A DNA stretch of 64,000 nucleotides. It comes from Nostoc sp. DedSLP01 (GTDB lineage Bacteria; Cyanobacteriota; Cyanobacteriia; Cyanobacteriales; Nostocaceae). The stretch lies in assembly GCA_034530875.2 (NCBI GenBank), contig JAVRCJ020000008.1:96001-160000 (forward strand), read 5' to 3'. The position numbers and the translations under genes are program-made. The notes beneath the pieces were generated by a model. That model saw only the letters and a list, made by a program, of their open reading frames with translations. It did not search any database and was not told the origin of the DNA. How positions within the stretch are numbered: the stretch's first letter is position 1; the number at the start of each line of letters is the position of its first letter. Positions 1-64,000 of the stretch are shown here, one piece after another.

Positions 1-77
1 TTTTTAGTCGATAAAACTAATTGAGAATACTGAATAATAATTATTGTTTACTCGGCAAAATCAGAACCCAAGTACAC

Positions 78-186
78 TAGATTTCTTGCAGAAGTCGGGA
101 AAGGGGAAAGGGATAAGAAAAAACCTTTCCCTTTTACATGCATCCCTTTGCCCCAAGAGTGCAAAAAGAGTTTTGCAAGAGGTCTA
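78..186. mobile_element. MITE-like element with imperfect 19-bp terminal inverted repeats
   Basis: TAGATTTCTTGCAGAAGTC (78-96) vs reverse complement of 168-186, TAGACCTCTTGCAAAACTC; internal AAAGGGG/CCCTTT tracts; no coding capacity. Confidence 0.6.
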
Positions 187-221
187 CTGACTGACAAACC
201 TGTAGAACAACTAGAGATCTT

Positions 222-872
222 GTGCCACGTCAAACAAAAGATAAAAAGTCATTAAATACTAAGCAAGTCAGAGATGCTGAGGCGACTCAAGCTGTGATTT
301 TAGCAGCAGCCCAACAAGAGTTTGCTAAGCATGGTCTAACTGCCGCTAGAACAGAAGCAATTGCCGCGAAAACAGGTGTGGCAAAGTCGATGATTTATTA
401 CTACTTTCAGGACAAAGAAGGATTGTATCAGGCGGTGTTGGAGCGATCGCACTCAGACCTTTTGCAAACTACTCAACAATTAGATTTGGATGAGCTTACT
501 CCTGAAGCTGCTTTAGAGACATTTCTGGCAGCATTGCTCGATTGTGTATCGCGCAATCCCAATTTACCGTTGATTATGTTTCACGAAGCAGTGCAAAACC
601 AAGGGCAATATTACAAACACAGTAGTTCTCTGAGTATTGACAAAATACTGGTCAAGATTTTAGAACGAGGGGTGACTACAGGTGTATTTCGCAAACTCGA
701 TCCCTTACAATCAGCGATTAATATTATGGGAACTTGTTTGTTTTACTTTATTGCTATAGGAAATGCAGAGCATCATCGTCAAGACAAGCCGTTTCTGAGT
801 CCAGCAATGTTAGAACAACACTCTCAAGAGGCGATCGCATTAATATTAGCTGGTGTTAGAAACACTCAATAA
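222..872 (+). CDS. TetR/AcrR family transcriptional regulator
   Basis: N-terminal HTH ILAAAQQEFAKHGLTAARTEAIAAKTGVAKSMIYYYFQDKEGLY. Confidence 0.92.
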   Translation: MPRQTKDKKSLNTKQVRDAEATQAVILAAAQQEFAKHGLTAARTEAIAAKTGVAKSMIYYYFQDKEGLYQAVLERSHSDLLQTTQQLDLDELTPEAALETFLAALLDCVSRNPNLPLIMFHEAVQNQGQYYKHSSSLSIDKILVKILERGVTTGVFRKLDPLQSAINIMGTCLFYFIAIGNAEHHRQDKPFLSPAMLEQHSQEAIALILAGVRNTQ

Positions 873-875
873 TTA

Positions 876-1091
876 TCAAGCAACTACTTGCCACCAACCA
901 AAAGCAGGGCCGATAAAACGAATAGTTAGCCATGCAGCAACCATAATACCGATACCTATCCAAGCACCGCGAGTAGTCCAAGCGACAAATAATTCTGCTT
1001 GACTTTTGGTGATGGGAACCCAAGGCAAGATGCGAGCTTCTTGACCGTATGTTTCCCCGAGTGCAGTTTTGCGACGTTTTGCTTCACCCAT
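876..1091 (-). CDS. DUF2839-like small cyanobacterial membrane protein
   Basis: MGEAKRRK start, one TM segment, IRFIGPAFGWW end typical of the family. Confidence 0.8.
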   Translation of the reverse strand: MGEAKRRKTALGETYGQEARILPWVPITKSQAELFVAWTTRGAWIGIGIMVAAWLTIRFIGPAFGWWQVVA

Positions 1092-1156
1092 AATTAGGAA
1101 TTGAAATCAACTTAAGTTTTAACTTTAATCTTGCCAGGAATTGTGGTTATAGACAA

Positions 1157-1262
1157 TTGGGGCATAGGGCAAAACCCTTCGGGTAGGGAAAAGGTGAAAG
1201 GTAAAAGGGGAAAGGTATGGTTTATTCCCTTTCTCCTTTGCCCCTTGCCCTTTGCCCAAGGC
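1157..1262. repeat. Degenerate heptamer repeat tracts in inverted arrangement (AAAGGGG... / CCCTTTG...)
   Basis: gggaaaaggtgaaaggtaaaaggggaaagg followed by cctttctcctttgccccttgccctttgccc. Confidence 0.6.
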
Positions 1263-1274
1263 GAAGCCATCCCC

Positions 1275-2849
1275 TTATGCCGAATTTTCCTCATTTGTAT
1301 TGGAAAACAGACTCGGATCGAGATAGTTAATGCGTGCTAGAGGACTTAAGGCTGCGAGAATTTGAGCGCCGTAGCTGCGGTTAACTACACGACTATCAAG
1401 TAAAGCGACAATACCTTGACTTTCGCGTACAGGAGCGATCGCTCTTTGTAATTCATTCAAAGCAGTTGGCAATAAATATAAACGGAACCAATCTTGATGC
1501 GATCGCTTATAACGAACTACTCTGCCTGCTACTAAAGGATTTTCCAAAGATGGTAGCGGCAAAGTCGCAATAACTAACAGCCGGGGTGCAGGCAAGACTC
1601 GCTGATGTTCTCGCCAAAATTCCCAACCGCTGACCAAAATACCATTTTCATCTAAACAAGTTTTTTCTACTTGCACCCGCGAACCAAATTCTGAAGCCAA
1701 AATCGTCCCGATTTGCGACTTGAGTGGCACATCGCCCACCAAGATAACGGTTAATCCTGGTGCTGTAGCACTCAGACAAACCAGCGTCCGGACTTTATGA
1801 ATAAACGCTGCTTGAAATTCTGGTGTATTGGGTAGGGGCAACTTATAGGGTACATACAGCTGAATTGCTTCAGCTTGACTCTCGGAAGAAAATTTCAGGC
1901 AAGTTACATCTTCCAAACCCAAACGCTGACGGAAAAGAGGAGCCTCAGTTTCCGGTTCTATGGCACTGCCTATTAAAACTACTGGTTGTCGCTGCCAAAT
2001 GGGGGAAAGTATTTCTCCTAATTCCATTGGGGCGTAGTGTAAAGAAAATAAACCTTGGCGACGGGCAATAGTCGTCCAGAAGAGGGCAGAGGAGGCAGGG
2101 GAAGCTTCGGGAGCAGGGGAGGAAAAACTTTCGTTGAGTAGTTGAAATTCTTGCCAGAAATGTTTCCAGTTATCTGGGATATTGCTCGGGTCTAAAACAG
2201 AATAAAGACGGCTTAAAATGTCTACTTCTGGCTGAGAGATGAGATAACACTCATAAGGATTAGCAGGATGCTGAAAAAGTTCGCGTGTCAGCTGTATCCG
2301 TGCTTCACGAATTGCTTCAGCTTGGTTTGGGCAAGCTAACATGAGTCGATCCCAATCATGGGGTTGAATCTCTTGGGTTAGCTGATGACGCACCCAATCT
2401 TCGAGATCGTCTACACCATCAATAATTGTCGGAATGCCTGGGGGAAAGCGATCGCTATCTGTCAACTGTCCTTTTAACCAAGCTTCTGGGGAAGTCAACA
2501 GTAGCCCTTGGAACTGGGCATCAGGCCATGCGTCACCAGTCCTAATCGGTTTGCTGGCTGGTAGCCACTGCTGTAAGCGAGGAATTTCCACCCGCAACAA
2601 AAGTTGTTGTACTGCTTCTTGAGCAACAATAATTACAGGGCCGTGCCACATCAAGGCTGATGCTACGAAACTGGTACGATATCGACCTTGATAGCCAGAA
2701 ACCGCCCCTACTTGAATGAGGGCGCTACGTTCGAGTCGCAAGGCGCGTGCTACCAACCGTGCCATCGTTAAATGATGGGGCCAGGAAGGGAACCCCGCCT
2801 GCGATCGCAAAAAGTTATGTAGTGACAAATGAACTTCTGCCTCAATCAC
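1275..2849 (-). CDS. DinG/Rad3-related helicase-like protein (helicase C-terminal domain)
   Basis: C-terminal LVIATLPLPSLENP...LQRAIAPVRESQGIVALLDSRV matches the DinG-type Helicase_C_2 region; Walker motifs degenerate. Confidence 0.8.
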   Translation of the reverse strand: MIEAEVHLSLHNFLRSQAGFPSWPHHLTMARLVARALRLERSALIQVGAVSGYQGRYRTSFVASALMWHGPVIIVAQEAVQQLLLRVEIPRLQQWLPASKPIRTGDAWPDAQFQGLLLTSPEAWLKGQLTDSDRFPPGIPTIIDGVDDLEDWVRHQLTQEIQPHDWDRLMLACPNQAEAIREARIQLTRELFQHPANPYECYLISQPEVDILSRLYSVLDPSNIPDNWKHFWQEFQLLNESFSSPAPEASPASSALFWTTIARRQGLFSLHYAPMELGEILSPIWQRQPVVLIGSAIEPETEAPLFRQRLGLEDVTCLKFSSESQAEAIQLYVPYKLPLPNTPEFQAAFIHKVRTLVCLSATAPGLTVILVGDVPLKSQIGTILASEFGSRVQVEKTCLDENGILVSGWEFWREHQRVLPAPRLLVIATLPLPSLENPLVAGRVVRYKRSHQDWFRLYLLPTALNELQRAIAPVRESQGIVALLDSRVVNRSYGAQILAALSPLARINYLDPSLFSNTNEENSA

Positions 2850-2914
2850 ACGCTTTTAATCCCATAACAAAGTGACTTTTACCAATCAAGCCCCATTTCT
2901 ATTATGTTGTTCTT

Positions 2915-3035
2915 TGCCATTTGTCACTTGTCCGTTGTCAGTTGTCTTTTGTCATTAGCCATTTGTCCAAAACTAATGACCAATGACTAATGACTAATGA
3001 CCTATGACCAATGACTAATGACCAATCACCAATTA
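2915..3035. repeat. STRR heptamer tandem repeats (TTGTCAT/TGACTAA type), inverted pair
   Basis: ttgtcacttgtccgttgtcagttgtc... then tgaccaatgactaatgactaatgacc... Confidence 0.85.
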
Positions 3036-3042
3036 CCTAATT

Positions 3043-4011
3043 ATGCCAACCTACACAGGAATTTCCAGCGAAGCCTTTAGGCATCCGCTAGATAGCCAAG
3101 CCGAGCAAGCTTTACGTAATTTACCGGGATTTGATTTTTTAGCCCGTAAATTTGTGGAATTTTTCGCCGAACGGCCTCAGTTAGTTTATCTAATGGGCAA
3201 CACCATCCAAGTCGGGCCGCGCCAATATTCCACTATTTACCAGATTTTTCGGGAATGCGTGCGAGATTTGGATATTTATCCCGAACCTGCACTGTTTGTT
3301 GAGCAAAATTCCCAAGCTAATAGCTACGCACTCGGACAAGAACATCCTTACATAGTCATAAATACAGGGATATTAGACTTACTAAACGAAGTCGAAATTA
3401 GGGCGGTGTTAGCCCACGAACTGGGGCACATTAAATGTGGTCATACTATTTTAATTCAAATGGCGATATGGGCGAGGAGTATCGCTTCTAGAGTTGGTGA
3501 ATTAACCTTCGGCATTGGTGATTTTGTTACTCAAGGTTTGTTGCTTGCCTTTTATGAATGGCGACGTAAAGCCGAGTTATCCTCAGATCGCGCCGCTTTA
3601 TTAGTAATGGATGACTTAAATCCTGTGATGACTACGATGATGAAAATCACAGGCGGTAGTATCAAATATGCCAATGAATGTAGTTTACAAGAATTTATTA
3701 AGCAGTCTGAAAATTATCAAGCACTTGATGAAGATGGACTGAATCAAATGTATAAATTATTAATGTACGCTGGGTTTCAAGGTGTAGCCATGACTCATCC
3801 TTTCCCTGTGGAACGCGTGCATTACTTACGGGAGTGGGCAGTATCAGAAGAATATCAGCAAATTCGCAAAGGAAACTATCAGCGATCGCCTGCTTCCGGA
3901 GCAGTAAATGTTCCCGCAGAGTCTTCCGAAATTGAAAAAGAAACTTTGCGCCGTCAAATTGAAGAATTACAACGCGAAATTAATAGAAGGAAAAGGCCGG
4001 ATAATACGTAA
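3043..4011 (+). CDS. M48 family zinc metallopeptidase
   Basis: HELGH zinc motif, AELSSDR third-ligand region, THP motif. Confidence 0.92.
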   Translation: MPTYTGISSEAFRHPLDSQAEQALRNLPGFDFLARKFVEFFAERPQLVYLMGNTIQVGPRQYSTIYQIFRECVRDLDIYPEPALFVEQNSQANSYALGQEHPYIVINTGILDLLNEVEIRAVLAHELGHIKCGHTILIQMAIWARSIASRVGELTFGIGDFVTQGLLLAFYEWRRKAELSSDRAALLVMDDLNPVMTTMMKITGGSIKYANECSLQEFIKQSENYQALDEDGLNQMYKLLMYAGFQGVAMTHPFPVERVHYLREWAVSEEYQQIRKGNYQRSPASGAVNVPAESSEIEKETLRRQIEELQREINRRKRPDNT

Positions 4012-4012
4012 G

Positions 4013-4165
4013 AGGGATTGGGGATTGGAGATTGGGAGTGAGGAGTGAGGAGTTAGGAGTTAGGAGTTAAGAATGATTCTCCTTGTCACCTTATCCTTTT
4101 TTCGCCTTGTCTCCCATCTCCCCATTTCCTAATCCCTAGTCACCAGTCACCAGTCCCCAGTCCCT
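4013..4165. repeat. STRR heptamer repeats (GGGATTG/GGAGTTA ... CCCCAGT)
   Basis: gggattggggattggagattgggagtgaggagtgaggagttaggagttagg ... cccagtcaccagtcaccagtccccagtccc. Confidence 0.85.
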
Positions 4166-4202
4166 AAACCATATCTGAGGATTAAATTAGGCATTTTTCA
4201 AT

Positions 4203-4628
4203 ATGGCAATTCAATTGACAAAACGGCTTTTTGTGTTAGCTAATATCCTTGTCTTTATTCTCGTGATGCCCGGAATTGCCTTAGCTGCACCCCTTGAACT
4301 AAATACTACTTCTAGTATTATTGTCGCCCAAAGTAATAAAGCTGGCAGTAATTCCACTTCTTCAGAGATTAACCTGACTCCGCAACAAAGCCAACAGATC
4401 CAGGCTGTACGTCAGAGAAGAAACAAAGAAATTCAAGCAGTTTTAAATTCATCTCAGCGCGACCAACTTGCTCGCAACCTCCGCGCTGGTAACAATATCG
4501 ATGGAGCGCTAAAAACTCTGAATCTACAACCAGAACAACAAGAATTAGTAGATGCAATACTGAAATTTACTAACTTGAAAATAAAGGCGATTTTGTCTCG
4601 AAATTCGCTACGAATAAGTGAAAAATAA
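4203..4628 (+). CDS. Secreted protein with LTxxQ-like repeats (Spy/CpxP-like)
   Basis: Signal peptide ending ALA; motifs LTPQQ, LNSSQ, LQPEQ. Confidence 0.65.
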   Translation: MAIQLTKRLFVLANILVFILVMPGIALAAPLELNTTSSIIVAQSNKAGSNSTSSEINLTPQQSQQIQAVRQRRNKEIQAVLNSSQRDQLARNLRAGNNIDGALKTLNLQPEQQELVDAILKFTNLKIKAILSRNSLRISEK

Positions 4629-4644
4629 AGGTTTGATTTGCCAA

Positions 4645-5226
4645 TTAAAATACTTGCGATCGCCACACTGAGGGAAACATTTGACTAATCTGAATTTCAA
4701 TTTCTGGAGATGCAATAAAGGATAATGTTGCATCCTCTGGCAAAATAAATTCTAGATTGTAAACTTCTAACTCAGGTTCGCGAAAAACATAAACCTGACG
4801 CTGATTCACATCTAAAATCCAGTAGTCAGTAATTCCTGCTTTAGCATAAAGAAGCGCTTTTTGTTTGCGATCTGTTTCTAATGTTGTATCCGCCACCTCA
4901 ATGAGTAAAAAGATATCATTCGGTGCAGGATGGCGATCGATGTATTTTCGCGTATCGATTCGGACAACAGCAATATCTGGTTCGGGTTCCGAATATTGGC
5001 TTAATTGAATGGGGTCTTGTACCCGAACTAGGGCAACTTCTGCCAGCAACCGCTTGAGATAATCGGATGCACATAGAGTTGTTGCTGCGTGTGGGGGATT
5101 TTTGGCACTCATCGGAATAACTTGCCCTTCTATGAGTTCCACCCGTTCGTCAGCTGCGATAATACCCGTCTCAAGCATCCGGTGATATTCATTTACATTC
5201 CACAAGCGGACTTTAGTTTGTGTCAT
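4645..5226 (-). CDS. Uma2 family endonuclease-like protein
   Basis: RVELIEGQVIPMS, EPEPDIAVV, LLIEVADTT, KALLYAKAGITDYWILD; start taken at internal Met (MTQTKV). Confidence 0.9.
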   Translation of the reverse strand: MTQTKVRLWNVNEYHRMLETGIIAADERVELIEGQVIPMSAKNPPHAATTLCASDYLKRLLAEVALVRVQDPIQLSQYSEPEPDIAVVRIDTRKYIDRHPAPNDIFLLIEVADTTLETDRKQKALLYAKAGITDYWILDVNQRQVYVFREPELEVYNLEFILPEDATLSFIASPEIEIQISQMFPSVWRSQVF

Positions 5227-5542
5227 TGTATTTGGTTTGGCAATATCTGTGCCTTCCAAGAAAAATGCAACTTCATTCAGGAGTAAAACTGCGATCGCTC
5301 CCCCACGCATGATAATAAACAGGCTCGATCGCTGCCTGCCAAACTTAGTTTGTCTACTTCACGCTTCTTGAAATTCGTTATATCTCAGATTGTCAATTTT
5401 TGCACAAACTATAAATTTATGTTGCTTTATTTAGCAATTTAGAAAGTGTTTTGACACATTTTTGTTTCAAAATCATCTAAGTTTGGTATGATAAAAAACC
5501 TAACAATTTTTATGTTTTTTCCCGATAATATTTGACTAAGCA

Positions 5543-5601
5543 AAAAGCCAGTGCGTACCGTGGAAAGTTCGGCACTGGCTTTTGCTCCACACTCAATGGA
5601 G
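5543..5601 (+). promoter_or_regulatory. Two-hairpin structured 5' leader; second hairpin covers the RBS
   Basis: AAAAGCCAGTGC (5543-5554) pairs with GCACTGGCTTTT (5572-5583); CTCCA (5585-5589) pairs with TGGAG (5597-5601); extended -10 TGgTATGAT at 5484-5492. Confidence 0.5.
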
Positions 5602-5612
5602 ACTTATCTATT

Positions 5613-5813
5613 ATGCCCTATCGAGACAACCTCAATAGTTGGTTAGTTGTGCGTTTGCTTGCCAATATGCAACGAATTGTTGTAGCTCGGTTCCGAACCC
5701 AATCGGATGCTGACGGCTATTTGCAAGTTGTTGAACGCTTAATACCCGATGCTAAATTTTTGGTAGTGTTTGATAGCGACAGCAAATCTGAAGTTTTTCA
5801 AGATAGCAGATAA
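5613..5813 (+). CDS. Small conserved cyanobacterial hypothetical protein (66 aa)
   Basis: GGAG RBS before ATG 5613; WLVVRLLANMQRIVVARFRTQSDADGYL resembles a recurrent Nostocales small-protein family (recall). Confidence 0.7.
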   Translation: MPYRDNLNSWLVVRLLANMQRIVVARFRTQSDADGYLQVVERLIPDAKFLVVFDSDSKSEVFQDSR

Positions 5814-5870
5814 GCATCCGACTTGGTTGCAGCATCTATAATTAATCTTGCCCTATGAGAGTTCGTTACC

Positions 5871-7556
5871 ATGTCGGAAGAAGATCTCCGTGCCGCAAGG
5901 CTGGAAAAAGTAAACCAGCTCAAGCAGTTAGGCACTAATCCCTACGCCTATCGTTGGGAATCCACCCATCACGCAGCGCAGTTGCAAGAACAATTTGCCG
6001 ATTTAGCCAGCGGCGAAGAAGTTGATTTAGAAGTTGCTATAGCCGGACGCATTATGGCGCGTCGCGTTTTTGGTAAATTGGCTTTCTTCACCTTACAAGA
6101 TGAAACCGGCACGATTCAGCTCTATTTGGAGAAAAATCGCATCCAAGAAGGTATGGCAGATATTGATGCCGATGCATTCAATCATTTGAAACAGCTGACA
6201 GATGCAGGTGACATCCTGGGAGCCAAAGGTAGTATTAAACGGACTGAAAAGGGCGAGTTATCTGTCTACGTCAAACAATACACCATCCTGACAAAATCTC
6301 TGTTGCCCCTACCCGACAAGTGGCATGGATTAACGGATGTTGCCAAGCGCTACCGTCAGCGCTACGTTGACTTGATTGTTAACCCCGAAGTGCGGCAAAC
6401 TTTCCGCCGCCGCGCCCAAATCACTGCTGGGATTCGTCGCTATTTGGAACAGCGGGATTTTCTCGAAATTGAAACGCCTGTTTTGCAAAGTGAAGCTGGG
6501 GGTGCAGATGCACGTCCGTTTATCACTTACCACAACACTTTAGAAATGGAGTTGTATCTGCGAATTGCTACAGAACTCCATCTGAAGCGATTAATTGTAG
6601 GTGGTTTTGAAAAGGTGTTTGAATTAGGGCGAATTTTCCGCAATGAGGGAATTTCGACTCGACACAATCCCGAATTTACAACTATTGAAATCTACCAAGC
6701 CTACGCCGACTACAACGATATGATGGCGCTAACAGAAGGGATTATTACCACTGTTGCCCAAGAGGTACTCGGCACGCTGCAAATTACTTACCAAGGTGAA
6801 TCTATAGATTTAACACCACCTTGGCGGCGGGTGACAATGCACGATTTAGTTAAAGAGATTACAGGTTTAGATTTCAATTCTTTCCAAACTTTAGAAGAAG
6901 CAAAAACAGCAAGTAAAAATGCTGGAATTCCTGATGTAGATGAAGCCCAATCAATTGGTAAGTTACTAAATTTGGCTTTTGAAGAGAAAGTAGAAGCCAA
7001 TTTAATTCAACCTACCTTTGTAATTGATTATCCAGTAGAAATTTCGCCCTTAGCAAAACCCCACCGTTCTCAACCTGGTTTGGTAGAACGATTTGAGTTA
7101 TTTATAGTAGGGCGAGAAACTGGCAATAGCTTCTCAGAACTTACCGATGCGATCGACCAAAGAGAACGTTTAGAAGCGCAAGCTGCTAGAAAAGCTGCTG
7201 GCGATTTAGAAGCGCAGGGCGTAGATGAAGACTTTTTGGCAGCTTTGGAATATGGTATGCCGCCTACTGGTGGTTTAGGAATTGGAATCGATCGCTTAGT
7301 AATGTTACTAACAGATTCTCCCAGTATTAGGGATGTAATTGCCTTCCCCCTACTCAAGCCCGAAGGCAGCGTTATTAAGCAATTTACCCACGATGAAAAA
7401 ACTCAAACACTGACTATTGAATTTGATAGTGGAAGTGTTTACGAGTATTTCAAAGTACCTTCCAGTATCAAGGAAGGCTTAGATAATGCACCGTCTAAAG
7501 GTCAATATTTTAACAAGTTTATTAAGGGGAAATTTAAGTTTGAACAACTGAGTTGA
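5871..7556 (+). CDS. lysS: Lysine--tRNA ligase (class II) with C-terminal KTSC domain
   Basis: [43 protein letters not shown]; tail [18 protein letters not shown]...[13 protein letters not shown] is KTSC-like. Confidence 0.98.
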
Positions 7557-7580
7557 GACAGTAACTATCATTCAATATTA

Positions 7581-7609
7581 GGTGCGTTATGACTTTAGCC
7601 TAACGCACC
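7581..7609. repeat. REP-like palindrome / possible lysS terminator
   Basis: GGTGCGTTA-N11-TAACGCACC followed by ATTTTT; sibling copy at 7775-7806. Confidence 0.65.
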
Positions 7610-7613
7610 ATTT

Positions 7614-7742
7614 TTATAGATATGAAACTCGCCGCCAACAAATTTTGCAAGGAACAATAGAACATTCTTGATTTTTGAGCCACCTAACTTGCTCTTGCGT
7701 CGAAGCATAGAAATCTGTTGTATATAGGTGAGATGTATACAT
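7614..7742 (-). pseudogene. Truncated DUF29-like gene fragment
   Basis: MYTSHLYTTDFYASTQEQVRWLKNQE resembles the DUF29 N-terminus (LYExDFYxWxQEQA); conserved W lost, similarity ends after ~26 codons. Confidence 0.55.
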
Positions 7743-7774
7743 TTTTTCCAATTTATTTACACCTATATTAAAAT

Positions 7775-7806
7775 GGTGCGTTGCTCTGCGCGACAACACA
7801 CCCTAC
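7775..7806. repeat. REP-like palindrome
   Basis: GGTGCGTTG...CAACACACC-CTAC, same family as 7581-7609. Confidence 0.6.
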
Positions 7807-7852
7807 TTTTTCTAAGATACAGCTAATTGCCTTGTGAATTCTCTTTTAAAAG

Positions 7853-8455
7853 CTAATTTGCTACTTCAGCTAGTTCAATAATCCGCCCTTCATAATCCTT
7901 GACCAAAAAATTCAAGGGCTTATTATTACGAATTTTGAATTTCAAACCGCGCACTTCGACTCGCATTAAAATCATTTCCAGACATTCGTGGTCAAAGCAG
8001 ACGTGACGTTGCTGATTTTTGCTACCTAAACTCGCCCCTGTAATGACGTGTAGCTGGGTATTTTTCTTCAATTGATACCACAGCCCTTCGCTACCGCTAT
8101 TCATAGTTTTACTAGAAAAACTCGGCCCGGTAGACATATACAGCGGATCGATTCCAGTTGCGCCTATAGTTTGTTCGTAGTTGTAGTAGTAGTGCAAAGG
8201 CACTTCAGCTGCTGGCAAATCTAGCAGCCCTTCATATAATTGCCGGGCAATCTCTAAATCTGACACCATCACAGTGTGTACTTTTGGGGCACTGGTGAGG
8301 AACATCCACATCGCACCAGCGTAAGCCGCCAGCAGCATCACCATGATGCCTTGGGTGGAGAAGAGGCTATCCAAGGGCAAGGAGGGCAAAAAGGAGCCTA
8401 AAATAACGGGGCTGAAGAGAAGTGATATCGCGCTAACTGCTATAACCATGAACAA
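7853..8455 (-). CDS. Membrane-anchored glyoxalase/VOC-like domain protein
   Basis: N-terminal TM segments; VHTVMVSDLEIARQLYEGLL and FLVKDYEGRIIEL are VOC-fold motifs. Confidence 0.75.
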   Translation of the reverse strand: MFMVIAVSAISLLFSPVILGSFLPSLPLDSLFSTQGIMVMLLAAYAGAMWMFLTSAPKVHTVMVSDLEIARQLYEGLLDLPAAEVPLHYYYNYEQTIGATGIDPLYMSTGPSFSSKTMNSGSEGLWYQLKKNTQLHVITGASLGSKNQQRHVCFDHECLEMILMRVEVRGLKFKIRNNKPLNFLVKDYEGRIIELAEVAN

Positions 8456-8647
8456 ATAAGGTTTCTATAAAGGAGAGGCTTTTTATGATTGTCGAACGAG
8501 ACTAAAATTAAGTCCTTGTTTTTAGTTTATCAATACTTAAGTAGTCTGAGTCTGGGGCTACAAATTGAGCAACACCAAGATATTATGCGATTAACTACAA
8601 GAGTGCAATTTCCATAATTATTTTAACAACTATCAATCGCAAGGCTG

Positions 8648-9277
8648 ATGCAAATTCCTTCTTTTCCTGAAACTAACCACCCCCTGGTGAAGTCACTGTT
8701 TCATCATAGTGACGATGAATTACTGGCTCTGTTTCAGCAGTATCCGGATGCTGGCAAGTACTTTACAGTGATTTTTTGCCGTTATAGCCCCATAGTGTAT
8801 ACCCTAATTCGGCATTCGGCGCGATCGCCCGTGCAAGCAGATTATCTGTTTGCCCTTACCTGGCGGCATATTTACTACGAACTCGGCGGACTCAAATTAA
8901 ATCCTTCGGAATCAGGTCAAGAAAGCTTAACCATGCAAAATTGGTTAATTAACATGACTGCTTTTTGTATTAACGAGATTAAAGTACCACCCACAGAGGC
9001 AATTCATTATTCTCTGGAAGCAACTTCGCCGCCGCTATGGTGCTATGTAGAACAAGCATTAGACCAATTACCTCCAATTCTGCGCTTAATTGTGTTGATG
9101 TCTCAAACTTTCCATTGGAGTGAAACTAGAATTGCTGCTTATCTGCAAGCTGAAGGAGAAGCGATCGCTCCTCACGAGGTAGCCAATTTTCTCCAAGAAG
9201 GCTATCGTATGCTAGAGGACAAATTACCCGCAGACATTCGTGCCATATATCTTGGCGAAGATTTTACCCAATCTTAG
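8648..9277 (+). CDS. Sigma-70/ECF-like family protein
   Basis: SDDELLALFQ..RYSPIVYTL region-2-like part and EQALDQLPPILRLIVLM..WSETRIA region-4-like part. Confidence 0.7.
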   Translation: MQIPSFPETNHPLVKSLFHHSDDELLALFQQYPDAGKYFTVIFCRYSPIVYTLIRHSARSPVQADYLFALTWRHIYYELGGLKLNPSESGQESLTMQNWLINMTAFCINEIKVPPTEAIHYSLEATSPPLWCYVEQALDQLPPILRLIVLMSQTFHWSETRIAAYLQAEGEAIAPHEVANFLQEGYRMLEDKLPADIRAIYLGEDFTQS

Positions 9278-9373
9278 GTTACGTATAAACGCGAGTACTT
9301 GTTGTCTTCTTTTTAAAATTAAAACTTCACTTTAGTCTTTCTACTTAAGCCCGCAACTTAATAGGTAAGTTTT

Positions 9374-10444
9374 ATGAGACAACAGCTTGTATTTCCCAGG
9401 CAAAAGGCAGATGTAACTGCGATTTTTCGCCCCCAAGTACTTCTGTACAGCTTTTTAGTATTTACTTTTCTGCTGACTCCCATAGCGGCTGGTGCAGTTG
9501 ATATTACGCAACAACTCCACCGTCCTTTAAATAGTTCCGTTGGGCGAGAATCAAGAGATGAAGCAGACAGTTTGCTGCGTATTGGCGAACAACAATATGC
9601 TTCAGGATATGCCAACAAAACAGTCGCCTCTTGCTTGCGGGCGCTAGAACTATATCGCTTAAGTGGCGACCTGAAAGCCCAAGGTTTAGCTTATAATTTG
9701 CTGGCTAAGGCTTATATTCAGCTAGAAAGTTCAAAAGAAGCAGAAGATGCTTTACGACGAGCATTAGCGATCGCTCGCGATACTAAAGATTTTCAATCTC
9801 AAATTTTTGTCCTGAATAATATTACGACATTTCTGCTGCAAGAAGGAGAATTTCCTGCTGCTGGTAAAACTGTTGAAGAGGCACTGACAATTGCTCAAGA
9901 TGTCAAAAATATTGAAGGTCAAGGGCTATCTCTGAGCAATTTGGGATTAGTTACAGCGCGGTTGGGAGATTACAATAAGGCAATTAAATTATATGAAAAT
10001 GCTTTAATCTTTCGGCGTCAAACTGGTGATGTCATAGGTGAGGCTAATACTTTAAATAATTTAGGTGATGCTTATTTAGCATCGGGAAATTATCAAGATA
10101 CTATTGGTACTTACGGTGCAGCAATGCAGATTGCGAAAATTAATCGCGATCGCACTAACGAATTACGAGCAATTGATGGTTTAGTGAAAGCTCATAGCGC
10201 TGTCGGTCGCCACGAACGCGCTTTTGAGTTATTACAGGAGCGATTAATACTCGCCCAAGAATTACAAAATGCCCAAGAAGAATTAAAATCTTTTGAATCC
10301 TACGCTCAATTATACGAGCAGTTGGGTAATTACCCAACTGCTCGGAATTTTTATGAAAGAGCGATTATCTTGGCACGAAGATTGCAAGATAGCAAACAAG
10401 AATTGTTATTGCTCGATAAACTAACAAAAATGCTCAAGCGGTAA
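9374..10444 (+). CDS. Secreted tetratricopeptide repeat protein
   Basis: Signal-like hydrophobic N-terminus; repeated GxSLSNLG / EANTLNNLGDAY TPR units. Confidence 0.9.
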   Translation: MRQQLVFPRQKADVTAIFRPQVLLYSFLVFTFLLTPIAAGAVDITQQLHRPLNSSVGRESRDEADSLLRIGEQQYASGYANKTVASCLRALELYRLSGDLKAQGLAYNLLAKAYIQLESSKEAEDALRRALAIARDTKDFQSQIFVLNNITTFLLQEGEFPAAGKTVEEALTIAQDVKNIEGQGLSLSNLGLVTARLGDYNKAIKLYENALIFRRQTGDVIGEANTLNNLGDAYLASGNYQDTIGTYGAAMQIAKINRDRTNELRAIDGLVKAHSAVGRHERAFELLQERLILAQELQNAQEELKSFESYAQLYEQLGNYPTARNFYERAIILARRLQDSKQELLLLDKLTKMLKR

Positions 10445-10550
10445 TAAAAGTTAGGAGTTCGGAGTTAATCTTAATTCGGGTAAGTTAGACTTTAGTCTCA
10501 CACCCCACCATATAACTAACTCTTCACTCCTCACTTTTAATGTAGATTTT

Positions 10551-11420
10551 TTAATTCAAGAATACTGAACCGTTTCGCTCAATTCTTAAAGCACTTCTCC
10601 CTTGTGCTGCATCAGCAGTTTCGTTAAATCTAACTTCTAAGTTTGCTGCTTGTGATGAGGTTTGTGCTTGTGATGAAGTTTGTGGAGTTGCTAACAGTTG
10701 TCCCCCGTCTCCTCGTTGGAATGTCACCGTTACTGGTACGGTTAGCCCTCGGAGTGTGACATCAGATTTACCGCGTAACAATCGGGGTGCGGTATCACCG
10801 ATGACTTGGTAAGTTACATCAGCCGCAGTGTCATTTACCAGTCTGATATTAACTGCATTATTTGTAATTGCGATCGTAGCACTAGGGGTTTGTCGTGGCT
10901 CTTGTGGAGTGCTAGAAGTATCTGGGGTAACCGATCCTGGAGTTCCTGGTATCGCATTTGGTTCTGATGATGTCGAAGGCTGCGAAGTATTTCCAGAACG
11001 ATTATAGGGCGGTTCATTCCGAATACTAGGATTGGGATTAACTGCTGGAGAAGTGTTTTGTGCAGGTGCTTCACCGCCTACACCCAATCTGATTTGTTCT
11101 TGTGATGGATTTGCCTGGTTTTGTGATGTAGTCGTAGGGACAGGAAGAAGCCCTTGTGCTGCTAGCCTTTGGGTTAGTGCATTCGGAGGGCATCCTTCTG
11201 GGACAACAACACGAGAGTTATGTGGTTCTTCGTAGAAAATACGAGGACAAGGGTTAACCTGGGGAGTAGAACGGTTAACTTGAGAAGTAGAAGGGTTAAC
11301 TTGGGAAGGATATTGTTGTGCTAGTGATTGGGGAATTGCTGGTAGGGTAATTAGTAGCCCTCCGCATATAGCGCCCAAGAATTCAGCAGATTTGCGAAAA
11401 ATTTGAGAATTATTAACCAT
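10551..11420 (-). CDS. Secreted Pro/Gln/Ser-rich hypothetical protein
   Basis: Signal peptide, NPCPRIFYEEP...GCPPN cysteine pair, low-complexity linker, beta-rich C-terminal domain. Confidence 0.75.
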   Translation of the reverse strand: MVNNSQIFRKSAEFLGAICGGLLITLPAIPQSLAQQYPSQVNPSTSQVNRSTPQVNPCPRIFYEEPHNSRVVVPEGCPPNALTQRLAAQGLLPVPTTTSQNQANPSQEQIRLGVGGEAPAQNTSPAVNPNPSIRNEPPYNRSGNTSQPSTSSEPNAIPGTPGSVTPDTSSTPQEPRQTPSATIAITNNAVNIRLVNDTAADVTYQVIGDTAPRLLRGKSDVTLRGLTVPVTVTFQRGDGGQLLATPQTSSQAQTSSQAANLEVRFNETADAAQGRSALRIERNGSVFLN

Positions 11421-11907
11421 TACTAACTCCTTGAAAAAATTTAGGTTATCTTAAGGTTCAAAAATTTTCTTTCAAATAAATGCAAGAATTCAGAATTTCT
11501 AAGGATTTTACTAAGATTAGTAGATTTATATGGTGTGTAAGTCTAGTTAATGATAAGTGTTCTAGAAATTCTAAATTCTTAATCGTATTTTTAAATTACC
11601 AATGATTTTTATCTTTTATATCTAACTATAGAATTGAAAATTAAATATATTTATAGATCGTATTTACTTCTGAAGACAGAAAAACTTAATCGTCGAGGAA
11701 GTTTACAGCGTTTTTATTTTTTTGTTTTATTCTCTAAAATATTATTAGTAAAAAAGCCGAACGTTTACATCTACCACAAGAAAGAATATAGGGCTTCTAT
11801 TGATTGGAAGAAAAAACTCGCCCCCGACTCGAAAAGCCTGATTCACTACTCTCTAACGAAAGCAAATAAGTTCAATTCAAGCGAGTTACTATAGTTCAAT
11901 TAAGAAT

Positions 11908-13416
11908 TTAAGACTCAAGAGTTATTGGTAAAGTGACGGTGAAGGTGGTACCGATGCCTTGGGTGCTTTCAACTTGAATATGACCCTGGTGATGTTCGAC
12001 AATAGCAGCAGCGATCGCTAATCCTAATCCCGAACCAGTAACGCTGGCTGTAGCTTTATTTCCACTGCTATGAGTGCGTGCGGGGTCTACCCGATAAAAG
12101 CGGTCAAACAAGCGGGGTATCGCCTCTGGTGGAATTCCTACTCCAGTATCGCTGACTTTAACTTGCAGCTGGCTGCCGATGTAACGTCGTCCAGAAACGC
12201 GATTTATTCCCTCTATCCGCGCCAATTCCACTTTTACCCGTCCACCTGCTGGTGTGTAATGCAAGCCATTGGCAATCAAATTTGTGAACAGTCGCACTAA
12301 TTGATCCCAATTGCCCACAAGGGTAAACCAATTTTCTAGTAATTCCGGGCTAGTTTCCGAGATGTCAGGATCGATTAAATCTAAAGTCAAGGCAATTTTT
12401 TTTTCCGGAAATAATAGCTGTTGTTCTTCAAGAACTTCCATCAGCAAAGCATCCAACGGACAAGGCGCAAAGACATCTTTGCTGATACCACTATCTTGTC
12501 TTGCAAGGAAGAGTAAATCGTTAACTAACCTACCTAAACGCTGCGTTAACCGTTCCACCATCTTTAACTGTTGCCGATATTGCACGGAAGCAGTAGTTTG
12601 TGCCTCTGCTAATTCCAAATCAGCAAGGGCAACTTGCACATTAGTTTGAATTAAAGTAATGGGACTTCTCAGTTCGTGAGAAGCATCAGCAGTAAATTGT
12701 TTGAGACGTTGATAAGACTCATCCACTGGTTCCATAGCTTTACCTGAAAGAAACCAACCACTTGCAGCCACAGAAACCAACATTAACCAAATACCTAGCG
12801 CCAAATCAAAAATAAATTCACGACTCGGTTTAGTGACTTCAAACCAAGGATGGCTAACGCGCAGATATCCTAATACTTGCCGTCCTACTTCCACTCGTTC
12901 TGTGACTTGTCGTAATAAAAGTGGCGAGTGCTGAGTGCTGTTAGCAGTAACGGCACGTTTAGCGTGTGGTGAGTCAGGAGTAAGAAGTTTCTTATCTCCC
13001 CATCTCCCCTTTTCTTCTTTGACTACACGCACAGTTTCACCAGTGCGGTTGGCATGAATGGGAATATTTAGAGGTTCGGATAGCGTTGACCAAATTAATT
13101 CGCCAGTGGGACTAAACCATTCGAGGTCGATGTGGTCATCTTCTACGCTGTCGGCATTATCAGGAAAGCTTGCTTCTACATTAATACGAAATTTATCAGC
13201 ATCAGAATTGACTGGTTCAAGTATGAGGGTAGACGCACAGGGACTTGTTGTTAAACATCGCTCTACTATTTCCACTACATGATTAAGGGTATCGTCTATT
13301 CGCTCAATCAGCGTACTACGCACATATAAGTAGACACCGCTAGCAAACAGTAATAGTAATACAGCAGTTACGGCAGTGTACCAAATTGCTAGACGACGGC
13401 GAGTAGCTTGAAACAT
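11908..13416 (-). CDS. Two-component sensor histidine kinase (probably ManS/Hik27-like)
   Basis: Two TM segments, H-box FTADASHELRSP, N-box LFTNLIANG, DTGVGI, GSGLGLAI; ManS identity from recall of the N-terminus only. Confidence 0.9.
   Translation of the reverse strand: MFQATRRRLAIWYTAVTAVLLLLFASGVYLYVRSTLIERIDDTLNHVVEIVERCLTTSPCASTLILEPVNSDADKFRINVEASFPDNADSVEDDHIDLEWFSPTGELIWSTLSEPLNIPIHANRTGETVRVVKEEKGRWGDKKLLTPDSPHAKRAVTANSTQHSPLLLRQVTERVEVGRQVLGYLRVSHPWFEVTKPSREFIFDLALGIWLMLVSVAASGWFLSGKAMEPVDESYQRLKQFTADASHELRSPITLIQTNVQVALADLELAEAQTTASVQYRQQLKMVERLTQRLGRLVNDLLFLARQDSGISKDVFAPCPLDALLMEVLEEQQLLFPEKKIALTLDLIDPDISETSPELLENWFTLVGNWDQLVRLFTNLIANGLHYTPAGGRVKVELARIEGINRVSGRRYIGSQLQVKVSDTGVGIPPEAIPRLFDRFYRVDPARTHSSGNKATASVTGSGLGLAIAAAIVEHHQGHIQVESTQGIGTTFTVTLPITLES
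12921..13010. repeat. In-frame STRR/SDR-type repeat insertion within the kinase gene
   Basis: GAGTGCTGTTAGCAGTAACGGCACGTTTAGCGTGT (12933-12967) is also found intergenically at 23170 and 59935; adjacent tctccccatctcccc STRR. Confidence 0.7.
13230..13256. repeat. 27-nt SDR5-like insertion splitting a HIP1 site, in frame
   Basis: Minus strand reads GCGAT-GTTTAACAACAAGTCCCTGTGCGTCTA-CCC, encoding ER-CLTTSPCAST-L. Confidence 0.6.
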
Positions 13417-13788
13417 TTTTTGACTCCATTTTTTTTAACTGATTATTTTCAAATTACGTATTTATACGGCTAAAAAATAGCTAAATTTTTGAGTTTTGGT
13501 GATTTTGCTGAGGTTGAACGTTTTACTCAAGAATTACACTCTTGTTGCGGTAAATCTGCTTAATACTATTTTATTCTTTACAGCTAGTATAAAAAATTCA
13601 ATTTCTTAAGCAACCTATATCGAGATTTACCGAAACTATTTTTGAATGCATCTACAACAAATAGAAAAACCGAATTTTAAATGATGAACTATCTCAAAAA
13701 TTAACCAATTTCCAATAGCTTAAATTCCCAAAACATTATTGTGAATATTTTGAAAATTTCCATTCAGACTATTATTGGTATCTCCCTA

Positions 13789-16653
13789 ATGAGATTCAAA
13801 ATCAATGCAAAAATTATTGGAATTTGTTTATTATATTCAGCAATTATCTCTAAAGCTATATTAATTCAACTATCTGCGATCGCTGTAGATGTAAAAAGTC
13901 AACATAGTCTTGATTTAAAAAGTAGTAATTATCAAAAAATAGATAATTTTCAAAGTAAAGTACTTTTAAGACAAACCTTAAAAAATGCCAAATATAGCTC
14001 TGAAAATCCAAAACCTTTACCCAGATTTACCATAGCTGACGTCATCCCAATTGAAGAGTATAAAGTACAACCTCCTAAACCAGATGATGCAGAACAGCAA
14101 GAAACTCAACCAGATAAAACTCAACCCAATACATCAACACAACAAATACTTATACAAAAATTACGTCGTTCCAAAAATCAACAACAAGCACAAAAACAAA
14201 TAATTCTAGATGCCTTAACATTTAGCGCTAATAGATATCCTTGGATTGTTAACCCTACAGATAATCTTACTTTTCAAAATCAATTATTTAAACCAAATTT
14301 TGAAGAAGATTATATAGATACAAATTTAGATATAAAATTTTCTGGCGAAAGTCAGATTATTGATAAATTTACTTATGCTAAATTTCCTAAATCTGACCAG
14401 TTTTATTGGGTACTTGACAATAATAGGATAGTAGTTGAAACCAGAGGCTCCCAGGCAGGGATCATTTATCAAGGAAGAGACACTAATACTTTTATCACCC
14501 AAAATGTTACCTCACAACAGGCATTTTGGGGATTACAATCTCTGTTTGCTATACCTACAGATTTTCAAAATTTAACTGGTGAAGTTGCTACTGATGATAA
14601 TTTTTCTATAATTTCAATAGCAGGACAATTAATAAATCCTGAAGGCATACCTGCTGGCAGAGTTATTATTAATAGTGGGGTTGACAAAAACAACCCTAAT
14701 GTCACAATTCTCAAAAATCCTACTCCGATTATTGGTAGCGGCTCAACTTTAAGCGTTGAGGGCGGGCAAGCTTTATTTCAATTGTTAGATACTACCAATG
14801 CTCCCAAGATTCTGCAAAGCTTTCCCACAACAAACATGCAACCTCTGCTAGATGATGGAAACGTCAGACTTCAAGAGGGCGAAATTATTCCTAAAAGTGC
14901 CTTAGAAGCTACTGGAATCTTTTGGGGAAATATATTAACCGGAGAAGGTTTTGGTTTTACTGCTCCTGTCACTTCCTTTCCAGGTATCAAGGTCGCTCAA
15001 CTGAGGAAATTTGATAACTATGATTTGTTAAATGTAGCAGTCAATCCTTTTCTTTCTCAACCTGAAAAAGACTTTCATTATCTTAATTCTTTAATGTGGG
15101 TATCTTTAGGAAGAAGAGATCCTGAATTTAAAACACTATCTCAAACTCAAGATAGCTCTGATTGGCACAGACTCTATGCTAGCCGTCCTCATAACCGCAC
15201 CTTAATCCAATACGACCCAGTAGATATTAAGGCTACTTACTCTAACATTTTTTCTGCCCCAGGCATATCTCTAACTACTAATTTTAGCGATCTTAGTATT
15301 GATTCTATTCAATCAGTGAATTCTACATTAGGTTTGCTATTGGGCGGAGTTTTTGAAGCTATTAAAGTTAAGAATATTCAAAACGGTTTAGAAGAAGCTA
15401 GAGAAAAATTTAAGAATGGAGAAGGTTTTACACCTTTAAATACACCTGCTACAGCTGTTCAAAGGAGACAAATTAATAATAGACTGAATCGCACTTTAGC
15501 TTATGGTAATTCAGGCAGCGGACTCGAGCAAGTATCTGGAACTTATACACTTCCCAGTAAAATTACTCCTAACAAGTCGAGTATCTTGCAAGTAAGAACC
15601 GGAAATCACAAGCGAGCAGTTCAGTTTCTGGAAAGAAGTATTTCTATCTTAGATGAAGGTGATACATTCTTTTCTGACCTCAGACTCTCTAATGAAAGGT
15701 TTGGCCCTCTCACTTTTATCGGTATCCCAATTCCATTAAATAAGACTTCTATCGATCCTATCAATACTATCAATGAATCTTCTGCTGTAGAAGTAATTTT
15801 GACAAATTCCCAAGGTCAACAATTTGTACAACAATATAGTTCAGCCGATAATACGATAGTACCGCTGCAAGTCCGGTCATTTGATATAGCGTTCGATTAC
15901 ATGGAACTCACCAGAGTTGATAAAATTGGTATTAATTTTAATAGCTTTAATGGTTATCTATCTTTACCAACAGTCGAATTGTTAGCAGCAGGTTCTTCTG
16001 GCGATTTTAACTATACTGCCAATTTGGGAATGTGGTTTAATGTAGATGCTAATTCAGCACCAGGTGTTAATAATAATAATTTAGGAATAGAAGAACCAAC
16101 TTTAGGAATTTATACTAATATTCTGCTCAATTATATTAAAAATGATGTCCGCCTAGATTCTAATAAAAAACCTGTCGCTGTTAATACTCATATACCATAC
16201 TTGAGAATTGACTGGAACAGTGCTTCTAATAAAAATAATCCTTTTTCGACTTTTTTAAGTTATTTCTTTCAACATCAAGAAAGAAATTTTGGTTTCTCCT
16301 TAGCTCCTGGTATCGCTTATATTGAAGGTAATAGCAATGGTGAATTTTTAGGTCTTGTGAATGGAGAGTTTGGTACTAGCCTTGGTTTAAATTTAAAGGG
16401 AAATCTAGAGATTGGCAAAAACTTATTTTTTGAATTTCAGGGGTTGCAAAGAATCAGTAAAAGAATTTCTCTTGGTGCTTATTTAAGAAATTATGCTATA
16501 AATAATGTCGGTTTAAGCAGCCGAGTTTCTGGCTTAAATTATGGATTAATTTTTAGACACACTTTCCCTGACAATGGTGTGTTTATAGAAAGCCAAATTG
16601 GTACGGGTGAAAATGGATTTGACCTTAAATTTCAAGGTGGGTATCGATTTTAA
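13789..16653 (+). CDS. Large exported protein with predicted C-terminal outer-membrane beta-barrel
   Basis: Hydrophobic N-terminal signal, Q/P-rich linker, amphipathic beta-strand periodicity in the last ~250 aa, terminal FDLKFQGGYRF (Y-x-F BAM-type signal); ORF track opens at GTG 13741. Confidence 0.75.
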   Translation: MRFKINAKIIGICLLYSAIISKAILIQLSAIAVDVKSQHSLDLKSSNYQKIDNFQSKVLLRQTLKNAKYSSENPKPLPRFTIADVIPIEEYKVQPPKPDDAEQQETQPDKTQPNTSTQQILIQKLRRSKNQQQAQKQIILDALTFSANRYPWIVNPTDNLTFQNQLFKPNFEEDYIDTNLDIKFSGESQIIDKFTYAKFPKSDQFYWVLDNNRIVVETRGSQAGIIYQGRDTNTFITQNVTSQQAFWGLQSLFAIPTDFQNLTGEVATDDNFSIISIAGQLINPEGIPAGRVIINSGVDKNNPNVTILKNPTPIIGSGSTLSVEGGQALFQLLDTTNAPKILQSFPTTNMQPLLDDGNVRLQEGEIIPKSALEATGIFWGNILTGEGFGFTAPVTSFPGIKVAQLRKFDNYDLLNVAVNPFLSQPEKDFHYLNSLMWVSLGRRDPEFKTLSQTQDSSDWHRLYASRPHNRTLIQYDPVDIKATYSNIFSAPGISLTTNFSDLSIDSIQSVNSTLGLLLGGVFEAIKVKNIQNGLEEAREKFKNGEGFTPLNTPATAVQRRQINNRLNRTLAYGNSGSGLEQVSGTYTLPSKITPNKSSILQVRTGNHKRAVQFLERSISILDEGDTFFSDLRLSNERFGPLTFIGIPIPLNKTSIDPINTINESSAVEVILTNSQGQQFVQQYSSADNTIVPLQVRSFDIAFDYMELTRVDKIGINFNSFNGYLSLPTVELLAAGSSGDFNYTANLGMWFNVDANSAPGVNNNNLGIEEPTLGIYTNILLNYIKNDVRLDSNKKPVAVNTHIPYLRIDWNSASNKNNPFSTFLSYFFQHQERNFGFSLAPGIAYIEGNSNGEFLGLVNGEFGTSLGLNLKGNLEIGKNLFFEFQGLQRISKRISLGAYLRNYAINNVGLSSRVSGLNYGLIFRHTFPDNGVFIESQIGTGENGFDLKFQGGYRF

Positions 16654-16662
16654 TTCCATTGC

Positions 16663-16697
16663 CAAGATACCCAAGCTTTTGAAAAATTCGGGTATCT
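16663..16697. terminator. Hairpin between convergent genes (AGATnCCCGA-type palindrome)
   Basis: AGATACCCAA...TTCGGGTATCT; sibling AGATTCCCGA...TCGGGAATCT near 17559-17594. Confidence 0.55.
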
Positions 16698-16722
16698 CAG
16701 CTTTTTAATTTATAAAATATAT

Positions 16723-17154
16723 CTAATCTAAAGCACCCAAGCCATTATTACCAGCACCTGCTCGAATTATACTTGTCACATCTTGAAGCGAACTAGTATT
16801 ATTTAATAAATTTGCTGCTGTATTCAGGAATGAATTTTGGCTAGAAAGTGTAGTACTCTTAACTATTCCTGGGCTGATAGTTAGACTAGTAATGGTTTCC
16901 TCATTTTGACCTGCTACTCCTCCATAGGTAGGTATAATTTTTACACCTCCTTCAAAATAAGAGCCAGAAGGTAAAGTGACCTCGCCACTAACGCTCAGAA
17001 AAGTGCCAGAAGGTCTAATCAGAGTGACAGCACCGATAACAGTAGCTTGTTGTGCGTTTGCTGGTGCTGCTAAAAAATTTGTGACATTAACTAAACTCAA
17101 TAAACAGATACTTTGATGAATAATTATAGACAATTTGTTAGATAAACTATTCAT
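16723..17154 (-). CDS. Small secreted protein, paralog A
   Basis: AGGAG RBS upstream; signal peptide ending APANA; colinear with 17718-18140; ends IIRAGAGNNGLGALD. Confidence 0.85.
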   Translation of the reverse strand: MNSLSNKLSIIIHQSICLLSLVNVTNFLAAPANAQQATVIGAVTLIRPSGTFLSVSGEVTLPSGSYFEGGVKIIPTYGGVAGQNEETITSLTISPGIVKSTTLSSQNSFLNTAANLLNNTSSLQDVTSIIRAGAGNNGLGALD

Positions 17155-17558
17155 TATTTATAAACTCCTGAATCTCTGGCGCTACTTTTTACTTGACCAT
17201 GTAAAATCAACCTCAACTAATAAAAGTGGAGGTAGAATCTTTCTTTATATTTGTTTTATTGCTTTTGGCAGATAAAAATATAGAACCCTTGGTATGAAAT
17301 TTTTGTTAATAATGGACATGTTTTGGGTTCGTATTGTTACACAAGCTCTCTATTTGCCATTGGATAGGAGTTTCAGGATTTATAATTTATATTGATGTTA
17401 TTAGAGTTATGTAAACGAATGGTGAGGACGCGTATAGTAACACCGACGCTTTTATTCTATTTTCGAGGAATTAAAAGAAAAAATTTAATTTTTTATTGCA
17501 ATATCTAATACTAAATGGCAACATACAGCTGTGCTAACTTATACAAAACCCATGCTAA

Positions 17559-17594
17559 AAGATTCCCGACTTCTTAATAGAAAATCGGGAATCT
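17559..17594. repeat. AGATTCCCGA palindromic repeat / possible terminator
   Basis: AGATTCCCGActtcttaatagaaaaTCGGGAATCT. Confidence 0.6.
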
Positions 17595-17717
17595 AAGCCA
17601 CAAAATAAATATAGGGAACAGACATAGCAATGCTATTTCTCTTCCCTATCATGTATAGATTTATTCAACTGTTGTGTCAGTTAAAAGTTAGAAGTACTTC
17701 CAGGGCAAAAATTTAGT

Positions 17718-18140
17718 CTATTCTAAACCACCTAAACCATTAACGCCAGCACCAGCACGAATGATAGCTGCTTGTGCGCCAATGTCGCCAGCCGCTGCGT
17801 CTAAGGCTGCTGCTGCTGAAGTTACGAAAGGATTGCTGCTAGCAGTGAGCAAACTGGTGTTAGGTGTGCCTGGAGATATAGTTAAATCTGCTACTACTTC
17901 ATCGTCGGCTCCTGATGTGCCAGTGTATGTAGGTGTAATTTTTAGGTCGCTTTCGTAGTAGGCATTTTGGGGCACAGTTAATTCACCACTAACACTGATA
18001 GAAGCACCAGAAGCTCTAACAAGAGTTACAGCACCACGAGCTGCGGATTGACCTGCACTTGCTGGCGCAGCCAGGATATTACCAACGCTAACTAAACCTA
18101 AAAGACAAATGCTTCCTTTAACGATCGCAGAGATTTTCAT
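17718..18140 (-). CDS. Small secreted protein, paralog B
   Basis: GAGGAG RBS precedes ATG 18140 (MKISAIV); signal peptide ending APASA; ends IIRAGAGVNGLGGLE. Confidence 0.85.
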   Translation of the reverse strand: MKISAIVKGSICLLGLVSVGNILAAPASAGQSAARGAVTLVRASGASISVSGELTVPQNAYYESDLKITPTYTGTSGADDEVVADLTISPGTPNTSLLTASSNPFVTSAAAALDAAAGDIGAQAAIIRAGAGVNGLGGLE

Positions 18141-18752
18141 GATTAACAAACTCCTCGTGTTGTTTATCTTTGCGTATTCAATATAACTATTAAATTCAAG
18201 AAAAATCTCAGTGAGAATACTGGATTTTATAAAAATTTCAGCGGTAATAAATTAAAAAAATTAATCAATAAAATTGCTAGTGTGGCTTCAAGAAGAGCAT
18301 CAATATTCTAAAAGATAGAGCTATAGCAGACTTTGTACTTATTGAATATATGTATAGCGCTTGTGGTAATGCTTACAACAACTTATATTGAAAAAAACTA
18401 AATCTAAAAAAACTGCGAGTAAAGCTTTAGACTGCTTGCAACAACAAAAATCTATGTAAAATACATTTAATAATTAGCCCATAAAAATGCCCGTGTCATA
18501 TATTTGCTTAATCTTGAGTCGATTTTCATGAATAATGTGCTGTGGAGAAGGATTTGAATTCTGAGAGATAACGTTGTCGCCTAACATCGCTGTGCTATCA
18601 TACGAAACATTTAAAAGATTGCACCAATTAAAACCAGCTAGAAAACGTAGCTATAACTAACTTTTGTTTCAGGTTACGGTTAAGCACCATTTAACTTACT
18701 ATGTTTAATATCCCCAAGTTAAATGGCTATCTCTGCCTAGCATTAGCTCATT

Positions 18753-20933
18753 ATGGCAAAGTCTAAAAAAAGCACTAATCCCATCAATCTTAACGATCCA
18801 CAATATTATCTTAACCGTGAGTTAAGCTGGTTAGAATTTAATGGCAGAGTTTTACATGAAGCCTGTGACGATCGCACCCCTCTTCTGGAACGCCTAAAGT
18901 TTTCGGCAATTTTCAGTTCTAATTTAGATGAATTTTTCATGGTGCGCGTTGCTGGTTTAAAGCAACAAGTAGAAGCAAAAGTTAGCCTGTTAACTCCCGA
19001 CGGTCGCACGCCACAACAACAGTTAGACGATATCCGGTCTACTCTTATTCCTCAGGTAAAGAAACAGCATCAAAATTTTGAGCAAGTACTCCGCCCTCTA
19101 TTAGCAAAGCACGGGATTCATATCCTGAATTATATAGATTTAAATCAGACACAACGAAATCATCTCGATAGCTATTTTGAAGAACAAGTTTTTCCAGTTT
19201 TGACTCCCTTGGCTGTCGATCCCAGCCATCCGTTTCCTTTTATTTCTAATCTCAGCCTGAATCTGGCAGTGGTGGTAAAAAATCCAGACACCGACGAAGA
19301 ATTTTTTGCCAGAGTTAAAGTACCTAGCGTTTTGCCGCGATTTCTACCCTTACCGCGTGACTTGGCAAGCCAAGATAACGAACAACCGATTCACTGGGTT
19401 GGGGTACCTTTAGAACAAGCGATCGCTCATAACTTGGAATCCCTATTTCCAGGCATGAATATTCAAGAATATCATCCGTTCCGCATTACCCGCGACGCCG
19501 ATTTAGTCTTAGAAGAAGATGAAGCCGACGATCTATTATTAGCGATCGAACAAGAACTGCGAAAACGGCGCTTGGGTGGAAGTCCAGTCCGGCTAGAAAT
19601 TCAATCCCAAACACCAGAACCAGTGCGATCGCGATTATTACAAGATTTAGACTTAACAGACAGCGATGTTTACGAAGTAGATGGCCTTTTGGGATTGCGG
19701 GATTTGATGTCTTTTATGTCCTTGCCACTCCCAGAACTCAAAGATCCGCCACGTCAATCTGTTGTACCACCGCGCCTGCAACGTCTGAGAGAACCGAGTT
19801 TAGACCCAGATGTACTGGAAACGGACGAAGGAAAAGACTTTTTTTCGGTAATTAGGGAAAAAGATTTGTTAGTACACCATCCCTATCAATCTTTTTCGGC
19901 CTCAGTGGTGCGCTTCATTACCTACGCTGCTTATGACCCGAATGTACTAGCCATCAAGATGACTCTTTACCGGACTTCCGGCGACTCACCCATTGTCAAT
20001 GCTTTAATCGCCGCCGCCGAAAATGGCAAGCAAGTATCTGTACTGGTGGAATTAAAAGCACGGTTTGATGAAGAGAATAATATTTATTGGGCAAAACGAC
20101 TAGAAAGAGTTGGAGTTCACGTTGTCTATGGTTTGGTGGGACTCAAAACCCATAGCAAAACCGTAATGGTAGTCCGGCGAGAAAAAGACCGGATGCGTCG
20201 CTACGTTCATATCGGGACTGGTAATTATAACCCAAAAACTGCACGATTGTATACAGATTTGGGATTGTTTAGTTGTCGGGAAGAATTGGGTGCTGACATC
20301 ACAGATTTATTTAATTTCTTAACAGGCTACTCGCGGCAAAAGTCTTATCGAGAAGTACTGGTTGCACCTGTGAATATGCGCGATCGCTTTTTAGCGCTGA
20401 TTCGCCGCGAAATCGAAAATGTTCAAAATGGTTTTTCTGGACGCATTGTTGCCAAAATGAATTCTCTGGTCGATCCGGAAATTATCGCCACTTTATATGA
20501 AGCTTCCCGCGCCGGAGTGCAAATTGATTTAATTGTTAGGGGTATTTGTTGTTTGCGTCCGGGACTCAAAGACATTAGTGAAAACATTCACATAATCAGC
20601 ATTGTCGGTCGCTTTTTAGAACATTCTCGAATTTATTATTTTCATAACAACACACAAGAAGAAATCTATATTGGCAGTGCCGACTGGATGCGCCGCAACT
20701 TAGATCGGCGAGTGGAAGTAATTACCCCCATTAAAGACCCAGATATCGCTAAAGATTTACAAGAGATTCTAGGAATTATGCTTGCAGATAATCGCCAAGC
20801 TTGGGAGTTACAAGCCGATGGTACTTACATTCAACGCCGTCCCTATGAGGGTTCTCCAGAAGCCAATTCACAAAAAACTCTGATGAATATGGCATTACGT
20901 TCAACTGGCGTAACTTCAAATTTGATTGATTAG
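18753..20933 (+). CDS. ppk1: Polyphosphate kinase 1
   Basis: NRELSWLEFN, SNLDEFFMVRVAG, HHPYQSF, ELKARFDE, HIGTGNYN, RFLEHSR, SADWM. Confidence 0.98.
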   Translation: MAKSKKSTNPINLNDPQYYLNRELSWLEFNGRVLHEACDDRTPLLERLKFSAIFSSNLDEFFMVRVAGLKQQVEAKVSLLTPDGRTPQQQLDDIRSTLIPQVKKQHQNFEQVLRPLLAKHGIHILNYIDLNQTQRNHLDSYFEEQVFPVLTPLAVDPSHPFPFISNLSLNLAVVVKNPDTDEEFFARVKVPSVLPRFLPLPRDLASQDNEQPIHWVGVPLEQAIAHNLESLFPGMNIQEYHPFRITRDADLVLEEDEADDLLLAIEQELRKRRLGGSPVRLEIQSQTPEPVRSRLLQDLDLTDSDVYEVDGLLGLRDLMSFMSLPLPELKDPPRQSVVPPRLQRLREPSLDPDVLETDEGKDFFSVIREKDLLVHHPYQSFSASVVRFITYAAYDPNVLAIKMTLYRTSGDSPIVNALIAAAENGKQVSVLVELKARFDEENNIYWAKRLERVGVHVVYGLVGLKTHSKTVMVVRREKDRMRRYVHIGTGNYNPKTARLYTDLGLFSCREELGADITDLFNFLTGYSRQKSYREVLVAPVNMRDRFLALIRREIENVQNGFSGRIVAKMNSLVDPEIIATLYEASRAGVQIDLIVRGICCLRPGLKDISENIHIISIVGRFLEHSRIYYFHNNTQEEIYIGSADWMRRNLDRRVEVITPIKDPDIAKDLQEILGIMLADNRQAWELQADGTYIQRRPYEGSPEANSQKTLMNMALRSTGVTSNLID

Positions 20934-21238
20934 GAAAGATTTTGTTAATAGCTTGATAATTAACTCAACTTAGTTTTTTAGAAAAATTTAATTTTTTCAA
21001 AAGTTATCTAAGTTAAAAGTTATCAGGCCTCTATGCGATACGATGAAAAAACTCGCTCTCAACTCAAAAACCTGATTCCATATTTACTACTACTTCATTC
21101 CCCCTAACTAAGCAGATCGTTTCAACAATTAAAGCAAGTTAGCATATTTGTCATAGGTTGATACCAGTTATTCAACCATTGGATAGAGTGAGTACTGGCA
21201 CTGATTCCCATAAACTAGAGGGGTTATTGTAAACAATT

Positions 21239-21673
21239 TTGTCTTTCCCCTCAATGTTGATGTTATCCTGCGAGCTTTCTACCTTGCGTGTTCTAGTAGT
21301 TGATGACCACGAACTTACTCGTTTAACCTTACAATTAGCTTTTTCTTGCGAAGAAAATATCCAAGTTGTAGGTTTAGCTACTAATGGTCAAGAAGCTATA
21401 GAAATGGCTCAAATTTGTCAGCCTGATGTGATTGTTCTAGATTTACAAATGCCAGTTTTGGACGGCTGGAGTGCCTCTAGTCAAATAAAAGCTATATCTC
21501 CGAACACTCAAATCCTTGCTTACTCTTCATTGGAGGATGTAACTTTTCAGGGGACAAAAAAAATATCTAGCTTTGATGACGTTTGTAAAAAAGATGTACC
21601 TACCTCCGAACTGGTTGCTTTAGTTAGACAGTTAGGTAAGCGTGTAGGAGATAACAACTCACATACTCAATGA
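21239..21673 (+). CDS. Single-domain response regulator (NarL-type receiver)
   Basis: VLVVDDH, DVIVLDLQMPVLDG; no output domain; real start may be a few codons downstream. Confidence 0.88.
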   Translation: MSFPSMLMLSCELSTLRVLVVDDHELTRLTLQLAFSCEENIQVVGLATNGQEAIEMAQICQPDVIVLDLQMPVLDGWSASSQIKAISPNTQILAYSSLEDVTFQGTKKISSFDDVCKKDVPTSELVALVRQLGKRVGDNNSHTQ

Positions 21674-21820
21674 TTGTGTATTACATTACCAATTCAGGTT
21701 TAACTCAATTCCAGGGAATTAAAGACAATATATTACTGCAAAACGTCGGTATATCCTGAAATTCAAGGTTACACCGACGCACTTTTATATGTTTTATACT
21801 TTAGTGTGAATCTAGCTTAA

Positions 21821-22000
21821 CTAGATTTCTTGTTCTGGAACGATCCGCTTAAATTCATCAATTAATTCATCTAGTTCTTCCAAAGCCTGATTGACGTCAA
21901 TTCTTAAAATTCCCAAATTTGGTTGTTCCAGTAGACTCAGCAAATAGTCCCGCTTGTTTTGGACTACGGCAATTCGTTCTTTTATAGTCTGCAAATCCAT
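21821..22000 (-). CDS. 59-aa helical small protein (below the ORF-track cutoff)
   Basis: Manual translation MDLQTIKERIAVVQNKRDYLLSLLEQPNLGILRIDVNQALEELDELIDEFKRIVPEQEI*; followed by hairpin CGTCGGT...ACCGACG at ~21744-21779. Confidence 0.8.
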   Translation of the reverse strand: MDLQTIKERIAVVQNKRDYLLSLLEQPNLGILRIDVNQALEELDELIDEFKRIVPEQEI

Positions 22001-22305
22001 TATTTTTTCTTTGTGTTTAAGTACCTTTAAGTTTAAATTAACTCATAATTTAACATTCTGGAACACAAACTAGTGACATAATCGCCGTTAGATTTCGAGC
22101 CATTAGCACCAATTAATAATGTAAATCCACCTGCGGATATCCCTCTCACCTTTTGATAAGGATAGGATTGCTGCCGATCTCTTTGAATAAGCTACAGTAA
22201 AATGCACAGATGCGCGTTGATGTCAACTTCACTTAAAAGTTCTATCGCGCAAGTCGCTAATGCTGTTCGCTAATTTCTTACTCATAGCCGATGATAATAA
22301 AACTA

Positions 22306-22520
22306 ATACCATTTCATAAAATTCCTACTACAACTACATTGGTAGGCAATACTTTTCGGTTAAAGGGGAAAGGCAAAAGGGAAAAGGTTTAAATTTACCC
22401 TTTACCCCAAACCCACAGAAGTTGTTGCCACTTATCCAAAAAGTATTGCTTGAGTAGGGGCATATCACTGTAAACCCCTATAGGCAATTCATGAGTTGTA
22501 AAAATTTTGCGAAATGGTGT
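22306..22520. mobile_element. MITE-like element (outer) containing a second MITE and a REP-like palindrome
   Basis: ATACCATTTCATAAAATT vs reverse complement of the right end ACACCATTTCGCAAAATT; internal TAGGGG...CCCCTA. Confidence 0.6.
22346..22449. mobile_element. MITE-like element (inner) with 18-bp TIR
   Basis: GCAATACTTTTCGGTTAA vs reverse complement of the right end GCAATACTTTTTGGATAA. Confidence 0.7.
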
Positions 22521-22552
22521 GAGATATTAACAATTTATACTCATCTAAGCTC

Positions 22553-23125
22553 ATGCTAGGCCAAATCTCTTTGGGAACACTCGGTTTAACTGTCGGCAGT
22601 ATATTAACCATCATTGGCTTCGTAGCCTATGCTGCTGATAACGCGACACTCAATCTTGTCGGATTTTTTTATGGGATTCCTCTATTATTAGGGGGGCTGG
22701 CACTGAAAGCTAATGAACTCAAGCCAATACCCTTTAGTCAACCTACATCACCATCAACATTAACACTGCGCCAACAGCAAGCAACAGTAACTCAAAATAA
22801 AATTCGCAAAGATATCACCCGATATTGCTATGGGCAAGATGCTCATTTCGATACAACACTTGAGTTTTTAGGTTTGAGTCCCAGCGATGAAGAACGACCA
22901 ATAGTTACAGGGTTGCGAGAAACAGAAGTCAATGGCAGCTATGTCTTAATTTTAGAATTTGATTCGCCCTTAGTACCGCTTGATATCTGGCAAAAAAAGC
23001 AAGAAAAAATGACCAATTATTTTGGCCCTGGAGTAGAAATTCAAATAACCCAGCCGTCTGAAAATAAAATTGAAGTAGCATTAATAACAATTTCTCAGAA
23101 AGAGGCAATTGTCGATAGTCAATAA
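22553..23125 (+). CDS. DUF2854 family membrane protein
   Basis: Two N-terminal TMs, FFYGIPLLLGGLALK, TQNKIRKDITRYCYGQ, YFGPG. Confidence 0.85.
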   Translation: MLGQISLGTLGLTVGSILTIIGFVAYAADNATLNLVGFFYGIPLLLGGLALKANELKPIPFSQPTSPSTLTLRQQQATVTQNKIRKDITRYCYGQDAHFDTTLEFLGLSPSDEERPIVTGLRETEVNGSYVLILEFDSPLVPLDIWQKKQEKMTNYFGPGVEIQITQPSENKIEVALITISQKEAIVDSQ

Positions 23126-23169
23126 CAAAAAATATCGCTAGCAATTGGCAATTGAGGGCTGGAGATTGG

Positions 23170-23226
23170 GAGTGCTGTTAGCTTTCTTCTCTACGAGAGG
23201 CTATACCAACGGGGCGTTTAGCTCGT
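23170..23226. repeat. SDR-type dispersed repeat carrying a nested insert
   Basis: GAGTGCTGTTAGC-[TTTCTTCTCTACGAGAGGCTATACC]-AACGGGGCGTTTAGCTCGT compared with uninterrupted copies at 12933 and 59935. Confidence 0.65.
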
Positions 23227-23293
23227 TAAGAGTAATTCTCCCTCTCTCCCCATGACTTTGCGCAAAATGTAAAATCCAAAATTCAAAATAGTA

Positions 23294-23554
23294 TTACTTT
23301 TCTAGACGAACTGCATACCATTGTAAATATTCTCCAGCACCAATATCTAATTCACAACTGGTATCGAGTAAATATTGTGCTTGAGCTTCTGCGGTATCAA
23401 ATTTTTGCAAGTCAGGTGGTAAATCTTGAGTTTTCAGTTGTTGGAGAGTTGTTTTCAGTTTTTCTAATAACTCTGGTAGTGTCAGAAATTGTTCTGGTTG
23501 ATTTGTTTCTAGAACAACAAAGTTATCCTGTTGATACATCAGTGGATCTGGCAT
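23294..23554 (-). CDS. Chlororespiratory reduction protein 7 (CRR7, DUF3571)
   Basis: FVVLETNQPEQFLT..EL and GEYLQWYAVRLEK are characteristic. Confidence 0.85.
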   Translation of the reverse strand: MPDPLMYQQDNFVVLETNQPEQFLTLPELLEKLKTTLQQLKTQDLPPDLQKFDTAEAQAQYLLDTSCELDIGAGEYLQWYAVRLEK

Positions 23555-24326
23555 TTTTAAAAGTTAGTTAGTGTAGTTGGATTGTGATTTTTTTGTAAAG
23601 TTTTCTAGCTAATTTTTCAGTTCAAAAAATTACGCAGCAGTTCTAAATTGTTTGTGAATTTTTTATTTGCTTCGTTTTTTGCCTGCGTAGTTGGCGATCG
23701 CTATTTTTTTGTTCGCAACCTCATCTGCGATCGCTGTAGTTTTACGTGTTTATTGTAAAGTAATTATAAAATTGATATATTTTACTAATTATATTACTTG
23801 TTTGGTAAATTTTGAATTAGCCAAATTACTATTTCTTCATTTAAATCAGCGTACTACATTAATTATCATCGGAATTTCTACTGTTTTTACGGTGAATGAC
23901 TAGAGGACAATGCTTTTTACATAGTCTAAGATAAATTTTATGTAATTATACTAAACGCCTAGAAATATTAGCAAATAGATTCAATCGGTGGAAGCTCAGT
24001 TATATTAGTGTTTGCAATTCTCCAAAAAATTGTAATTTGACTTTAATAATGGGGAAATATAACAATAACATTTCTTTCCATAACCATAGCCGAACAAAAA
24101 GGTAACAATTGCCTTTGAGTTCCAACTATAGATTGTCTATGCAATTTAGTTATCTATCGCTTGCTTGGCTCAATAGTATTGAGCAGTCTATTCTCAAAAG
24201 ACAGTTGATTCTCAAGACAAACACGCCCTTGCCACAAATGCTGGTATCGATTCAGACTAACAATCGCCTACCTACGATTGAGTTGCCCAGCTTTTTTCAG
24301 GATAGTCTCGCAAGTAGAAGTAACTC

Positions 24327-25355
24327 ATGTCAGGCATAAGCTCATTTTCTCTTTCTAAGCAACCACCACTGATTCTGGTCGCAGATGACGACAAAACCAT
24401 TCGAGTCTTGTTGCGTAAAGCTATGGAACAAGAAGGCTATCGAGTGGTAGAAGTCAATGATGGTAAGCAATGTTTAGATGCTTACGAGACTATTAAACCA
24501 GATATAGTTTTGCTGGATGCTGTCATGCCTGTAATGGATGGCTTTACTTGCTGTAAACAGTTACTCCAGATTGCCAGAAATAATTTGATATCAGCACTCG
24601 CAACCTTTGATACTGACTCTGTGCTTGGCAACACTGTGATTTCCAAGATATGGGAGCGAACTCCGATTTTGATGATCACATGCTTAGACGATGAAGAATC
24701 TGTAGACCGTGCTTTTGAAGCAGGGGCGACTGATTACGTTACTAAGCCCATTCACTGGCCTGTATTGCGTCAGCGATTGCGCCGACTCCTACAGCAAGCG
24801 CAGGTCTACAAACAGTTAGAAGCGGCAAACCAAGCTTTGCAGCACCTCGCCAATGTAGATGGCTTAACTGAGTTACCAAATCGTCGTCGGTTTGACGATT
24901 ATCTCAATACTCAATGGATTAATTTGGCACAGGAAGAATGCTTCCTGTCGTTGATTTTATGTGATATCGATTTTTTTAAATTGTATAACGATAAATACGG
25001 TCATCCGGCTGGGGATGTCTGTTTACAAAAAGTGGGTGCTGTCTTAAACCAAAAAGCGCAAAAACATCAGGATTTAGTAGCGCGTTATGGTGGGGAAGAA
25101 TTTGCGGTGATTATGCCATATACCCATACGGCTGGTGCAGTTCACGTTGCCGCAGCAATGCAAGCAGCAGTTAGAGATTTGCAAATTGTTCATGACGCTT
25201 CTACGGTGAGTCCCTATGTGACCTTAAGTATGGGCGTAGCAACTGTTATCCCCACTTGGGAATCCTCACCTTTAGATTTGATTGTGCGAGCAGATAAAGC
25301 ACTATATCAAGCAAAAGCTAGCGGACGCGATCGCTTTGTCTCAAGTAGTCATTAG
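24327..25355 (+). CDS. PleD-like response regulator / diguanylate cyclase
   Basis: Receiver (ILVADDD, LDAVMP, YVTKP) plus DGLT..NRR, DIDFFK.YND.YGH..GD, RYGGEEF. Confidence 0.95.
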   Translation: MSGISSFSLSKQPPLILVADDDKTIRVLLRKAMEQEGYRVVEVNDGKQCLDAYETIKPDIVLLDAVMPVMDGFTCCKQLLQIARNNLISALATFDTDSVLGNTVISKIWERTPILMITCLDDEESVDRAFEAGATDYVTKPIHWPVLRQRLRRLLQQAQVYKQLEAANQALQHLANVDGLTELPNRRRFDDYLNTQWINLAQEECFLSLILCDIDFFKLYNDKYGHPAGDVCLQKVGAVLNQKAQKHQDLVARYGGEEFAVIMPYTHTAGAVHVAAAMQAAVRDLQIVHDASTVSPYVTLSMGVATVIPTWESSPLDLIVRADKALYQAKASGRDRFVSSSH

Positions 25356-25432
25356 TCATTAGTCATTGGTCATTAGTCATTAGTCATTAGTTTTTTCTTC
25401 CCCTGCTCCTCTGCTCCTCTGCTCCCCTGCCC
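25346..25432. repeat. STRR heptamer (GTCATTA)n plus octamer (CTGCTCCT)n repeats
   Basis: gtcattagtcattagtcattggtcattagtcattagtcattag; cctgctcctctgctcctctgctcccctgcccc. Confidence 0.9.
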
Positions 25433-25434
25433 CA

Positions 25435-26622
25435 TTAAGAAGGATAAACTGGTAGCGTAAAGTGGAACCATGCTCCGCTATTGGGGGCAGAATCCACCCA
25501 AATTTGACCGTAATGGGCGCGGATAATGCGTTGGCATAAACAAAGACCGATGCCGTAACCTTCCGTACCTTCATCCCGTTGCAAACGGAAGTGGTTTTCA
25601 AAAATGCGATCGCGATTCTCTACAGGAATACCAGGCCCCGTATCGCCAATACTGAACTGAACTTTTTGGGTGGTGCGGTGCAATCCAGCAATGCTAATCT
25701 TGCCACCTTCGGGGGTATATTTTATCGCATTATCCAACAGATTAACTATCACTTGGCGGATACGTTCTGGGTCAGCATATACGTAGGGTAAGTCTTTGGG
25801 AATATCTGTTTCTACTTGTTGGGCTTTGCTAGTGTAGCGATCGCGCAATTCTTCAACTACATCTAAACAAAGTTTACCTAGCTCTACTTTTTGTGGTAGT
25901 ATCGGTATTTCTGTGTCTTTGCCACGACCTACCTGCAAAAGGTCGGCAATCATTCGGTCAATAATTTTAGTTTGACTGCGGGCTTGCTTTAATAAATGCG
26001 CCGTCATTGCTGGTTTGAGGCGCTGGAATTCACCTGTTTCTACATTGTAGTTAGATTGAAGAGTTTCTATCGCGATCGCAGCAGCAGTTAGAGGATTGCG
26101 GAGGTCGTGTGCCAACATAGCAATCACTCGGTCTTTAAATTGTAACTGCTCTTGCAGGTTTTCTTTTTCCTGTTTCAAGCGAAAAATCTCATCGGAGAGG
26201 CGAATAAGTTCAGCGGAAACGGCGACAGAACGAATCGTAGATTTGGGTGATGTCACTCGACCATTGTCATCTATACGTTCTTGTAAATCTTCCTGCAATT
26301 TTAAGTAGGCTTCTACAGCAGTTTGCCAGCGAGGCCACCAGTTTTTCAATTGCGCTATTATATTACTCCCAGCCAGAATCTGCCGCGGTTCTGGATGAAT
26401 TTTAATCAAAGCTGGTGTTGCTACTAATTTAAAATGTTCTGCCAAATAAGGTTGTTGCCCAACATCGATAAGTTGCAGTTCAAAATTATACTCAGCCTGC
26501 AATTCTTTTAAGTGAGCACGTATTCGTTGCACCTGCTGTCGGGACTTCGGGCGTCCATCTACAAAAAGTAGCAGTTGGAGTGGAGCCTCAGAATAAATAG
26601 GCTGATCCTGGGAAACTTGCAT
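25435..26622 (-). CDS. sasA: Circadian clock-associated histidine kinase SasA
   Basis: KaiB-like N-terminus (LLLFVD...[18 protein letters not shown]) plus AHDLRNP H-box and HATPase; start at MQVSQ (ORF track opens at 26649). Confidence 0.92.
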
Positions 26623-27961
26623 GTAATCGTGTTTCAGCACTGGTAACAACCTGGCGACGCTTTACAAAAAGTAAAATGAACTAACGGTTGTCGATGGGCG
26701 TTTGTTTTTCTTCAATTTAATATCTATTTTAGATTTTTCATACTCATATTCAGATCTCGGTTTTTGACATCAGAGATATCTTTTTGAGCTTTTTGCTTTT
26801 TTTTGGCTAACTGCATCTCCAAGAAACGCTTTTGTCCTAGAAAAGTAAGTCTTAATTTGCCTTGAATCAAAATTTTTTGCCACAGTTAACCTCTGGAAAT
26901 TTCGATCCTATGTCAAATGGTTACTCTAACCGGATATGAATTTGAGTAATCGCTTTGGTCAAGGGAACACTGAATCAAACGTAGATGATAATTGTATCCG
27001 ATCTATCAGGTAGCTGTTAACTATTTCGGCCAAGGGTCTAGAGGGTTTTTTTAACCGTCAGTGCATTTGATGAAGTGTCTTTTGTGCCTCTATCCGAATC
27101 GTGAGTTACGTTGGGAAAACAGTTATATGTAATTACTGCCTTAATCAATTGCGAAGTGCAGACTGTTGTGGGTCTTCCTCAAAAAAACACTCGCTATTCT
27201 AGAAGAATAAGAGATAGCTTGTTTGGGGAAAGCTGGGGATAACATCCGAGCGATCGCGTTTTTCAAGGAAGCACTGCTTTCAAGCCTGCCAAGAAACTCT
27301 TGACTACAGCACAAACTGACGCTAAGTTCCTGGAGTTGCTTAACGCTAGCATTTTTCAAACATTTCATTATTCAGCTTACCACCGTCAGATGAATAATCT
27401 TCAGAATCGATTTTAAGCCAACGTTAGCCAATTTTATTGATTCCCCTCTTTTAATGAGGCTAAGGGGGCTTTATTTATAGTCTATCACTTGAGTGGTTTG
27501 GCGATCGCATCTAGCTAGCGCTTTTAGGTGTGTCAACAAGCTTGTAGTCCCTAATCTGTGTATTTAGCGATTCATCAATCAAATATCCACTCTTCAACCG
27601 AAAATTTAGATAACTATCCAAAATTTACAGCATTAAAACTATAAAAATTTTCTATGGTAACTATTCTGGCTTTATTTTCCGTTTTGTTTTCCGAAAATGT
27701 TAGTTTTGCACAATTTTAGGGAAATCTATAGATAAGCATGGGAATTTTCAAAACCTAATGGCTGTAAAACGAAGACAACACGGTAGCTTATGCTACCGTT
27801 TACTAATTTTTCAAACATTTTCATAGCGCTAGGCAAGGTACTGGAGATTGGGAGAGGGAAAAATTTCTTCTCATTACTCACTACCCAGTATCCAATTTCC
27901 ATTTCCATTTCACGAACAGTTTGCGCTAGGGTAGGAACTGAAACTCAATTTGTGATTTCCA

Positions 27962-29362
27962 GTGCTTCCTGCTAAACGTACAGCTGTATTTTTGAGTTTG
28001 GCTGTTTTATTCACTTCGTTAACAGCCTGTGCTAATACTCCAGTGGCCAAAAACCTTGAAGACTCTTTGGCCGCAGATCCTAAACTGCAAAATAATCCGG
28101 TTGTTTTTGGAGAATCCCAAACAAACCAACCACAAGCACAGCAAAACGACTCAACAGTTCAGTTACCAGCTGATTTTGCCCAAGATATTCCACTATATTC
28201 CAATGCCAAACTACAGGAAGTTATCCCTGCTAGTGGTTCAGAAAACAGAGTTTCAACTCGTTGGTTGAGTTCAGATCCTAGCAACTTGATTGCTAGCTTT
28301 TATCGTAGCCAGTTGCAAACAAATAACTGGCAAATTTTGCAACAGCCTACAGATGATGGAATAGGTGTCTTTGAAGCACGCCGCAATGATTTGCTACTGA
28401 AAGTTGCGATTCAGCCTCAATCAGTAACTAACGCTACACCCAATCAACCCCAAACAGCTACTGAATTAGTGATTGAGTACGTACCAAATACTAGTACTGC
28501 AACAGCACAATCTACCCAAACCACAAATCCTAACAAAACTGCTAATAGCATTCCCCAATCGGGAGATCCCCAGTTCATTGGCCCTGTAGCACCTGAAAAC
28601 CTGGCATCACAGCCACCAAGTACGGCTAATAACCAAACAACTTCTACAGCCATTGAATCTCAAACATTCAACGATCTCAATAAAGCACCAAAAGAATGGC
28701 AACAACACATTCAAGATTTGGCTGCATTGGGTGTTTTGTCGATAGAACCAAAGATAACAAAAAGTAATTCTGCTACAACGAACCAATTTGAACCCGGTAA
28801 AATCGTTACACGCCGGGAATATGCACGTTGGCTAGTTGCTGCTAATAATGCTATGTATGCTAACAATCCAGCTAAACAAATTCGTTTGGCATCAGAAAGT
28901 ACTCAACCTGCTTTTAGCGATGTGTCCTCAAAAGACCCTGATTTTCCAGCAATCCAAGGGTTAGCTGAGGCTGGGTTAATTCCTAGTCCTTTGTCTGGAG
29001 ATTCTACGACTGTTTTATTTCGTCCTGATGCTCCCCTAACACGGGAGATGTTACTGTTGTGGAAATTACCTCTAGACACTCGCCAAGCCTTACCCGCTGC
29101 TAACTTTGAGGCGGTTAAACAAACCTGGGGCTTCCAAGATGCAGCCAGAATTGATTCTAAGGCTTTAAGAGCAGTTTTGGCTGATTTTCAGAATGGGGAA
29201 CAATCGAACATCCGGCGGGTGTTTGGCTATACGACCCTGTTTCAACCCAAAAAATCAGTTACTCGGGCTGAGGCTGCGGCAGTTTTGTGGTACTTCGGAA
29301 CTCAGAGTGAGGGTGTATCAGCTGCTGAGGCATTGAAGTTAAAGCAACTTCCAAACAATTAA
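27962..29362 (+). CDS. Lipoprotein with S-layer homology domains
   Basis: Lipobox LTAC; SLH motifs F.P...VTRREYA, FRPDAPLTRE, FQPKKSVTRAEAA. Confidence 0.88.
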   Translation: MLPAKRTAVFLSLAVLFTSLTACANTPVAKNLEDSLAADPKLQNNPVVFGESQTNQPQAQQNDSTVQLPADFAQDIPLYSNAKLQEVIPASGSENRVSTRWLSSDPSNLIASFYRSQLQTNNWQILQQPTDDGIGVFEARRNDLLLKVAIQPQSVTNATPNQPQTATELVIEYVPNTSTATAQSTQTTNPNKTANSIPQSGDPQFIGPVAPENLASQPPSTANNQTTSTAIESQTFNDLNKAPKEWQQHIQDLAALGVLSIEPKITKSNSATTNQFEPGKIVTRREYARWLVAANNAMYANNPAKQIRLASESTQPAFSDVSSKDPDFPAIQGLAEAGLIPSPLSGDSTTVLFRPDAPLTREMLLLWKLPLDTRQALPAANFEAVKQTWGFQDAARIDSKALRAVLADFQNGEQSNIRRVFGYTTLFQPKKSVTRAEAAAVLWYFGTQSEGVSAAEALKLKQLPNN

Positions 29363-29468
29363 ATATCCAATGAAGTAGGTCGGCGTAAATAATTCTTGTT
29401 GGGATAAGGCAATACGAATAATAGTTTTAGATTTATTATTTTTCTCACCTTCAGAGCTTTGCTAATTT

Positions 29469-31574
29469 TCACCGATTAACTGCATTAATAACTTGTCCCA
29501 AAACATTCTGACCAGATTTTTCTAAAATTTCACAAGCAATAACAGCTTGGACAGAATCAACTACACCGGGACGAACTACTAATAAAACGCCATCACTCAT
29601 TTGACCCAAAGTAGCTGCATCAGCTGCAACTTTCAATGAAGGAGTGTCAATAATTACAAAATCATATTTTTTAGCAAAACTTTGAATCAAGTGAGCCATA
29701 AGTTTTGAATCAATTAGAGATGCTGGCGAGGCAGGTATTACTCCAGCAGTCACAACATCTAAATTATCCATAACTGGCTTGACAACAGTGCCAAGCTGGG
29801 CTTCTTCAAGAATCAGATTAGTTATACCTTGATTATTAGTTAATTCCCAAATTTCATGCTGAACTGGATGATGCAAATCCCCATCTATAAGTAAGACTCG
29901 ATGTTCCATCTGTGCCATTACTATTGCTAAATTGGCTGCAACTGTTGACTTCCCTTCTCTGGGGACAGAACTAGTGACAACGATAATTTTTAACTCTTTC
30001 TCACCATACGTAAACTTCAAATTTGCTCGCAAAATCCGATAAGCTTCACTAATTGGAGAGCAAGAAGGATCTTTCACTATCAATCTTGAGATAGATAAAT
30101 CCAGCTTTTCAGCACTGAGATCGGATTTTTGTGGCTTGCTAAAGACAGGAACGATCCCTAATAAAGGTAATCCTATTAATTGCTTGGCTTCATCAACAGT
30201 CTTGATGGATTTATCTCTTACTTCTAAAATATATATAGCTCCTAAAGCAGCCACAACAGCGAGTAAAGCTGAACTCAAATAGGAAAGCGTATTAGAAGAA
30301 ATAGGGCGATCGGGAACTTGAGCTTCAGATACCAAGCTGGCATTACCTACATTCTGGTTTTCTGCAATTTGACTCTCTTGCAATTTTTGTAACAGAAGTG
30401 AATATGTAGATTGTGATGCTTGTAATTCCCTTTCTAATTGACGCTGTTGTTGTTCCAATATTGGTAAGGTTTTCAGTCTTTCTTTATAGGTTATTTGTAA
30501 TTTTGATAAAGCCTCAGCTTGACTAATTAAACCGAGCCGAGTTGACTCTAATCTGATGAGATCTCCACTGAGTTGTTGCTGCAAGGCTCCAATCTGTAAA
30601 TTGCCATTAAATTGTGCTCCATCCTTCCCTAAAACCTGTGTAATTCGCTGTTTTAATATGTCTTGTAAGGCTTTTAGCTTGTCTTTTAAGCCAATAATTT
30701 CAGGATGTGATTCTTGCAGAATAGTTCGTCTAACTGCAATTTGAGACTGTAATTGCTGGATTTCTTTGATAATATCTTGTAAACCAGGAGATTGACTCAA
30801 GGAAGTCTGAGTTAAAGCCTGTCGAGAATTCATATTTAATTGTTTACGAATATCTTCAGACTGGGCATTGATATTGGCAATTTGAGATTGAATTTGGCTC
30901 AGCTGTTTTTGCAAGTCTGTAATCACATCTAATGATTTAGTTGCCTCTTCTTCCAAGGAAACAACTTTATTTTTATCTTTAAATATGGCTAATTTCTTTT
31001 CCGATCTTATGACAAATAATTCAGCTTTTGGTAACTCAGTCTCAAGAAATTTTCGGGCAACTGTTGCTTCTTTTTTTCTAGAAGATATGTTGTATTTTAA
31101 ATATATATTGACGAGCGTATTAACCACCTGAGCAGCTATTTTGGGGTCGCTATCAGTATAGGAAATTTGCAGAATATCAGATCCTTTAATATCTTTTACA
31201 TTCAAATGATTGAGGAATTCGTTAGGTTTTAAAGCTCCACCTTGATGATTTTTCAAGGAAAGTGTCTCTATAGTTTGCTCTACAAGAGGAATAGACCGAA
31301 TAATTTCTGCTTCTGTATTTAAAGGATTGGTTTTTTGATCCTGTACAACTGGTTCTAATTTACCTATCTCTCCTCCTACTCCTGTTAAGGAAGAGATAGT
31401 GTTTGATTTTTGAAGCAATAACTTTCCTTGTGCCTCATAAGATGGTTTTTTTAAAGATGCAATCAACAGCAGAAACACAAAAACTGGAATAAAGACAGTT
31501 AAAGCTTTTGCCCAGCGGCGCTTCAGTATTTGCCAATATTTATCGAGTATTATAAAGCTTGATTGTGATTCCAT
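29469..31574 (-). CDS. Wzc/GumC-type polysaccharide co-polymerase, tyrosine autokinase
   Basis: Wzz-like N-terminus, coiled coils, TM, EAYRILRANL, Walker A PREGKS, LLIDGDL, VIIDTP. Confidence 0.92.
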   Translation of the reverse strand: MESQSSFIILDKYWQILKRRWAKALTVFIPVFVFLLLIASLKKPSYEAQGKLLLQKSNTISSLTGVGGEIGKLEPVVQDQKTNPLNTEAEIIRSIPLVEQTIETLSLKNHQGGALKPNEFLNHLNVKDIKGSDILQISYTDSDPKIAAQVVNTLVNIYLKYNISSRKKEATVARKFLETELPKAELFVIRSEKKLAIFKDKNKVVSLEEEATKSLDVITDLQKQLSQIQSQIANINAQSEDIRKQLNMNSRQALTQTSLSQSPGLQDIIKEIQQLQSQIAVRRTILQESHPEIIGLKDKLKALQDILKQRITQVLGKDGAQFNGNLQIGALQQQLSGDLIRLESTRLGLISQAEALSKLQITYKERLKTLPILEQQQRQLERELQASQSTYSLLLQKLQESQIAENQNVGNASLVSEAQVPDRPISSNTLSYLSSALLAVVAALGAIYILEVRDKSIKTVDEAKQLIGLPLLGIVPVFSKPQKSDLSAEKLDLSISRLIVKDPSCSPISEAYRILRANLKFTYGEKELKIIVVTSSVPREGKSTVAANLAIVMAQMEHRVLLIDGDLHHPVQHEIWELTNNQGITNLILEEAQLGTVVKPVMDNLDVVTAGVIPASPASLIDSKLMAHLIQSFAKKYDFVIIDTPSLKVAADAATLGQMSDGVLLVVRPGVVDSVQAVIACEILEKSGQNVLGQVINAVNR

Positions 31575-31792
31575 AAATTAATTTTTTAATGCTGAATAAG
31601 CTGAGCTAAATCTAAGTATTTTATATAAATTCAGTAATTTTTTTGCTAAAGAATGGTAAACCTAATTGAAGTTGCATAATTTTTAGATATACATTAGATT
31701 TAAAGTTTTTTAAGTATCTGAAAATAAGATTTAAACCCTGTTTTACTTCTAAATTTTGTTAGGTGTAGCAGTTTCAAATTTAGACTATAATA

Positions 31793-31867
31793 GTAGGCCG
31801 GGTTGAGCAACAGTGAAACCCAACAAAGTCTCGATCGCCTTGGATTTCATTTCTCAACTCAACCTAC
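31793..31867. repeat. REP-like inverted-repeat element (GTAGG...CCTAC)
   Basis: GTAGGCCGGGTTGAG...GAAACCCAAC ... TTGGATTTC...CTCAACTCAACCTAC. Confidence 0.7.
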
Positions 31868-31918
31868 GCCTATCTTGAAGCATTGGTGAATTTTGACTTC
31901 TCTTTAAAGAGTGATATT

Positions 31919-32515
31919 TTATATTTTTATCACCTGTTGTAATGTTTTAAGAATAACGAGTATAGCAAAACCTAAGTTATCTTTGCCAAGATATTGCATA
32001 TTTAACTCTAACTTTTGAGGCATTATCTCCTTGATATAGACACTTTCCGAGTTAGTAGTATCTTTTAAGAGTTCGCTTTCATTGCTGAATTTGATTGATG
32101 CAGGATCGGTGATACCCGGAAGTACATCTAAGACTCGACGCTGTTCGGGTGTATAATATGCCACATATTTTGGAACTTCAGGACGAGGGCCAACTAAACT
32201 CATTTCCCCTTTGACAACATTGAATAATTGGGGTAGTTCATCTAGTTTGTATTTTCTCAAGAACTCGCCGCTTCGGGTAATCCGAGAATCTTTAGCTACT
32301 GTAATTTGTTGTCCCCGCCTTTCGGCATCAGCTACCATAGTCCGGAACTTGTAAATTTTAAATTCACGTCCGAAGCGTCCAATACGAGTTTGTCTAAACA
32401 ACACATTCCCTGGAGAATCTAGTTTAATCCAGATCGCAATTGCCAAAAAGAGAGGTAACAGGATCGAAATACCAAGTATGGCAAAAAACAAGTCAAAAAT
32501 TCGTTTAGCCATCAT
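31919..32515 (-). CDS. Initiating phosphoglycosyl (sugar) transferase, WbgY/PglC-like
   Basis: KRIFD, KFRTM, LRKYKLDELPQLFNV..GEMSLVGPRPE, PGITD. Confidence 0.93.
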   Translation of the reverse strand: MMAKRIFDLFFAILGISILLPLFLAIAIWIKLDSPGNVLFRQTRIGRFGREFKIYKFRTMVADAERRGQQITVAKDSRITRSGEFLRKYKLDELPQLFNVVKGEMSLVGPRPEVPKYVAYYTPEQRRVLDVLPGITDPASIKFSNESELLKDTTNSESVYIKEIMPQKLELNMQYLGKDNLGFAILVILKTLQQVIKI

Positions 32516-32999
32516 TAATTCCTGATAACAGGGCAAAGAACTATTTAAAGTTTTAAATTCAAGAGTCGAAATTCAGAATTGAATTCTGTACGATTGGTGA
32601 AATGAATAAACGGCGAGAGAACACACTAACTTTTCAATTTCCCAGTTTGCAATCAGTGGCGAGTCTAAATTCCTCACCGATCGCATTCTTAATTGTTTTT
32701 CAAATAGTAATTGTTTTTACTATTTTATAGCTACATGAGTTACTATATAACTTTTTTGTGTTACTTATACTAATTTTCAATAAAGATATCTCTAAAACGA
32801 GTGCAATTTTTTAGAAATTTTTATTAGAGAATTTCGCGCAATATGATATTGCGAAATAGGTATTTATTAGCTAGCTCTAAAAAACAGTTTTCAAACTTAA
32901 TATTTGCATACAAAAATATGAAAACAAAAGTTCATTAACTTAAGTCTGAAGATGGTTTTTAATCAATTGTTTGAAAATGTGTTTTTTAAGATCTCAATA

Positions 33000-34151
33000 T
33001 CAAGTCAACGTTTTTTTAACGATTTCAATAACACGAGTTCGATCTGCTGGAGTCATTTTTGTGTAGATTGGTAAGCTGACTATGCGTTCAAATGCATAGC
33101 TTGCTTGAGGAAAATCTTCTGAACGGAGGTTGTAAGTGTCGCGCCAGTATGGTTGCAAGTGTAAAGGAATATAGTGGACGCTACAACCAATTCCTTTAGC
33201 AGCCATTTGCTCGATAAAGTTATTGCGACTAACTTGTACGGAGTCGGCTAAACGAATGACGTATAGATGCCAAGAGTGAATATCTCCATCAGCAGGTGAT
33301 GCGGGCAGATGTAAAGGTAAGTTGGCTAGTTCTATGTGATATCGATTAGCGATCGCAGCTCGTTGTTGCTGTAGTTTCCAGGCTTTCTTCAATTGATGGA
33401 TACCTAAAGAAGCCGCAACATCTGTCATATTATATTTGAATCCCGGTGCAACTACCTCGTAGTACCATGAAGGTTTAGTTGAGGTATAGCGATCGAAGGC
33501 ATCTCGATTGATGCCATGTAAGCGCATAGTCCGGCATCGTTGAGCTATTTGAGGGTTGCGAGTTACTAGCATACCCCCTTCACCTGTAGCGATAGTTTTG
33601 GTCGCATAAAAGCTATAAACTGTTACATCACTATCTAAGCTACCAATCAATTTACCATGATAGGTTGTAGGGATAGCATGGGCAGCATCTTCAACGACTT
33701 TCAATTGATACTTTTGGGCAATTGTTAAGATTGATTTCATATCACAAGCAAGTCCGCCAAAATGCACGGGCATGATGGCTTTTGTGCGCGGAGTAATAGC
33801 AGCCTCAATTTTGCTAGCATCAATATTCAGAGTAGCCAGATCGATATCAACAAAAACTGGATTGGCTCCTAAGTAACGAATCACTTCTGCGGTAGCAGTG
33901 AAGGTGTGGACTGTGGTGATTACTTCATCTCCAGGGCCAATTCCCAATGCTTCCAGAGCTAAATGTAACCCTGATGTGGCAGAATTGACTGCGATCGCTT
34001 CTACTCCATTACCAATAAATTCTGCAAAATCTTGCTCAAAACGTTTGGTTTTAACCCCTGTAGTCAACCAACCAGACCGTAAAGAATCAACGACCTCGGC
34101 AATTTCTTCTTCTCCAATATCAGGTAATGCAAAAGGAATGAATTCTGCCAT
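33000..34151 (-). CDS. DegT/DnrJ/EryC1/StrS sugar aminotransferase, WbgX-like
   Basis: [34 protein letters not shown] (PLP Lys), GFKYNM. Confidence 0.95.
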
Positions 34152-34193
34152 AAAATTTAGTAATTCAATTCAAAAAGTAAACATTTCAGAAAG

Positions 34194-34922
34194 TTATGAC
34201 TTGGTAATCCAACACAAGACATGAGTACGCAAAAACGGAAGTAAATTAAAAACACTATAAAGATTGGGATGAATTTTAGTTACTCTGCGACTAATGGGAG
34301 GAGCTAAACTTAATTGCCAAGTTTTAATATTTCCTTCGGGAAATAATTGACGAATTTGTTTTTTACTCACGCCTTTGACATCAGGATTTTTTGGGTTATC
34401 AAAGATAAAGTCATACCACAGTACACCTCCTCCAGGTTTAACTAACGACCACATCCGATTTGCGAGTTTTTGTTGAAAATTTTTATCTAAAATAGAAGTG
34501 AAAACCGTTGATTGAAAAACAATATCAAAAGAGTTATCGTCTAACTTGAGAGTTGACGCATCGCCAACTAAAATCTCAGTTGATGTTGGCAGCAACCGAC
34601 GTGCATTTAGGGCATAATCTTCTATCAATTCATTTCCTACTAAGTTCTCTGGTTGAAAACCCAAGGACATAAATAGGCTCAGGTTATTTCCACTACCGCA
34701 ACCAATTTCTAGTAGACGTTTGTCTCCAACTGGTGCTAGATTAGCCCAATTAATCCAACGAATCAAAGCGTGGCGCTTTTCTTGATAAAGCATATAACGA
34801 GATGGATGCAATGGGTCGTATAAAGATGCCTCAGGGATTTGCTGGCGTCGATGATAACGCTGACGAATTGCTTCAATTTCGTTACTCATATCAGTCTCAT
34901 CAGTAAAGATTTCATAAAACAA
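34194..34922 (-). CDS. Class I SAM-dependent methyltransferase
   Basis: LLEIGCGSG, FDIV, LVKPGGG; start may be MSNEI at 34889. Confidence 0.88.
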   Translation of the reverse strand: MFYEIFTDETDMSNEIEAIRQRYHRRQQIPEASLYDPLHPSRYMLYQEKRHALIRWINWANLAPVGDKRLLEIGCGSGNNLSLFMSLGFQPENLVGNELIEDYALNARRLLPTSTEILVGDASTLKLDDNSFDIVFQSTVFTSILDKNFQQKLANRMWSLVKPGGGVLWYDFIFDNPKNPDVKGVSKKQIRQLFPEGNIKTWQLSLAPPISRRVTKIHPNLYSVFNLLPFLRTHVLCWITKS

Positions 34923-34996
34923 AAGTCAAAATTCAGAATTTAATTTTCTGTAACTGGAGGATGAATAAATTCTTCTTTAATTACTTCACTCAAAGA

Positions 34997-36229
34997 TTAC
35001 TGAATCCTCAATTCTGACTGCGGAATTTTTCTATTTAAAACACGGTTATAAATATCAGCGTAAGCATCTGCTACTCGGTTAAGACTGAAGTTTTCTTGGA
35101 CGTGTAACCTACTTCGCTTTCCCATGAGGTTTCTTTGTTCGGGAGAATTTAGAAGTTGTAAAATCGCTGTAGCTAAAGTCTTGCTATCTTTAGGAGGAAC
35201 TAGCAAACCATTCCAGCCATCTTTAACAACCTCCTTACAACCAGGCATATCAGTTGTAATCAAAGGGAGTTCCATTGTCGCAGCCTCTAACAAAACCCTT
35301 GGTACTCCTTCACGGTAATAACTCGGCAACACAAATACATCGCTTAATTTCAATAGCGTTGGGATATCATGACGAGGCCCAAGATAGCGAACAATCCCGG
35401 CTTGCTGTTGAATTTCTTGTATTGGTACGGCTTGTCTACCTTCAGAAGCTAAAGAACCGACTAAGAAAAACGTCACATTTTTCATTTGCTGGCATACAAT
35501 GCTAGCCGCCTGGAGATATTCTCTGACTCCTTTAGAGACAACAAGACGTGAAATCATTGTGACTACAAGCTGCTTTTCTAGTCCTAACTCCCGTCGTGTT
35601 GCTGCTAATTTTTCTGGTTCGGGAGAGTTTTTCATAAATCCTTCGATATCAATACCCGATCCTAAAACTAAATCATCCCGACCATCCTGTACCATTTTGT
35701 GTTTGAAAAAATATTCGCGATCGTCAGGATTTTGAAATATAGTTATCCCAGTTGCTACAGAAGCACGCCTTTGAAGGTGGCGGTATATTGGTCTGAGGGC
35801 AAGTGCTAAGGTTGATGTTGAAGAAAACACATAACCCATTCCAGTTATCGTCCGCACCCGTCCGGGAATTCCGGCCTTCATTGCCATAATGGGTGCAATC
35901 ATACTTGGTTTAGTATCAAAACTATGAACGATATCTGGCTGATGTTGCTTAAATAAAGTAGAAAGTTGGCTCTTAGTGTATATATCAGCCCAGGGATTTA
36001 TTCCTCGTTCTAAAGTGTATCGAAAATAGGGAATCCGAACATCTCGAAAAGCATTTCCGTCTTCAGATCCCACTGCGCCAACATTGAAACCTTTCTCGCG
36101 CAATTTTAGTAGCAGAGGAATACGAAGACGTATATCTTCTCCGCCAACATGCCAAACAGTAATTGGAGAATTTTTATGAAAGCTTAAAGCTTTGGTAGGT
36201 AAGGGAAAACTAGAATAATGTTTGTCCAT
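34997..36229 (-). CDS. Glycosyltransferase family 4 (CapM/PglA-like)
   Basis: TITGMG, FQNPDD, DVFVLPSYYREGVPRVLLEA, TTDMPGC. Confidence 0.92.
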   Translation of the reverse strand: MDKHYSSFPLPTKALSFHKNSPITVWHVGGEDIRLRIPLLLKLREKGFNVGAVGSEDGNAFRDVRIPYFRYTLERGINPWADIYTKSQLSTLFKQHQPDIVHSFDTKPSMIAPIMAMKAGIPGRVRTITGMGYVFSSTSTLALALRPIYRHLQRRASVATGITIFQNPDDREYFFKHKMVQDGRDDLVLGSGIDIEGFMKNSPEPEKLAATRRELGLEKQLVVTMISRLVVSKGVREYLQAASIVCQQMKNVTFFLVGSLASEGRQAVPIQEIQQQAGIVRYLGPRHDIPTLLKLSDVFVLPSYYREGVPRVLLEAATMELPLITTDMPGCKEVVKDGWNGLLVPPKDSKTLATAILQLLNSPEQRNLMGKRSRLHVQENFSLNRVADAYADIYNRVLNRKIPQSELRIQ

Positions 36230-36486
36230 CTTTCAAAGGAAATTTATAAGAAAGCTAGAGAGTTAATACTTTGATCTTTAAACTTGATAATAAGAACAAC
36301 AGCAATTAACAAAATTTTCAATTTCTACCTCAATCTGTGTATTAGGTCTTAAACTCTAATTAAAAAATGTTTGTGTTTTCTGACTATCTACTTGAGTTGG
36401 AGTAAATGCCTTTTGTATTCCCTTTGTAAAAGGAGAGCCTCTCGATATTTTGTACTTGAATCGTTTTTTATAACAAAATACACTTG

Positions 36487-37356
36487 TTATGCAGGTCTTA
36501 AAACTACAGAAAATGTCGATATGCAAAGTTCTTCATCAGAAAAATGTGTAAACTCATGGGATAACTTTGATCTAGCTGTAGGTAAGGTATTCCAACGATC
36601 CATTTTAATTAACTCAACAGTAAAACCAGCTTGTTGAAATATATCTACCATTTGACTGTATTGAATTCTGTTTGTATAAAAACCAGAATTAGCCATAAAA
36701 TCTGCTTCCCATATACGTTCAGAAAATCTGAGGTTGTTGAGATGTCCACCTAGATGATCTCGCAAATCAACTTCATGAGAACAGACACCATCATCACTAA
36801 TTATCCTACGCAGTTCTTGCATTGTTTCGCAAAATTCTGAACGTCTAACATGTTCAAGAACTGCATGTGACCAAATAAAATCTACAGATTTATCGGGAAT
36901 AAGCTTTAGTGAAGATAAGCCAGATGTCAGATATTTTGCATGGCAAGAATCGAGAATTTCTTCTAAATACTGCAATGCATCAAAATTTGGTACAGTCAAC
37001 ATTTTCTGTTTTAAATATTCTGCCATAGCATGATATTGTAGAATATTTTTATTGGCAAATGCTTTGGCATCAACTAAATAAGATTTAGAACCACCAAAGG
37101 CTAAACTAATCATTGAAGAAAACAATGAATCTCCTGGCCCCATTTCTAGACTAACAAATCCTGCTTTTGGTTTGGCTCGATCAAAATGCTTTTTAAATAC
37201 TCCATAAGCATAATTTGGTTGCTCCATAGAGCCATGTGAAAATAAGCCAGCATCCTTCCAGAATTTGTATTCAATTGGCAATCTAGATAAAACTAGTTTG
37301 GCAGCAATTTTAGCCCACCAAGGAATAAAACTAATACTCATGTTTTTAATCTCCAA
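36487..37356 (-). CDS. SAM-dependent methyltransferase
   Basis: LEMGPGD, DFIWSHAVLEHV, HEVDLRDH; start may be MSISF. Confidence 0.8.
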   Translation of the reverse strand: MEIKNMSISFIPWWAKIAAKLVLSRLPIEYKFWKDAGLFSHGSMEQPNYAYGVFKKHFDRAKPKAGFVSLEMGPGDSLFSSMISLAFGGSKSYLVDAKAFANKNILQYHAMAEYLKQKMLTVPNFDALQYLEEILDSCHAKYLTSGLSSLKLIPDKSVDFIWSHAVLEHVRRSEFCETMQELRRIISDDGVCSHEVDLRDHLGGHLNNLRFSERIWEADFMANSGFYTNRIQYSQMVDIFQQAGFTVELIKMDRWNTLPTARSKLSHEFTHFSDEELCISTFSVVLRPA

Positions 37357-37419
37357 TTATTTAATGCTTAGGGTCAATAAATATTAATTTACTACTAATT
37401 AATAACCCAAAAAACTCAT

Positions 37420-37610
37420 TTAGTATTTATTCGTTTTAAGGAAGAATAGCCTGTCGATTTCTGCTCCCAATTGCAATCGCGCTGATTCTAGCGTATTTGT
37501 ATCCCGTGTCCAATGCTAGCGGTCTGGAGATATTCTCTGACCCCTTTAGAGACAACAAGGCGTGAGTTGATTGTGACTACAAAGGGAAAACTAGAATAGT
37601 TATTGTTCAT
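37420..37610 (-). pseudogene. Chimeric deletion scar: GT4 start + GT4 internal piece + DUF4091-gene 3' end
   Basis: 37582-37610 resembles 36202-36229; 37511-37583 resembles 35497-35569; 37454-37514 resembles 39002-39062. Confidence 0.85.
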
Positions 37611-37769
37611 TTTTTAAATTGATTGTTACCAAATTTGAGAGTGAGTTTTTTGATATCAAGCTCATATTTGTTTTTTATTAAACTGCGTAAAAGTCCAAAA
37701 GGCTGATTTGATAATTTTGACTTACTACCTAAACAAATTAAATTCAGTAATCAACCCTGATTACTATAT

Positions 37770-38780
37770 TTAAACTTTGTAGTAAGAACGATACCAATTT
37801 ACAAAACGTTGAATTCCCTGCTCAATCGATGTATTGGGTCTAAAGCCAACATCTGTTGCAAGATCTTCAACATCTGCATAGGTAGCAGGTACATCCCCAG
37901 GTTGCATAGGGAGTAGATTCTTTTTTGCTTCGATCCCCAAACAGTTTTCTATCACTTCAATGAAGCGCATTAATTCAACGGATTGATTATTCCCAATGTT
38001 GTAAAGTTTATAGGGAGCATTACTATTTTCTGAGGTGGATGCATTTTCTAACAAGGTAGAATTTGGCTCAGGGATTTTATCCATGACGCGGATAACACCC
38101 TCAACAATGTCGTCAATGTATGTAAAATCTCGACGCATTTGACCGTAATTAAACACATTAATTGGTTCGCCTGCCAAAATTGCTTTAGTAAATAAAAATG
38201 GCGCCATATCTGGACGACCCCACGGCCCGTATACTGTAAAGAACCGGAGTCCAGTGGTGGGTAAACCATACAAGTGGCTATAAGTATGAGCCATTAATTC
38301 GTTGGCTTTCTTGGTAGCAGCGTAGAGACTGACCGGACGATCTACGTTGTCGCCTACAGAAAATGGTACTTTCGTATTTGCACCGTAGACTGAACTAGAT
38401 GAAGCGAAAACTAAGTGCTTGACTTGTGAGTGGCGACAACCTTCTAAAACATTGATAAAACCTACTAAATTACTATCTATATAAGCATGGGGATTTTTGA
38501 GCGAGTAGCGGACTCCAGGCTGTGCGGCTAAGTTGACTACTAAATCGAAGGACTCTTCGGCAAATACAAAAGCCATGCCTTCACGGTCAGCCAAATCGAG
38601 TTTGTGAAATCTAAAATTTGAGTTATCCTGCAATTTGGCTAGCCGAGCTTTTTTGAGATTGACATCATAGTAATCATTGAGGTTATCTAGCCCAACGACT
38701 TCGTTTCCCCTAGCTAGTAACCGCTGACTAAGATGAAAACCAATGAAACCTGCTGCACCTGTAACTAAAACTTTGACCAT
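37770..38780 (-). CDS. NAD-dependent epimerase, UDP-glucuronate 4-epimerase type
   Basis: [47 protein letters not shown]. Confidence 0.95.
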
Positions 38781-38869
38781 AAATTTTGATGCCTAGAAAA
38801 TCTAATTAAAAAATTTTGTGTATTTGAATTATTTGTTGTAATTGGATTAAATGCCTTTTTCATAGAATA

Positions 38870-38990
38870 CAGGAATTATGCACAAAGGTTGTGTATTGAG
38901 ACTGGGTGTAAGGGTTTTAGTCACCTACACCCTCACCCCCTTACACTCCTTGTCCAAAGCCTAGATTTTTCGTTTTCATGGGTAAAATTT
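38870..38990. mobile_element. Degenerate MITE-like element
   Basis: AGGAATTATGCA...TGGGTAAAATTT eroded ends enclosing GGGTGTAAGGG / CCCTTACAC repeats; family recalled from Nostocales (AGGACTTACGCA-ended). Confidence 0.4.
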
Positions 38991-40599
38991 AAGATAATTT
39001 CTCGATTTCTGCTGCCAATTGCGATCGCACTGACTCCAGTATATTTGGATCTCGCGTCCAATTTTTCCAATCCTTAGCAACGGTTCGGCCAATATTTAAT
39101 GCCCAACTCCCACGGCCAAGTTTTTTGAGAATCTGGATATATTCGTAATCTTCTACTCCATCTCGCAACCATTTGAGTCTCATAGATGGGACAACTCCAT
39201 TAATCCCTACCTGTTTGCCGGGATAAACTAGCATCCCTTCGCCAGGAAAATAGTTCCGATTGTCTTGAGAATAGGTTTGAATATCATACCAAGGAGCTTT
39301 TGTCCATAAATCAACTTGCCAATACAAAATTCCAGTTAATCCCAGACTTTGGCTAATGAAACCTGGCTGAATTCTAAAGTTTATAGGATCGAAATCTATT
39401 TGCCACTTCGGAGAATATTCATCTTGTACTAATGTGTTATATGACCATACTTTGTCTCCCTTTTGCAATACTTTCGTTACTTTATCGGTGGCTCGCTCGT
39501 ACATTTTAGGGAGAAGTACCCAAATATCAACAGCAGAGCGTCCGCTTCCAGAACCATCGTCATACAGTTCGGGTGTGGGCGTCATTGTCACAAGGTTAGC
39601 AACTCCAGCCGAATGCAGATTTTTAGCCCATTTCTTGATTGTTGGATAAAGAACTGGACAGCGATCGATTTCATCAGCCGTATAGTTATATAAAAATAGA
39701 TCCGACTGATAAGATGCAGCAGTTTTTTGGAATTCCTCTAAGGAAGGCATTGAACGCATCTGACATGTTGTAATATCGGCTCCACTCCAATAACCAAGAT
39801 TTGCAGAAACAAGCCCTTGGGGAATCAAAGCTTGTCCATCCTCTGGGTTAACATGTTTAGGCATAAGTTTATGCTTGAGAAGTTCCTGATTAGCATTCTT
39901 CGTTTTGTTGTACCAAAATGCAAAGGAAGAATTCAGCGAAGGCTTTAAAGGTAACTCGAAATTCCAAACTTTTAGGACTACCTTGGCTTGAGCTTTTCCG
40001 CGATTGCTAGTGACAAGAAAAGTACCAGTGTATTCTCCAGATTTAATGTTGCGAGGTACAAATACATCAACCCAAATAGGTTGGTTATAGTTGGGCTTGA
40101 GACTAAAAGGAGTTGCTTGTAACTCACTTGGAAGCGGAGGCTTTTTGGTTGCTGGATCTAAAAATGGTATAAGTCCGTCGGGATACCATCCAACGCCCAG
40201 AGGAGGATTGAGATTACCTCTCATACTTGGGCTGGAATGACTGACATAAACATAATGTTCTCGATATAAAGTTATATTATTTTTTGGAATTATCTGACCG
40301 TTAGGGCCCAATAAATCTGATACCGAAACATTTACATTAGTCAATCCATTTGCTGGAGCTTTCACTACTAACTGAAATGATTCATATTCGCCTTTAGCAG
40401 CAAAAATTTTAGCTGATGATGTGCTTTTTATGGTGTCAGTTTGTCCTATCCTTTTCAAATTTGAAACCATATATAAAGCAGGGCCGATTGCAGAGGAAGC
40501 ATTAGGTAATTGCCAAAGATTTAAGCAAATTACTGTAATCAAAATGAGCAGCAACGATTTAATAGACTTAAGTTTCTTCACAAGTCTGATAATTTCCAT
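38989..40599 (-). CDS. Exported DUF4091 (GH123-like) domain protein
   Basis: Signal segment, AKGEYESFQL, YTADE, GEGMLVYPG...SMRLKWLRDGVEDYEY; ORF track opens at 40656. Confidence 0.8.
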   Translation of the reverse strand: MEIIRLVKKLKSIKSLLLILITVICLNLWQLPNASSAIGPALYMVSNLKRIGQTDTIKSTSSAKIFAAKGEYESFQLVVKAPANGLTNVNVSVSDLLGPNGQIIPKNNITLYREHYVYVSHSSPSMRGNLNPPLGVGWYPDGLIPFLDPATKKPPLPSELQATPFSLKPNYNQPIWVDVFVPRNIKSGEYTGTFLVTSNRGKAQAKVVLKVWNFELPLKPSLNSSFAFWYNKTKNANQELLKHKLMPKHVNPEDGQALIPQGLVSANLGYWSGADITTCQMRSMPSLEEFQKTAASYQSDLFLYNYTADEIDRCPVLYPTIKKWAKNLHSAGVANLVTMTPTPELYDDGSGSGRSAVDIWVLLPKMYERATDKVTKVLQKGDKVWSYNTLVQDEYSPKWQIDFDPINFRIQPGFISQSLGLTGILYWQVDLWTKAPWYDIQTYSQDNRNYFPGEGMLVYPGKQVGINGVVPSMRLKWLRDGVEDYEYIQILKKLGRGSWALNIGRTVAKDWKNWTRDPNILESVRSQLAAEIEKLS

Positions 40600-40740
40600 A
40601 TATTTTAAATGTCGGAAATGCTTCTCGTAATTTACGTTACTTTCATAGCCGTTCAAGTAAAAAATATAGAATATCGATACAAAAATTTACATAATTTATT
40701 CCTCAGTATCTAAATTTGTGGATTCAAATCTTACTACAAT

Positions 40741-41883
40741 TCAATTTGATAAAAATTTATTTAAAATCACTCCATCATGAGTATTTACTACCCCTAATCG
40801 ATTCCAGAGTTTTTCATAAATATTGGGTAATGGGTCTAGCAGACTTTGCCAAGCAAGATCGCAACTAATTTTTTTTACTTCTGAAAAAGGATATTTTCCT
40901 AAGAGTAATCCTGGGATAAATTGGCTTGGGGATGGATAAGGAATCTTTTCGGGTTCCGTACAAGTAAGTTCTTTCTTGAGATTGTCAGGCAATTTGTGTC
41001 CTTGCCCTAACAAAATACCTAAGTTTATAAAGTCTATACCATAGGATATTGAAGCTCCGACACTAGCCCAAAATCTGGGATTACATTCTATTACTTTAAC
41101 AGAATTACTTCTCTCATCGAATCTGATATCAAAATTAGCTACGCCGCTATAATTGGAGTAAAATACAATCTTTTGAGCTATCTCTAAGAGATTTGCATCT
41201 TGAAAAAATTCAAAAAAATAGGGTAATCTTCTGTTAATTGTCCAAGCAATTATCTTGCCATTTTCTGCAAGTATATTCAGGAGAATATCATAGCCATATA
41301 CATATTTTTGTACCAATAAAGGTAAATTATTTATTTGATTTTGATGGAATATATATTTATCTAAGTCTTCAGTTGAGTCTATTTTTGTTACTCCATATCC
41401 ATTACCTCTATTTAATGGTTTGATGATGAGAGGAAAATTTAAATTCACTGATTTCACTTGTTCTAGTGTTTCAAACAATATTGTTTCTGGAGTGGGAATA
41501 TTGTGTTGCTTTAAAAAATTAAAAAAGTACCATTTGTTGTTTAAATTATATATTTTATCTGCGCTATTTAAAGGAAAAATTGGTGAATATATGAGTTGTT
41601 CTTTAATTAAGGCAATTAAAAATGTACCTAATAAACCTGACGGTATAATAATATCAATCTTATGTTGTTTGCAGTATTGATTAATCAGCTCGGTTATTTC
41701 TTCAGTTCTTGGTGATGACTCAGAAATGAAACAAGAAATATAGTTTTTGCAAAATTTGGACAACCTTGAGGAACCTGAAGATTTCCAAATACTGATTACA
41801 TGTGATTTAATATTAAGCAATCCCAAACATCTCAATAATGAAAGTGTAATCCCATCACTCGAGGAAACAATTAATACGTTCAC
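40741..41883 (-). CDS. ATP-grasp domain protein
   Basis: NNKWYF..IPTPET, PLIIKP..GNGYGV, LVQKYV, IECNPRFW. Confidence 0.88.
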   Translation of the reverse strand: MNVLIVSSSDGITLSLLRCLGLLNIKSHVISIWKSSGSSRLSKFCKNYISCFISESSPRTEEITELINQYCKQHKIDIIIPSGLLGTFLIALIKEQLIYSPIFPLNSADKIYNLNNKWYFFNFLKQHNIPTPETILFETLEQVKSVNLNFPLIIKPLNRGNGYGVTKIDSTEDLDKYIFHQNQINNLPLLVQKYVYGYDILLNILAENGKIIAWTINRRLPYFFEFFQDANLLEIAQKIVFYSNYSGVANFDIRFDERSNSVKVIECNPRFWASVGASISYGIDFINLGILLGQGHKLPDNLKKELTCTEPEKIPYPSPSQFIPGLLLGKYPFSEVKKISCDLAWQSLLDPLPNIYEKLWNRLGVVNTHDGVILNKFLSN

Positions 41884-41926
41884 TTCAACCTCAAAAAAAT
41901 ATAGTTTTAAAGAATTGTTAAACTGA

Positions 41927-42154
41927 ATCGAGTTTAAATAGGGAAGCGAATCGAAAGCTCAATTATTTGCTTCTAACCAAGCTTGGAACATCAGCACGTC
42001 ACATCGAGTTTAAATAGGGAAGCGAATCGAAAGCTCAATTATTTACTTCTAACCAAGCTTGCAATATCAGCAGGTCTCATCAAGTTTGAATAGGGAAGCG
42101 AATCGAAAGCTCAAGTATTTGCTTCTAACCAAGCTTGGAACATCAGCACATCCC
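41927..42154. repeat. Three tandem 76-bp copies spanning the asnB stop codon
   Basis: Units start at 41927, 42003 and 42079 (ATCGAGTTTAAATAGGGAAGCGAATCGAAAGCTCAA...CAAGCTTGGAACATCAGCAC). Confidence 0.95.
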
Positions 42155-44060
42155 AAAGACGGTACTCACAACTTGCAGCACCACAAAGATGTTCTTCCCA
42201 CTTCTGTCGAATGGGTTTGGGATTGAAAAAACCTTCGTTTTTCAAGCGGGTTTCATTTAGCAGTTCCTCAGCCCAATCTCGTAAAGGGCCGCGTAACCAA
42301 TTATCAATGGGAACTCCAAAACCTACTTTCGGACGCTCGATTAAACTTGGAGGTACATACTTATATAAAACTTGGCGTAACAGCCATTTCCCTTGTCCAT
42401 TACGGATTTTCATCGACAATGGTAAGCGCCAAGCAAATTCAACTAGCCGATGATCTAAGAAAGGTATACGTCCTTCTAAGCTTACCCCCATACTGGCTCG
42501 ATCTACTTTGACGAGAATATCGTCTGGTAGATAAGTCACGGTGTCGAGGTACATCATGCACTGGGTAAAGTCAGGTATATGTACCCAATTTTGGGAATCG
42601 CTTAAGGTTGTTGGTGGCTCTAAACTATCTATAACTAACGCTGTAGGATCTTCCCAGTGAGAAACTAACTTTGTATATATTGCTTTGGGATTGGGAAGTG
42701 CCATAATTTCGGAAAAGGTGTGTAATTTATTTCCGAATTGAGGTTGTTTGATGTTGGTTGGTAGGAAGGCATTAACATTAGCAAAACTGCGATTCCAACT
42801 TTGAGCCGATACGCTAGTCAAGGCGCGTGCAGAATTCTGACGCAGGGTTGTTGGTATCCAACCAATTGCTTGCCAAATTTTCCGACCCAATAAATAACGG
42901 TTATATCCGGCAAACAGTTCGTCTCCCCCATCCCCAGATAAACTAACAGTTACCTGTTGTTTGGCTAACTGCGACACCAAAAAGGTAGGAATTTGAGAGA
43001 CATCTGAAAAAGGTTCATCATAAAGAGTTGGTAGCTTGGGAATAACTTCTAGTGCCTGTTTGGGGTTGACATATAGTTCGGTGTGATGCGTACCTAAGTG
43101 TTGGGCGACGGCTTTGGCGTGTTTTGCTTCGTTGTAGGCTTCTTCATTAAAACCGATGGTAAAGGTTTTTACAGGTTGGCTGCTTTGTGCCTGCATTAAT
43201 GCAACTATGGTGGAAGAATCAATTCCTCCTGAGAGAAATGCACCTAATGGTACGTCTGCTACCATACGTAATGCTACTGCTTCTTTTAATAGAGCCTCTA
43301 GTTGGATGATAGCCTCCGATTCTGACCCCATAAATGGTTCAGCAATGCCCAATTCTGCCACTTCCCTGGCAGACCAGTAGGGAACTGGATCTGGATGAGC
43401 ATCGACACCGTTCCAGGAAAGGAGCGTTCCTGGTGGTAATTTGTAGATTCCTTGGTAGATTGAATAGGGTGCAGGAACGTAACAATATCGCAAAAGTAGT
43501 GTTAAGGCTTCGCGGTTAATTTCAGCCTGGAAATTGGGATGGACTTTTAGAGCTTTTAACTCAGAACTAAATAGAAACGTGCTACCTTGCCAACCATAAT
43601 AGAGGGGTTTTTCACCCAAGCGATCGCGCCCCAAATGTAAAATCCGTTCTTGGCGATCCCACAAAGCAAAAGCAAACATCCCATTAAAGCGCCTAATAGC
43701 TCGATCCAATCCCCACTCACTAAAACTCGCTAGCATGATCTCAGTATCAGAATGTCCGCGAAAATGATGACCTAATTGAGTCAGCTCGCGCCGTAATTCT
43801 AAAAAGTTATAAATTTCCCCATTAAATATAAGCACATAGCGACCGTTGGCAGACATCATGGGTTGATGCCCTTCGGGAGAGAGATCGACAATGGATAAGC
43901 GCCGATGTCCTAAACCAATTCCTACCTCTACATCTGTCCAAATTCCCCCATCGTCGGGGCCTCGATGTAGTAAGGTTTTTGACATTTTTTCAGTCGTCTG
44001 ATGCAAATCATCGACACCGAATCGTTTAGATATATCCCAAAAGCCAGTAATGCCACACAT
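42111..44060 (-). CDS. asnB: Asparagine synthase-like glutamine amidotransferase (polysaccharide amidation)
   Basis: MCGI N-terminal nucleophile, HRRLSI, FNGEIYN, FLSGGIDSS, SGDGGDELFAGY. Confidence 0.95.
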   Translation of the reverse strand: MCGITGFWDISKRFGVDDLHQTTEKMSKTLLHRGPDDGGIWTDVEVGIGLGHRRLSIVDLSPEGHQPMMSANGRYVLIFNGEIYNFLELRRELTQLGHHFRGHSDTEIMLASFSEWGLDRAIRRFNGMFAFALWDRQERILHLGRDRLGEKPLYYGWQGSTFLFSSELKALKVHPNFQAEINREALTLLLRYCYVPAPYSIYQGIYKLPPGTLLSWNGVDAHPDPVPYWSAREVAELGIAEPFMGSESEAIIQLEALLKEAVALRMVADVPLGAFLSGGIDSSTIVALMQAQSSQPVKTFTIGFNEEAYNEAKHAKAVAQHLGTHHTELYVNPKQALEVIPKLPTLYDEPFSDVSQIPTFLVSQLAKQQVTVSLSGDGGDELFAGYNRYLLGRKIWQAIGWIPTTLRQNSARALTSVSAQSWNRSFANVNAFLPTNIKQPQFGNKLHTFSEIMALPNPKAIYTKLVSHWEDPTALVIDSLEPPTTLSDSQNWVHIPDFTQCMMYLDTVTYLPDDILVKVDRASMGVSLEGRIPFLDHRLVEFAWRLPLSMKIRNGQGKWLLRQVLYKYVPPSLIERPKVGFGVPIDNWLRGPLRDWAEELLNETRLKNEGFFNPKPIRQKWEEHLCGAASCEYRLWDVLMFQAWLEANT

Positions 44061-44276
44061 GGGTATTAAACCTTTATGTTTAATTATTTAAATTCTCGAA
44101 ATAAGAAGTTTTTTCTAATTAATATATTTACATGTATGGGATAATCCACAATCAAGTAATTAGGAATAAACTTACATCCATTTATGCAGATGCTTGGTGA
44201 CTAGCTAATGCTATGCTATTAGCAAGCTACACAGAATTAAATTTCGATTTCCCAATTCTAACTTCTCAAGTCTTAT

Positions 44277-45410
44277 TCAATTAGACAAGATTTTTTCATA
44301 GACTAATTCATATTTAGCGACAACAGAATTCAAAGAAAAATCTTCAATAATTCTACCTCGCGCTGCTTTGCCTAAAATGTTTCTACCTTCGTTGCCTAAA
44401 GCAATTAATTCTTTCCAAGCAGCGGCTAGCATCTTGGGGTTTCGTGGTGGGACTACTTTTCCTGTGTTACCTACAATCCAAGCTGAATCGCCAACATCTG
44501 TGACTACGCAGGGAATGCCGCAAGACATTGCTTCTCCAACAACTAAAGGAAATGCTTCACCATAAGCGGAGGCAGAAGTAAAAATATCAAGACTGGCGAT
44601 GAGACGAGGAATATCTTTTCGCTCTCCTAAAAGAGATATGCGATCGCCGATACCTAATTCTTTAATTTGTTGACTTAAGGTAGGATTATCTCTATCGACT
44701 CCCTGACCGATCGCCACGAAGTTGATATTAGGATACTCTTTTAATAAAAGTGCAGCGGCTTGCATAAAATTTGCATGATCCTTCATCGGGTGATAACGAC
44801 ATATCAACCCAATGAGCAGAGATTCCTCAGGCAAATTTAACTCTGAGCGAACATCAATTCGCTCTGTCAATGAAGGGGAAAACAAGAAGGTATCAAAACC
44901 ATTAGGAATTATACTGCTATTGTGGCTCGAATATCCTAAAGCTTCATGCTGCAACTTACTGTTTTGAGAAACAAATAATACTTGTTTAGGAATGTGAGAG
45001 ATATAAGCGCCAAATTTAATAATAGCGACGGTCATTTTTTTATCTGATTTTAGAGAATCAATTGAATAATGAATACTCCAAAAAACAGGAATTTTTAGAC
45101 CGTTAAAAAAGCTGGCAAAGAGTGCGGCTAAATTGCCATGATACATCCAGCCTTGAATTGCATCTGGTTGAAGTTGAGAAACAAGACGAAGTAAGCGCCA
45201 AATGTGGACTGGCGTGGGAATGCCTCGATGCATACCAATAGTGTGAACTGGAATGCCTAATGCCTCAATGCGATCGCCCAAGGTACCGCGATCCATTAAA
45301 GAAACTACAATTGGCTCAAACCGCTTTCTATTTATCTGAGAAAGCAGTTTGTAGAGCATCATTTCTGCACCGCCAGTAGGTAATCCAGTAATAATATAAA
45401 GAATTTTCAT
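44277..45410 (-). CDS. Glycosyltransferase family 4 (WbnK-like)
   Basis: GGAEMML, QGWMYH, RYHPMKDH, EAFPLVVGEAM, TDVGDS. Confidence 0.92.
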   Translation of the reverse strand: MKILYIITGLPTGGAEMMLYKLLSQINRKRFEPIVVSLMDRGTLGDRIEALGIPVHTIGMHRGIPTPVHIWRLLRLVSQLQPDAIQGWMYHGNLAALFASFFNGLKIPVFWSIHYSIDSLKSDKKMTVAIIKFGAYISHIPKQVLFVSQNSKLQHEALGYSSHNSSIIPNGFDTFLFSPSLTERIDVRSELNLPEESLLIGLICRYHPMKDHANFMQAAALLLKEYPNINFVAIGQGVDRDNPTLSQQIKELGIGDRISLLGERKDIPRLIASLDIFTSASAYGEAFPLVVGEAMSCGIPCVVTDVGDSAWIVGNTGKVVPPRNPKMLAAAWKELIALGNEGRNILGKAARGRIIEDFSLNSVVAKYELVYEKILSN

Positions 45411-46648
45411 AATTGATAATTAAGTCTTTGATTGCTCTGATTCATAGTAGCCATTAGCGAAAATGTCATTAAGTGAAAGCGTTGCTCTACAATGTTATGA
45501 CTGAAGAAACCCCAAATCAGATAAAAACTCACAAATCCCCAAATAATATATTTATTTTTTGCCTTATAGGAACAAGTTACTGCATAAATTAATAACGGAT
45601 AAATCAAAGCACCTATAATTCCATGATCGGTCATAAAATATAAGTACATATTGTGTGTAGATATATCATGTGTAGATAATCCTCCAACACTTAAACCGCG
45701 AGTCGAACCGATGCCATTACCAATGAACGGATGTTCGCTAAACATTTGCCAAGCAATTTTTACAACCTCGATTCGAGCCAAAGCAGCATCGTCATCAGTA
45801 GTAGAAGGAGAACCAAATTCTTGCAATCTTCCCAGAACATTATCATTTATCAAGCCCATATCTTGCAGACTATCTAAATCGAATAAATTTCCCGTTATTC
45901 CTCCCACAAAAGCAATCATTATTCCTAATCCCACAAGCCACAAAAATAATTGGCGGCGAGGAGTCACATTCGCATTAGTCAAGATAATCATTACTACGAT
46001 CCAACCAATTAGGGAACCGCGCGAAAATGTGAGAAAAACACCAACGCCGATTATTAAAGCGAAAGGAATTCGATATTTTGGTTGTAATAAATCTACGCCA
46101 AAAATTAAACTCAGAACCAAGGCACAACCAGATGTATTAGGATTTATATAAAACCCTGCTGCACGTCCTGTTTCATTGACTGCACTAAATGTTAAAGGAT
46201 TAAAAAACTCATATATATTAACGATTGTACTTAATAAACCAACAAGAATAATTGCATATCTTGTAAAAATTTGAATTAAATAATATTTAGAAAGAATGAG
46301 CGATATTAGCACTAAAAAAATTATAGATAATATTCTGGTTCTGAGTTCTTGGAATGCTTCCGGAGTTGATGAAAATAGCCAAAAATAAAATAATGAAATT
46401 ACAAAATACCCAAAACACCATATCAGTAAGCTTTTTGGTAAAAACTTTTCTCTGGAAGGAAACAAAAAAATGATTGGTGTCGAAGCTACAATCAGAAGGA
46501 TAATCCAATGTAAAGGTTCTAAAGACAGGATTCCGGCAGTTTGCCAATAAACATCAAGATTGGTAAAAAAAATTAAGACAGCTACTACAGCTAACCCACA
46601 TTGATAATAAGTTAGGAAATTAGTTTTTTTGTGGATATCTATAATCAT
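45407..46648 (-). CDS. O-antigen ligase / Wzy polymerase family membrane protein
   Basis: ~10-12 TM segments, RAAGFYINPN, TFSRG, PFIGNGIG, THNMYL. Confidence 0.88.
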   Translation of the reverse strand: MIIDIHKKTNFLTYYQCGLAVVAVLIFFTNLDVYWQTAGILSLEPLHWIILLIVASTPIIFLFPSREKFLPKSLLIWCFGYFVISLFYFWLFSSTPEAFQELRTRILSIIFLVLISLILSKYYLIQIFTRYAIILVGLLSTIVNIYEFFNPLTFSAVNETGRAAGFYINPNTSGCALVLSLIFGVDLLQPKYRIPFALIIGVGVFLTFSRGSLIGWIVVMIILTNANVTPRRQLFLWLVGLGIMIAFVGGITGNLFDLDSLQDMGLINDNVLGRLQEFGSPSTTDDDAALARIEVVKIAWQMFSEHPFIGNGIGSTRGLSVGGLSTHDISTHNMYLYFMTDHGIIGALIYPLLIYAVTCSYKAKNKYIIWGFVSFYLIWGFFSHNIVEQRFHLMTFSLMATMNQSNQRLNYQL

Positions 46649-47781
46649 GAGAGACTTTTAGATAAAAGAGCATTTTGGGTTTTTAAACTCAGATTTAATA
46701 CTGAAAAATCAGAGATTACCCGCTGTCGAATATGCTTGGAAGAGTAATCTTTACTGCTAATAAAATTGATTAAACTTGCAATTCCAGTTTTCAACGCCTC
46801 TGGATTACTCGGTGGTACAACCACGCCGCCTGTATCGCCGATAATCCAAGCCGAATCACCGACATCGGTGACAACAGACGGTACTCCACAAGCCATCGCC
46901 TCTCCAATGACATTAGAAAATCCTTCTCCATAGCTAGAAGACGAACAAGTGATATCCAAGGCATTGTAAATCGCAGACATATCAGCCCGCCCTCCAGCCC
47001 AAATCACTTTTTCGCTAATTCCTAGTTCGTTGGTTAATTGATAGAGTTCTTGTGCATAGTTCTCCGATCCCGTACCGACACAAACAAAACGAACATCTTC
47101 TCGTTCTTGACACAACAATGCTGCTGCTTTGAGAAAGGTCGGATGATCCTTCATCGGATCTAAGCGCCCTATTAAACCAATCAAAATCGTATCTTTGGGA
47201 ATTTTCCATTCTGTTCGCACCTGTAAACCAGTTGCGAGATTGGGCTGAAAACGTTCAGTATCAATGCCATTGGGAATAACTACCATTTTGTTGGCAGGAA
47301 ATCCATGAGACAGATGATAAGCATGGCCGGCATGGGAATTGACAATAATTAGATCTACAAAACGAGAAAGCAAACATTCAAGCTCAAAGATTAAACGGTC
47401 TAACCAATCATAGCTATCAAGGCTGATATTAGAATCACGAATTCCCCAAATGATAAAAGTTGAAGGTAAAAAAGGTTTTAAGAAGAGAGTGAGTAAATTA
47501 GATTCGCTGAGATATCCGTGTAAATAGTCAGGTTGTATTCGTTTTAAATGTGCAAAAAGTCGCCATATAAAGCCAAATATATCCCAACGTTCTCGTTTTT
47601 CTAAACAGATGGTTTGGATACGATTATCTTCTAAATCTTTCTGTAAAAAACCGTCTGCATAGAAGAAAATTACAGTGATGTCAAATTTGTCTTTATCGAG
47701 ATTTTTGACGAGGGTAATTAATTGTCTTTGAGCGCCGCCATAGCCCAGATCGCGAATGAGAAATACAATTTTCTTTTTCAT
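46645..47781 (-). CDS. Glycosyltransferase family 4 (WbnK-like)
   Basis: GGAQRQL, RLDPMKDH, EGFSNVIGEAM, TDVGDS; paralog of 44277-45410. Confidence 0.92.
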   Translation of the reverse strand: MKKKIVFLIRDLGYGGAQRQLITLVKNLDKDKFDITVIFFYADGFLQKDLEDNRIQTICLEKRERWDIFGFIWRLFAHLKRIQPDYLHGYLSESNLLTLFLKPFLPSTFIIWGIRDSNISLDSYDWLDRLIFELECLLSRFVDLIIVNSHAGHAYHLSHGFPANKMVVIPNGIDTERFQPNLATGLQVRTEWKIPKDTILIGLIGRLDPMKDHPTFLKAAALLCQEREDVRFVCVGTGSENYAQELYQLTNELGISEKVIWAGGRADMSAIYNALDITCSSSSYGEGFSNVIGEAMACGVPSVVTDVGDSAWIIGDTGGVVVPPSNPEALKTGIASLINFISSKDYSSKHIRQRVISDFSVLNLSLKTQNALLSKSLS

Positions 47782-47799
47782 AAATTAAATAAATTATAG

Positions 47800-49128
47800 C
47801 TAAATTTCTGAAATAGTATATCGATATTTACCAGAAGCAGCGTGGGGAATATCATTTACAAATTCAAAATTAACAACACAATCTTTACCCAGAACTGTTT
47901 GACATTTGATGACAATATCATTTAGCTCTTCTGGTTGATAGCTAAACCTAGTATCTTGAATAATTTTAATAGATATATGTGAGTAATCTTTTTGGACAAT
48001 TTGAAATTTTTTTACCCATTCTTTAAAATATAGAAGGTGAGTAAAATATTCTCCATCTATCAAAGTTCCATCTTGAGTTTTAAAAGTATCAACATTCCTA
48101 CCGGTAACATAATCTAATATTTGTCCTGAGTGATATTCATTAGATAAAGCACCGCGATCGCCAATTTTATAACGAATTAAAGGCATTGCGAAGTTTTTCA
48201 AACATGTAACCACAATATTACCTTCAACTCCTGGCGGCACTGGTTTATTGTTATCATCTACAATCTCGATATAATTACCCCAAGGAGCTACCCACAAACC
48301 TTTATAGCCAGGACGTTCGCATGCTATATTGCTAACTTCTCTGGAACCATAACGATTAAACACCTGACACTGAAACACCCTTTCAATCTGCTCTCTCATC
48401 CAGGAATATAGCGTACCAGCAGAAGTGATAATAGCGTTTTGAGGAACAATTTGTATATCTTCGCTTTCAGCAAATTTTGCCAATTCATATACAGCTTGTG
48501 CATAAGCAATAATTAACTGCGGACGCTTTCCATTTAGCGATTCAATAAATGTTCTCATGCTTTCTGGAGTCATTCTAAAAGCATTCAGATAAATTGTATT
48601 ACTCAGAAAGTTGAAAAAATTAACTTTCCATCCTTTCGTACCTTTAATAACTTCTCGCTCTGAACCCCATAAATAAGCTTCTAGTTCGCCAATTTCTCGT
48701 CCAACTAAACGAGAATAAAGTAAGGTAATCGCCTCAGATATATCGGCGTATTGTTTATCCTGGATAATCTTTATCGGTTCTCCAGTCGAGCCACCTGAGG
48801 TATTAAAATACCACTGACGTTGTACTAAATCAGTAGATTTTAATTGTTCAAAATTTTGGCGAATTATATCCTTAGTTAAAATAGGCAGTCGAGTTAGGCA
48901 TAATTCTGGCTCTTGGAGCAGCAATTCTTCTAAGCCGATCTGATTTAGATAATCCGCATAATAAGGCACATTATATTTGCAATGTAATAAAAGTTTTGTT
49001 AGTAAATTTTTAGTTGTATCTAAATTGATATTAAAAGTAGATTGTTGTTGAAATTGTTGATATAATTGACCAACTTGATAACCTCTAAAATTAGCATAAT
49101 AAAAATAAATAAATTTCCTAAAATTCAT
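47800..49128 (-). CDS. CapK / phenylacetate-CoA ligase-like adenylating enzyme
   Basis: TSGGSTGEP, YGSRE, PLIRYKIGD, GR, SGKYR. Confidence 0.9.
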   Translation of the reverse strand: MNFRKFIYFYYANFRGYQVGQLYQQFQQQSTFNINLDTTKNLLTKLLLHCKYNVPYYADYLNQIGLEELLLQEPELCLTRLPILTKDIIRQNFEQLKSTDLVQRQWYFNTSGGSTGEPIKIIQDKQYADISEAITLLYSRLVGREIGELEAYLWGSEREVIKGTKGWKVNFFNFLSNTIYLNAFRMTPESMRTFIESLNGKRPQLIIAYAQAVYELAKFAESEDIQIVPQNAIITSAGTLYSWMREQIERVFQCQVFNRYGSREVSNIACERPGYKGLWVAPWGNYIEIVDDNNKPVPPGVEGNIVVTCLKNFAMPLIRYKIGDRGALSNEYHSGQILDYVTGRNVDTFKTQDGTLIDGEYFTHLLYFKEWVKKFQIVQKDYSHISIKIIQDTRFSYQPEELNDIVIKCQTVLGKDCVVNFEFVNDIPHAASGKYRYTISEI

Positions 49129-50237
49129 TATTTCACAACCTCTTTAACAACAACTTCCCACATTTCCATAATTTTCTCGATGCTAAAACGTTCAGTAATA
49201 TCTGATGCATAGGTTGCTAGCCTTTGTCGCTTTTGTTGGTCAGACATTAGAAGTTTCATCGCTACAGCTAATGCTGAAACATCCTCATTAGGTACTAATA
49301 AACCATCTATGCCATCGCGAATAATTTCTCTAGGCCCATTGGGACAGTCTGTAGAAATAACTGGTAGCCCAGAAGCCATTGCTTCACATAGTGCGTTGGG
49401 AAAGCCTTCAAACCGTGAGGACATCACGTAAATATCAGCTTCTTGGAGAATTTCATAAATATTCTTTACTCTTCCCGGAAAATCAACGCGGTCATTAAGC
49501 CCTAAACGCTCGGACAACTCTTTCAAATCTAAACGTAAAACTCCTTCTCCCAAGATAATTAACTGCCATTCGGGAAAATCATCTTTCAAATTAGCGAAAG
49601 CTTGTAGTAACAAATCAAAACCTTTTTGTTTTTCCAGTCGTCCTACAGCAATCAATAATCTTTGCCCAGGTAATTTATGAGATAATTCTTTGGATTTTGA
49701 TAATTTCGTAGGTGGTGATAATACTGGATTAGGAATCACATAAATGCGGGTTTGTAAACTGGATGGAAAATAATTGAATGCCCTTTGAGTTTGAACAATA
49801 ATTCGTTTTGCAAATGGATAAGTCCATTGACGAAGTTTCGCCCAAATCGAGCTTTTGCCAAGAGCAATTTCTGGGTTATTACGCTCCGAAACTAAAACTG
49901 GCACATTTAAACCTCTAGTTGCTAGCAGGGTGATTACATTTGCCTCACTCATAAAGCTAATCACAATCTCTGGATTGCTAGCAGAAATAGCAAGTCGTAG
50001 TTTATAAATCCGGTACAAGTTATTTTTGATTGCTGCTATGAAATTAGAAGAATCTTTGTCTATATATAAAGGAACATAATTAATCCTCGAATCTAGATGA
50101 TAAAACGGAGGCTGATGTCCAAAAAAAGTCAACAAAGTAATTTGCCATCCTTTAGCAGCCCAGTAATTGGATACGATCGATAAAACTCGTTCGGCACCAC
50201 CTGAATAAAGTGAAGGTATGATAAGTGTTACTCGCAT
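49128..50237 (-). CDS. Glycosyltransferase family 4 (AmsD/PglH-like)
   Basis: GGAERV, GRLEKQKGFD, SRFEGFPNALCEAM, DCPNGP. Confidence 0.92.
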   Translation of the reverse strand: MRVTLIIPSLYSGGAERVLSIVSNYWAAKGWQITLLTFFGHQPPFYHLDSRINYVPLYIDKDSSNFIAAIKNNLYRIYKLRLAISASNPEIVISFMSEANVITLLATRGLNVPVLVSERNNPEIALGKSSIWAKLRQWTYPFAKRIIVQTQRAFNYFPSSLQTRIYVIPNPVLSPPTKLSKSKELSHKLPGQRLLIAVGRLEKQKGFDLLLQAFANLKDDFPEWQLIILGEGVLRLDLKELSERLGLNDRVDFPGRVKNIYEILQEADIYVMSSRFEGFPNALCEAMASGLPVISTDCPNGPREIIRDGIDGLLVPNEDVSALAVAMKLLMSDQQKRQRLATYASDITERFSIEKIMEMWEVVVKEVVK

Positions 50238-50264
50238 TTTGTTTACTAATGGGTAGGCTATTCG

Positions 50265-51650
50265 TCATTCTGAAGTATTTGGTACTATAGCTTTTTTCTG
50301 AAGTTTCTTAACTGCAAAAAACAGTAGGAAGAAGAAAGAGAAAATATAAACACAGGATGTTGATAAAGCAATACCGGCAACTCCTAACCACTGGATGAAT
50401 AGATAGTCTAAAACAATGTTGATCGTAAGATTAAAACCAGATCCCCACATTAGGATTTGATTAGATCGTGTTGCTGATATGAAGCGGACTACCAAAATAC
50501 CCGGGCCGCGTAAAGGTATTTGCAAAGCGTTAAAAGCTTGGATATTAGCTACTAATTGAGTATCGTTGGCCGTAAATAAGCCTCTTTGAAAAAGTATTTT
50601 TACTATCGGCTCAGAAAATATAATTAGCAGTAATGCTATTGGTAAAGCAGCTGCAAATATAGACTTCATATAACGCTTTAATGTCTGACTTACTCCTACC
50701 CAATCTTCGTGCGCTACCATCTTGGAAAAATAGGGAATGACTGCGGTACTCAATGCTTGAGTCATTAAAGTTATTGGGAATGCAGTTAAGCGATTACCAT
50801 AGTTGAGTGCTGCTACACTTCCGGGCAATAAAGTTGCGGCCATTGCTTGATCGACTATTCCCGTGCTGCACATCAAAAAGCCTCCAGCAATCATTGGAGC
50901 ATACTGGCTTGCTACTTGACGTAAGTTATCGTCAAATCCATACCATCTTGGAAGTAAGGAAACTTTTTGTCGGCGTAGTGCAATACCCAAGAGAGTTATT
51001 TCCAAAAATGCACCGCCGACAAGCCCTACTCCTAAAGCAAATACACCCCAAAACTTTGCTCCGAATAAGAGTAAAACAATAGTAATAATTGGAGTAATTA
51101 TTGGACTGAGAGCTGTTAAAGCAAAACGCTCTCCTGCATTTAAAACAGCGCTCCAAATTGTGACAACTCCAGTCAACATTACAATTGGCGAAATTACACA
51201 AAGCAGTTTAAAAGTCAGACTTATTTTTTCAGCGCTGAATCCTGATGCCAGCTGTGGCAAGTATTGTGGTGCAGATGCCACTATAAATATCGTAGTAATT
51301 CCTAAGAGTCCTAAACTCCAAACCGTAGCTCCAGAAAAAAGTCTTTGAGCTGCTTTTATTCCCTGTTGTTCTCGTACTCGTATATATGTTGGAATCAGAG
51401 CAGCATTAAAAGACCCAGCTACGACATTAATAATAAACTCTGGAACTAGCAAAGCAATTAAAAATGCATCGAGTTCGTCTCCCGTCCCAAATTTCCAAGC
51501 AATAACGATTTCTTTGAGCGCAGCCATCACTTTGACTAATCCTGTGCCAAAGGCAACCGTAATCGCTGCACTCAAAATTTTGCGGTTGACAGAACCACTA
51601 GTCAATTTCTTCCAGTAATCAAGTAAGTTATGCAATCGCCAAAGTTTCAT
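50265..51650 (-). CDS. MurJ/MviN-type lipid-linked oligosaccharide flippase
   Basis: FGTGDELDAFLIA, GSFNAALIP, GSVAALNYGNRL, LFQRGLFT; ~12 TMs. Confidence 0.88.
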   Translation of the reverse strand: MKLWRLHNLLDYWKKLTSGSVNRKILSAAITVAFGTGLVKVMAALKEIVIAWKFGTGDELDAFLIALLVPEFIINVVAGSFNAALIPTYIRVREQQGIKAAQRLFSGATVWSLGLLGITTIFIVASAPQYLPQLASGFSAEKISLTFKLLCVISPIVMLTGVVTIWSAVLNAGERFALTALSPIITPIITIVLLLFGAKFWGVFALGVGLVGGAFLEITLLGIALRRQKVSLLPRWYGFDDNLRQVASQYAPMIAGGFLMCSTGIVDQAMAATLLPGSVAALNYGNRLTAFPITLMTQALSTAVIPYFSKMVAHEDWVGVSQTLKRYMKSIFAAALPIALLLIIFSEPIVKILFQRGLFTANDTQLVANIQAFNALQIPLRGPGILVVRFISATRSNQILMWGSGFNLTINIVLDYLFIQWLGVAGIALSTSCVYIFSFFFLLFFAVKKLQKKAIVPNTSE

Positions 51651-51689
51651 ATAATTAATCCAAGAACCACTAGGTTTAGCTGAGTAAAC

Positions 51690-53714
51690 CTATTTTAAGG
51701 AAAAGTTTTCAGCACGATAACTAGATGCATTTTTATTGCTGTCTAAGCTATTTATTTCAGTGGTTGGATATTGAGGTCTATATTCAGGGATTAGTTGCTC
51801 AAGCAAAAATATAATTGAGTTTTTATCATTTTTATATGCTGCTCTCCTCAAAGCTTCGACAATGGAATTTAGATTTTCTGGAACAGTACGACTAGAGTTT
51901 TTCACTATTAACAATTTTTCATGTTGAGTCGGTTCGTATTCCTCTCCTGGAACAAATAATTCTTCATATAATTTTTCCCCTGGTCGCAAGCCTGTAAATA
52001 CAATTTGAATATCTTTGTTGACTTCATATCCTGAAAGACGAATGAGTTGTTTTGCTAAGTCAACTATTTTCACAGGTTTACCCATATTCATCATTAAAAC
52101 TTCACCACTGCGACCAAGTACTGCGGCTTGTAAAACAAGTTGCACTGCTTCTGGAATAGTCATGAAATAACGACAAATATCAGGATGGGTAACTCTGACT
52201 GGGCCGCCTGCTGCAATTTGTTTTTTGAAAGTAGGAACTACGCTGCCCCGGCTTCCCAAAACATTACCAAAACGCACAGCAACATAAGGCTTACCGCTTT
52301 GTCTTGCAGCTTGCAGTACTAACATTTCTGCAACTCTTTTACTGGCTCCCATAACATTGGTCGGATTGACTGCCTTATCTGTGGAAATCATCACAAAATG
52401 TGGAACATCGTATTGCAGAGCAATCTCTAACAAATTTTTTGTCCCAATCACATTGTTTGTGATTGCTTCTGAGGGGTTTAATTCCATCAGAGGAACGTGC
52501 TTATGAGCAGCAGCATGAAAAATTACATGAGGTTGGAATTGCTCAAAAACATGATGCAGTCGTTCTTGGAAGCGAATATCAGCAATTAAGATGGAGATTG
52601 AAGGAGTATATTGTTGTATTTTGCCCTCCTCTTTCATAGCTTCTACAATTTTTTCTAGCTCTTGTTGGATATTGAATACGGAGTTTTCTCCGTGCCCCAA
52701 GAGGAGAATTTGTGCTGGGCAGCACTGGCAAATTTGACGACAAAGTTCGCTACCAATTGAACCGCCTGCACCTGTAATTAATACTTTCTTGCCTTTGAGA
52801 AATTGAGCAACTATTTGAATATCTGTCTGTACGGGTTCGCGTCTGAGCAAATCTTCAATGCGTACATCGCGAATGCTATCTACTCGCACGCAACCATTGA
52901 GGATTTCGTGTATTCCTGGGAGAGTGCTAGTCTGAATACCATTTGCTTTGCAAATATCAACAATTTCGCGAATGACATGCCCTGCAACACTTGGCATTGC
53001 AATTATTACTTTGTGGATTTGCAGATATTTCACTACATTAGTTATGTAATGGCGATCGCCCATTACAGGAATACCACGAATATTGACATTCCATTTTTGG
53101 GGATCGTCGTCAATGAAGGCTACAGGATAGAAACCTAATTGCGGATTTATCTGCATTTCTTGTACTAACGAAACCCCTGCACTGCCAGCACCAACTATCA
53201 ATACTCGCTCGTGTGGATTCAAAACAGTTTGTTTATGGCTAATTCTTTCCACTGCCCGAACGCTGAAACGTAGCCCAGCAATAAAAATAAAGGAAAGTAA
53301 ACCATCAATAAATGGTATCGATTGTGGCAGTTTCTCTATATCAAAATAAGGTATGTTATGTAAAATTACAAACAAAAATTCTTGAATAACTACCGCAACC
53401 AATACCAGCATTGTGATATACGTCAAATCTTCAATACTGGCGTAGCGCCAGTAACGCCGATAAAAATTAAAACTCCAAAATAAAGTTAATTTGGTGACTA
53501 AAAACAGTATTGTGGCAATTACCAACTCCGATATATATTCCTTGATGATGATATCGCCATCTAAACGCAGCATCAAGGCTAATAAAGGTGTTATTGAAAA
53601 TAAAATCAGATCGCAAAAGAAAAAATGTCTATTTCTCAACAGGAGTAATTTGACTGAGAAATTTCTGGCAAACTTTTGCGAGAACGATTGGAAAGCAAAA
53701 ACAAAAAATTTCAT
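51690..53714 (-). CDS. Membrane-bound UDP-GlcNAc 4,6-dehydratase (CapD/PglF/WbpM/WbgZ family)
   Basis: Four TMs, GAGSAG, TGAGGSIGSEL, HAAAHKHVP, STDKAV, MGASK, RFGNVLGSRGS, GLRPGEKL. Confidence 0.95.
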   Translation of the reverse strand: MKFFVFAFQSFSQKFARNFSVKLLLLRNRHFFFCDLILFSITPLLALMLRLDGDIIIKEYISELVIATILFLVTKLTLFWSFNFYRRYWRYASIEDLTYITMLVLVAVVIQEFLFVILHNIPYFDIEKLPQSIPFIDGLLSFIFIAGLRFSVRAVERISHKQTVLNPHERVLIVGAGSAGVSLVQEMQINPQLGFYPVAFIDDDPQKWNVNIRGIPVMGDRHYITNVVKYLQIHKVIIAMPSVAGHVIREIVDICKANGIQTSTLPGIHEILNGCVRVDSIRDVRIEDLLRREPVQTDIQIVAQFLKGKKVLITGAGGSIGSELCRQICQCCPAQILLLGHGENSVFNIQQELEKIVEAMKEEGKIQQYTPSISILIADIRFQERLHHVFEQFQPHVIFHAAAHKHVPLMELNPSEAITNNVIGTKNLLEIALQYDVPHFVMISTDKAVNPTNVMGASKRVAEMLVLQAARQSGKPYVAVRFGNVLGSRGSVVPTFKKQIAAGGPVRVTHPDICRYFMTIPEAVQLVLQAAVLGRSGEVLMMNMGKPVKIVDLAKQLIRLSGYEVNKDIQIVFTGLRPGEKLYEELFVPGEEYEPTQHEKLLIVKNSSRTVPENLNSIVEALRRAAYKNDKNSIIFLLEQLIPEYRPQYPTTEINSLDSNKNASSYRAENFSLK

Positions 53715-54990
53715 TTGAGTTTAAAGTATTTAATTTTTTAATGTTTCACGAATATTTTTTTAATAAAATTTACTAGTTTTATTTGCTCTGAATTGAAAAA
53801 TTTGTCATTTATAAAAATGCGAAAAACAGCAGCAACTAACATCCAGCCAGTTTTTAGCTAGGTCAAGACGGTAGTCTGAAAAATAAGGTAGAGTGATAGA
53901 GGGCTAGTAGCTGCTAAATTAAGATTTAGCAGTCAGAAATAACTCTGCCATCGCAGAGTTAGATGTTTTCTAAACTCATATCAACTTGCTAGACTAAATA
54001 TTAAGTAAATAACAGATTTGAGTCCGCCTGAATAGTACCACATTGCTAAATTAATATCAACTTTGTAAATTGATATCAAATTTACAGAGTATTTTAAACT
54101 CTTAAAATGCATCTGTTCTATCAGTAAGCCATGAGTAAGAGCTTGATACTATGAAACTTTTGTCAATTAAGTAATGGTACTTAAACTGATGCTGAGAATC
54201 AGGCTAGTCAACAGAATTTTGTGGCTAACAATCCCTTGATATTTAAAACTATCATTCATTGTTGCGTCAAAATCTATTTCTAAAGATAAATTTAATACTT
54301 CCTATTAGACCAAATTTTCACCATAATTTCTAGTTGACAGAAATTATTTTGTTTTCATTTCTGACCAATGGAATGATAGGAATCTGACTTGAATTTTGCA
54401 AGCACGCTGAGGCTCAAATCTTTATTTAGCAAAATTTTTATCTAAAAGACTTTTTATTCATCAAACTAGAACCCTGCCTTTCTCTTTACAGAAGAAATAA
54501 TATGGTTGCAGTAATTTGCAAGTATGTGTCCTCGATCACATAAGTAATGTGTTTCAAAGCATTGCTAGTTTAGACAAATTAATATACGAATTAACCGACA
54601 ATAAGAAGAAATATTATTATTTCCTAGCGGAATTATAACAAGTTTGTAAAAAACTAGCATTTTTGCTATTGTCGTTGTCAGATAAGGATTACAATAGCGC
54701 AACATTTGTTAAACAAACACCAGATATTCATGCCCATACATACCTTTAGTCCTCTAATTTTCGCGAGGATCTCAACTTTTGTAAAAATACCGCCCTGGTA
54801 AATAGAATTTGCGGCTATACACAAAAAACCCACCGACCGGGGTTTCAAACTCCTGAACTATTACTGCAAACAGGCTTGCGCTGAACTTTTTGTCCGCTGG
54901 CGTTCTGAATTGAACCGCGACAGTAGTATTGCGATGGCGATCGCTCTTTGATTTTCAAAAAAACTAAAAAACACCATAAATAAAATAAAT

Positions 54991-55595
54991 ATAAAAAACA
55001 AGCGATCGCAACAGGATTTGTGCTTTTCTCTTTTATGTTGCCAACGAAAGCCTCTGGTGCGAGTTTCGATGGTTTTAATTTAATGCAAAAAACATTCTGG
55101 TGTTTAACTTGCCAGATTTAGGAAAGCTGCCAGGTGCTAAAATTGGTAATCGCAACCGTGCAACCCCCAGCAAATCTACTATTGAGTTGAACTCTGGTTT
55201 AGCAGCAATCGCGAGCGCTTTGAACCAAAGTAAAGATGTGAATATTATTCCTGTTAATATTTATTCTTTATTTAATCGGGCCAGTGAATTGGGTTTTACG
55301 AATACAACCCAGTCTTGTCGATCTCGGTTAGATGTTATGTAACCCAGTCAACAACAAGTTTCTCATCTGGGAGAATTTCCACCCAACCACCGCCGGTCAT
55401 CAGGTGATAGCGGCTACTGCACTGGCGGCGATTGAGTCTCAGTCTGTTCCGGAACCTTTGACAGAGTTGGGGACATTGTTGGCAATTGCTACTTTCGGTA
55501 CAGTAGGAGTACTCAAGCGCCAGCAAAAAAGTTCGGCACTTACGACTGCGGGTCTGATGTCTAGCGCACAATCGTCTCATACAGTTGACAACTAA
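54991..55595 (+). pseudogene. Degraded SGNH/GDSL esterase with PEP-CTERM tail
   Basis: Signal peptide KKQAIATGFVLFSFMLPTKASGA without ATG; GDSL block deleted; NILVFNLPDLGKLP; frameshift near 55335; WENFHPT for WDxxHPT; VPEP-TM-KR tail. Confidence 0.82.
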
Positions 55596-55603
55596 TATTA
55601 TTA

Positions 55604-56647
55604 ATGTGGGATTACGATCGCTTATTTGAAATAATTGCAGAGCTGGTGATGCATCATTCTCCTAGTGGTGCAGAAGCCGAAATTAACCAGTTGTTAATCC
55701 AACGATTTACGGCACTGGGTGTAGAAGTCTGGTGCGATCGCGCCGACAATATTATTGCAAAAATCCCTGGGCGAAGTCCAGACCGAGCAATCGCCATTAC
55801 AGCCCACAAAGATGAAATCGGGGCGATGGTCAAAACTCTTGGCGATGCAGGCCGTGTGGAAGTCCGCAAACTTGGCGGTGCTTTCCCTTGGGTTTATGGT
55901 GAAGGCGTTGTCGATTTACTGGGAGACAAGGAAACTATTAGCGGGATTCTCAGTTTTGGTTCTCGCCACGTTTCTCACGAATCTCCACAAAAAGTCCAGC
56001 AAGAAGATACTAGCGTCAAGTGGGAAAATGCCTGGATTGAAACCAAACGCACTACTGCTGAACTAGAAGCCGCGGGAATTCGACCGGGAACGAGAATGGT
56101 AATTGGCAAACATCGTAAATTGCCAATTAGATTAAAGGATCATATTGCTAGTTACACGTTAGATAACAAAGCTTCTGTTGCCATTTTGCTGGCTTTAGCC
56201 GAAAACCTCAAACAGCCAGCTGTTGATGTTTATTTGGTGGCTTCAGCAAAAGAAGAAGTCGGGGCAATTGGCGCGTTATTTTTCACTCAAAACCAGCGTT
56301 TAGATGCTTTAATTGCTTTAGAAATTTGTCCGTTATCTGAGGAATATCCTGTTAAAGATGGGGCAATTCCCGTACTTTTATCTCAAGATGCTTATGGGAT
56401 ATATGATGAGGGTTTAAACGGACAGATACGCCAATGCGCTCAGCAGTTGGATATGCAAATTCAGTTTACTACTCTGAGTGGATTTGGTAGCGATGCTTCA
56501 ATTGCGATGAAATTTGGACATGTCGGACGCGCTGCTTGTTTAGCGTTTCCTACCCAAAATACCCACGGTTATGAAATTGCTCATCTAGGAGCGATCGCTA
56601 ATTGTATTGATTTATTAAAAACCTTCTGCGAAACTGAGTTGGAGTAA
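55604..56647 (+). CDS. M42 family metallopeptidase
   Basis: SPSGAE, AHKDEIG, LDNK, KEEVG, FGSDA, THGYE. Confidence 0.92.
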   Translation: MWDYDRLFEIIAELVMHHSPSGAEAEINQLLIQRFTALGVEVWCDRADNIIAKIPGRSPDRAIAITAHKDEIGAMVKTLGDAGRVEVRKLGGAFPWVYGEGVVDLLGDKETISGILSFGSRHVSHESPQKVQQEDTSVKWENAWIETKRTTAELEAAGIRPGTRMVIGKHRKLPIRLKDHIASYTLDNKASVAILLALAENLKQPAVDVYLVASAKEEVGAIGALFFTQNQRLDALIALEICPLSEEYPVKDGAIPVLLSQDAYGIYDEGLNGQIRQCAQQLDMQIQFTTLSGFGSDASIAMKFGHVGRAACLAFPTQNTHGYEIAHLGAIANCIDLLKTFCETELE

Positions 56648-56670
56648 TTGTCAATTTTTTTGGAATTTTT

Positions 56671-56716
56671 AGCCTGGGTTGGCATCCTTGGTTGATGTAG
56701 CTGAGGCTTTTTTTTT
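56671..56716 (+). terminator. Probable intrinsic terminator
   Basis: AGCCT-GGGTTG-GCATC...GATGT-AGCTG-AGGCT hairpin followed by a long T run. Confidence 0.55.
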
Positions 56717-56779
56717 GAGTGGGATGTGCCTCAATGCTTGATTTATGTCAAACTTTAGTGTTTAGTAAAACTTAACTAA

Positions 56780-56851
56780 AGCCGATGACGGGATTTGAAC
56801 CCGTGGCCTGCTGATTACGAATCAGCTGCTCTACCACTGAGCCACATCGGC
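56780..56851 (-). tRNA. trnT: tRNA-Thr(CGT)
   Basis: Reverse complement GCCGATG-TG-GCTCAGTGGTAGAGC-A-GCTGA-TT-CGT-AA-TCAGC-AGGCC-ACGGGTTCAAATCCCGT-CATCGGC-T forms a cloverleaf; CCA not encoded. Confidence 0.97.
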
Positions 56852-56884
56852 GTACACAATCTGATAGTATAGCATGATTCACTA

Positions 56885-57178
56885 ATGGTAAATCAAAATC
56901 CCAAAAATCGCCTCAACCCCGAACAATATAGCCGCCTCAAAGCAGAAATGGCAGCCCCTTATCGTGGTTTGCGACAATTTATCTATATTGCTTTTGGTGC
57001 TTCTGGCTTAATAGGGGCATTCATCTTTTTTTTCAGACTGCTTGCCGGACGAGATGTTGAAAGCGCTTTGCCTAACTTGGCTCTCCAAATAGGAATCGTA
57101 ACCCTGATGGTATTTCTCTGGCGCTGGGAGCAGCGTCGGCAAGAAAGTCGCAAATCGGGAAAAAATAGCAATTTGTAA
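56885..57178 (+). CDS. DUF3493-like small membrane protein
   Basis: RLKAEMAAPYRGLRQFIY then two TM segments. Confidence 0.8.
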   Translation: MVNQNPKNRLNPEQYSRLKAEMAAPYRGLRQFIYIAFGASGLIGAFIFFFRLLAGRDVESALPNLALQIGIVTLMVFLWRWEQRRQESRKSGKNSNL

Positions 57179-57469
57179 ACGAACATTAGCTATTAATTTT
57201 TTTTGGCGTTTTTGTTTTACGAATCTTGATATTCTTCAAATATATTAATAATTTGGTAAGAATTAAAATATCAGGAAAGAAAAAATAAAAAAATCATTAC
57301 AAAATTTCAAAAAGCAAAAATTTCTGAGAAACTGGAAATCGTTAAAACGGGGTCAGTCAATATAAAGACCTTGACTATAAACTCAATGCGATTTAAATGG
57401 GGTCATTTTTTTGGAGGCCCCAAATTTTATCTTTAAAAACGCTGAAAGTTAATAAAATAGCCAATATTG

Positions 57470-57507
57470 AAAACGCCAGACTCAGAAATTCTGAGTCTGG
57501 CGCTTTT
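57470..57507. terminator. Bidirectional terminator-like hairpin
   Basis: CGCCAGACTCAGAA-A-TTCTGAGTCTGGCG with A run before and T run after, between convergent genes. Confidence 0.8.
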
Positions 57508-57595
57508 AATTAATCAATTAAGGGTTTAGTAACTGAGTTTTGGATGTTTAAGAGTTAGTTTTTAACTTGATTATCTACTCAAAACTCAACACTTT

Positions 57596-59290
57596 TTATT
57601 GAACTGTTACCAAATATGATGAAGGAATTGGTTGGGCACGTCCAGCATTGACGAGTGCTTGGTAAACAAAGGCAGCAACTTCGGCTCTAGTCGCCTGACG
57701 ATTTGGATTGAGTTGCTTAGCATTGGGATAGTTGATTACTAGTTGCCGTAGAGTTGCAGCAGCAACAGGGGCGATCGCATAATTAGGAATCTGGCTAGCA
57801 TCGGTGTAAAACGAGAGAACAGTCTGATCGGTGGCAGTTAAACCCAAACCATTTGCTAAAGCCACCAAAGCCTGGACTCTGGGAATTTGTTGCTGTGGCT
57901 TAAAAGTACCATCAGGATAACCAGAAACAAATTGACCTTGGTAAGCAGATTGAATTGCAGCGTAAGCCCAAAAATTGCTTGCAACATCTTTAAACTTAAT
58001 AGCTGGGCGTTTGGCTGCTGGTGTCAAAGCTTTAGTGATAATGGCAGCAAATTGAGCGCGGGTTACTGGTTCATTGGGTTTAAAAGTGCCATCAGGAAAC
58101 CCAGCAATAATATTTTGGGAAGCTAAGGCTTCAATGTAGGCTTTGGCCCAGTAATTTGCTGGCACATCTTTAAAGGCAACAGCTCCTCCAGGGGGTACGT
58201 CAACACTTCCAGCAACAAAATTTACTGAACCAACAATTCGTTTTTCATCGATATCGTTGCCAATAGCGAGAATTGTACCAGTCTTAGTCGCGTTGTTGAC
58301 ATCATAACGAACGTTATTGCGAATCAGATTGCCGCCAGGATTTTCATTGGTGCCAAGGTCTGGTAAAGCGCTAACAGTTGCGACAACACCATCTCGCTTA
58401 TTGTTTTGAATGACATTCTTACGCAATACAGGCTTAGCTGACTCTGAGATAAAAAGACCGTCTTGGTTATCGATAATTTGGTTTTCTATAACTAAGGGCG
58501 TAGAAGTGCCACCGATTGCTATACCAAAACCAGTATCCTGAAATAAGTTATTGCGAATTTCTCCTTGGGCAGCTCTTGCAACTGAAACTCCATTGCCTTT
58601 ATTTTGCACAAAGATGTTACTTTCAATTCTGGGGTTGCCTGTACCAGTGACAAAAACGCCCTCTCTGATGCTGTTAGTAAAAGTATTATTTCTGATAACG
58701 GGATTTGTTGACTCTACCCAAACACCAGTTCCCCGTTGATTTGGGTTGGTGACAGTAACACCCGTAATAGTTGTATCTTGCTCGGCAAGGATGGTAATGT
58801 CTTGTCTGGCAAACGTGCGACTAGTGTAGAAACCTCCACCAGAAATTAATATCGCTTGGCCTCTACTAGCTTCATCACCCCGCAGTGTCACTCCTGGTTT
58901 CAGCAGGATGGGAAAAGTTTCGCCACTTTCCTGGCTATAATTCCCAGGTGCGAGTTGAATCACTGTCCCTGCTTGGGCTTGATTGACAGCGAAAGTGATG
59001 GTTTTGTATGGTGCGTTGGCTGTTGCACCAGCACCAGCTGTATCTGCGCCAGCTGTGGGATTAACGTAAATGACTGTGGCAGTGGTGGGAGCTTGGGCTG
59101 TAAGAATTGGTGCGATACCTTCTGGATGAGTAGCACCAGCATTTACCTCGCTGGGTACTAGCATTGTCCCACCAGAAACAACCAACAAAGCCGTTAGCCC
59201 GGCTCCAATACGTAAAGTATATCTGAGATAACTGCTAGAAAAAAGGCGAAAATTGTTCGCAAAAGAAGTGTGAAGACCCCGATATTTCAT
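57596..59290 (-). CDS. DUF1565 beta-helix protein with three C-terminal SLH domains
   Basis: YVNP...APYKTIT..GTVIQLAPGNYS..GETFP, parallel beta-helix repeats, GFPDGTFKPNEPVTRAQFA. Confidence 0.92.
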   Translation of the reverse strand: MKYRGLHTSFANNFRLFSSSYLRYTLRIGAGLTALLVVSGGTMLVPSEVNAGATHPEGIAPILTAQAPTTATVIYVNPTAGADTAGAGATANAPYKTITFAVNQAQAGTVIQLAPGNYSQESGETFPILLKPGVTLRGDEASRGQAILISGGGFYTSRTFARQDITILAEQDTTITGVTVTNPNQRGTGVWVESTNPVIRNNTFTNSIREGVFVTGTGNPRIESNIFVQNKGNGVSVARAAQGEIRNNLFQDTGFGIAIGGTSTPLVIENQIIDNQDGLFISESAKPVLRKNVIQNNKRDGVVATVSALPDLGTNENPGGNLIRNNVRYDVNNATKTGTILAIGNDIDEKRIVGSVNFVAGSVDVPPGGAVAFKDVPANYWAKAYIEALASQNIIAGFPDGTFKPNEPVTRAQFAAIITKALTPAAKRPAIKFKDVASNFWAYAAIQSAYQGQFVSGYPDGTFKPQQQIPRVQALVALANGLGLTATDQTVLSFYTDASQIPNYAIAPVAAATLRQLVINYPNAKQLNPNRQATRAEVAAFVYQALVNAGRAQPIPSSYLVTVQ

Positions 59291-59478
59291 TTTTTACGTC
59301 TGTAATGTGCTGAATTATAGTATGTAGACCAGGTTCAAGCAGCAGTGTAGTACCTGCTGTAAAACCCATGCAAAACTATACTGGATGATCGGCACTGATT
59401 CAGCTAAATTTCTTAGATACATCACAGAACTTATACATAAGTTATATAGTTTAATTCAGAAAATTTTACTAGAGCCTT

Positions 59479-59582
59479 ATACAGCACATTGCAGCTTCGT
59501 GAGGTACAGATAATTTTAGGGGCGCTAAGCTTGGCGCCCCCCAACCCACATCTATGTATTAGGTATTTTGTGAAATGGAATA
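59479..59582. repeat. Composite MITE/REP-like remnant
   Basis: Central GGGGCGC-taagctt-GGCGCCCC palindrome; right end ATTTTGTGAAATGG matches the TIR at 22504-22517. Confidence 0.45.
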
Positions 59583-59698
59583 AACTATGGTTCAAATGCT
59601 ATACACCAAGATTATCCCGCTAATGAAGTGGAAGTTGATGGCAATCGCTTGGAGAATCCCTACCATCAACTTCGTAACCGACAAGATTTACTGAGTAT

Positions 59699-59896
59699 CT
59701 AATAAGCCAAAGTTTCTAAAGTTTCTCTCAAATATCTTTGTACCTGCTGTTCCAAATGAAGTCCCTGTAATTGAGCGCCACGTTCTAGCTGCCAGCGTTG
59801 AAAACCGGAACTAGTGGAAATTGCACATTTGAGGCCATACCAAATTTCACTATCAGCAGAAAATCGGCGATCGCTATAAGCTGGAATTTGAGCCAT
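59699..59896 (-). CDS. Conserved small cyanobacterial hypothetical protein
   Basis: W..LK.AI..SSGFQRW...LEQQVQRYLRETLETLAY. Confidence 0.8.
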   Translation of the reverse strand: MAQIPAYSDRRFSADSEIWYGLKCAISTSSGFQRWQLERGAQLQGLHLEQQVQRYLRETLETLAY

Positions 59897-59934
59897 AATT
59901 CCTGATTCCTCAGTTACTAGTTATTGGGCATTAG

Positions 59935-60045
59935 GAGTGCTGTTAGCACAAGCAGCGCATTGAGCCGCGTTAGGAGTGAAGAGTTAATAATTAGGAGTTA
60001 GGAATTCCCGTTATCTCCCTATCTCCCCATTTCCCTGTGCTCCTT
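59935..60045. repeat. SDR-type repeat embedded in STRR tract
   Basis: GAGTGCTGTTAGCACAAGCAGCGCATTGAGCCGCGT then ggagttagg / tctccctatctccccat. Confidence 0.65.
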
Positions 60046-60070
60046 GTAGCCACTTCAAATAAAATAATAT

Positions 60071-60706
60071 TTACTCTGGGGGCTGCTGCGAATCTATGTT
60101 TCTTGCGAACAAAGATTCAAACAACCGGGGCAACATTTGATTAACCCGCACGCCTAAAATTGTAAAATCTTGTTTAATCTTGTCTAAAGATAGCGGTTCT
60201 ATGGCCGCAAATTCTGTGTCATTAGTCACCAAAACTCGCATGACACTAACAGGTATTTGTAAAAATAAATTGCTGGCTAAAAAGGCTAACGCCGCAAGTA
60301 TTAAACCAAGACTGCGCCATTGTGGTAAAAATTTAGCTGTATTTGCTACTGATGGCGCAATTCGATAAATATGCCATAGCGCCCAAATTGACAACACTGA
60401 TGTCAGTAAGGCTAGGATGCGATTTAACTTTGTGTTAGTTAAATAAAGGATTTTTCGCTGCCTCTCAGTCAAATTTTCTGGTTTTAAGGCTATTCCCAAA
60501 AGGCCAAAGATGTAAAAGGGGCGACGCAGCTGCATCCATAGCAACGGCAAAACACCAATGGCGGCTACTAAAAATAGTTCCATCCACACGGGCAAAAACG
60601 GTTCGCCGACGGATAGGAACAATAAACAGAGTATTGAAAAAATAGGTAACGTTGCTAACCCAGCAACGTGAATCCACAAAATTGGTTCAGAACGAAATGA
60701 AGCCAT
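60071..60706 (-). CDS. Cyanobacterial low-complexity-tail membrane protein
   Basis: SFRSEPILWIHVAGLA start, four TMs, SNLFLQIPVSV; sits downstream of infB. Confidence 0.82.
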   Translation of the reverse strand: MASFRSEPILWIHVAGLATLPIFSILCLLFLSVGEPFLPVWMELFLVAAIGVLPLLWMQLRRPFYIFGLLGIALKPENLTERQRKILYLTNTKLNRILALLTSVLSIWALWHIYRIAPSVANTAKFLPQWRSLGLILAALAFLASNLFLQIPVSVMRVLVTNDTEFAAIEPLSLDKIKQDFTILGVRVNQMLPRLFESLFARNIDSQQPPE

Positions 60707-60713
60707 ATATTAA

Positions 60714-60781
60714 AGTTACGAGTTAAAAATTAAGAGTTAGGAGTTAGGAGCTTTTAACTCATAATTCCTAACTCCTAACTT
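60714..60781. repeat. STRR inverted heptamer tract (GAGTTAG / CTAACTC), potential hairpin
   Basis: gagttaggagttaggag ... ttcctaactcctaact. Confidence 0.75.
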
Positions 60782-60795
60782 CTTTACCCTCACCA

Positions 60796-63700
60796 CTATC
60801 TTGTTAAGGTGAGAGTGCGGCGCTTAGTAACCATCTGGTAGGCTTCGATGATATCACCTTCAGCCCAGTCATTGAATTTATCAATGCCGACACCGCATTC
60901 ATAACCGGCGTTAACCTCGCGGGCATCTTCTTTCATCCGTTTTAGGGAGTCAAGCACGCCTTCATAGATTACTTTACCGCTGCGTCGCACCCGCACTTTA
61001 CAGTTGCGAATCAGCTTGCCAGATTGAACGTAGCAACCGGCAACCGCACCACGACCGACAGGGAAGACGGCGCGGACTTCGGTTTGACCCAAGGCTTCTT
61101 CCACCAACTCTGGTTCGAGAAGTCCTTCCAAAGCATCTTGAATATCTTCAAGTAGTTTGTAGATGACGTTGTATTCGCGAACATCTACCCCCGCTTCATC
61201 AGCAGCTTGTCTGGCACCACTAGCAAAGGTGGTGTTGAAGCCAATAATTACAGCGTTACTAGCAGATGCTAAGTCGATATCTGTCTCGGTAATTTCGCCA
61301 GCAGTAGCCAATAGCATCCGGATTTGGACTTCGTTTTGCGGGATTTGCTTGAGCGCTCCCACAATGGCTTCTACTGAACCTTGTACGTCTCCCTTCAAGA
61401 TCAAGTTGAGTTCTTTCAACTCGCCTTCTTGTGCTTGAGCTGAGAGGGTTGTAAGGGTGACGCGTCCTTGCAGCAGCCGCGATAGGCGTTGTTTGTCGGC
61501 GCGATCGCTTGCTAGGTTTCTGGCTTCTTTTTCGTTCTCGAAAACCTCGAACTCGTCGCCTGCCGCTGGGACATCACTTAACCCCAGCACCTCAACCGCA
61601 AAGGATGGAGAAGCAACTTCAACTCTTGCGCCTCTGTCGTTAACCATTGCCCGCACTTTACCAAAGGCGGAGCCAGCCACGAGCATATCTCCGACATGCA
61701 AAGTACCATTCTGAATGAGCAAGGTAGCAACTGCTCCCTTGGCTTTATCGAGATGTGCTTCGATGACAGTTCCTCTAGCAGCACGGTCTGGGTTGGCGGA
61801 TAGTTCTGCTACTTCTGCGACCAAGAGAATCATCTCTAAGAGCGTATCTAGGTTTTCACCTTTAATAGCGCTCACTGGCACCATGATTGTGTCACCGCCC
61901 CATTCTTCTGCTGTCAACCCGTACTGGGTGAGTTCTTGTTTCACCCGGTCTGGCTGTGCAGCTTCTTTATCAATTTTGTTAATGGCGACGACAATTGGCA
62001 CTCCTGCTGCTTGGGCGTGGCTAATGGCTTCAATGGTTTGGGGACGAACGCCATCATCGGCAGCTACTACTAACACAGCAATATCTGTTACGCGCGCTCC
62101 TCGGGCCCGCATAGCTGTAAAGGCTTCGTGACCGGGAGTGTCTAGGAAAACTATCTGCTGTGGTTTGCCTTCGTGTACCACGTCCACATGATATGCACCG
62201 ATGTGTTGTGTAATACCACCAGCTTCGCCAGCAGCGACTTTGGTTTTACGAATCGAGTCGAGCAGAGTTGTTTTACCGTGGTCTACGTGACCCATAATTG
62301 TCACCACTGGCGGACGCCGATGGAGATTTTCTAGGTCTTCGGCGCTGACCATTTCCGTAACCTTCCGAGCTTCTGCTTCTGGTTCGGCGGTTTCAACTTC
62401 TACTTCTAGTTCTTTTGCTACCAGGGTAATTGTCGGAATATCAAGATTTTGAGTGATGCTCACTGCCATGCCTTTCAGGAACAGGATTTTCACAATCTCT
62501 GTATCGGCAACAACGAGGAGGTCAGCCAATTCTTGGACGGTCATTGGCCCTGTGACTATGACTTTTTCCGGACGTTCGCGCTTGGTTTCTACTTCTTGGC
62601 GACGGTTTTGGTCGCGGTTGGAAGTAGATTTTTTATTTCTTGCTGTTGGTGCAGCAGCTAAAGCGGCAGCTGGAGCTTGTGCTGGTCTTGCTGCTTTGGG
62701 TTTGGGAGGACGGGCGATGGAAAGACTAACTTGGACGGTAGCTGGTGAGTCTAGATCGTCATCATCGAGCAAATCGTCTTCAAATTCGTCATCATCCAAG
62801 AGTATTGGCTTGTTCCGCTTGCCTTTTACGCCAGCTTTACCTGCTTTCTCTTTAACTTCGTCAATGATTTCTTCTTCTATCCACTTTTTACCGCCTTTGG
62901 CTGGTCGAGGTGGAGTTGGACGTTTTAAATCCAGGAGATCGGGTGCGATTGGCTCGTCACCTAGTACCTCGGTTTTCGCCGCTGTTGCTGACAGATGCCT
63001 TGGTGGAGTAGCGATAGGCATTGCTGCGGCTACGGCTTCACCAGGACGTGCGGGCCGGGGTCGTTGCCCGTCTCCAATAGGTGATGGTGCTGATGGCCTA
63101 CTCCCTCTTTGCTCCGGTTTAACGGGTGAAGGGGTGGGACGAGGCTGCTTTTGTGGTGCACCTTGTGGGTTTTGGTCAGCTGGCAGTTTAGCGACTTTGG
63201 GCTTAATTGGACGATCGCGATCGCCTTCTGTCGGCTGTGGACGTTCGCGTTTGAGGATCGGCCTGTCTGTCGGAGGTTGCTGCTCGGTAACTTGTGGTTG
63301 TTCCGCCGCAGGTCTTGCTGGTGGCGCAACTAATTGCGGTTTTTGAGGTTTTTCCGTCTTGGGTCTGGGCCCAATAACTTTTTCCGGTTTTTGAGCAACT
63401 GTTTTTTCCTGTGGCGGATTTTGATTGGGTGTTGGTTCCAAGTCTTTAACAGCAGGCGGTTGCTCTGGGGTCTCAGATTGATTCCGGGGTACAGGTCGAG
63501 TTGGTGCCGTCGGCTTCATGGGTGAGACTGGTGTAGCGAAAGGCCGTGGAGGTGATGGAGGATTAGCTTCAGACAATGCAGCTTGGGTATTGGTAGCAAC
63601 TGACGCCTCTTGGGCGTTGGGGGTATTATTTCTCAATATTTTGGGTTTGCGTATTTCCAAAATTTGCTGTTTGTGAGGTGCAGCAGGTCGGTTACGTCCG

Positions 63701-63933
63701 CCGTTGGGTAATGAATTTGATTTATGGCTGGTTGTACCTAGTTCCTTCTTTGGCGTCACAGTAGCTGCGTGTTTTTCCGCAGCAGTGCGAATCTGTTCTG
63801 CCTCGGATTCTGAAATTGTGCTGCTATGACTTTTGACCGCGATGTTGAGCTGGTCGCAAATTGCTAATAGCTCTTTGTTATCCAAATTCAATTCCTTTGA
63901 TAATTCATAGATTCTTACTTTGCCGTTGTTCAT
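60796..63933 (-). CDS. infB: Translation initiation factor IF-2
   Basis: [44 protein letters not shown]. Confidence 0.99.
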
Positions 63934-64000
63934 CCACTCTTCCCCTTTAATTTACAGTTTTAGCGGATGGCTGCCTGGGAGTGCGACATCTCCATCCTTC

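Follow-up and report, generated by a model that had tools for sequence, protein, structure and literature searches.

Cyanobacterial tubular (CT) pili, described in 2025 from Microcystis aeruginosa PCC 7806SL, are 11-nm tubes built from the pilin BH695_0841/MrpC (PDB 9BTQ), encoded in the cluster BH695_0841-0836; their double-layer beta-sheets are antiparallel and lie along the axis, and Ser and Thr residues at the surface are O-glycosylated (PMC12397347). Their assembly was stated to be unknown, and genetic tools in Microcystis are limited (PMC12397347). Searching the literature on CT pili since 2024, we found nothing besides that paper. Here we describe a Nostoc locus that resembles the CT pilus system in its secreted pilin homologue with a predicted two-hairpin and helix-turn-helix fold, in the pairing of a pilin with a pilin-like protein, in its homologous gene for a large outer-membrane barrel, and in having no chaperone or ATPase. 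It differs from the Microcystis cluster in that the pilin genes converge on the barrel gene, in having no O-GlcNAc transferase, FkbM methyltransferase, or adhesin gene, and in that its N. punctiforme counterpart is induced in hormogonia. The CT tube of Microcystis is a solved structure, and the filament of the Nostoc clade a predicted one.

Other surface filaments are comparable in part. Chaperone-usher pili, like the Nostoc locus, have Sec-exported subunits, an outer-membrane barrel as the likely platform, and no ATPase; however, the Nostoc block contains no PapD-like gene and no usher match in Pfam or NCBIfam, and its pilin is not predicted to adopt an Ig fold. Curli (CsgA/B/G) and Fap (FapB/C/F) likewise combine major and minor secreted paralogues with an outer-membrane pore, but the Nostoc proteins gave no CsgA/CsgG or FapC/FapF family match (Pfam and NCBIfam, E ≤ 1), and the subunit is predicted to consist of hairpins and helices rather than a repeat solenoid. 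A first-pass annotation of this DNA had likened the locus to these systems; the likeness holds as an analogy of architecture, a pore with major and minor subunits, and does not extend to family membership. Type IV pili (PilA) are hormogonium-induced surface filaments, as is expected of the CT-pilin counterpart, but the Nostoc pilins carry an AxA signal peptide and the locus has no PilB, PilT, or PilQ gene.

Two small secreted proteins are encoded opposite a large predicted barrel in a GC-poor block

The window is a 64,000-nucleotide stretch of the Nostoc sp. DedSLP01 genome. Between a sensor kinase gene and ppk1 it contains a 5,336-bp block with only three open reading frames of at least 80 aa. 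The features of the locus are as follows:

11908-13416, minus strand: sensor kinase gene
13789..16653, plus strand: large outer-membrane beta-barrel protein (predicted), 954 aa from the likely ATG at 13789
16661..16701, minus strand: strong hairpin, likely terminator, between the convergent barrel and proximal pilin genes
16723..17154, minus strand: proximal CT-pilin homologue, 143 aa, leader ending APANA
17165..17169, minus strand: AGGAG ribosome-binding site of the proximal pilin gene, 10 nt before the ATG
17560..17649, minus strand: two hairpins just 3' of the distal pilin gene (arms 17560-17594 and 17611-17649, z -5.6)
17718..18140, minus strand: distal CT-pilin homologue, 140 aa from the likely ATG at 18140, leader ending APASA
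18151..18155, minus strand: AGGAG ribosome-binding site of the distal pilin gene, 10 nt before the ATG
18753-20933, plus strand: ppk1

The longest reading frame of the distal pilin gene spans 17718-18149 (143 aa), and that of the barrel gene runs from a GTG at 13741 to 16653 (970 aa, C terminus FQGGYRF); the 954 aa counted from the ATG equal the length of the database copy P0001. Both small genes are encoded on the minus strand, pointing toward the plus-strand barrel gene, so the three do not form one operon. The hairpin between the convergent genes (-21 kcal/mol; z -4.9 on the minus strand and -2.8 on the plus strand) was not called by a simple terminator scan, and promoter and terminator consensus scans of the locus gave results at chance level. 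The pair of hairpins 3' of the distal gene would terminate or stabilise its mRNA, uncoupling the proximal gene. Among the RNA runs, a soil metatranscriptome contains 6% of the words, and one 194-nt contig matches positions 17952-18130 at 95-99% identity, a signal too weak for use.

The first-pass annotation had described the block as AT-rich and poor in HIP1 sites, which the whole-genome comparison bears out. Its GC content is 34.1% versus 40.9% for the genome, with 0.7% of 1,551 equal-sized segments as low, and it holds one HIP1 site versus a mean of 4.75 (at most one in 3.6% of segments). We reject recent import by horizontal transfer as the cause and attribute the low GC to the family as such: in 72 of 72 full-length relatives the GC content of the barrel coding sequence is below that of the flanking DNA, and the barrel loci of relatives recurrently have the same kinase (45/76) or ppk1 (41/76) as a flank.

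The two small proteins had also been proposed to be secreted paralogues, and they align end to end with 69 of 139 residues identical (E 1e-39). Read from the sequence, both have a hydrophobic leader with an AxA end; removal of the leaders would leave mature chains of about 109 aa (proximal) and 111 aa (distal), which fit the CT pilin range of about 110 to 125 aa and contain 23 to 27 Ser and Thr residues each. The mature pilin begins with a beta-hairpin, and sequence and model contain neither a prepilin peptidase motif nor an N-terminal hydrophobic helix.

Profile and fold comparisons link the small proteins to the CT pilin

None of the three proteins has a Pfam or NCBIfam match at E ≤ 1. A profile made only of window-clade pilins missed 9BTQ at E ≤ 10, and searches of PDB sequences with that profile or the barrel profile returned nothing at E < 0.09. 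The missing family matches and the missed 9BTQ would suit a system akin to curli, Fap, or ushers that is undescribed and has no relation to CT pili, and the first-pass annotation had indeed found no named family for the locus. We nevertheless regard such a system as very improbable, since evidence from profiles, fold, and gene order independently leads to the CT pilus cluster.

An HMM was built from the mature region of 103 CT-clade proteins, none of them from the window clade. Among 29,170 frames of the genome, it ranked the proximal protein first (22.7 bits, E 1.6e-4) and the distal protein second (16.1 bits, E 0.018); the next frame scored 11.6 bits, and among 1,764 decoys, shuffled or reversed, the top score was 10.3 bits. 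The same HMM detected 41 of 84 window-clade proteins at E < 0.05. Comparing the window-clade and CT-clade profiles directly gave a probability of 96.6 and an E value of 6.5e-10 over 118 columns. L078, a small protein adjoining a barrel homologue, matches 9BTQ at E 4.4e-18. A joint profile also finds 9BTQ (E 8.5e-16), a match that is partly circular because 25 of its 124 rows are from the CT clade. Divergence is deep: the small proteins are about 20% identical to 9BTQ, and the two clades share a majority residue in only 17 of 111 columns. At the level of sequence profiles, these comparisons show the small proteins to be distant homologues of the CT pilin. In family f12, three secreted genes beside the barrel (L074, L075, and L025) encode a pilin-like hairpin at the start, but are not counted as pilins because they score only E 0.2 to 41 against the joint profiles.

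The AF2 model of the pilin (pLDDT 88.6) has hairpins at residues 4-26 and 38-60 and helices at 75-86 and 91-102, which is the topology given for the CT pilin: two beta-hairpins, the second with a PG turn, and a helix-turn-helix at the C terminus. With this model, 9BTQ ranked first both in Foldseek (probability 0.85, next 0.08; E 0.16, TM 0.44) and in VIA-align (Z 5.9, rmsd 10.1, 102 residues aligned; next Z 2.9). The predicted match is modest, with an rmsd of about 10 Å, and the model was made from the same alignment as the joint profile, CT-clade rows included. AlphaFold is reported to misorient CT pilin domains (PMC12397347).

The barrel gene accompanies the pilins across genomes

Among 401 genomes, pilins were found in 23 and the barrel in 26, and all 23 pilin genomes fall within the 26, in keeping with the linkage of small and large genes that the first-pass annotation had anticipated. 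A pilin is present at 68 of 76 barrel loci, in 67 cases within 1.5 kb. Of the neighboring gene families, only the barrel is tied to the pilins in every group; flanking and accessory genes differ.

Gene neighborhoods also join this family to the published clusters. DWQ56_22785, a barrel homologue, is found five locus tags away from DWQ56_22810/22805, and WP_280653796 and WP_280653797 are likewise close, being consecutive; DWQ56_22810, DWQ56_22805, and WP_280653797 are listed as CT pilins (PMC12397347, Supplementary Data 1). In genome G154 the order is pilin, GT41, GT41/FkbM, a 232-aa protein, and barrel, the same as in BH695_0841-0836; the link to BH695_0836 itself comes from gene order and locus tags. 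The Nostoc locus has the core of a CT pilus locus, a pilin and a pilin-like paralogue beside a porin-type barrel, and this match to a characterised system overturns the earlier view of it as undescribed.

We class the locus as a reduced variant and not as a full Microcystis-type cluster because, with three reading frames only, it has no genes for the O-GlcNAc transferase (GT41), the FkbM methyltransferase, or the beta-rich adhesin. GT41 adjoins the barrel in 4 of 76 loci; the window genome has two GT41 genes, both unlinked and on other contigs, and no adhesin homologue at E ≤ 1e-3. The published list of CT homologues contains no Nostoc row among its 105 data rows (PMC12397347). What is new is a Nostoc clade of CT-pilin homologues that is absent from that list, in a locus without these accessory genes.

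A predicted outer-membrane barrel as candidate assembly machine

The large protein is homologous to Npun_R5192 and to the "cell surface protein" or porin of CT pilus clusters; sequence comparison shows its homology to the barrel gene of Microcystis-type clusters, at 32-34% identity over about 860 aa. Its leader ends in SAIA and its N terminus is disordered. The AF2 model (pLDDT 79.6) supports the barrel proposed earlier, with predicted strands near residues 190-235 and 756-970 (970-aa numbering), a large inserted domain with long beta elements, and amphipathic strands predicted to close the barrel; the C-terminal residue is aromatic. Of 97 long homologues, 94 end in Phe, with some loci counted twice. 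The best fold matches are OprB (Z 12.0, rmsd 5.1, 237 aligned) and OccAB1 (Z 11.9, rmsd 4.4, 300 aligned), above the ushers PapC (Z 8.8, rmsd 5.8, 259 aligned) and FimD (Z 8.2); fold searches returned generic barrels only and no specific family. Against 1.84 billion representatives, the barrel profile gave 78 matches at E ≤ 0.001; because the weak ones are short fragments, no remote branch of the family is seen.

Overall, we think it quite probable that the locus, with its two distant CT-pilin homologues and predicted barrel, builds a CT-type surface filament. As the locus reduces the CT system to pilin and barrel, the barrel is singled out as the candidate assembly machine. Sec would carry both pilins across the inner membrane, and their AxA leaders would be removed. 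Subunits would then leave singly, through or at the barrel, since the 11-nm tube is too wide for a porin-sized barrel, and would join into a polymer through lateral antiparallel beta-sheets, with neither ATPase nor chaperone, the barrel serving as exit, nucleation point, and anchor. Any glycosylation would come from an unlinked GT41 enzyme, and the fibre may act in cell-cell or cell-surface attachment.

The barrel might instead be a co-inherited porin or passive anchor, with the filament's pilins exported by another route. Its resemblance to generic porins, at least as close as to ushers, favors this, as do the barrel loci with no neighboring pilin: three with long flanks (L105, L152, and L153) have none nearby, and three f12 genomes encode the barrel with no significant pilin match. 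Yet none of the 401 genomes has a pilin only, and no other family is linked to pilins in all groups. In N. punctiforme, the transcript of Npun_R5192 peaks earlier than that of the pilin, is assigned to the regulon of SigC, and is much less abundant, rising from 5 to 138 at 6 h (PMC6495340, Data Set S1); this could speak for a separate function, but low, early expression would also be expected of an assembly platform. We consider a passive barrel unlikely, and keep the protein as a candidate for assembling the fibre.

The N. punctiforme counterpart is among the most abundant hormogonium transcripts

The distal pilin is the positional counterpart of Npun_F5190 (56% identity; proximal 43%), and the proximal pilin matches Npun_F5191 in position. 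A quick, weakly resolved pilin tree, limited to single-domain rows of 120-260 aa and unable to settle orthology or origin, puts Npun_F5190 and the distal gene into separate clades. The expression figures that follow come from N. punctiforme, a Nostoc other than the window strain. Npun_F5190 rises 56-fold in hormogonia, from 5,562 to 313,193 at 12 h, reaches 28,626 in the sigJ mutant (PMC6495340, Data Set S1), and attains a level fourfold that of pilA, ranked second by the authors (PMC6495340). In contrast to pilA, it depends on SigJ and only slightly on SigF, a further difference from type IV pili. Npun_F5191 is barely expressed, at 4-9 throughout (PMC6495340, Data Set S1). This pattern fits the division into major and minor subunits proposed from the sequence: the distal gene is likely the major pilin, supplying the bulk subunit, and the proximal gene likely a minor, pilin-like subunit, perhaps a rare initiator or tip. 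We found no paper on Npun_F5190, Npun_R5192, or a TEK-like protein; CT-pilin homology gives Npun_F5190, a hypothetical gene with a hormogonium transcript at four times the pilA level, a likely identity.

Peptides of Npun_F5190 and Npun_R5192 are present in the hormogonium medium; the support is two low-score peptides, from 0.2-µm-filtered medium that also contained phycocyanin. Detection in filtered medium would suit pilin homologues that form no free tube in Nostoc and instead make up a sheet on the surface, part of a sheath or matrix, or a soluble secreted protein. So would the low identity to 9BTQ with its differing conserved residues, the lack of linked glycosylation or adhesin genes, and the fused two- to four-domain forms among relatives. 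Nonetheless, the whole predicted topology is kept, including the PG turn and helix pair, the obligate barrel partner is that of tube-forming clusters, and a transcript above pilA suits a polymer subunit; we judge these non-tubular forms quite improbable.

A CT-type filament could bear on an old discrepancy noted in a review. Hormogonia are piliated over their whole surface, but PilA is found only in septal rings and pilD mutants keep short pili (PMC4390875). By analogy with N. punctiforme, Nostoc probably makes the fibre in motile, plant-infecting filaments, mainly in hormogonia under SigJ control. More tentatively, and with somewhat less than even confidence, we propose that the hormogonium-wide pili are at least partly CT-type tubes rather than type IV pili; that their subunit (Npun_F5190 and, here, the distal gene) is the top protein-coding hormogonium transcript; that the barrel family alone exports and anchors the tube, in a two-component pathway free of chaperone and ATPase; and that the tubes serve aggregation or attachment to plant or fungal hosts. 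These assignments place a CT-type system in N. punctiforme, where deletions are routine. Most of the named hosts of relatives are Nostoc from soil or lichens or associated with plants, not bloom plankton.

A three-gene block between the kinase gene and ppk1

The first-pass annotation described an AT-rich, HIP1-poor block of three genes, and its composition bears this out: GC content is 34.1%, compared with 40.9% for the genome (among the lowest 0.7% of 1,551 windows), and there is 1 HIP1 site against a mean of 4.75. The ORF listing of the window gives three ORFs between the kinase gene and ppk1:

13741-16653 (+), large ORF, 970 aa, likely start ATG 13789
16723-17154 (-), proximal small ORF, 143 aa
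17718-18149 (-), distal small ORF, 143 aa, likely start ATG 18140

The small genes are convergent with the large gene, and hairpins occur between the convergent genes and directly 3' of the distal small gene. The two small proteins are paralogues, as had been claimed: they are 50% identical across their whole length in pairwise alignment, both have an AxA leader, and AGGAG lies 10 nt 5' of each gene. Pfam and NCBIfam searches matched none of the three proteins. Nearby, window 10551-11420 (-) encodes a 289-aa Pro/Gln/Ser-rich, secreted-looking protein that is kept beside the kinase with or without the pilus locus; it has no Pfam match and one chance-level NCBIfam row (E 0.5).

The small proteins are distant homologues of the CT pilin

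Because TPR/GT41 genes adjoin some relatives, we considered Microcystis MrpC (PDB 9BTQ), shown in 2025 to be the pilin forming the cyanobacterial tubular (CT) pilus, according to the available text of PMC12397347. Among 29,170 genome frames, an HMM built only from mature CT-clade proteins (103 of them, the single-domain rows among 120 listed of 251 matches) puts the two window genes in the top two places (E 1.6e-4 and 0.018), and no decoy exceeds 10.3 bits. Profile-profile comparison of close relatives of the window genes (the window clade) with the CT clade gives a probability of 96.6 over 118 columns, part of the leader included. At one relative's locus, L078, the small protein adjoining the barrel gene matches 9BTQ with E 4.4e-18. 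The mature distal protein is modelled as a pair of hairpins together with a PG turn and a helix-turn-helix, and 9BTQ is the best structure for this model in both fold searches, at an rmsd of about 10 A; the joint alignment behind the model and behind a joint-profile match to 9BTQ has 25 CT-clade rows of 124. The window-clade profile alone did not recover 9BTQ in the PDB sequence search, and a majority residue is common to both clades in only 17 of 111 columns. Judged from profiles and predicted folds, homology to the CT pilin is distant and consistent across methods, and the earlier reading of an undescribed system has to be given up. We regard an unrelated system as very improbable. Assembly of the pilins into something other than a tube seems distinctly unlikely; the alternative readings overlap in part.

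The Microcystis CT cluster contains GT41, FkbM and adhesin genes, whereas the window locus lacks all three. A GT41 neighbour occurs in 4 of 76 large-gene loci, and the window genome has one weak FkbM-domain match, away from the locus; no adhesin homologue was found in it. Its two GT41 (O-GlcNAc transferase-like) genes are both unlinked to the locus:

G000:C16:51469-54418, GT41 gene
G000:C23:59102-62284, GT41 gene

One of them comes directly after a gene for a type IV pilin; it is probably the counterpart of ogtA, a name assigned by inference. The published homologue list (PMC12397347 Supplementary Data 1) has no Nostoc-genus entry among its 105 data rows. Unlike the published system, relatives have four-paralogue arrays and proteins in which pilin domains, two to four of them, are fused in tandem after one signal peptide:

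L070:13577-15208, tandem pilin-domain fusion
L071:12440-14026, tandem pilin-domain fusion
L072:6163-7761, tandem pilin-domain fusion
L081:1578-2666, tandem pilin-domain fusion
L073:10495-13793, tandem pilin-domain fusion

Four-domain fusions exceed the 400-aa cut-off of the homologue search, as given in the available text (PMC12397347). Five loci (L120, L125, L127, L139, L150) have four pilin paralogues each, one with a long Pro/Gly-rich insertion, followed in four of the five by a GT41 gene; such loci fall between the two kinds of cluster, Microcystis-type and minimal.

The large protein is predicted to be an outer-membrane barrel

Structure prediction agrees with the earlier assignment of the large protein to outer-membrane barrels. 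Searches with its AlphaFold model (pLDDT 79.6) return such barrels, the best being OprB (Z 12.0, rmsd 5.1, 237 aligned) and OccAB1 (Z 11.9). Because the alignments span residues about 155 to 970, the model suggests a barrel whose N- and C-terminal strands close around a large insert. Polarity alternates along most of the short C-terminal strands but not along the long beta elements in the centre. The last residue is Phe in 94 of 97 long homologues.

In the available text of PMC12397347, the CT cluster includes BH695_0836, named as a "cell surface protein", and an outer-membrane porin, proposed as an usher-like platform. Identity of the large protein is 32% to DWQ56_22785, which lies five tags away from two published-list pilins, 31% to a protein with an accession consecutive to another such pilin, and 34% to the barrel of genome G154, these identities being to those three proteins rather than to the BH695_0836 sequence. 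The order in G154 (pilin, GT41, GT41/FkbM, 232-aa protein, barrel) is that of the Microcystis cluster as far as described (PMC12397347). An MrpC-type pilin gene of G154 (L085:4359-4920) is broken into two frames by an apparent insertion; the cluster otherwise looks complete.

Expression and exoproteome data from Nostoc punctiforme

Npun_F5190 is a small-gene homologue (56% to the distal versus 43% to the proximal protein) positioned as the distal gene; Npun_R5192 was identified from peptides as the barrel, and Npun_F5191 is assigned to the proximal pilin from its position alone. We take Npun_F0676 to be pilA. Its strict SigF dependence agrees with the pilA text in the available part of PMC6495340. 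There, 12 h after the induction of hormogonia F5190 has risen from 5,562 to 313,193 (28,626 without sigJ). R5192 goes from 5 to 138, and F5191 remains at 4-9; the Npun_F0676 maximum is 72,877, and the 0 h value for phycocyanin alpha is 29,046 (PMC6495340). Since F5190 exceeds pilA, which the authors rank second among expressed protein-coding genes at 12-18 h, F5190 would be the most expressed at that time, a rank deduced from that of pilA. The string "5190" is absent from the available main text (PMC6495340). Compared by eye, window 18150-18240 (-), 5' of the distal pilin, looks much like the promoter region published for Npun_F5190, which is placed in the SigJ regulon (PMC6495340).

Hormogonium medium, in the available data of PMC12188702, contains F5190 with a low score (2 peptides; iBAQ sum 3.5e9) as well as R5192 (5 peptides), with F5191 not among the proteins given; PilA has an iBAQ of 3.2e6 and phycocyanin alpha 1.0e10, and therefore lysis contributes. 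A review, in its available portion, describes pili over the entire hormogonium surface, PilA at septal rings only, and pilD mutants still with short pili (PMC4390875). A literature search, with coverage that excludes most subscription journals, found no paper on these genes.

We consider it likely that the pilins would be exported by Sec with cleavage of their leaders, pass at the barrel as single subunits, and self-assemble into a CT-type tube through lateral antiparallel sheets, with the distal product as major and the proximal as minor subunit. The data show the homology, the linkage and the expression in the relative, and the folds are predictions; we infer that filaments form and that the barrel exports the subunits, and likewise glycosylation and function. 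On this reading the locus pares the CT pilus down to two gene families, brings it into Nostoc, and makes it possible to test in a genetic model how CT pili assemble and what hormogonium pili are.

Distribution, linkage and age of the locus

The window genome has one locus each for the large gene and the small-gene group. Among 401 genomes of the phylum, the large gene is present in 26 and small genes in 16 by the window-clade profile or 23 by a wider one. Linkage, which the first-pass annotation had named as a check, is found: all 23 lie within the 26, and in 22 both genes share a contig, at most about 9 kb apart; G218 has them on separate contigs, and its large gene sits where one contig ends. 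The three genomes with only the large gene, all of family f12, have a divergent secreted gene adjoining it, with a profile score that is not significant. In these neighbours (L074:10751-11707, L075:10620-11594, L025:239-640) the first hairpin resembles that of a pilin and the end is helical; they give no significant match to the pilin profiles and are possibly a very divergent pilin type.

A small gene is present in 68 of 76 GTDB large-gene loci (mostly Nostoc, with non-independent kin among them), within 1.5 kb in 67 and convergent in 64; copies number one in 18 loci, two in 44, three in 1 and four in 5. Five of the other eight are interrupted by contig ends; L105, L152 and L153 are intact, with long flanks and no neighbouring pilin gene, and their pilins may lie elsewhere in the genome or be lost. 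No other gene family was found to accompany the pair throughout these neighbourhoods. With this linkage on one side and the three intact loci on the other, a barrel that plays no part in assembly is unlikely. The large-gene family is closed, with 78 representatives out of 1.84 billion.

The locus is old and patchy. Recent import is ruled against by common flanks (kinase in 45 of 76 loci, ppk1 in 41) and a GC-poor large CDS in 72 of 72 loci. Two relatives, L169 and L170 (G260 and G234), have an empty slot of about 370 bp. In G372 the slot (L168:1546-10634) is taken up by a different fibre locus that has no homologue in the window genome; it encodes a PPC-repeat protein, a pair of secreted proteins, a chaperone with a PapD domain and a 1,134-aa usher-like protein. 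This slot between the kinase gene and ppk1 is a place where surface structures are gained and lost.
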